A stretch of DNA of 64,000 nucleotides from Octopus vulgaris. Its lineage: Eukaryota. A model generated the notes under the pieces. It was not told the origin of the DNA, did no database searches, and saw only the letters and a list, made by a program, of their open reading frames with translations. The stretch lies in NCBI GenBank assembly GCA_951406725.2, contig OX597822.1, positions 96,100,001 through 96,164,000 on the forward strand. Direction: 5' to 3'. Shown one piece after another: positions 1 through 64,000 of the stretch (the stretch's first letter is position 1; each line of letters begins with the position of its first letter). A program made the translations under genes and the position numbers.

Positions 1-27401: not shown

Positions 27402-27950
27402 CAGATAGATAGATAGATAAAAATGATATAACATTAGAAAGGAAAAGAAATCTTAGCAGGAGAGGTTCTGATTTACAAAAAATGGTTACTAGTTCAAAGG
27501 TAAGTTGATGGTAATTATTGGTGATAGTGATAGATAAAATCAAATGAAAAACATCAATCAACTAAAGATGGAAAATACAAAGTAGAGAATTGGGAATATC
27601 GTTAAGAATATTAAAGAAAGAAATAAAGAAATTGGAATAAAAATATGAAAGAAACATCGAAAATGTTGGAAAAGGCAACTATTGAAAAAATATTGAAAAA
27701 TGTTTAAGATAGTGAGAAATTATAAAATTATGAAGAAAAAAAACAGAAGAGTAAAAGACAAAAATAAGAAAGAAAAAGGGGAGGGAAATAGAAGATGTGG
27801 GAATTAAGAACTAAAAAAAAATTATATCCCGCAAGATGAATTAGTGAACAGATAATTAACTGGGTAAATAAATAATGATGGCAATGGTGACGACAAACTA
27901 GGTGAGTAGAAAGAGGTAAATAAACAAACGAAGGAGATAAAAACTATTTA
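26700..27950 (-). mobile_element. Probable decayed Penelope-like 3' non-coding region with (TAGA)n
   Basis: Pyrimidine-rich minus strand ending in a decayed hammerhead-like motif (CTGAACA...GAAACTCAGAG) and AATAAA. Confidence 0.35.
27195..27419. repeat. (TAGA)n microsatellite
   Basis: Directly visible. Confidence 0.95.
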
Positions 27951-28080
27951 AAAACTGAAAGCTGCAATATTAACGGTAATTGAATGATAATAATAATCCT
28001 TCTTTCTACCTTAGCACATGGCCTGAAGTTTGTTAGGAGGGAATAATAATATTAATAAAAATAATAATTATTATTATTAT

Positions 28081-28636
28081 TGAGTGAGCGAGCAGAGCAT
28101 GCCATCAAAGTGACACTGGGGTAAAATATACGAAGCCCAGTATACCCATCATGACTACCCGTCTGATAAAGGTACACCAGGCACATGCATCACAACCATA
28201 TGTGCGCGACATGGTGATCTCATATCAAGATAAACAGCACATGACCTTGCAGGTGGAGCCCAGTTAGAATTTTCTTCAGATCGAGTAACCCATCCCGCTC
28301 AAAAGGTCCCTGAATAAGGGTTGTTTAAGGACGTTGAACGAAACACCCATGTTTCCAGAGGTGAATTATTCAAACCCCAAAGAATCCTTCTCAACACATG
28401 GCTATGATGCTCCCCCACTACTTCTGCTCGTGATCAGAGATGCACATATCGTCAGCCACTAAGGGACATGCTCAACTGGTTAAGGTCAAACAACTGACAA
28501 GCAAATCTGTGGCATTGAGCAGATTATTTGATGTAGCCCATCTTTTATACCAAGACAAAACAATGTACATGATAACACTTCCAATCAATTAAGATCAGAA
28601 GCCATGAGAGCCACTGCCTGGTACTGCATCAGGGCA
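28081..28636 (-). mobile_element. ~555-bp retroposon embedded in (TAA)n (R4/Dong-like 3' end or a derived SINE)
   Basis: Near-identical to 57275-57827 and 58012-58388; ends ...CTCACTC(AAT)n; flanked by TAA repeats on both sides. Confidence 0.65.
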
Positions 28637-28891
28637 TATTATTATTATTGTTCTTATTATTATTATCATTATTATTATTATTATCATTATTTCAAACTTT
28701 TGCCACAAGGACAGCTTGGGGGAGGTGAGAATGAGTCGATTACATCGGCCTCAGTGTTCAGCTGGTACTTATATTATCGAGCCCGAAAGGGTGAAAGGCA
28801 AAGTTGACTTCGGCGGAATTTGAACTCAGAACGGGCGGAAATACTGCTAAATATTTCATCCAGTGCGCTAACGATTCTGCCAGCTCGCCGC

Positions 28892-28928
<37 letters not shown>

Positions 28929-28930
28929 GC

Positions 28931-28970
<40 letters not shown>

Positions 28971-30689
28971 TAGTTTCTGTTAGAATTTTTTGAAATTTTT
29001 TTTAAAATATAGATTAAACAGTAAATATATTTAAAATGTTAAATTAGCAATGCATATTCTACATATTCCACTTTATGCCGCTATTCGAATGCGAATATCT
29101 CTATAAAACAATGACTAGACAGGTGGACTAGATCGGTAAATGGCAAAAGTAGAAATAAAAGTGTGAAAATAATGTCTTTCCCAGTAGATTGCGATTATTC
29201 TTGACGTAGACCAGATTAAACAGACGAGTACCAAAATGACTGGAAGTTGTACGATCCTTAAACCTTTACTGAGCTTGAGCGATGCTACCCACCAGCATTC
29301 CAAAAAATACAAGAAACACACACACACACACACATATAATATTTATTTCTTTATTACCCATAAGGGGCTAAACATAGAGGAGACAAACAAGAACAGACAA
29401 CGACCCCAGTGCGTAACTGGTACTTAATTTATCGACCCCAAAAGGATGAAAGGCAAAGTCGACCTCGGCGGAATTTGAACTCACAACGTAACGGCAGACG
29501 AAATACCGCTAAGGATTTCGCCCGGCGTGCTAATGATTCTGCCAGCTCGCCAATATTATATGGGTAGTAACCGTATAAAGTACATTTCAAAACTCCTCTA
29601 AGGTTATCAGCTACCATATACCATCATACAGCAGAAAATCTCCTTTTACTGAATTTACATGTGAAAATCCGTTATTGTACACAGAATTCATTAAAAAATT
29701 TATAAAACAAGAAGATGAAATGAACAGGATTTAAACAAAGATCACTGCTCTGTTAAAGCCACTCACCTGATGGCGTGCGAGTACAAAGTTATACTGGATC
29801 ATTTTATATATTTATATAATAAAATGTATAATAGTAAAACTCAATAACTAACAGCTGTTATTAGTGCACAGAAACAATTGTTGTGATTTGTGATTAAATC
29901 CTATTCATTCATTGTTATTGTTTTATAATATATGTATGTCACTGAAATATTTCTATCTTTACTACCCACAAGGGGCTAAACACAGAGGGGACAAACAAGG
30001 ACAGACAAAGGGATTATTAAGTCGATTGCATTGACCCCAGTGCGTAACTGGTACTTAATTTAACGACCCCGAAAGGATGAAAGGCAAAGTCGACCTCAGC
30101 GGAATTTGAACTCGGAACGTAACGACAGACGAAATACGGCTACGCATTTCGCCCGGCGTGCTAACGGTTCTGCCAGCTAGCCGCCTGAAATATTTACCGA
30201 TGTATCACCTGGAAAATATTCGGCAATGTATTACCCGAACAAATGACATTTTGTTGAAATAGCTTACAGAGCGTGACCTATTAAGTTGCGCAATTTTACT
30301 TGTAACAAGCTACGGAGAAAGGTGTGGGTGGTCACTATTCATTAGTACAAACGGGATTAAACAACTAAAAAGTGCATTAGGTGAGCCGACTACGTACTAC
30401 ATTAAGTATTTAAATGCATCATATGACATTATTTCATTTCTAGAAATAAATCTTTCGAAAATCACAATATCTGTTTCCTGTGATGCCTGCTAGTGCATGT
30501 ATAATATATATATATATGCATGTATGTATGTATATATATATATATATATATACATACATACATGCATATATATATATACATACATACATACATGCATATA
30601 TATATATATATATGCATGTATGTATGTATATATATATATATATGCATGTATGTATGTATATATATATATATATATACATACATACATGC

Positions 30690-30729
<40 letters not shown>

Positions 30730-30735
30730 CATACA

Positions 30736-30779
<44 letters not shown>

Positions 30780-33527
30780 TGTATGTATGTATATCTTTCA
30801 TCCTTTTATGTATATCGATAAAACATGCACCAGTCGAGCAGTGGGGTCAATGTGATGGACTAGCTCCCTCCCAGAGAATCTCAAGCCTTATGCTTATTAT
30901 GGTTTATAGAATTATTTCACGTTGTCGACTGGTATTGAATGGCAAGACCAACCTCGGCGGAATTCAAACTCAGAACGCAAGCTGGAAGAAATGTATGTCA
31001 GGCATACAAACGATTCTGTCAGGTGGTTTCAAGTTTTGGCCCCAAAGACAACAATTTTATAGAAGGGAGTAAGTCGATTACGTCGACGCAATGTTCGAAG
31101 GGAACTTATTTTATTGACCACAAAGGCGGTGAGATGGCAGAAACGTTAGCACGCCGGGCGAAATGCGTAGCTGTATTTCGTCTGTCGTCACGTTCTGAGT
31201 TCAAATTCCGCCGAGGTCGACTTTGCCTTTCATCCTTTCGGGGTCGATAAATTAAGTACCAGTTACGCACTGGATTCGATGTAATCGACTTAATCCATTT
31301 GTCTGTCCTTGTTTGTCCCCTCTGTGTTTAGCCCCTTGTGGGTAGTAAAGAAATATATTTTATTGACCACAAAGGATAAAAAAAAAGTCGTCGACCATGA
31401 TAGAATTTGAACACAGAATGTAAAGAAAGAAATGAAGTTTTTCAACCGGCAAACTAACGATTCTGCCCATTGCTACCATAACGTTTAAATGAAACCGCTC
31501 AATGATTCGTCCATTGGAAATACTCTGACGATATTTCATATTGTATTTATTGTTATTATATAGAAATTTTTCTCTTCCTTTTCTCATCAGACTTCGTTAC
31601 AGTATTGTAATTATCTATTTCTATATATTACGTTTTCTCTCATTTCTTTTTTACAGTACATTATTGAAATTTGCAACACAAAAGCATGTATAGAAGGACA
31701 TAGTGGCACTACATCATATTCTATCTATAGCTATTATATAGTTTTCATATATATTTTCTGTCAGCCTTAGTGTATTATATTTTCGTTCAAATTCGTATAG
31801 TATCGATTATCTACCATGCATTATCACAAATGAATATAAACCTTTCTCACTCCACAGTTTCAATACCCTCACAAATCTTTTAGTCGGTCAATTTGTAAGT
31901 TGGATAATCAAAGAATAATTATCGGGATTCTGAACTTTTTCTTTGAAGCACAGGAGACAGCTGAGCCATTAGTTTATATTCAATTTGCTTCCAAAAAATC
32001 CAATTCAGACAAGGATGATTATTTTGATAATAACTCGCATTTTAAATGATACTTTCATATTTCTTGAAGACCATAGAGGACAGCTTTATGGTTCCAGAAT
32101 CACGAAGCTTTAAACGAGATACTGTAGAATTATATTGCCAAACGCTTATACTGTCAACCCTAAGTCCCAGCCTCTTTCAAGACGTCAACACTATCTATTA
32201 ACTTTATTAACTATTACTTCCAAGCAATATTTCCAATGTAGTCCTGTATGACAAGTCTTAATCGCCGTTCTTATATATGTGTATAAATGTCATTTTTCTA
32301 TTATGAACAAGGACAAATGTCTATGGTTTCATATAACCTGCGGCAATACATCATTTGAAAAGAGAAATATGCGATCATCTAGAATTTCTAAAAGTCTGCC
32401 ATGGACGATATTTCTTATCAACGCAGAAGTTAATAAAATTCATGAGTAAATACTAAGAAGAATCCTTAACTAGTTCAGTGCATGATATAATGCAACAAGA
32501 AGGTTTCATGTCACCTACTCGATTATCTACACAATTTCATCAGCTGAAGTGATATTACCAATGTCCTCATTCACAAATATATAAATTCATTGTGGTTAAT
32601 CAATTAAGGAGTCATTAGCACCTGCATACCCACGTTCGACTCATCGGATTAAATATCATTTCTTGTCACTTCGGCGCTCATCCTCCTACCTACCCGTATT
32701 CTAACAAAAAAGGTTCCATTGTCAAGGACTGATATCAATTTTTCTTCAAAGTGACTCTAGTGACACTATCTCATGTGCAGGTTTATGTTGTAAGTTAGCC
32801 TACTGTATTGTTCCGTTTTGTTTTCAACACCAGAAATGCGACCCCGTAAGCCGTAGTCCAACTGACAGAAGAGATATCGCTTCACAACCCATTGTACTTG
32901 CCTCCAATAAATCCTTTGAGAGCATAAGAAAAAAACCTTGTGTATTAGATATACAGAAATATTTCACCCTCCTCTTTGCTCAGGCAGGAAGACATTTTCT
33001 GTGGTCATATAACCCTGCTATGTAACTCTTTTCCGTTAGACCACTCATGTCCATTGTCTCTTAGTTCTTAATAAACGAAAGAACAGTAGATAATCTAGAT
33101 CTGGTGCTGCTTTATAGAAAACTTTCGCTGATAAAACATTTTTTTTTTATTTCTTACGTTTTGCAAAATGTATTATTGTTCTTCTTAACGGTATTGTACA
33201 AATTTTCAAACTTTTAACATATTATCCTTTATTTGTAAATTCATGAAAGATAATTTGTGTATTTTATTTATTATTTTGTTTGTTTATTCTCTGTATTATT
33301 AAATTCGTTTTTTGCATTAATTTGGTCTAGGTTCCTCGAACGAGAAACCATCATGAGCATAATATAAATAGAATGAGAAAAATCGAAATAACGCCCCAAA
33401 CGACAGAGATTATTATCCCTACCAAACTATGAAGCAGATATCTAATGTGTTCAAGGGAAGAGGTATTCTCTATTGAAAATTATTTAAATAGAAATCTGTT
33501 ATAGTTGGTAAAAATCCATAATTCCAT

Positions 33528-33890
33528 AGGCGCAGGAGTGGATGTGTGGTAAGTAGCTTGCTAACCAACCACATGGTTCCGGGTTCAGTCCCACTGCGTG
33601 GCATCTTGAGCAAGTGTCTTCTGCTATAGCCCCGGGCCGACCAATGCCTTGTGAGTGGATTTGGTAGACGGAGATTATTATGTTGTGATGTGTTTGTCCC
33701 CCTAGCATTGCTTGATAACCGATGCTGGTGTGTTTACGTCCCCGTCATCTAGCGGTTCGGCAAAAGAGACCGATAGAATAAGTACTGGGCTTACGAAGAA
33801 TAAGTCCCGGGGTCGATTTGCTCGACTAAAAGGCGGTGCTCCAGCATGACTGCAGTCAAATGACTGAAACAAGTAAAAGAGTAAAAGAGA
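33528..33890 (+). mobile_element. SINE family B, internally deleted
   Basis: Head and tail match; the central microsatellite is missing. Confidence 0.85.
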
Positions 33891-34500
33891 GAGAGAAAGA
33901 GTAATTCCTGGAGTGAAGTGCTGTAATCAGATGTGCATTCACCTCGCACTAGGAATTCACTTCGCAGTCACATAGTTTTGGGTGTAGTCACGTAGTTTTG
34001 GGCGAGTATCTTTTGCTATAGGCGAAAGACACATCGACGCTCTAACGACCCACCAATCTACCACACCACAGACTGAGTAGCAATAGATGTAACCCCATGC
34101 TCTGAAACATATCTATTATCATCGATGAAATAATCAAATATTATGGTCATGCTGAAGCAGTAAGCTATATGTTCTAGTCTTTAGAAACTATAACAACTTC
34201 CACTGTAATTCATATTACCCTGGTCTTTAGAAAGCACCTAGAACCGTAAGATAAATACTCTAGACAAAGGGTAGAATTAGCCATGTTATGTACAGTTATC
34301 ATCTATTTTAGAAATACAAATTCCAAATCTTAATTTTTCGATAAAAAAACATTGACAACGTAATACTGATGTTGTGTTTGTATATTCTTCAGAATTATGT
34401 TGTTGAGTGTTGTTCACTCTATGAAATATTTCAGTATTATATATCATTTAAAGATTAGACTCTTGTTAATTTCCAAACCATTTATGAAAAATATATAGGA

Positions 34501-34884
34501 GGAAGCACTCCGTCGGTTACGATGATGAGGGTTCCGGTTGATCCGAATCAACGGAACAGCCTGCTCGTGAAATTAACGTGTAAGTGACTGAGCACTCCAC
34601 AGACACGTGCACCCTTAACGTAGTTCTCGGGGATATTCAGCGTGACACAGAGAGTGACAAGGCCGGCCCCTTGAAATACAGGTACAACAGAAACAGGAAG
34701 TAAGAGTGAGAGAAAGTTGTGGTGAAAGAGTACAGCAAGGATCACCACCATCCCCTGCCGGAGCCTCGTGGAGCTTTTAGGTGTTTTCGCTCAATAAACA
34801 CTCACAACGCCCGGTCTGGGAATCGAAACCGCGATCCTATGACCGCGAGTCCGCTGCCCTAACCACTGGGCCATTGCGCCTCCA
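34501..34884 (-). mobile_element. SINE family A, full length
   Basis: TSD TTATGAAAAATATAT. Confidence 0.9.
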
Positions 34885-36885
34885 CTTATGAAAAATATAT
34901 TTGGGTGATCTTTACTTCAGGGGCAACTTTGACTCATCTCTCGTTAGCTTTTACAATATTTCCACTACCTATCGAGAAAAGAGAATGGGATATCTCATGA
35001 TGATTATTTGTAGAAAAGTATTTTGAATAAGGAAGGGTGAAAACTGAAGTCCTTGGTTATGAACGGGCCATTTTATCGTCAACAAGGGTACACATTCTCA
35101 GATTTCCTTTATGACATAAAAATAATCAACAGCGAATCTCCAAAAAAAATATTATTTGAGAGCTAACTAAATAAGAATTTGCACATGCACAAAAGGTCGT
35201 AAACACTTGGCATGTCTATTTTTACATGCCAAAAAATTGTCATATTTTACGGCAGGATTTGAACATAGAAGGCAGACGCTTAAAAGAAATACTTCAAGAC
35301 ATACATCTTAATAGTTCTGTCACTCAACAGACCACAGTAGAATTTTGGATGCAATATCGATTGGGATTAGGAACAGAATGCTTTTCATATTTCTCTATTA
35401 TACTGAAGACAGTCATAAATATTTACCACTTTTCATTTCATTCATTTGGAAGCTTCATTCATATGGAAAAAATCTTTATTTCATTTTTCATTCCAAGAAC
35501 TATTGTCTTATTCTATCTGGAAGCGAAACCCGTCATTCAAAAATTTATTGCAAAAGACGATGGAATCAGGAAGACTTGCGTTTAAATCAAGAATATGATA
35601 AAATTACGACAGAAAATACTTCTCCGAAGAAGGAAAAACAGCTTTGCTTTTATATTTGGGCAACGAATTTATTTTGTTATGGATATAATGAAAAAAGCAA
35701 AAATGCAATTACAAACTGACTATGCAAAACGTACGATCAGAAGAGTTGGAAAATAATCATCATAAAATAGTTTCGTACTTTGACACAGGGCCAGCAGATT
35801 TTGAGGGAAGGGGGAAATCGATTCCGTCGACCCTAGTATTTGACTGGTACTTATTTCATCGGCACCGAAAGCATGAAAGCCAAGTCGACCTCGACGGAAT
35901 TTGAGTTTAGAACGTAAAGACGGACAAAATGCTGTTGCAATTTTTTCCAGGTGTGCTAACTCATTTCTAATTTGGTTACAAGGCCAGCAATGTTGAAAGG
36001 AGGGGATTATGCGATTACATCGCCCAACCCCCGCCATAATACTTGGCCTATACTTTCAGGCGGACGAGGGGTAAAGGAAATCGCGACAGAGCATGAACTC
36101 AGAAATTTTTTTAAATATTGCATGACGTTTTCTTTGACAATAAAAGAATTCTTCCAATCCAATGCGTAAATAATAACATACATATGTGTATGCATACATG
36201 TACGTTTGCATGTATATATGTATATATATACATGCAGCTATTTAGGTATGCAAGTGTGTGTGTGTGTGTGGAAGAAACACAGAAGACGTGGTGTTGACGA
36301 AGTGTGTGGAATACATTGAGTTGTGTAGCAGGGCCTATCGGCTTATGTAATAACAAAAGTTATCTAACCCAATGCTGCCCAAAGTGGTGGTCAGCGGACT
36401 GATGCAGGTCCGCGAGCCATCAGCTGCTAGTACGCGGCGAGTTTCCAGGAAAGTAAGAACCATTATTAAATGCTTATAAAATGCTTATGTGATATTGTAT
36501 TATTTGGCTACAAAAGAGATTTTAAAAATCGTCAACTTTTATTATATTAATTATATATATATTATTTCTGCTATAAATTAAGATTACTAAGAAACATTAC
36601 CGGTTCAGTTACTTCGGTCAATTCAGGGTCAACAGCCATATAAATCGAAGTTAAACTACGTCAGACTTAGGGCGGAGGTTTAGAACTTACTAACCTTACT
36701 AAAAACATTTGGTAACATGTCACACCTTCCAGTGCACATTTCAAATTACATGTGAGTGTCTATGAATATTTGTATGTATAAACATGTGCGCTGATGTATG
36801 TGTGTGTCTTGTGCGAAGAATATATTCGATTAAGTGGCGAGAAAGAACAATAAAGAAGAAAGAAATTTTGTAGAAACGTTTCTTT

Positions 36886-37317
36886 TTCTCCTGGGGCTAC
36901 AAGCTACAGTAACACCCACCCTTAGTGGTTAGCCATATTGAGATGGCAAGTATACCTCACATTGTCGTGCAGTTACTGTTTATACCTCGTTCAGAGATTT
37001 ATTATTGCTTGCATACAGTTTTTCGAGATCAGTGACGAAAAGTTACTGGAAAAACGATAACAGTATTTGCATTGGGACATCCCTTCATCGAAAACCGGTG
37101 GTTGTCGTACGCCGACGACAGGTCAATACCTAGAAACTGCAGTCCGTGCGTATCACTTAGGTTGACGAGGGAGGGATGACCTCCCTTTGCAAATACCATA
37201 AGGGCACAGATAGTGTGCCTAAAGCCAGCTGGAGACGATGTTCTCCTGGGGCTACAAGCTACGGTAACACCCACCCTTAGTGGTTAGCCATATTGAGATG
37301 GCAAGTATACCTCACAT
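36886..37317 (+). mobile_element. Unclassified structured element with 77-bp terminal direct repeats and a 9-bp TSD
   Basis: Direct repeats at 36886-36962 and 37241-37317 (1 mismatch). CGTTTCTTT flanks both ends (36877-36885, 37318-37326). The element is absent from the paralogous site at ~20200-20250. No TG...CA ends, no poly(A). Confidence 0.75.
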
Positions 37318-37859
37318 CGTTTCTTTTATATTTCCTTTTCTAATCACATTGAATTGAGGTCTTTTTTCTTAAAACGTTTCTTCCTCATGAAGGTTATCCG
37401 AGTTTTCAGTGTCATCAAGGGTAATTAAAGGAGAGTCCTCGCGATTGCTGCTCGTACGATCCGAACAAGCGTTTGATGGGTCGCAATTCAAGTTAGAATC
37501 GCCATCTAGTGGTGGGTAGTGTTCGTTTGACTCAGTAATTTCTGGAAGTATCAGTGGTTTGTAAATCGCTTCCTGTACTGTTTCTTTGCTTTCGTTCGTC
37601 GAAGAACAAACGTCAGCAGAAAGGTCTTCAATCTCCTCTAAGTTTTTATTATTAATGGCGTCGAGTGAAGAAGGTGTGAAAGAACAAGTTGGAGTGGGTA
37701 AATCTGACTCGGAAATGCTCTGTATTTCAGGTGCGACACGTTCGTTGATTCAGCAGTTGCAGCTTTAATGGTTTCTGCTACTTCTGCTGATGCCACCTTT
37801 GCTGCTGCTGCTGCTGTTTCAGCTGACGCTACTGATGCTGTCGCCGTGACAGCATCCTC

Positions 37860-38364
37860 CTCCTCCTCCTCCTCCCTCCTCCTCCTTCTTTTTCTTCTTC
37901 TTCTTACAATCAGGACTCACGCCATTAGCCACAAACAATAATCTCTAATTCGAGCCTACCCTAATCTACTAAGAATGAATGTGGCAACTTGAAGATCCAC
38001 CCCACCACTTGAAGATCCACTGGCAGTTGCACGGGCGCGAAAGCTACGTTGTTATCATCATTCAGTAAACGGTGGCTTTTAACGGGTGGAGAGGATTCAC
38101 AATCTAGACTAGGGTCTGAAAGTCTACCACACCATAATGGGTTACACCATAGTTCCTCTCCTTTGAGTCAGAAACAGGAAGAAAGAGTGAAAGAAAGTTG
38201 TGGTGAAAGAGTACAGCGGGAATTGCCACCCTCCCCCCGCCGGGGCCTTATGGAGCTTAGGTGTTTTTGCTCAATAAACGCTCATAATGCCCGGTCTGGG
38301 AATCGAAACCGCGTTCTTACGACCGCGAGTCCGCTGCCCTAACCACTGGGTCATTGCGCCTCCA
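37860..38364 (-). mobile_element. SINE family A variant inserted in the SDR pseudo-exon
   Basis: Family A head at 38364, a distinct tail and a (GAA)n(GGA)n end. Confidence 0.7.
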
Positions 38365-38703
38365 CACTGCTGTGGCTGCTGCTTCTACCAATGATTCTTC
38401 TTCTACTACTTTTGTTGGTAATGATGATTCACTTGGAGCTTTAGATGTATGCCAACAACTATTTTCTGAATCTGTTTTCGTTTCAGTTTTGGACGACGAA
38501 AATCCCTTATCGGCATCTTCTTTCTTTTGTACATTGTCTTTCTGCAAAGCTCCCATATCTATCTTCGCTACATCTTCAGGTAAATCTAAATAATCTTTGG
38601 AAACTAAGAAACTAATTTCCCGCATTTTCTCACTTACTCTTTGTCAAGAGCTAAATTAAACAAACTTTTTGTTTGTATGCTAACGTTTTCGAAATAATCT
38701 CGT

Positions 38704-38820
38704 TTAACCCTAACCCTAAGATAGATTGAAATGCAATAGATCGATACTAGGTTCATAAATATGGGTGACAATTTCATATGACACCGCTAGAAAAAACTGC
38801 CGTTCAAACCGAAAAGATCC
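38704..38820 (-). mobile_element. Truncated MITE end (family of 4746-5173) inside the SDR pseudo-exon
   Basis: (TAACCC)2 through one TIR ...GAAAAGATCC. Confidence 0.8.
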
Positions 38821-39291
38821 GAATAACGAGACTTAAATATAAGAAATTCACAACCAAGTATAACATCAGCTGCCCAAACAGATATCAGTATGGTTTCGAC
38901 ACCTGGGAAGTACCACTCAATCCGGCAGTGTCCACCGCGTTAGAAATATAAACACGACTTGGGAATCCTCCAGCTTTTTACCACAAGAAACAATTTAAGA
39001 TTAAATAAATAGACAAACTTTTTGTTAGTATGCTAACGTTTTCGAAATACTCTCCAGTTACTTCGGCCAATTCGGGTTCGATAGCCATATAAACCAAAGT
39101 TTTTTCTGCATCTTCTGGTGAACGACCTAACCAAACAGACAGACGACGGATTATAATGTTGACATTACGCTTAACTGGATTCTTCACATTTATGTTATTT
39201 ACGTTTGTTCCTGTAAGACCCGGATGCATGACGTTGATGGTGACTTTCGTCTCAGTAAGTTCTTGACTGAGGAATCGACTATGGTAGATAT

Positions 39292-39524
39292 AAGGCGGCG
39301 AGCTGGCAGAAACGTTAGCACGCCGGGAGAAATGCGTAGCCGTATTTCGTCTGGCGTTACGTTCTGGGTTCAAATTTCGCCGAGGTCGACTTTGCCTTTC
39401 ATCCTTTCGGGGTCGATTAAATAAGTACCAGTTACGCACTGGGGTCGATATAATCGATTTAATCCGTTTATCTGTCCTTGTTTGTCCCCTCTGTGTTTAG
39501 CCCCTTGTGGGTAGTAAAGAAATA
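39292..39524 (+). mobile_element. SINE family C inserted in the SDR pseudo-exon
   Basis: 12-bp TSD TATGGTAGATAT (39280-39291 and 39525-39536). Confidence 0.9.
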
Positions 39525-39829
39525 TATGGTAGATATTTGCTAATTTACTCACGACGTAACCCTCAAGTTTGCTGTATTTTACATTTGAGCCTTCTCCGTG
39601 AAGGGTGAAATCCAGCGGACCGCGAACTAATTCATGCAACTTAGAACTAACATTTATAATGCAACTAGGAGCAGATATTTTCATAAGATCGAGCAATAAA
39701 TGAGTTAGAATGAAATGGTCGAAGTGGTTAGTTGCGAAAGTCAAGTTGAAACCTTGGTTTGGAACATTTCCTATCAGTGAATCCAATTCCTGCAACATCA
39801 AGCTTGAGAAATATTTAAAAAAGAAAAAT

Positions 39830-40058
39830 TCCAAAAACAGCCATGGGCTGGATGCCGCAGGAAGGTAAAGGGGTGGGAAAGAGTCTGGCCAAGGAAGACA
39901 TAGCGTAGTACCTTCAAAAAAGACCTACACAGACTGAACATCACCTGGGAAGAAGCATACCGGTAGGCCAGTGACGGAGATAATTGTCGATTACTGATTG
40001 CCCGATGTGCCGTTCAAAGGTACCAACGGACCTAAGAAGAAGAAGAAGAAGAAGAAGA
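39830..40058 (+). mobile_element. RTE-type LINE 3' end with (GAA)n tail
   Basis: Remnant of W.P..GK..R..PRKT...DL....TWEEA...A.D, then a stop and (AAG)n. Confidence 0.6.
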
Positions 40059-40540
40059 TACACAATACACGCACGTAAATGTGCATACACATACACTCAC
40101 AGACGTGGCTGTGTGGTAAGAAGCTTGCTTACCAGCCACATGGTTCCGGGTTAAGTCCCACTGCGTGGCACCTTGGGCGAGTATCTTCTACTATAGCTTC
40201 GGGACTACCAAAGCCTTGTGAGTGGATTTGGTAGACAGAATCTGAAGAAGCCCATCGTATGTGTGTGTGTGTGTGTTTGTCACTCCACCATGGCCGCAGT
40301 TAAATGACTGAAATAAATATATATACATATATATGTATGTATACATACTTACATATATGTATACATACATATATATACATATATGTATATATATATATAT
40401 ATGTATACATATATGCATACATATGTATAGTCTGCATATGTATATGTATATATACATATATATATATATAAAACTTAGATAAAACTTAGATATGTTTCGA
40501 CCAGAGATTGGTCCAGGCCATGTCTAACTTAATACCACCA

Positions 40541-40582
<42 letters not shown>

Positions 40583-40950
40583 GACCTCGAACACACAAGT
40601 GCAAACAAGGGAGTCAGAGAAAGGCAGAATGCCACTTATATCTGAACACTACTATAGAAATATTCCTTTAAAAAAACTTTTCTTCTAATTTTTCTAAATT
40701 TAATTATTTAATCGTTACAGTTGAAAAGGTCTCAAAATGACCGAAACCGGTACTGAAATGTTCACTATAAAATTATTTTAGCATTTTCTATTTTTGACTT
40801 GTTTTTTCATATATATCAACTCGTGTGTTCCTTTTCACCCTTATACATATATATACATATATATACATATATACATACATATATATACATATATACATAC
40901 ATATATATACATATATACATACATATACATATATATATATATACATATGT

Positions 40951-40986
<36 letters not shown>

Positions 40987-41205
40987 TTACATACATATAT
41001 AGGTATACATACATACATACATACATGACTGTATACATTCCAGGTGGAGCCCAGATGGCATACAACAGACTTTTTTTTCAAAAAGAAACAGGAATCGCCT
41101 CCACTACAAGACTATTTGCAAACATTGAAAACATGAAAGCCAAAGTCAACCTCCACGGAATTTGAATTCAGAATGCAACGCTCTGATGACTGTCAGTTCA
41201 CCTTT

Positions 41206-41242
<37 letters not shown>

Positions 41243-41259
41243 TCATAGAAATATATATA

Positions 41260-41667
41260 CTCTTTACTCTTTTACTTGTTTCAGTCATTTGACTGCGGCC
41301 ATGCTGGAGCACCGCCTTTTAGTCGAGCAAATCGACCCCGGGACTTATTCTTTGTAAGCCCAGTACTTATTCTATCGGTCTCTTTTGCCGAACCGCTAAG
41401 TGACGGGGACGTAAACACACCAGCATCGGTTATCAAGCAATGCTAGGGGGACAAACACAGACACAAAAACACACACACACACATATATATATATACATAT
41501 ATACGACGGGCTTCTTTCAGTTTCCGTCTACCAAATCCACTCACAAGGCATTGGTCGGCCCGGGGCTATAGCAGAAGACACTTGCTCAAGATGCCACGCA
41601 GTGGGACTGAACCTGGAACCATGTGGTTGGTTAGCAAGCTACTTACCACACAGCCACTCCTGCGCCT
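41260..41667 (-). mobile_element. SINE family B
   Basis: Full-length match, inserted in (TA)n. Confidence 0.85.
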
Positions 41668-41741
41668 ATATATGCAAGATGTTCTCAAAAAAAGACATGT
41701 CAATATTCATTCCCTTTGACCTTTTAACCCATTACAGATAA

Positions 41742-41970
41742 TGAAAAGAGCTAGACTTAAGTTTGAACAAAGAAAATTCATCCTAAAATGCTACCAGAAA
41801 TTTCGACATTGAGTGGAGGTGCAAAGACAGTTTAGGAGGAAGTTTCCCACGCATCCAACCTACGCGTTTTAACATCACTCGAATTAGAGACAGGTTTGAA
41901 GTGGATGGAGCCGTTCGGGATTGACTTAAAGAAACGTTCCGGAACACTGCGGAGATCAGTGAGCACCATA
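41742..41970 (+). mobile_element. Tc1/mariner-superfamily transposase N-terminal HTH fragment (DUF4817-like)
   Basis: MKRARLKFEQRKFILKCY...VEVQRQFRRKFP...RIRDRFEVDG with a stop and frameshifts. Confidence 0.55.
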
Positions 41971-42154
41971 AAAGCTAAATCATCTTTTCTTTAATGGGTC
42001 TTTTTGGCGGGGCTTTTTTTTTTTTTTTGATTCCCCAAGTCTGAAAACAGAAGCTTTTTAGCAAACTGAATCCCTAACCTCCTGTATTAGAGTCTTTGAT
42101 TCTCCGCCGCCAGAAACTCTTTTAATTTACTCAGATTGGTGAGATATGACTCAG

Positions 42155-42197
<43 letters not shown>

Positions 42198-42225
42198 CAG
42201 CAGCAGTAGTAGTAGTAGCAGCAGC

Positions 42226-42275
<50 letters not shown>

Positions 42276-42567
42276 CTATGGTAGTAGTAGTAGTAGTAGT
42301 AGAGTAGCTATGGTAGTAGTAGCAAGTAGTAGTAGTAGTATTAGCAGATTAGTAGTAGAGTAGTAGTAGTAGTAGTTGTAGTAGTAGTAGTAGTAGTAGC
42401 TATGGTAGTAGTAGTAGTAGTAGTAGCTATGGTAGTAGTAGAAGTAGTAGTAGTAGTATTAGGATTAGTAGTAGTAGTAGTAGTTGTTGTTGTTGTTGTT
42501 GTAGTAGTAGTAGTAGTAGTAGTAGCTATGGTAGTAGTAGAAGTAGTAGTAGTAGTATTAGGATTAT

Positions 42568-42654
<87 letters not shown>

Positions 42655-42693
42655 CTATGGTAGTAGTAGAAGTAGTAGTAGTAGTATTAGGAT

Positions 42694-42766
<73 letters not shown>

Positions 42767-42781
42767 TGTTGTTGTTGTTGT

Positions 42782-42823
<42 letters not shown>

Positions 42824-42826
42824 CAG
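42155..42826. repeat. (TAG)n microsatellite with a higher-order interruption pattern
   Basis: The cassette GCTATG(GTA)nGAA(GTA)nTTAGGATTA recurs three times, plus a degenerate earlier copy. Confidence 0.9.
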
Positions 42827-42914
42827 TGTACATTATAACTGTCACTCTGTCTCTGCAACAAAACCGGCAGAAGAATTGACGGCTTATTGCAAAGGAAGAT
42901 CTATGAGGAACGAT

Positions 42915-43250
42915 ACCAGTGCGTAACTGGTACTTATCTAATCGACCCCGAAAGGATCAAAGGCAAAGTCGACCTCGGCGGAATTTGAACTCAGAACGTA
43001 TAGGCAGACGGAATACCTATTTCTTTATTACCCACAAGGGGCTAAACACAGAGGGGACAAACAAGGACAGACATAGGTATTAAGTCGATTACATCGACCC
43101 CAGTGCGTAACTGGTACTTAATTTATCGACCCCGAAAGGATGAAAGGCAAAGTCGACCTCGGCGGAATTTAAACTCACAACGTAACGGCAGACGAAATAC
43201 CGCTAAGCATTTCGCCCGGTATGCTAACGATTCTGCCAGCTCATCGCCTT
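42915..43250 (-). mobile_element. SINE family C dimer (second body partial)
   Basis: Same junction at 43017. Confidence 0.8.
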
Positions 43251-43266
43251 AACAACAACAACAACA

Positions 43267-43300
<34 letters not shown>

Positions 43301-43796
43301 GTAATAATAATAATAATAATAATTATAATTTCATGGAAGCGAATTTTCGTTTAGAAATATTGATTTAAATATTAAATAAAGTTAAAATGCCTATAAAATT
43401 AGCTCTGCATATTTTATATATTCCACCTGTTGCAGCTATATGTATACGAATACCTCTAGGAAGCCATGACTAGACGGGTGAACTAGATAAATAAATGATA
43501 ATGTTTAAACAGCAGTATTAAAATGATGGTTTCTCATTATATATTCAAAGAATCCATAGCTTATACTAACTAGCTCCTCATACGGATTCAGCTATCAGAC
43601 CACAAAATAATCAAATACAGAGAAGTGTGATGCAGTGCGTCTATGCAGTTGAAATCTAGATCTGATCAATGAAATTAATTCACGATGAATATAAACCATA
43701 AAAGGTCGGAATGTATAGAGATGAATATATTTATTTTAACCAGTTGACATTGTTAGGATCACAGCCGTTTCGCAGCCGTCTTCATGTAGTAATAGT

Positions 43797-44180
43797 GGAG
43801 GCGCAATGGCCCAGTGGTAGGGCAGCGGACTCGCGGTCATAGGATCGCGGTTTCGATTCCCAGACCGGGCGTTGCGAGTGTTTATTGAGCAAAAACACCT
43901 AAAAAGCTCCACGATGCTCCGGCAGGGGATGGTGGTGATCCCTGCTGTACTCTTTCACCACAACTTTCTCTCACTCTTACTTCCTGTTTCTGTTGTACCT
44001 GTATTTCAAAGGGCCGGCCTTGTCACTCTCTGTGTCACGCTGAATATCCCCGAGAACTACGTTAAGGGTACACGTGTCTGTGGAGTGCTCAGCCACTTAC
44101 ACGTTAATTTCACGAGCAGGCTGTTCCGTTGATTCGGATCAACCGGAACCCTCGTCGTCGTAACCGACGGAGTGCTTCCG
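43797..44180 (+). mobile_element. SINE family A, full length
   Basis: TSD CATGTAGTAATA. Confidence 0.9.
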
Positions 44181-44598
44181 TCCATGTAGTAATAATTTCA
44201 GTGTAAAATAAAATTATGCTTACGTGTTTGCATTAATATTCATGCTTTGCATTATACAATGCAATTGTTTATTCACAACTCAATGCAAATAATGGTTGCT
44301 CATCATGTCACCAGAGCATCATGGTTGCAGTAACATTTCATCACTTGGGTATACGTACAAAATTTTCTTTTTATATATTCAACGTATCGAAGCCTGAAAT
44401 TAGCTTGGTTTGGTCAGTAACAATAAAGATACGTTGTTTCATATCAAGGTGCTAGACAGAAGTTCAGCGGGTTGACATTTTGTAATATTAACATCCCATA
44501 CATTATATTGGTAAAAGGTTGGTTATAATGTCTTAACTGTTGTTTAGGTGAGGTTTTCACAAAGTATGGACTGATTTCGAATTTATAGTTGAGCCTGG

Positions 44599-45017
44599 GG
44601 ATCTTTTCGGTTTGAACGGCAGTTTTTTCTAGCAGTGTCATATGAAATTGTCACCCATAATTATGACCCTAGTATCGATCTATTGCATTTCAATCTATTT
44701 TAGGGTTAGGGTTAGTTAGGATTAGGGTAGGGGTGGGGGAAGGTATCTTTTTTTCTTCACAAATGTAAATAAACCCAATCTGTTTCTTAAACGAGGGACA
44801 TATTCATACAGCACAGAATGCTTTTTAACTCAATAGACGTCACTGATTGGTTGAAATTGCAGAAATTGAAGAAAAAAACAACAAATATCTTACAAACTAT
44901 AGCATTTTATCAATAAAGCCAAGAGAAAAATATGTTTTATAAACAGTATACGAAGTTTAAAATTTTTTAGTTACCTAGAAATTATGTCAAAAACTGCCGT
45001 TCAAACCGAAAAGATCC
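44599..45017 (+). mobile_element. MITE, same family as 4746-5173 (flanks do not match each other)
   Basis: Same TIRs and body; left flank GAGCCTGG, right flank CGTTATTC. Confidence 0.85.
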
Positions 45018-46059
45018 CGTTATTCCGAGATGTTCTTCATTCTTGTAAAGTGGAAATAGTTTGTGGATTCGTAGATTGTGCAGGTCGCTTGTTTTGTTAT
45101 GGTATTGTTTGGTTTTCTTCATAGGTAACCTAATTAGATGTTGGTTTCAAATTTTGGCACAAGTCCAGCGATTTCGAAGGAGGAGATAAGTCGATTACAT
45201 CAGCCCCATCACTAAAACTGGTACTTATTTTATCGACACCGAAAGGATGAAAGACAAAGACGAACTCGGCAGAATTTGAACTCAGAACGTAGAGAAGGAC
45301 GAAGTGTCGCAAAGCACTGAATCAGAATGACTTTTACCATCTGAGTTCAATTCACGCCGAGATCAATTTTGCCTTTCCTTCTGTCTGGGGTCAATATAAA
45401 GTAGTAAATTCAAAATAGTAGGTTGGCAGAACTGTTATAGGATTAGGCAAGGTGACTTGCCGTATCTGTTTTGACTGATTCGCTCAAACCTAACCTTGAC
45501 TAACAGAAACCCCAGTATATTTTATCTGTCGGAAATAACGATGCCTACTTACGTATGTTAGAACATTTAGTGAGTATGAAAATCTGTAACATCTGTCTTC
45601 AATGACCGCCATTTAAAACAGCTCCTTAGAGAGTGAAACTTTGAAACGTAAAGAGAGTCAGCAAATAGAACAATCGCCATTACTAAACGTGCTTTAATTC
45701 TAAACATCAGATTGACCTTAAAATCATGAACGGTTCCGCTCTACTGAAGACTAACTGAAGACAATATCTTAATGAATACCAAATGGGATGTGACTAGCGT
45801 ATGAGATGTGAACAAAGAAAAGGTATATTGGAGAAACAGCCAATATCTTAGGCTACATATTGAAGAGCATAAACAATAAATGACTAACAGCTGGAGCAGA
45901 GAAAAAATAAGACTCAATGCCGAAATATTTAAGCGGTAAGTGACCGGGGTTCCTGGAAGCTTGGCTTATCTAACCAGCCTATACATCTAAAGAGGAAGAA
46001 GTTATTGCTGTGTCTTTCCTCTGGTTAGAACGCTTGAACAGACCCACGTTGCTTGTTGA

Positions 46060-46408
46060 AATGAGCAGCTGCAATACTGAGACCCCTTCGGTCACGACAC
46101 AGACCATGGGATTGCACCGAGAAAGTTACCCTCCCAGGCACAAGTCCGGGCAAGGCTGTTTATGGAAGACCAGCAGTCGCCCATGCATACCTGCCTCCCC
46201 TCCCAACGCCACCAGTGTTATCCAAGGGGAAAGCAAAGGGGCCGATACAGCTTGGCACCAGTGACGTTGCAATTCATTTCTACAGCTGAGTGAACTGGAA
46301 CAACGTGAAATAAAGTGTCTTGCTCAAGAACACAACACGCAGCCCGGTCCGGGATTCGAGCTCACAACCTCACGATCGTAAGCTCGACGCTCTAACCACT
46401 GAGCCATG
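46060..46408 (-). mobile_element. tRNA-derived SINE family D
   Basis: Head GCATGGCTCAGTGGTTAGAGCG...TCGAATCCC followed by GTGTTCTTGAGCAAGACACTT. Confidence 0.7.
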
Positions 46409-46841
46409 CTGCAATACACACATACACACATACAAACACATGCACACACACACACACACACACACACATTGCCTTATCTTTGAATTTTAAACGAAGAAGA
46501 AGACGACGAGAAAAAGGATCAAAGAAGAAGAAGAACAACAACAACATTGAAGTTCTTGTTTTTGTTTTATCCATCGTAGGAGTCATCAAAAATGCTAAGT
46601 ACTTTAAGGTAGGGTTGAACAAGTCTTCTACAGACTCAAACATTGCAGATAAGAAAATGCGATAAAGCGATCTAATTTCTAATCAAAGATAAATCAACTT
46701 CCACTTTACAAAAATAGCTAATGAATTTCGAATGATGATGGCGTCGGTGACAGAGATAGGGGCGGTGTCAGTAATGTTTTTGATAGTGGTGGTGAATGCA
46801 GGAGTATAAACATTCTAAAGTACACTTCCTGTTAGTTTAAA

Positions 46842-47784
46842 GTAGCGCTTCTATAAATTATGTCACGATCCCAAATGGGGTCACGAAGCGAAATGCTGGG
46901 GTCGCGGAAATTGAACTCAAACACTTCAATTTCAGTTTATACTACCCTTGACTTATTTGGTCACCTGGAAAGTCTGAGTTTCTCAGCAACGGAGTTCTGT
47001 TTCCTGGTCCCCTCCCCCCCCCTCCACTTTTACTGGTTATTTCGCATGCTTTCAACGAATGTGACATCAAAATCATGCGCAAGCGGCTCCTTTCCCCGGA
47101 AAAGTGAAGATTTGGCTGCTATTTCTTGCATGCCCTGCTACCACATAACAGGTATTTCGGATCCTTTATCGCAAATAGCTGTTACGTGGGGGCGTGGTGT
47201 GCTAGAAATAGGAACGAACTCTTTGGGGGCTGAGATACGTTGAATGCACTCGAAAAAAATTTTTGTAATGGTACTCCCTTGGGACGATCTTTCGCTTTGA
47301 CTCTCAGAACTGTCATCCAGATCAGCTTGTTTTGTTTGTTAATTTCCGTAAAAAAATTTCATTTATTTACTTTTGTTTTAAAGTGAAATATGTATAAACG
47401 TATATATGAAATGGACGTGTGTGTATGTGTGTGTGTGCGTGTGTAAGAGTGAGAGAGAGAGAGGGAGGGAGAGAGTGCCATTTACACATACATGAGATCA
47501 CACACGTTCACTCACTCACTCACTCTCTCTAACACAAACACATGCACACGCACATACAAAAAGATGTACGTATATGTATTGATGTGTGTGCGTATACATG
47601 ACAACACACCCCTTCACTCACTATTTCTCTCTTTTTCTATCTCTCTTTCTATCTCTATCTCTCTTCCTCTCTCTCTCTCTCTTTTTCTATCTCTATCTCT
47701 CTTCCTCTCTCTCTCTTTTTCTATCTCTCTCTTATCTCTCTCTTTCTCTCTTTCTGTGTGTCTGTCTGTCTGTCTCTCTCTCTG

Positions 47785-47846
<62 letters not shown>

Positions 47847-49652
47847 ACACACACACACGGGCATTTCATGTGCACGTACATTCATCTTTCACTTTCTCCT
47901 CTCATTTTAAAACAAAAGTAAATGAATAAAAAAATTTTAGGGAAATGAATGACTTGAAAATAATTTTAAATTAGCGTTGAAATATTGTCTGTTTAATGAA
48001 AGCTAAAATATAAATACTTACTGTACAAACAACTTATATTTTTGAAATCACATTCACTTAAAAATAGTTCTAAATGATAAAAATATTGAGGACGTCAAAA
48101 AGTCGACTTTTTGTTTTTCTTAGAAAGCACGAAGACTATGTGTGTATATGTCACAGATAGCGGACATGTGTTTGTGCTGATTGACAAGCCATGACATTCA
48201 TTATATGTGCGTGTATTCTGTATGTGTGTGTTGACGTCATGGAAGCCATGTATTTTTTTCGTCAAGAAATAACAAACATGAATTGTGTTTACTCGTTTTC
48301 GTCAATAAATAGAGGTCAAAATGTTACAAAAATTCGTACTGCACTGCCGAAGGTAAGTATGAAAATAAATATTCAAAAAATAAAATTAAGATAAAATATA
48401 CTATTTCTAAGATATTTCGGGTACAGACAAACATCCCTAGGGTTTTAGAATTATCACGATATTATTACAGATATGCACAATATTTACCGTGATGGGCCAC
48501 GCAAACGCTGCTGTAAGGAAACGCGCGTGCGGTGCCGTTGCGAGTAGTGCAGTGACAACGTATGTATTTTCAGTGTAGTTGTTTGATTGTGTTCATCTTA
48601 ATAGGTGGATAAATGACAATAAATGATACTGTTTTATTCGATTGAGGTCGGTATTTATTTAAGTAATTTCATAATAAATATTTTATGAAATGTTATTTTA
48701 ATTATATTTCAAAATGAAAATATTTTCACTCATGGATAAATGGCTGAACTTGAGTAACAAAAGTAATGACGCAAATGGCAATGCTACAACGTCTGTTCAA
48801 GCAGGACCTAGTAATCAGAAAGAGGCACCTAAGATGTGAAAAAGAAAATACCATGATTCATATCTCCAATTTGGCTTTACTTTTAATAATATCGATGGTA
48901 TGGAACAACCTCTTTATTTAATTTGCAATAACGTTTTGGACGTGGAGAGTATGAAACCTTCAAAATTAAAAAGGCATCTTGAATCCAAACATAGAAAAAC
49001 ATAATTTTGAGAAACACAGTTTCGCAAATATCTCATATCGAATTTTTATTTTAAAAAGTTATCTTGAAATCAGGAACCATTTTCAGTTGACATTGATGGT
49101 ATTAATCATCTGCCATATAAAGCCCAAGAGGAATTCCCTGAGCTATCCAGGGATTCAAACTTGAAACTTGAATTTACAAAACAATCTTTGAGTGAATTCT
49201 GGATCGGAGCTAACAATTTCTGAAATGGCATCACATGTTTTGTTTTTTTTGTCATTTAGCACCATATACCAATGTGAAACGACTTTTTCACCTTTAGCTC
49301 TTATTAAGAACTAATATTGTTCAACGCTGAAAAATGCAGAAGATGCTTTACGTCCATCAGTGCCAAATATTGCACCAAAGTTTAATTTTTTATACAGCTA
49401 AAAAAACAAGCACATCTGTCACGTTGATTTTTGCTTTGGTTTATTTTTGTACATGAAACATATCCTAAAACTACTTTTATTTTTGACAAATAATATAACT
49501 ACTTTTTTCATATGTATACTGTTCAGCAAAAAAAAACAAAAATGATTTATGTATTTATTTGTATGTTTTATTTCATGTTTAATACCTGGGGTCGCGAAAA
49601 ATCTCATGATGAAAAATGGGGTTATGAATGAAAAAGTTTAAGAGCTGGTTTT
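46842..49652 (+). mobile_element. Internally deleted hAT (Buster/Charlie-like) transposon
   Basis: KRKYHDSYLQFGFT...PLYLICNNVLDVESMKPSKLKRHLESKH (48840-48990); dimerisation-domain remnant LSEFW...FSTIYQCETTFS (49170-49380); GGGGTCRCG subterminal motifs at both ends. Confidence 0.75.
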
Positions 49653-49688
49653 AAGTGATGACATATGCGACTGTTTAATAAGTCATTA

Positions 49689-49724
<36 letters not shown>

Positions 49725-49733
49725 GTGTATGTC

Positions 49734-49766
<33 letters not shown>

Positions 49767-49767
49767 A

Positions 49768-49811
<44 letters not shown>

Positions 49812-49812
49812 T

Positions 49813-49849
<37 letters not shown>

Positions 49850-49873
49850 GACATACACACACACATATATTTT

Positions 49874-49923
<50 letters not shown>

Positions 49924-49994
49924 TTTCTCTTCAGTGGTACAAATAACAAGAGGATAGGGAGAAGGAAAAAAATCAGTGAAGGAAGAGAGATATT

Positions 49995-50043
<49 letters not shown>

Positions 50044-51021
50044 GGTGGGGAGAGAGATGATAAAACAGAGAAGTGAAGGCAATAACGAAAACATAAACTT
50101 TAGGAAACGTTAATCTTGATAATTATGCCTATTCGTTACTTTTTCGCCAAGACAGTTGGTCCCTCTTTACATATAGCAATATTATTTGATGAAGGTTGCA
50201 TTAATTTATTACCACTTCTAATATAATAAATGCGAATGTCATCAGTGTGTCAGGGAGTCACACTTTTCCAACTTTATTCCTAGATGCAAGTAGCCCAACC
50301 ATTCATACCATTTGGGAATTAGGCTGACACCGTGAGTAAATTCCGGGCCGAATCAGGACCCTGAAGTTTTGGATTCCCAAGTTTTCATTATTGCGATTGC
50401 TTTCAGCGATTTTTTAACGTGATTTTTTTTGCGACGAATTTTTTAGTACGATAACAAATTTTACTAGCTGGACCAAAAAAATATAAGCATCTGTAGATAG
50501 TGACTTCATTTCATAACTATCGAATAATTATGGGCATAACTACCGATGTATATCCCACCGAGTTTGTTGCTTCATAAATTCCATAAATAACAGCTTAGAT
50601 CCTGTTGATTGAGTGTATGTTAAGATTTGTTGGAAAAAAATTTTCTGAGGGACTAGGGAGAGGAGTTTCGACAATTCACACGACCTGACATTTTCCGCCT
50701 CATAACTTTCAGGAAAATTGGTACATTTTAATGAAATTTTATACGACTACCTTTCAAACGGCTTTATCATATATCGTCCAAAGCAAAAGATTTTCCAGCG
50801 TTTTATCTCTGAGAATAGCTTCGTTCTCTTTCACTATCATTTTCTGTCGACTTCTTTCGTTCACTCAATCTTTCTCGCTTCCCCCTCGTTCCCCTCTCCC
50901 TCTATGTCTCTTTGCCTCTAACTTTCCTCCTGCGTTTAACGCAGTATATTTCTCTTACCTCTCACTGCTATCAATGTCCTCTCTCTCTCTTGCTCTCTCT
51001 CTCTCTCTCTCTCTCTCTCTT

Positions 51022-51067
<46 letters not shown>

Positions 51068-51652
51068 GCTCCCACACTCCCTCTTACTCCCTATTCTTTG
51101 CCGCTTTGTCTCTTCAACTTTACTTCTGCTTAACAAGTTTCATTTTTCTCTTTTCACCTCTTCCTTTCAACTAAGGTACGTACGTACGTAAATACGTAGG
51201 TTATTAATATATAAATATAACAATTTTTATAGCTTGGAAATAAATTTGGGAGTAATCGAAATAAATTGCGAAATCCAGCGAAAGTCATCCATGAAACAGA
51301 ATTATTTGTACGAAAATTAAGGACCTACATACATCAAATTGTCTTTGAATTAAGTGGCGGCAGAAGAATTATCATTGAACTTTTAAAAGGTAAGCTTAAA
51401 TATTAATGTAATACTTAAATGCAGCGATCAATTTTCAATTCATTTGTAGTTTATAGCTGCCTATCGCACACAGCAGCAGTGTGACTCGTAAAAATAAATC
51501 TCCGCCAACAGAGGACCAAATTGAAATCAAAAGAGCAAGAGCCAATAGTAAGACAGAAGAAGTTAATGTATTACTATTCTGGTACAAAGACATACAACGG
51601 TATCCGAAGACTACCTACTATTGTAACTACTTGCGTAAAGCAGCAACTACAG

Positions 51653-52085
51653 TGGAGGCGCAATGGCCCAATGGTCAGGGCAGCGGACTCGCGGTCGGAG
51701 GATCGCGGTTTCGATTCCCAGACCGGGCGTTGTGTGTGTTTATTGAGCGAAAACACCTAAAGCTCCACGAGGCTCCGGCTGGGGGTGGGGTGGCGACTCC
51801 TGTTGTACTCTTTCGCCCCAACTTTCTCTCACTCTTTCTTCCTGTTTCTTGTCCCCAACTTCCTACGCAACCGCTGAGCCTGGATGCACATTCATCCATC
51901 CGTCGATGCTCTCGGTGTCGGGGGTTGACCTGCTTTCTCTTCTGCGGGTCTTACGAATAGCAAAGGACCACGTTTCGGACTTCTCCCATCTTGCGAGCTC
52001 TGGGACGAAGACCGTTCGCTCAACAGCACAGCAGCATGTACAGTACAACAGCATTCACACATCACACCAGTGGGAGGAACCCACT
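51653..52085 (+). mobile_element. SINE family A variant with another distinct tail
   Basis: Head and body as in family A to ~51850, then an unrelated GC-richer tail; 3' boundary approximate. Confidence 0.7.
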
Positions 52086-52089
52086 TTAC

Positions 52090-52830
52090 AGCAATATTTA
52101 TGCTTTTGTTATTTATAAAGCACTTGCAAAAACCCGTGTTATCTGTACTCTCATTGTTGTTCACGTTTAGCAACAAACTGTTGACAGATCCAGTCTCGCT
52201 TGGAGATACATTTATGTTGTCCACACCGCGATCGTTTCTAGATCGGCAAAATCTTGCAAAATGCTCTAACTTGCCACACTTATAACAATTTTTCCCATAT
52301 GCTGGACATGCATAAATTTTGTGTGTACACCCACAATTTCGACATTTCGCTACAACGTCACGACTGCTCTTGGGGCATTCTTGTTGACCATTAATGTTTG
52401 TTATGGTTTGTCGACCACTCGCAAACAGCGTTTCCGATTCTATGGTGGATGCGAGATCAGCTATTTCAGTGCGATGTCATTTGAGAATGACATCGCAACT
52501 GATCCACATTTTAAAACTTTACTTCTGCCGACGATAATTCCGCGATGAAAATGAGTTTCACGATTTCTTCTTCTGAATTTTCTTCCAACCTATTCAAATG
52601 GTAGAAGGAAGCTTGGGAATAAATCCTAAGAAGAAATTCGTTGATTGTCTCATTTTCTAGTTGCTTCAGTACCAAATAATTTTAAACTGTTCGCAGTTAA
52701 CAGTCTCTCCTTCGGCTTTACTAGTTCTTGCTGCGCATTCGTTATTTGTTGGTATGTTGCATACTGAAGGCTTACCGGAAAAAGAACTTCTTTTAATTTC
52801 ATTATGCCTTTAACTCCACAGGTAGAAAGA
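52090..52830 (-). mobile_element. Gypsy (Mag-like) LTR retrotransposon gag remnant
   Basis: Minus translation CRNCGCTHKIYACPAYGKNCYKCGKLEHFARFCR (two CCHC knuckles) at ~52240-52345; outer limits approximate. Confidence 0.65.
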
Positions 52831-52834
52831 AATA

Positions 52835-53438
52835 CTCTTTACTCTTTACTCTTACTCTTTTACTTGCTTCAGTCATTTGACTACGGCCATGCTGGAGCAC
52901 CGCCTTTAGTCGAGCAAATCGACCCCCAGGACTTATTCTTTGTAAGCTTATTGTATCGGTCTCTTTTGCCGAACCGCTAAGTTACGGGGACGTAAACACA
53001 CCAGCATCGGTTGTCAAGCGATATTGGGGGGACAAACACAGACATACAAACATATACACACACATACATATATTTACTCATATATACGACGGGCTTCTTT
53101 CAGTTTCCGTCTACCAAATCCACTCACAAGGCTTTGGTCGGCCCGGGGCCTAAGTAGAAGACAGTTGCCCAAAGTGCCACGCAGTGGGACTGAACCCGAG
53201 ACCATGTGGTTTGTAAGCAAGCTACTTATCACACAGCCACTCTTGTGCCTATATATATATATATATATATATATATACGATGGGCTTCTTTCAGTTTCCG
53301 TCTACCAAATCCACTCACAAAGCTTTGGCCGGCCCGAGGCTATAGTAGAAGACACTTGCCCAATGTGCCACGCAGTGGGACTGAACCCGGAACCATGTGG
53401 TTGGTAAGTAAGCTACTTGCCACACAGCCACTCCTGCG
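52835..53438 (-). mobile_element. SINE family B plus a duplicated 5' half
   Basis: Full copy at 52835-53250; a second head half at 53277-53438 joined through (TA)n. Confidence 0.8.
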
Positions 53439-55041
53439 TTGTTGGCTTCTATTTGACATCTTCAACGTGTCATCGCATTCATTTTTTTCTTCGAACTGTG
53501 TATCAGCCAGGCATTAGCTTCTTCTAAGTTGTTCAAGTTTAAGCGTTTTCCAGTTGTCCTCCTCGTCGCCATGTGTTGTTTCACTCTTATAGGACAAATG
53601 TTAAATATTCGTAACTGCAAGTCACACAGCTCACATTTCGAGAACCACGCTGTACCGTTCCTAGTAGCGTTCTCCTCTCGTGATTTCCATGTAGTTGTTG
53701 TACGAGATCTCGTTTGAGAATTCTCTATACATATCAGGATACCAAATCAGCAACCCAATGCAACTATCACAAGAATAAAATGGTGGGAGAGGAAGTTGTT
53801 AAAGAAACAGAAAACTGTGGACGAAAGGCAGAGAAAGAAAGATAGATAGAGAGAAAGGGGAAGAGTGACAGTGAGAGGAATAGCTATGAGAAGAAAAATA
53901 GAAATGTAAGAATGAGCTATAAAGAGAAAGACAGACGGACAATCAGAGAGAGAAAGAGAGATGATGATGACGACGACGACGGCTCCATGTATTTTCATAG
54001 TTATCTAATCACTTCTAAAAGTACGCTACAGATGTTAGGATGCCATTGTTTCATTTGGAACAAAACAATGCCATATTTATTTCATTCATACGGAATTCTT
54101 TGGCTGGCTGCCCGTCTGGCAGGCTGGGTGTCTGGTTGCACGTCTGACAGGCCGACTGGCCGATTCCTGGCTGGCATGTCAGCCGTTTGGCTGGCTGGCT
54201 GGCTGGCTGACTAACTTAGCTCTCCAGGAGGCGAGTCTGATGATGATAGGGTGGAGACGGCAGATTCTAAAAGTAGCAACGCAACATAGTTCATTTCCTG
54301 ACCTGCTTACTGTCCTACTCTGTAACTAGTAGTTACAAGCATGGGATTGCGGCCACGCTGGAGTACCGCCTTCAAGAGTCTATTAATTACCCCCAGGACT
54401 TGTTTCACTTTGGTTATTATTTTATGAGCTGGCAGAAACGTTAGCACGCCGGACGAAATGCTCAGCGGTATTTCGTCTGCCGTTACGTTCTGAGTTCAAA
54501 TTCTGCCGAGGTCGACATTGCCTTTCGGGTCGATAAATTAAGTACCAGTTACGCACTGGGGGTCGATGTAATCGAATTAATCCGTTTGTCTGTCCTTGTT
54601 TCTCCTCTCTGTGTTTAGCCCCTTGTGGGCAGTAAAGAAATAGGTTATTATTTTATCGATCGATAAGGCGGCGAGCTGGCAGAAACGTTAGCGACATTTC
54701 GTTTGTCCTTACCTTCTAAATTCAAATTACCGAGGTAGACTTCACCATTCGTCCTTTCGGGGTCAATAAATTAACAACCAGTGAAACACTGGCGTCGATG
54801 TAATCGACTGGTGCCCGCCCCAAAAATTTCAGGCTTTGTGCCTTTAGAAGAAAGGGTTATTTATTACTTCGTTTTAGAAAGAAAGTCATTATTCAATGTC
54901 ATGTTTCATTATTTAAGACAGTAGGGGATGATTTAAAGGAGATTTGGTTGCTATTTCGTGCGAATCGAGCGGCCACAACAACGTTCCGGCGTGGTATCGG
55001 TGAAACAGATGTGTTCTCTTGGAGTGGTTAACACCAATACC

Positions 55042-55640
55042 TATTTCTTTATTACCCACAAGGGGCTAAACACAGAGGGGACAAACAAGGACAGACATAG
55101 GTATTAAGTCGATTACATCGACCCCAGTGCGTAACTGGTACTTAATTAATCGACCCCGAAAGGATGAAAGGCAAAGTCGACCTCGGCGGAATTTGAACTC
55201 AGAACGTAGCGGTAGACGAAATACCTATTTCTTTACTACCCACAAGGAGCAAAACACAGAGGGGACAAACAAGGACAGACATAGGCATTAAGTCGATTAC
55301 ATCGACCCCAGTGCGTAACTGGTACTTAATTTATCGACCCCGAAAGGATGAAAGGCAAAGTCGACCTCGGCGGAATTTGAACTCACAACGTAACGCAGAC
55401 GAAATACTTATTTCTTTATTACCCACAAGGAGCTAAACATAGAGGGGACAAACAAGGACATACATAGGTATTAAGTCGATTACATCGACCCCAGTGCGTA
55501 ACTGGTACTTAATTTATCGACCCCGAAAGGATGAAAGGCAAAGTCGACCTCGGCGGAATTTGAACTCAGAACGTAGCGGCAGACGAAATACCGCTCAGCA
55601 TTTCGCCCGGCGCGCTAACGTTTCTGCCAGCTCGCCGCCA
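55042..55640 (-). mobile_element. SINE family C trimer within a single TSD
   Basis: Junctions at 55225 and 55408; TGGTTAACMCCAATACC flanks both ends. Confidence 0.85.
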
Positions 55641-55730
55641 ATATTGGTTAACCCCAATACCGATTCTCTACTCCCATGAAACGTTATGCAAAGAAGGACA
55701 TTCGCGATGAATATGCGTCTCACACCTGTC

Positions 55731-56353
55731 TTATATTACTTGATGTACAAGGTAGACGTTTAAACTCTAGTCAGCAATATGTTGAATGATTTTGCCTTGA
55801 CAAAGTGAGAAAATGGCTACGATATTAAAAGTCAGTGTTTCCATGACCCTGGAGACTAGGCCTAGTTTGTGCGACATCCCTTCTTGGTAATAATTCATCT
55901 ATACTAATTCTTGAACCAGATTTTCCTTTTAACTGTATTATATTACTTGATGTACAAGGTAGACGTTTAAACTCTAGTCAGCAAATATGTTGAATGATTT
56001 TGTCTTCACAGAGTGAGAAAATGGCTACGATATTAAAAGTCAGTGTTTCCATGACCCTGGAGACTAGGCCTAGTTTGTGCGACATCCCTTCTTGGTAATA
56101 ATTCATGTATACTAATTCTTGAACCAGATTTTCCTTTTAACTGTATTATATTACTTTATGTACAAGGTAGACGTTTAAACTCTAGTCAGCAAATATGTTG
56201 AATGATTTTGTCTTCACAGAGTGAGAAAATGGCTACGATATTAAAAGTCAGTGTTTCCATGACCCTGGAGACTAGGCCTAGTTTGTGCGACATCCCTTCT
56301 TGGTAATAATTCATGTATACTAATTCTTGAACCAGATTTTCCTTTTAACTGTA
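55731..56353. repeat. Tandem triplication of a 207-208 bp unit
   Basis: Units start at 55731, 55938 and 56146 and differ by only a few substitutions. Confidence 0.9.
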
Positions 56354-56643
56354 TAAACCAGTATCAAAATAGAATATTTTCCTCTGACTTAGAACATAAA
56401 GGAAACTTGTCACCTGTCATGTTCGAACAAATACTCTTTTCTAGAAAAACTAATTATTCAGGAATAGCATTTGTATTCTTATACAGACATCGTTATAGTG
56501 GAGGAACTACGTTTGACAATGAGTCAGTTCTGTAAGTATCTCATTTCATTTACACCTGATGCTCATTCTATCGTTTTCTTTTGCTGAACTGCAGTGTTAC
56601 GGGGACGTAAACCAACCAACGCCGATTATCAAACGGTGTTGGA

Positions 56644-56684
<41 letters not shown>

Positions 56685-57196
56685 CACACGACAGACCTCT
56701 TTCGGTTTCCATCTATCAAATCCACTCACAAGCCTTTGGTCGACCCGGGGCTTAAGATGCCATGTAGTGAGACTGAACCTAGAACCGTATGGTTGCGAAG
56801 TAAACTTCTTACCATACACATGTTTCTTTTTCTTTCTTTTTTTTTTTTTCAGCCCCCACGACACTTTACTTGATAAGCAGAGATGGGCATGAAACGGTGA
56901 AAAAAGAGAGACTGAATATCGAACTGGAATTTTAAAAAACAAGTGAGGATGAAGAACGATGTGGAGAGAGAAAATATTTGAGATGAAGTGGGGGTGAGGA
57001 AGTTATAGAGTGTGGTGGGTGTGGTGGTAGTGGGCAACAGAAGGGAACGACAAAACAAAAAAACATAACGTAGAAAAGGGCTGCGAGAGAACAAGGAAAT
57101 AAATAATGCTATTTACCCAGTTAAAAAAATTGGGTTAGTTAACACTTTATATTAATAATAATAATAATAATAATAATAACAATAATAATAATAATG

Positions 57197-57272
<76 letters not shown>

Positions 57273-57274
57273 TA

Positions 57275-58410
<1,136 letters not shown>

Positions 58411-59090
58411 TTGCTTGAAATTTCGGTACTAGTCCAGTAGTTTCAGGTGGAAGAGGTTAGTTGCTTAGTTTATAGCCAACGTTGATCTGTAACACAAGAT
58501 AAGTTCCACAACAAAATTCTAACTATTTATTGGCTCAATTAACTGTAATTAACTCCTTGCCAACATTTTGTTTTTGCTGTTGATAGTGTTTTTATTTAGC
58601 CCTAAGTGAACCATGACTGAACAAACATTTTTTATGGATAATCCAGCGAGGACCGTCCCGTTTATAAGAGGTCTACAACTAGGTCTACATTTTCCAATAT
58701 GTCATTCCCACGGCGGGTCTAATTTGAATAAGATTTGACTGCAATTTCTGGCGAGCTTACAGGCCACATGGAGGGCTGCATTTTTAACTCGTGTTGCTGC
58801 CATCATTGATGTTTATCGCAGCTCTCTTCACTATTCCTGCATACAGTGAAAAAGCACACAAATCTGATGAGAACTTAACCTACAATAAAGTAACAGAGTG
58901 AAGGGTGTGGCGAGATAAGAAACAGTCATTTAGCTTAGCTTTTATTTAACTTTACTCTTAGTTCCTTTCTCCTGTCAAACATTCGTACTATTATTTCGTA
59001 AGGAATGGCCTAGCTTTCAATTTGGTTATCTTCTTTCTTTGATGGAATTCATTTACAACGAACACCACACATATGCGTGGGAATGCCATG

Positions 59091-59249
<159 letters not shown>

Positions 59250-59527
59250 GCAGTGGGAAGGATTTTACTCTTGAGAAGAGAAAGAGCTTTTCATAGGTTT
59301 GGCTTTAGATGTGTATGTGTTTGTTGGCAGTCACGTGAAGTCGGGTTTGGCTTTTATATTCAAGTGGATGTTGATATCTGATTACATAAAGCATTACTCA
59401 TAGATGAGTATGTACCTATGTCCAACGGCTTTGGGCGGGGCTGAAAAATGTAGTGCGTGGTCGGATTGTCTTTGGTGACGATTACCAATGCTTAATTTCA
59501 TTAAGCATTAAACACTCAGTTACTTAA

Positions 59528-59925
59528 TCTTTATATATATAAAAGAGAAGTTGTGTGTCTGTCTCCTACGATTTAGATTCCTAACTACTCCCACATTTTG
59601 CGGTGCAGTTTAACCAAAACCGGGTATCTTATAGCCGTGATTCATATCGAGCCCTTCTGGGTATTAGCGCGCGTCTACGATGAGTCTACGATTTTAAAAA
59701 AAATTTACCATCAATTTTTCCCATTTTTAATGCATTTTTGGCATATATAAGGGAAGTAACTCTCTAAAAATTTATTATTAAATCTCAGAACGTAAAAAGT
59801 TACAGTAACACCCCCCCTCCTTTGTGGTTAGCCATGTTGAGATGGCTATTATACTTTACATCTCTAAAAATGCTTATATAGTTATTTCCCTTACAAACCC
59901 GAGCAACGCCGGGCGATACTGCTAG
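59528..59925 (+). mobile_element. Non-autonomous Helitron sharing its 3' end with 1852-2236
   Basis: A|TCTTTATATATAT start, CCCGAGCAACGCCGGG hairpin, CTAG|T end. Confidence 0.8.
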
Positions 59926-59941
59926 TATTAAATATTAGGAT

Positions 59942-60310
59942 AAGGCGGCGAACTGGCAGAATCGTTAGCACGCCGGGCGAAATGCGTAGTCGTATTTCGT
60001 CTGCCGTTACGTTCCGAGTTCAAATTCCGCCGAGGTCGACTTTGCCTTTCATCCTTTCGGGATCGATTAAATAAATACCTGTTACGCTCTGGGGTCGATA
60101 TAATCGACTTAATCCGTTTGTCTGTCCTTGTTTGTCCCTTCTGTGTTTAGCCCCTTGTGGGTAGTAAAGAAATGGAAATAGGTATTTCGTCTGTTTTTAC
60201 TTTCTGAATTCAAATTCGCCGAGGTCGACTTTGCCTTTCATTAAGTACCAGTTGCGAACTGGGGTCGATCGAATCGGCTGGCCTCACTCCCAAAAATTTC
60301 GGGCGTTGTG
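59942..60310 (+). mobile_element. SINE family C composite
   Basis: Full monomer followed by a second, internally deleted body. Confidence 0.8.
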
Positions 60311-60918
60311 CCTAGAGTAGAAAGAACTATGTGTGTGTGTGCGTGAGTTTAGAGGGATATATTATCCGGGCGGATACCGTGGCGGCTCTCAATCATGTTT
60401 CGGGTTACGGCTAACCTCATCGATCAGTATTTAACGCCTATGACTATTAGTTGTCAGTCACTCTGTAAATTACTCCAACGGGTAATTCTGTGTTCGCCTC
60501 ACTGGACAGTAATGGGCCGTCAGCTGTCTAAGGTAGGCCGCTAACCGTACAGTACAAGAAGGATCCATAATTCGCATGCTTTCACTAGAAATGAACGTTG
60601 TCGCCGAAAAGGTCAACATTTACAATCGAATATACATCCTCTAGAGACCCTCATGTGGTAAACCACAGCAGACAGCGCGCCGGTGGAGAGGCGATGGAAA
60701 CAATCTACCTACTGTCATAAACAACAGTATCACTCTTGACCTCGAGCTATCTGGGCATTTATAAGAAACCCACTTTGATTTTACAAACTTCTTTTGTAGT
60801 ATACAAGAACTTAGTGCCGGCCAAACCTTGTTAGTGGATTTGGAAATGTTAAAGCGGCATTTCGTCGGTCTTTACGTTCTAGGTTCAAATTCCACCGAAG
60901 TCGACTTTCCTTTCATTC

Positions 60919-61571
60919 GCAACTGGTACTTAATGAAAGGCAAAGTCTACCTCGGCGGAATTTGAACTCGGAAAGTAAAAACAGACGAAATACCTATTTC
61001 CATTTCTTTACTACCCACAAGGGGCTAAACACAGAAGGGACAAACAAGGACAGACAAACGGATTAAGTCGATTATATCGACCCCAGTGCGTAACAGGTAC
61101 TTATTTAATCGATCCCGAAAGGATGAAAGGCAAAGTCGACCTCGGCGGAATTTGAACTCGGAACGAAACGGCAGACGAAATACCTATTTCTTTACTACCC
61201 ACAAGGGGCTAAACACAGAAGGGACAAACAAGGACAGACAAACGGATTAAGTCGATTATATCGACCCCAGTGCGTAACAGGTACTTATTTAATCGATCCC
61301 GAAAGGATGAAAGGCAAAGTCGACCTCGGCGGAATTTGAACTCGGAACGAAACGGCAGACGAAATACCTATTTCTTTACTACCCACAAGGGGCTAAACAC
61401 AGAAGGGACAAACAAGGACAGGCAAACGGATTAAGTCGATTATATCGACCCCAGAGCGTAACAGGTACTTATTTAATCGATCCCGAAAGGATGAACGGCA
61501 AAGTCGACCTCGGCGGAATTTGAACTCGGAACGTACCGGCAGACGAAATACGACTACGCATTTCGCCCGGA
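60919..61571 (-). mobile_element. SINE family C multimer; inverted counterpart of 59942-60255
   Basis: 184-bp period (junctions 61184 and 61368). It shares a private deletion and a CCATTT insertion with 60165-60255. Confidence 0.85.
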
Positions 61572-61710
61572 TGCTAGAAGTCCATCATATATACATATAT
61601 GAGTCGTGTGTGTGTGTTTGCGTGTATTTGTGTCTGTGTTAGTCCCCACCACCACCACCGCTAAGCGTGTTCACGTATTCGTAACTTCGGCAAAACAGAG
61701 CGAAAGAATA

Positions 61711-62088
61711 CACTTGCGTCAGAAATTAATTAGCACTTCTCAAATTTCTACATTAAATAGGTTAAATCAATTAACCTATGAGCTGTTCAAAACGTCTTAC
61801 GCGATGAGAAAACTTAGTATGGTGTGATTTCGGTCCTTGCGAGGCGCTACCTATATCTATTAAACAAAGGAAGATTTGTCTGCATCCGCACTCCAAGTTG
61901 TTGCACTGCTATGTCAACATGATAAGGCTTGTAGACTCTCAAACTGCTCTGCAAACAAAGTTACGTCATCGTTCTGCGCAACAGTGAACTCGCAACAAAG
62001 CAATAGTTCGAGATATGGCCACTAGGTGACAGCACATACCTTGAGTGAAGAGCAAATCAAGGGTGCTAATTAATTTCTGACGGTAGTG
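61711..62088. mobile_element. Tc1/mariner-type MITE inserted in a family B SINE
   Basis: TIR CACT..CGTCAGAAATTAATTAGCAC at both ends; TA TSD. Confidence 0.8.
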
Positions 62089-62704
62089 TAAGTACAAGGC
62101 TTTTAAAAAAATAAGCACTGGTGTAGATTTCGTTCGACTAAAATTCTTCAAGACGGTACTCAGAGTGGCCACAATTTAATGACTGAAACAAGTAAAAGAT
62201 AAAAGATGTTTGTTTGCTTTTAGTTTGGTGAGAGCTTAAATTTTAATTTCAGTATTTTAATTATATCAATAAGGGTCATGAACCCCACCACAGACATTTG
62301 ACAACATCTAGTTCCAATAAAGTATTGGCCTTTTTCTTTGCCACGTTAGTTCTTTGCAATTAAATTGTTGTCAAACTTCATCAAATTCTTGCCTGGAACG
62401 TAATCCCCACAGATGTCAGTTATGGCTAGAAAGACGTTTAAATATTCTATCTGCTATTTTTATATTTCTCAGTCCATCTCGCGAGGAAATCTTTTACAAT
62501 TATTTCTTAATCCGCTTTCATTAATCAACTCACAAATCAATTTACAAATTTCCATCTACAAACTATAAATATAATTTGCCAAGAATTAAATAGAAAACCA
62601 TTAAACACAGGTTTTGATGATACAAATGAATTCTTTTTATAGCGGAAGACTTGGTTGCCTCTGTGGAAGAGCTCTTAGAAACACTGTTATGATGGCAGTA
62701 GGTT

Positions 62705-63088
62705 ATTCTTTTATTCTTTTATATGTTTCAGTCATTTGACTGCGGCCATGCTGGAGCACCACATTAAGGAGTTCCTCAGTCGAAGAAATCGCCCCCAGGA
62801 CTTATTCTTTGTAGGCCAAGCAATTATTCCATCGGTCTCTTTTGCCGAACCACTAAGTTACGGGGACGTAAACACACAAATCTCGCGGGTGGGGAGGGAA
62901 CACAAACACAATGACACTCATAAAAATACACACATATATATATTTATATACGACGGGCTTCTTTCAGTTTCCATCTACCACATCCACTGACAAGGCTCCG
63001 ATCGGCCCGAGGCTTTGCCCAAGGCACCATGCAGTGGGACTGAACCCGGAACCATGTGGCTAAGAAGTAAGCGTCTTACCACACAGCC
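62705..63088 (-). mobile_element. Diverged SINE family B
   Basis: Degenerate match to the other copies. Confidence 0.7.
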
Positions 63089-63448
63089 AACGTTCTTCCA
63101 GTATGACTTTCCTAAAATGAATGTAATGTCGTCCATTGTTATATAAAATGTCCTATGTCTAAATGATGAAAGAAAACGTGAGAAATGGTTGTTCAGTAGC
63201 ATAAAATACCAGCCAAGTAATGAGAACGATGTAATCGGCTAATATTTGCTCTCAAAATTGTTGGCTATTTGCCTTAATTAGAAACAATTATTATTAGTAG
63301 TAGTAGTAGTTAATTGGCGAGTAAGGCGGCGAGCTGGCAGAATCGTTAGCGCACCGGGCAAAATGTTAAAGCGGCATTTCGTCGGTCTTTACGTTCTAGG
63401 TTCAAATTCCACCGAGGTCGACTTTCCTTTCATTCTTTTGGGGGGGGG

Positions 63449-63630
63449 CACTAGCGTAACTAGAGTGTATGCCACCCGAGGCGGCCCTTCCGTTTTCCGC
63501 CCCCCCAGACCCCACAAAAACACATATTGCCTACAGCAGACCCAAAAAGTGGTGCTCCTTTAAAACTGCCGCCGGGGCAGACCGCCCCTACCGACCGCCT
63601 TTATACCGACCCCACCTAGCTACGCTGGTG
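63449..63630. mobile_element. GC-rich hAT-like MITE inserted in a family C SINE
   Basis: TIRs CACTAGCGTAACTAG / CTAGCTACGCTGGTG; flanks resemble a TTTYGGGG TSD with an expanded G run on the left. Confidence 0.65.
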
Positions 63631-64000
63631 TTTCGGGGTCGATAAAATAAGTACCAGTCAAGCACTGGCGTCGATGTATTTGACTAGCCTCCTCTCCCAA
63701 AATTTCGGGCCTTGTGCTTTTCGTAGAGAGCATTATTAAATCGGCAAGCAGGCAAAGTCGTAAGAGTGTCGAGCAGAAAGCTTTGCGACATTTTTTCCGG
63801 CTTTTTACGTTTGGGGTTTAAATCTCCAGAGCTGAACTTTGTCGTAAACATAAATTACAAGTCAAATCGTAAGGTCGGTGGCGTAAAATTGCCGGCCTTG
63901 TGCCTTAATTCGAAATCATTACTGCTCTTGTGAAGGGCGGTGAGCTGGTAGAATCGTCGAAAACAAAAAGATGTCTTGTATTCCACCTTACTCAATTCGC

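Follow-up and report, generated by a model that had tools for sequence, protein, structure and literature searches.

In Penelope-like elements (PLEs), insertions are marked by partial tandems, by an inverted truncated copy on the 5′ side and by a tail of 30-40 bp at either end, and non-autonomous families lacking a hammerhead exist, MRC1 being an example (PMC8557442). PLE target site duplications (TSDs) of 8, 9 and 10 bp have been described, as has a tail on the inverted pLTR, and the pLTR suffices for mobilisation in trans (PMC3846280). The PLE enzyme has two internal start sites, one of which lies in an AC-rich stem-loop, uses AT-rich targets and primes both strands, and hammerhead cleavage is dispensable for it in vitro (PMC11167929). 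Penelope families are reported to be abundant in cephalopods (PMC8967140). Here we describe an insertion at 36877..37326 of a 64,000-nucleotide window of Octopus vulgaris DNA (contig OX597822.1, positions 96,100,001 to 96,164,000), which is built on a 355-nt unit and had been predicted from its sequence to be a new retrozyme-like or circular-RNA retroposon. We consider it probable that the unit is a non-autonomous retroposon of PLE type that lacks a type I hammerhead.

Like the canonical EN+ PLEs (Poseidon of Anolis and the Pen families of Adineta; PMC11167929, PMC3846280), the unit has an inverted piece with tail, a TSD of 8-10 bp and AT-rich targets, and it appears to have two ends split by a tail, the first in a predicted AC-rich loop; unlike them, it has no ORF and no hammerhead, and its tail would measure 48 nt, not 30-40. 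With MRC1 and the other non-autonomous Chlamys PLEs (PMC8557442) it shares the lack of a coding sign, a pseudo-LTR or partial tandem, the lack of a canonical hammerhead, a high copy number and 5′ truncation, but it differs from them in its animal host, in being strongly folded throughout, in dispersed AT-rich targets with clear TSDs instead of microsatellites, and in that comparison with the three octopus Naiad ends gave no link on its 3′ side to an autonomous family. These Naiad PLEs (Naiad_Ovul, Naiad_Obim and Naiad_Omin; PMC8557442 supplement) have the host genus and the lack of a canonical hammerhead in common with the unit; however, comparison with their three consensus ends by eye and with 5 motifs in that supplement gave one 12-mer only, the ends being otherwise unrelated, and Naiads prefer (TA)n targets. 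They are moreover described as long inactive (PMC8557442 supplement), whereas a single base of 77 separates the two repeats of the unit copy. Metazoan non-LTR retrozymes (PMC7229834; bioRxiv 10.64898/2026.07.22.740005) resemble the unit in their size (170-400 nt), in a GC content under 50%, in tandem copies, in TSDs of more than 4 bp and in a probable dependence on PLEs; in contrast to them, type I hammerheads are missing from both strands of the unit, which was seen here as a 1.2-mer only.

The insertion starts with a pseudo-LTR-like, 5′-truncated partial copy (36886..36962, + strand) equal to the last 77 nt of the unit, and continues into one full unit (36963..37317, + strand; 46% GC), which has no coding sign and for which a compact branched RNA fold is predicted. 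The 77-bp redundancy with a period of 355 was borne out, 36886-36962 and 37241-37317 being identical at 76 of 77 positions, and so was the 9-bp TSD, with CGTTTCTTT at both ends (left TSD, 36877..36885; right TSD, 37318..37326; both + strand); since the next T is common to both sides, the duplication is 9 bp, or 10 bp including the T at 36886. An exact 9-mer match between flanks was obtained by chance in 0 of 20000 random draws of position pairs. In a paralogous region at 20072-20224 the corresponding gap is 151 bp, against 153 bp here after subtraction of 441 bp, and thus the 441 bp represent an insertion; at the insertion site itself the paralog is too diverged to reveal a single target copy. 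At 36877..37326 only the 1.2-mer was seen, with no dimers or longer arrays. The insertion has no simple-repeat tail and, as had been claimed, carries no poly(A); ARAGORN finds 0 tRNAs (a result compatible with a tRNA-like head located outside the truncated copy), and no recognisable protein is present, RT and GIY-YIG domains being absent among the 54 window frames scanned. The absence of TG...CA ends holds for the insertion but not for the unit when taken as 36963-37316, which starts TGT and finishes ACA, and 355 bp lies at the typical size of LTRs. The unit might on these grounds be an LTR or a TRIM-like element, and the insertion an aberrant tandem-LTR junction copy; we regard this as highly improbable, since the two insertions in the window have TSDs of 9-11 bp and not 4-6 bp, start inside the unit and are not bounded by TG...CA, and since the 5′ depth gradient and the inverted piece described below, as well as the lack of a common internal region among the loose ends listed, argue against it.

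The second insertion contains a diverged direct piece (59797..59861, + strand; 83% identity) that corresponds to 36901-36962 and, in agreement with the original prediction, ends at the identical terminus. The segment with direct repeats in which it had been placed proved to be a true insertion with a TSD of 10-11 bp (59761..59771, repeated at 59861..59871; + strand), but it lies inside a non-autonomous Helitron (59528..59925, + strand), which we take to be of this type from its end motifs (5′ TC; a hairpin and CTAG on the 3′ side; flanking A and T), and it represents one old event that was then spread by the Helitron. The TSD of this passenger is proven by a sister Helitron (1852..2236, - strand; 95% identity over 66 bp to 59861-59926), which has an empty site with a single target copy at 1905-1915. 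The left 21 nt of the passenger (59772..59792, - strand) read as the tail end in reverse complement, corresponding to 36988-37008; this inverted tail piece is seen as a single 17-nt match in a single insertion (15 of 17 positions at 36988-37004), a score reached by 1 of 400 shuffles, and its sequence originates downstream of the end of the direct piece. The two insertions share TSDs of 9-11 bp and AT-rich flanks (AT content 0.70, 0.74, 0.72 and 0.52).

The family to which the unit belongs is very abundant, with copies under 4 organism labels in 10 studies. A fixed end at 36962 had been claimed, and copies do stop there, but a second stop is found 48 nt further on, at ~37010. Among the loose ends listed, those behind 36962 comprised 25 contigs in X1, 26 in X6 and 19 in X8 (agreement 0.49-0.53), with 1 in X18 at 36961; these are partly copies of one Helitron passenger, whose flank the X6 consensus matches, and 3 distinct flanks were directly seen. 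Behind 37010 the loose ends listed comprised 43 contigs in X1 (agreement 0.51) and 3 in X18 at 37009/37010, and 14 of the 32 pieces listed stop at 37003-37011, the contig itself stopping there for some of them. The contig loose ends would delimit a 48-nt 'tail' between the two ends (36963..37010, + strand). Pieces ending near 37010 differ by ~15-20% from the copy at 36877..37326, and, to judge from their sequences, the second end may be that of a sister family with only the junction domain (see below) in common with the unit. Contig depth, which is not equivalent to copy number, has its minimum in X1 at 37061-80 (4.0e4) and rises round the unit to ~2e6 at 36901-40; past 36940 it is 4.6e5-7.8e5 up to 37000 and is down to 1.2e5 by 37021. 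The profiles of X6 and X8 are shaped like that of X1, with the minimum at 37061-37120. Copies therefore thin out 5′-ward, as seen in the depth gradient in X1, X6 and X8 and in the 5′ truncation of both window copies. Since diverged contigs (X1 records 3 and 6, X6 records 22-24, X8 record 29 and X18 record 12) continue from the end domain into the body, other loci also have the layout of more than one unit; opposite-strand joints were present in 6 of the 15 listed. A joint 37240 -> 36886, considered as a tandem junction, is internal to the unit and an artefact of the choice of reference, and X18, a run guessed to be RNA (none of the sources of family copies was labelled as RNA), was set aside as evidence of expression because it covers the unit and not the flank, and high-copy DNA would do likewise.

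Tandem layout alone is undiagnostic, because an octopus tRNA-headed SINE in the window, the head of which carries what we presume to be A- and B-box-like motifs, likewise forms head-to-tail internal tandems (a head plus 184 bp x3); in contrast to this SINE, the unit has neither a tRNA-like head nor a single end. A LINE-mobilised SINE-like element of the head plus tandem-body type could nonetheless be envisaged, the present copy being 5′-truncated with its head lost and the fixed end being the LINE-recognition end. TSDs of 9-11 bp and 5′ truncation suit any target-primed insertion, and the GCCAT/ATGGC hairpin near the end is comparable to the hairpins that LINE tails carry. Against this, the copy has neither poly(A) nor a simple-repeat tail, no tRNA was found, the 24 loose-end rows listed have no head in common, and in L1-type twin priming the inverted part derives from upstream, which is at odds with a second end downstream and an inverted piece of downstream origin. 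We judge this explanation unlikely, even in an octopus genome rich in RTE and CR1 LINEs (PMC8967140).

Consistent with the claim that no hammerhead, HDV-like or twister consensus is recognisable, Rfam gave 0 matches at gathering score in the window and, for 36800-37400 up to E 10, 5 weak matches (E 0.18-10; snoRNA, sRNA, miRNA and leader), all below cut-off and none a ribozyme. A scan for hammerhead cores in type I/III order on either strand with <=1 mismatch also gave 0. Among candidates weighed by their motifs, a twister was rejected because the twister-like pieces at 37220 and 36896 lack an enclosing helix and are in the wrong order, and a hairpin ribozyme because one half only of loop B is present; resemblances to pistol, HDV, twister-sister, H/ACA and a telomerase template were dismissed, the ribozymes among these also having no Rfam match. 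A bacterial promoter/terminator scan, not relevant here, gave 0, and 16 pattern-scan loci (7 metagenome and 9 viral-contig) were ascribed to chance, none of them aligning beyond the pattern (best, 27 nt). No literature on this 355-nt family was found; it may already sit in Repbase or Dfam as an unclassified family.

The unit does contain a defective hammerhead-like arrangement in type II order (37090..37168, + strand), with GAAA at 37090-93, UH at 37127-28 and a core half with C3U at 37162-68, which has stems of 5/2/1 bp and is positioned far from the family ends. If the unit were a strict retrozyme with a lost or altered hammerhead, multimer transcripts would be, or would once have been, cut at this motif (after 37128) and ligated into 355-nt circles for a PLE enzyme to copy; running round the circle would give the 1.2-mer. 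Its 355 nt and 46% GC are within the retrozyme range (170-400 nt, under 50% GC; PMC7229834), the whole unit folds well as a circle (z -5.8), and the arrangement has the correct G10.1-C11.1 pair and a 5-bp stem I, while G37170A would better its stem II. When the core was required to be exact or C3U, 3 of 1500 shuffles matched, although this criterion was set after seeing the match; under the prior criterion 64 of 1500 (4%) did so. The type II order, the C3U without G8A, a stem III of one contiguous pair and a position ~23 kcal/mol above the minimum fold all speak against function, as does the G5 position 37164, where T makes up 22-56% of the depth and a partner change at 37124 preserves a competing helix. 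Moreover, type I hammerheads are what animal retrozymes carry (PMC7229834), and Rfam finds none here. The modelled arrangement would thus be a relic or chance, and we hold cleavage at it to be quite unlikely.

In folding predictions, the monomer gave z -5.9 on the + strand (0 of 100 shuffles as good) and z -3.3 on the - strand, and circular folding had the same outcome (z -5.8 and -3.1, respectively; 60 shuffles). The helices listed in the original prediction divided into two sets: GTATTTGCA/TGCAAATAC, GGCACA/TGTGCC, GGAGA/TCTCC and GCCAT/ATGGC belong to the minimum structure as predicted (pair probabilities averaging 0.95-1.0), whereas TGTCGT/ACGACA, GTCAA..CCTA/TAGGTTGAC, AGGGAGG/CCTCCCT, TTTTCG/CGAAAA and GGCTA/TAGCC are alternatives that it does not use, the forcing of GTCAA..CCTA/TAGGTTGAC into the fold carrying a penalty of ~8 kcal/mol. 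Most of the folding signal is borne by a long rod-like domain (37063..37196, + strand). From 40 variant rows listed, 6 in the flank were dropped and 34 used; unpaired positions hold 19 of the 34 (p 0.026), or 15 of 29 (p 0.09) once the zone in common with the Helitron passenger is left aside, and among the variants at paired positions 12 of 15 break a pair singly, 3 of those 12 with a listed partner change. In the pooled variants two predicted pairs (37018/37055 and 37083/37173) are altered on both sides, an outcome that random placement of variants gives in 1419 of 20000 trials, and a third two-sided change (37124/37164) belongs to an alternative helix. Covariation in these sequences would accordingly lend weak support to the predicted fold.

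The first end lies within a junction domain (36900..37011, + strand), predicted to form a four-way junction with a closing helix at 36906-13/36972-79 (pair probability 0.94) and with the end in an AC-rich loop at 36956-63; in this model a loop-loop pairing of 36939-42 with 36956-59 is possible. Such a domain might act as a self-cleaving or processing RNA of an unrecognised type, with cleavage at 36962/36963 yielding a 355-nt circle: the closing helix encloses a compact multi-branch domain round the end, the domain is the most widely common part of the family, and frequent C to T changes at 36956 and 36958, in the CUCA loop, would retain the pairing with the UGAG loop as G-U. On its own, however, the domain folds modestly (z -1.0 and -2.1; for the longer stretch, the - strand reaches -2.1 as well), and a frequent change at 36973 disrupts one pair of the closing helix, barring an unseen partner change. 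The second end 48 nt away also counts against cleavage, and internal initiation accounts for fixed ends without it; cleavage at this junction therefore strikes us as very improbable.

A non-autonomous PLE-type retroposon is our preferred explanation for the unit. Its insertions show a pseudo-LTR partial tandem, an inverted truncated 5′ copy, frequent 5′ truncation and a variable TSD of ~8-10 bp in AT-rich DNA, all of them PLE features; for the PLE tail of ~30-40 bp there are here ends 48 nt apart, the second perhaps that of a sister family. Transcripts of this protein-free passenger would span more than one unit, and its RNA would probably be copied in trans by the RT/GIY-YIG endonuclease of an octopus Penelope-like element. 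This enzyme would nick AT-rich DNA and begin reverse transcription at an internal site of the RNA, either in the AC-rich loop (36956-63) or 48 nt downstream; copying would then traverse one unit, enter the preceding one and halt early, leaving a 1.2-mer, and the inverted piece would result if the opposite strand was primed at the second site. The fold would aid recognition by the protein and stability of the RNA, with no self-cleavage step necessary. Since the PLE enzyme begins reverse transcription inside the RNA, a fixed end requires no cleavage, and the proposal that it needs an unrecognised ribozyme or circular RNA was not upheld, two ends 48 nt apart and an inverted left end fitting PLEs instead. 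What survives of the retrozyme-like reading is that the insertion is a structured retroposon, non-autonomous and longer than one unit, which has TSDs and a fixed end and is similar in type to retrozymes, but for which neither a ribozyme nor a circle is needed. A Penelope UTR, named in the original prediction as a case that would speak against it, is matched in structure but, with the three Naiad ends compared, not in sequence. It would be a long shot for the unit to be an abundant octopus circular RNA, cut and closed either by a new motif (the four-way junction with loop-loop pairing near 36962) or by a variant hammerhead of type II, and so a hammerhead-free retrozyme dependent on a Penelope-type enzyme with its whole fold under selection.

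How PLEs select their RNA and start sites is partly known, and the hammerhead may or may not matter (PMC8557442, PMC11167929). If our reading is true, the unit would provide a minimal natural PLE substrate, a short, very abundant, non-coding passenger that has a PLE end signature but lacks a type I hammerhead; its many copies would reveal where copying starts and which RNA fold the enzyme needs, and a large 'unknown' octopus repeat would be reclassified; a circle or a new cleavage motif, should either prove true, would constitute a new ribozyme context in animals.

The insertion at 36877-37326 has the layout that the original prediction described, with 36886-36962 repeated at 37241-37317, 355 bp apart, and only one mismatch over the 77-bp terminal redundancy. 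CGTTTCTTT is present at both borders of the resulting 1.2-mer (36886-37317), plus one T in common, and the target site duplication (TSD), predicted to be 9 bp, is therefore 9-10 bp; a 9-mer flank match was obtained in 0/20000 random draws. The paralogous region at 20.0-20.3 kb is shorter by as much as the insertion is long, with 151 bp as compared to 153 bp at the insertion locus after subtracting 441 bp, and is too diverged at the insertion site to display a single target copy. The ends of the 355-nt unit (36963-37317, + strand) read TG...CA, which raised an LTR/TRIM derivative as a highly improbable alternative. Because the copy at this locus differs from 85-100% of the aligned DNA depth at 37060, 37061 and 37101, it is not the source sequence of the family; the common family letter at 37101 converts a predicted G-U pair to A-U. 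The element adjoins, on the opposite strand and ~50-490 bp downstream of its end, a broken duplicate (37372-39924, - strand) of a retinol-dehydrogenase-like (short-chain dehydrogenase) gene, interrupted by several repeat insertions. The intact gene (20262-21731, - strand) carries a 490-residue frame with a long low-complexity tail, showing 100% identity over 93% of its length to an Octopus vulgaris protein. Elsewhere in the window, a 208-bp unit is repeated three times at 55726-56354 with 98% identity.

A diverged copy of the family (59772-59861) lies inside a non-autonomous element at 59528-59925 (+ strand), which we take to be a Helitron from its end motifs. A sister non-autonomous Helitron (1852-2236, - strand) has common ends and a different interior, and since it has the target TCTCTAAAAAT once, 59772-59861 is a true insertion with a TSD of 10-11 bp. 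The right 65 bp of this second piece match 36901-36962 and terminate at the first end (36962), so that the diverged piece with the same terminus anticipated at ~59800-59861 was confirmed. The left 21 bp have no direct-orientation match and are the reverse complement of 36988-37008 (15/17 in the inverted match; score reached in 1/400 shuffles); by this comparison, the left end repeats the second end (~37010) in inverted orientation, with sequence derived from downstream of the direct piece. The Helitron later spread and amplified the 90-bp passenger, and the letters upstream of this passenger recur in 4/4 aligned runs as the loose end commonly found ahead of 36901. A LINE-driven SINE that has lost its head would find a local parallel in the tRNA-headed SINE at 55042-55639 (-), 60933-61570 (-) and 17493-18091, which likewise forms arrays of a head and three tandem copies of a ~184-bp body. 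However, a second end downstream of the first and an inversion derived from downstream both misfit the geometry of twin priming, making this origin unlikely. No tRNA was found, in agreement with the lack of a recognisable tRNA head noted earlier. The tRNA-headed SINE also occurs as single copies, and its repeat restarts within the head.

At least half of the words sampled were present in 20 sequencing runs (10 studies, 4 organism labels). Four of these runs, one per organism label (three DNA or unlabelled, one guessed to be RNA), were aligned at 80% likeness to 36641-37240, which covers the left flank and a single unit, with 6123, 3191, 2458 and 110 contigs per run. Summed depth in run X1 was 4e4 to 2.3e6 over the unit vs 42-83 over flank 36641-36740, indicating a very abundant repeat, depth not being equal to copy number. 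Depth was at its minimum at 37061-37120, climbed round the unit to 36901-40, stayed high until 37000 and fell past 37010. Among the loose ends listed, those behind 36962 came from 25, 26 and 19 contigs (agreement ~0.5), a share being copies of the single Helitron passenger, and those behind 37010 from 43 contigs in X1, with 3 at 37009/37010 in the putative RNA run X18. Stops at 37003-37011 were seen in 14/32 listed pieces, some only from a contig end, and a strand switch at 6/15 listed joints; besides the entries listed there were 691 more loose ends, 59 more variants and 12065 more pieces. Pieces terminating around position 37010 show 15-20% divergence and may represent a sister family. Since diverged contigs continue past the end domain and reach the body, the more-than-unit layout recurs in the family. 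The joint 37240 to 36886 was rejected as a tandem junction, being internal to the unit and uninformative on tandems. Contigs with loose ends before 36969 (4 in run X6, 6 in run X8) had a common sequence from 36969 on and differed upstream, belonging either to a relative of the family in which the interior of the junction domain (36900-37011) differs, or to one amplified truncated copy. One X6 contig at single-copy depth (record 17, 36641-36915), carrying a different organism label, starts in the flank and covers the first 30 letters of the element with 7 differences, missing the bridging rule by one letter and hinting at a shared insertion.

The monomer fold gave z -5.9 on the + strand and z -3.3 on the - strand, with circular folding equivalent; this strand asymmetry and fold depth suggest that the + strand RNA is structured. 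Four of the nine helices originally proposed lay within the minimum structure, and the other five occurred only as alternatives. The first end is located in loop 36956-63, predicted for a four-way junction whose closing helix is 36906-13/36972-79; the second coincides with predicted helix 36900-04/37007-11. Among the pooled variants, two predicted pairs carried double changes, as many as in 1419/20000 random placements, and a third double change lay in an alternative helix; variants were also in excess at unpaired positions (p 0.026; p 0.09 without the passenger zone), and neither signal is firm. A new self-cleaving motif at 36962/36963, within that loop, is very doubtful.

Rfam yielded no match reaching the gathering score, nor any ribozyme up to E 10, and a core scan, using motifs as in PMC8557442 and PMC3088659 among others, detected no hammerhead of type I or type III order on either strand with ≤1 mismatch, in line with the original prediction, which saw no hammerhead, HDV-like or twister consensus. 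Twister- and hairpin-like words were only scattered. Scanning the circle gave a single hit in type II order, made up of GAAA at 37090, UH at 37127 and a core half with C3U at 37162. It lies 189 nt away from the end, its stems have 5, 2 and 1 contiguous pairs, and its fold costs ~23 kcal/mol. It was equalled in 64/1500 shuffles (3/1500 by a criterion chosen afterwards), 22-56% of depth shows variation at its G5 position alongside a change preserving a competing helix, and it is a relic or chance. A decayed retrozyme, of which such a relic might be a trace, is rather improbable. PLE (Penelope-like element) hammerheads are type I, with U3-A8 the known core variant (PMC4209133), and retrozymes are defined by the type I hammerhead (PMC7229834; bioRxiv 10.64898/2026.07.22.740005); the element is therefore not a retrozyme, and of the kinship proposed originally, membership falls while a similar way of working may stand.

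The unit was predicted to hold no recognisable protein, and indeed its sole frame (84 residues) had no Pfam match. RT or GIY-YIG domains were absent from the 54 scanned of the window's 233 long frames, and three octopus Naiad consensus ends shared with the unit nothing beyond one 12-mer. At 51895-52476 (-), a frame that matches a zinc knuckle weakly (E 3e-4, short of the cut-off) is perhaps a retroelement remnant. PLEs show partial tandems, 5' ends with a truncated copy in inverted orientation, and tails of 30-40 bp at either end; canonical hammerheads are missing from Naiads and most Chlamys, and non-autonomous families include MRC1 (PMC8557442); the same layout is described in PMC8969392. 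TSDs of 8, 9 and 10 bp, a tail on the inverted pseudo-LTR, and mobilisation in trans for which pseudo-LTRs alone suffice are likewise reported (PMC3846280). The PLE enzyme, as described in PMC11167929, cuts AT-rich DNA, extends both strands, initiates within RNA at two tail-defining sites, one in an AC-rich stem-loop, and in vitro can dispense with hammerhead cleavage. The insertions, TSDs, depth gradient and inversion observed here match these published marks, as may the two ends, which lie at a predicted loop and helix; hence the element is probably a non-autonomous PLE-type retroposon. A PLE enzyme would copy it in trans, with its RNA as template and copying starting at internal RNA positions. 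The literature searched, which did not include Repbase and Dfam, held no description of this family, and Penelope is among the abundant cephalopod repeats in a survey that left unknown repeats aside (PMC8967140). Together, these data indicate a real, very abundant octopus retroposon that is most likely a hammerhead-free, non-autonomous PLE passenger.
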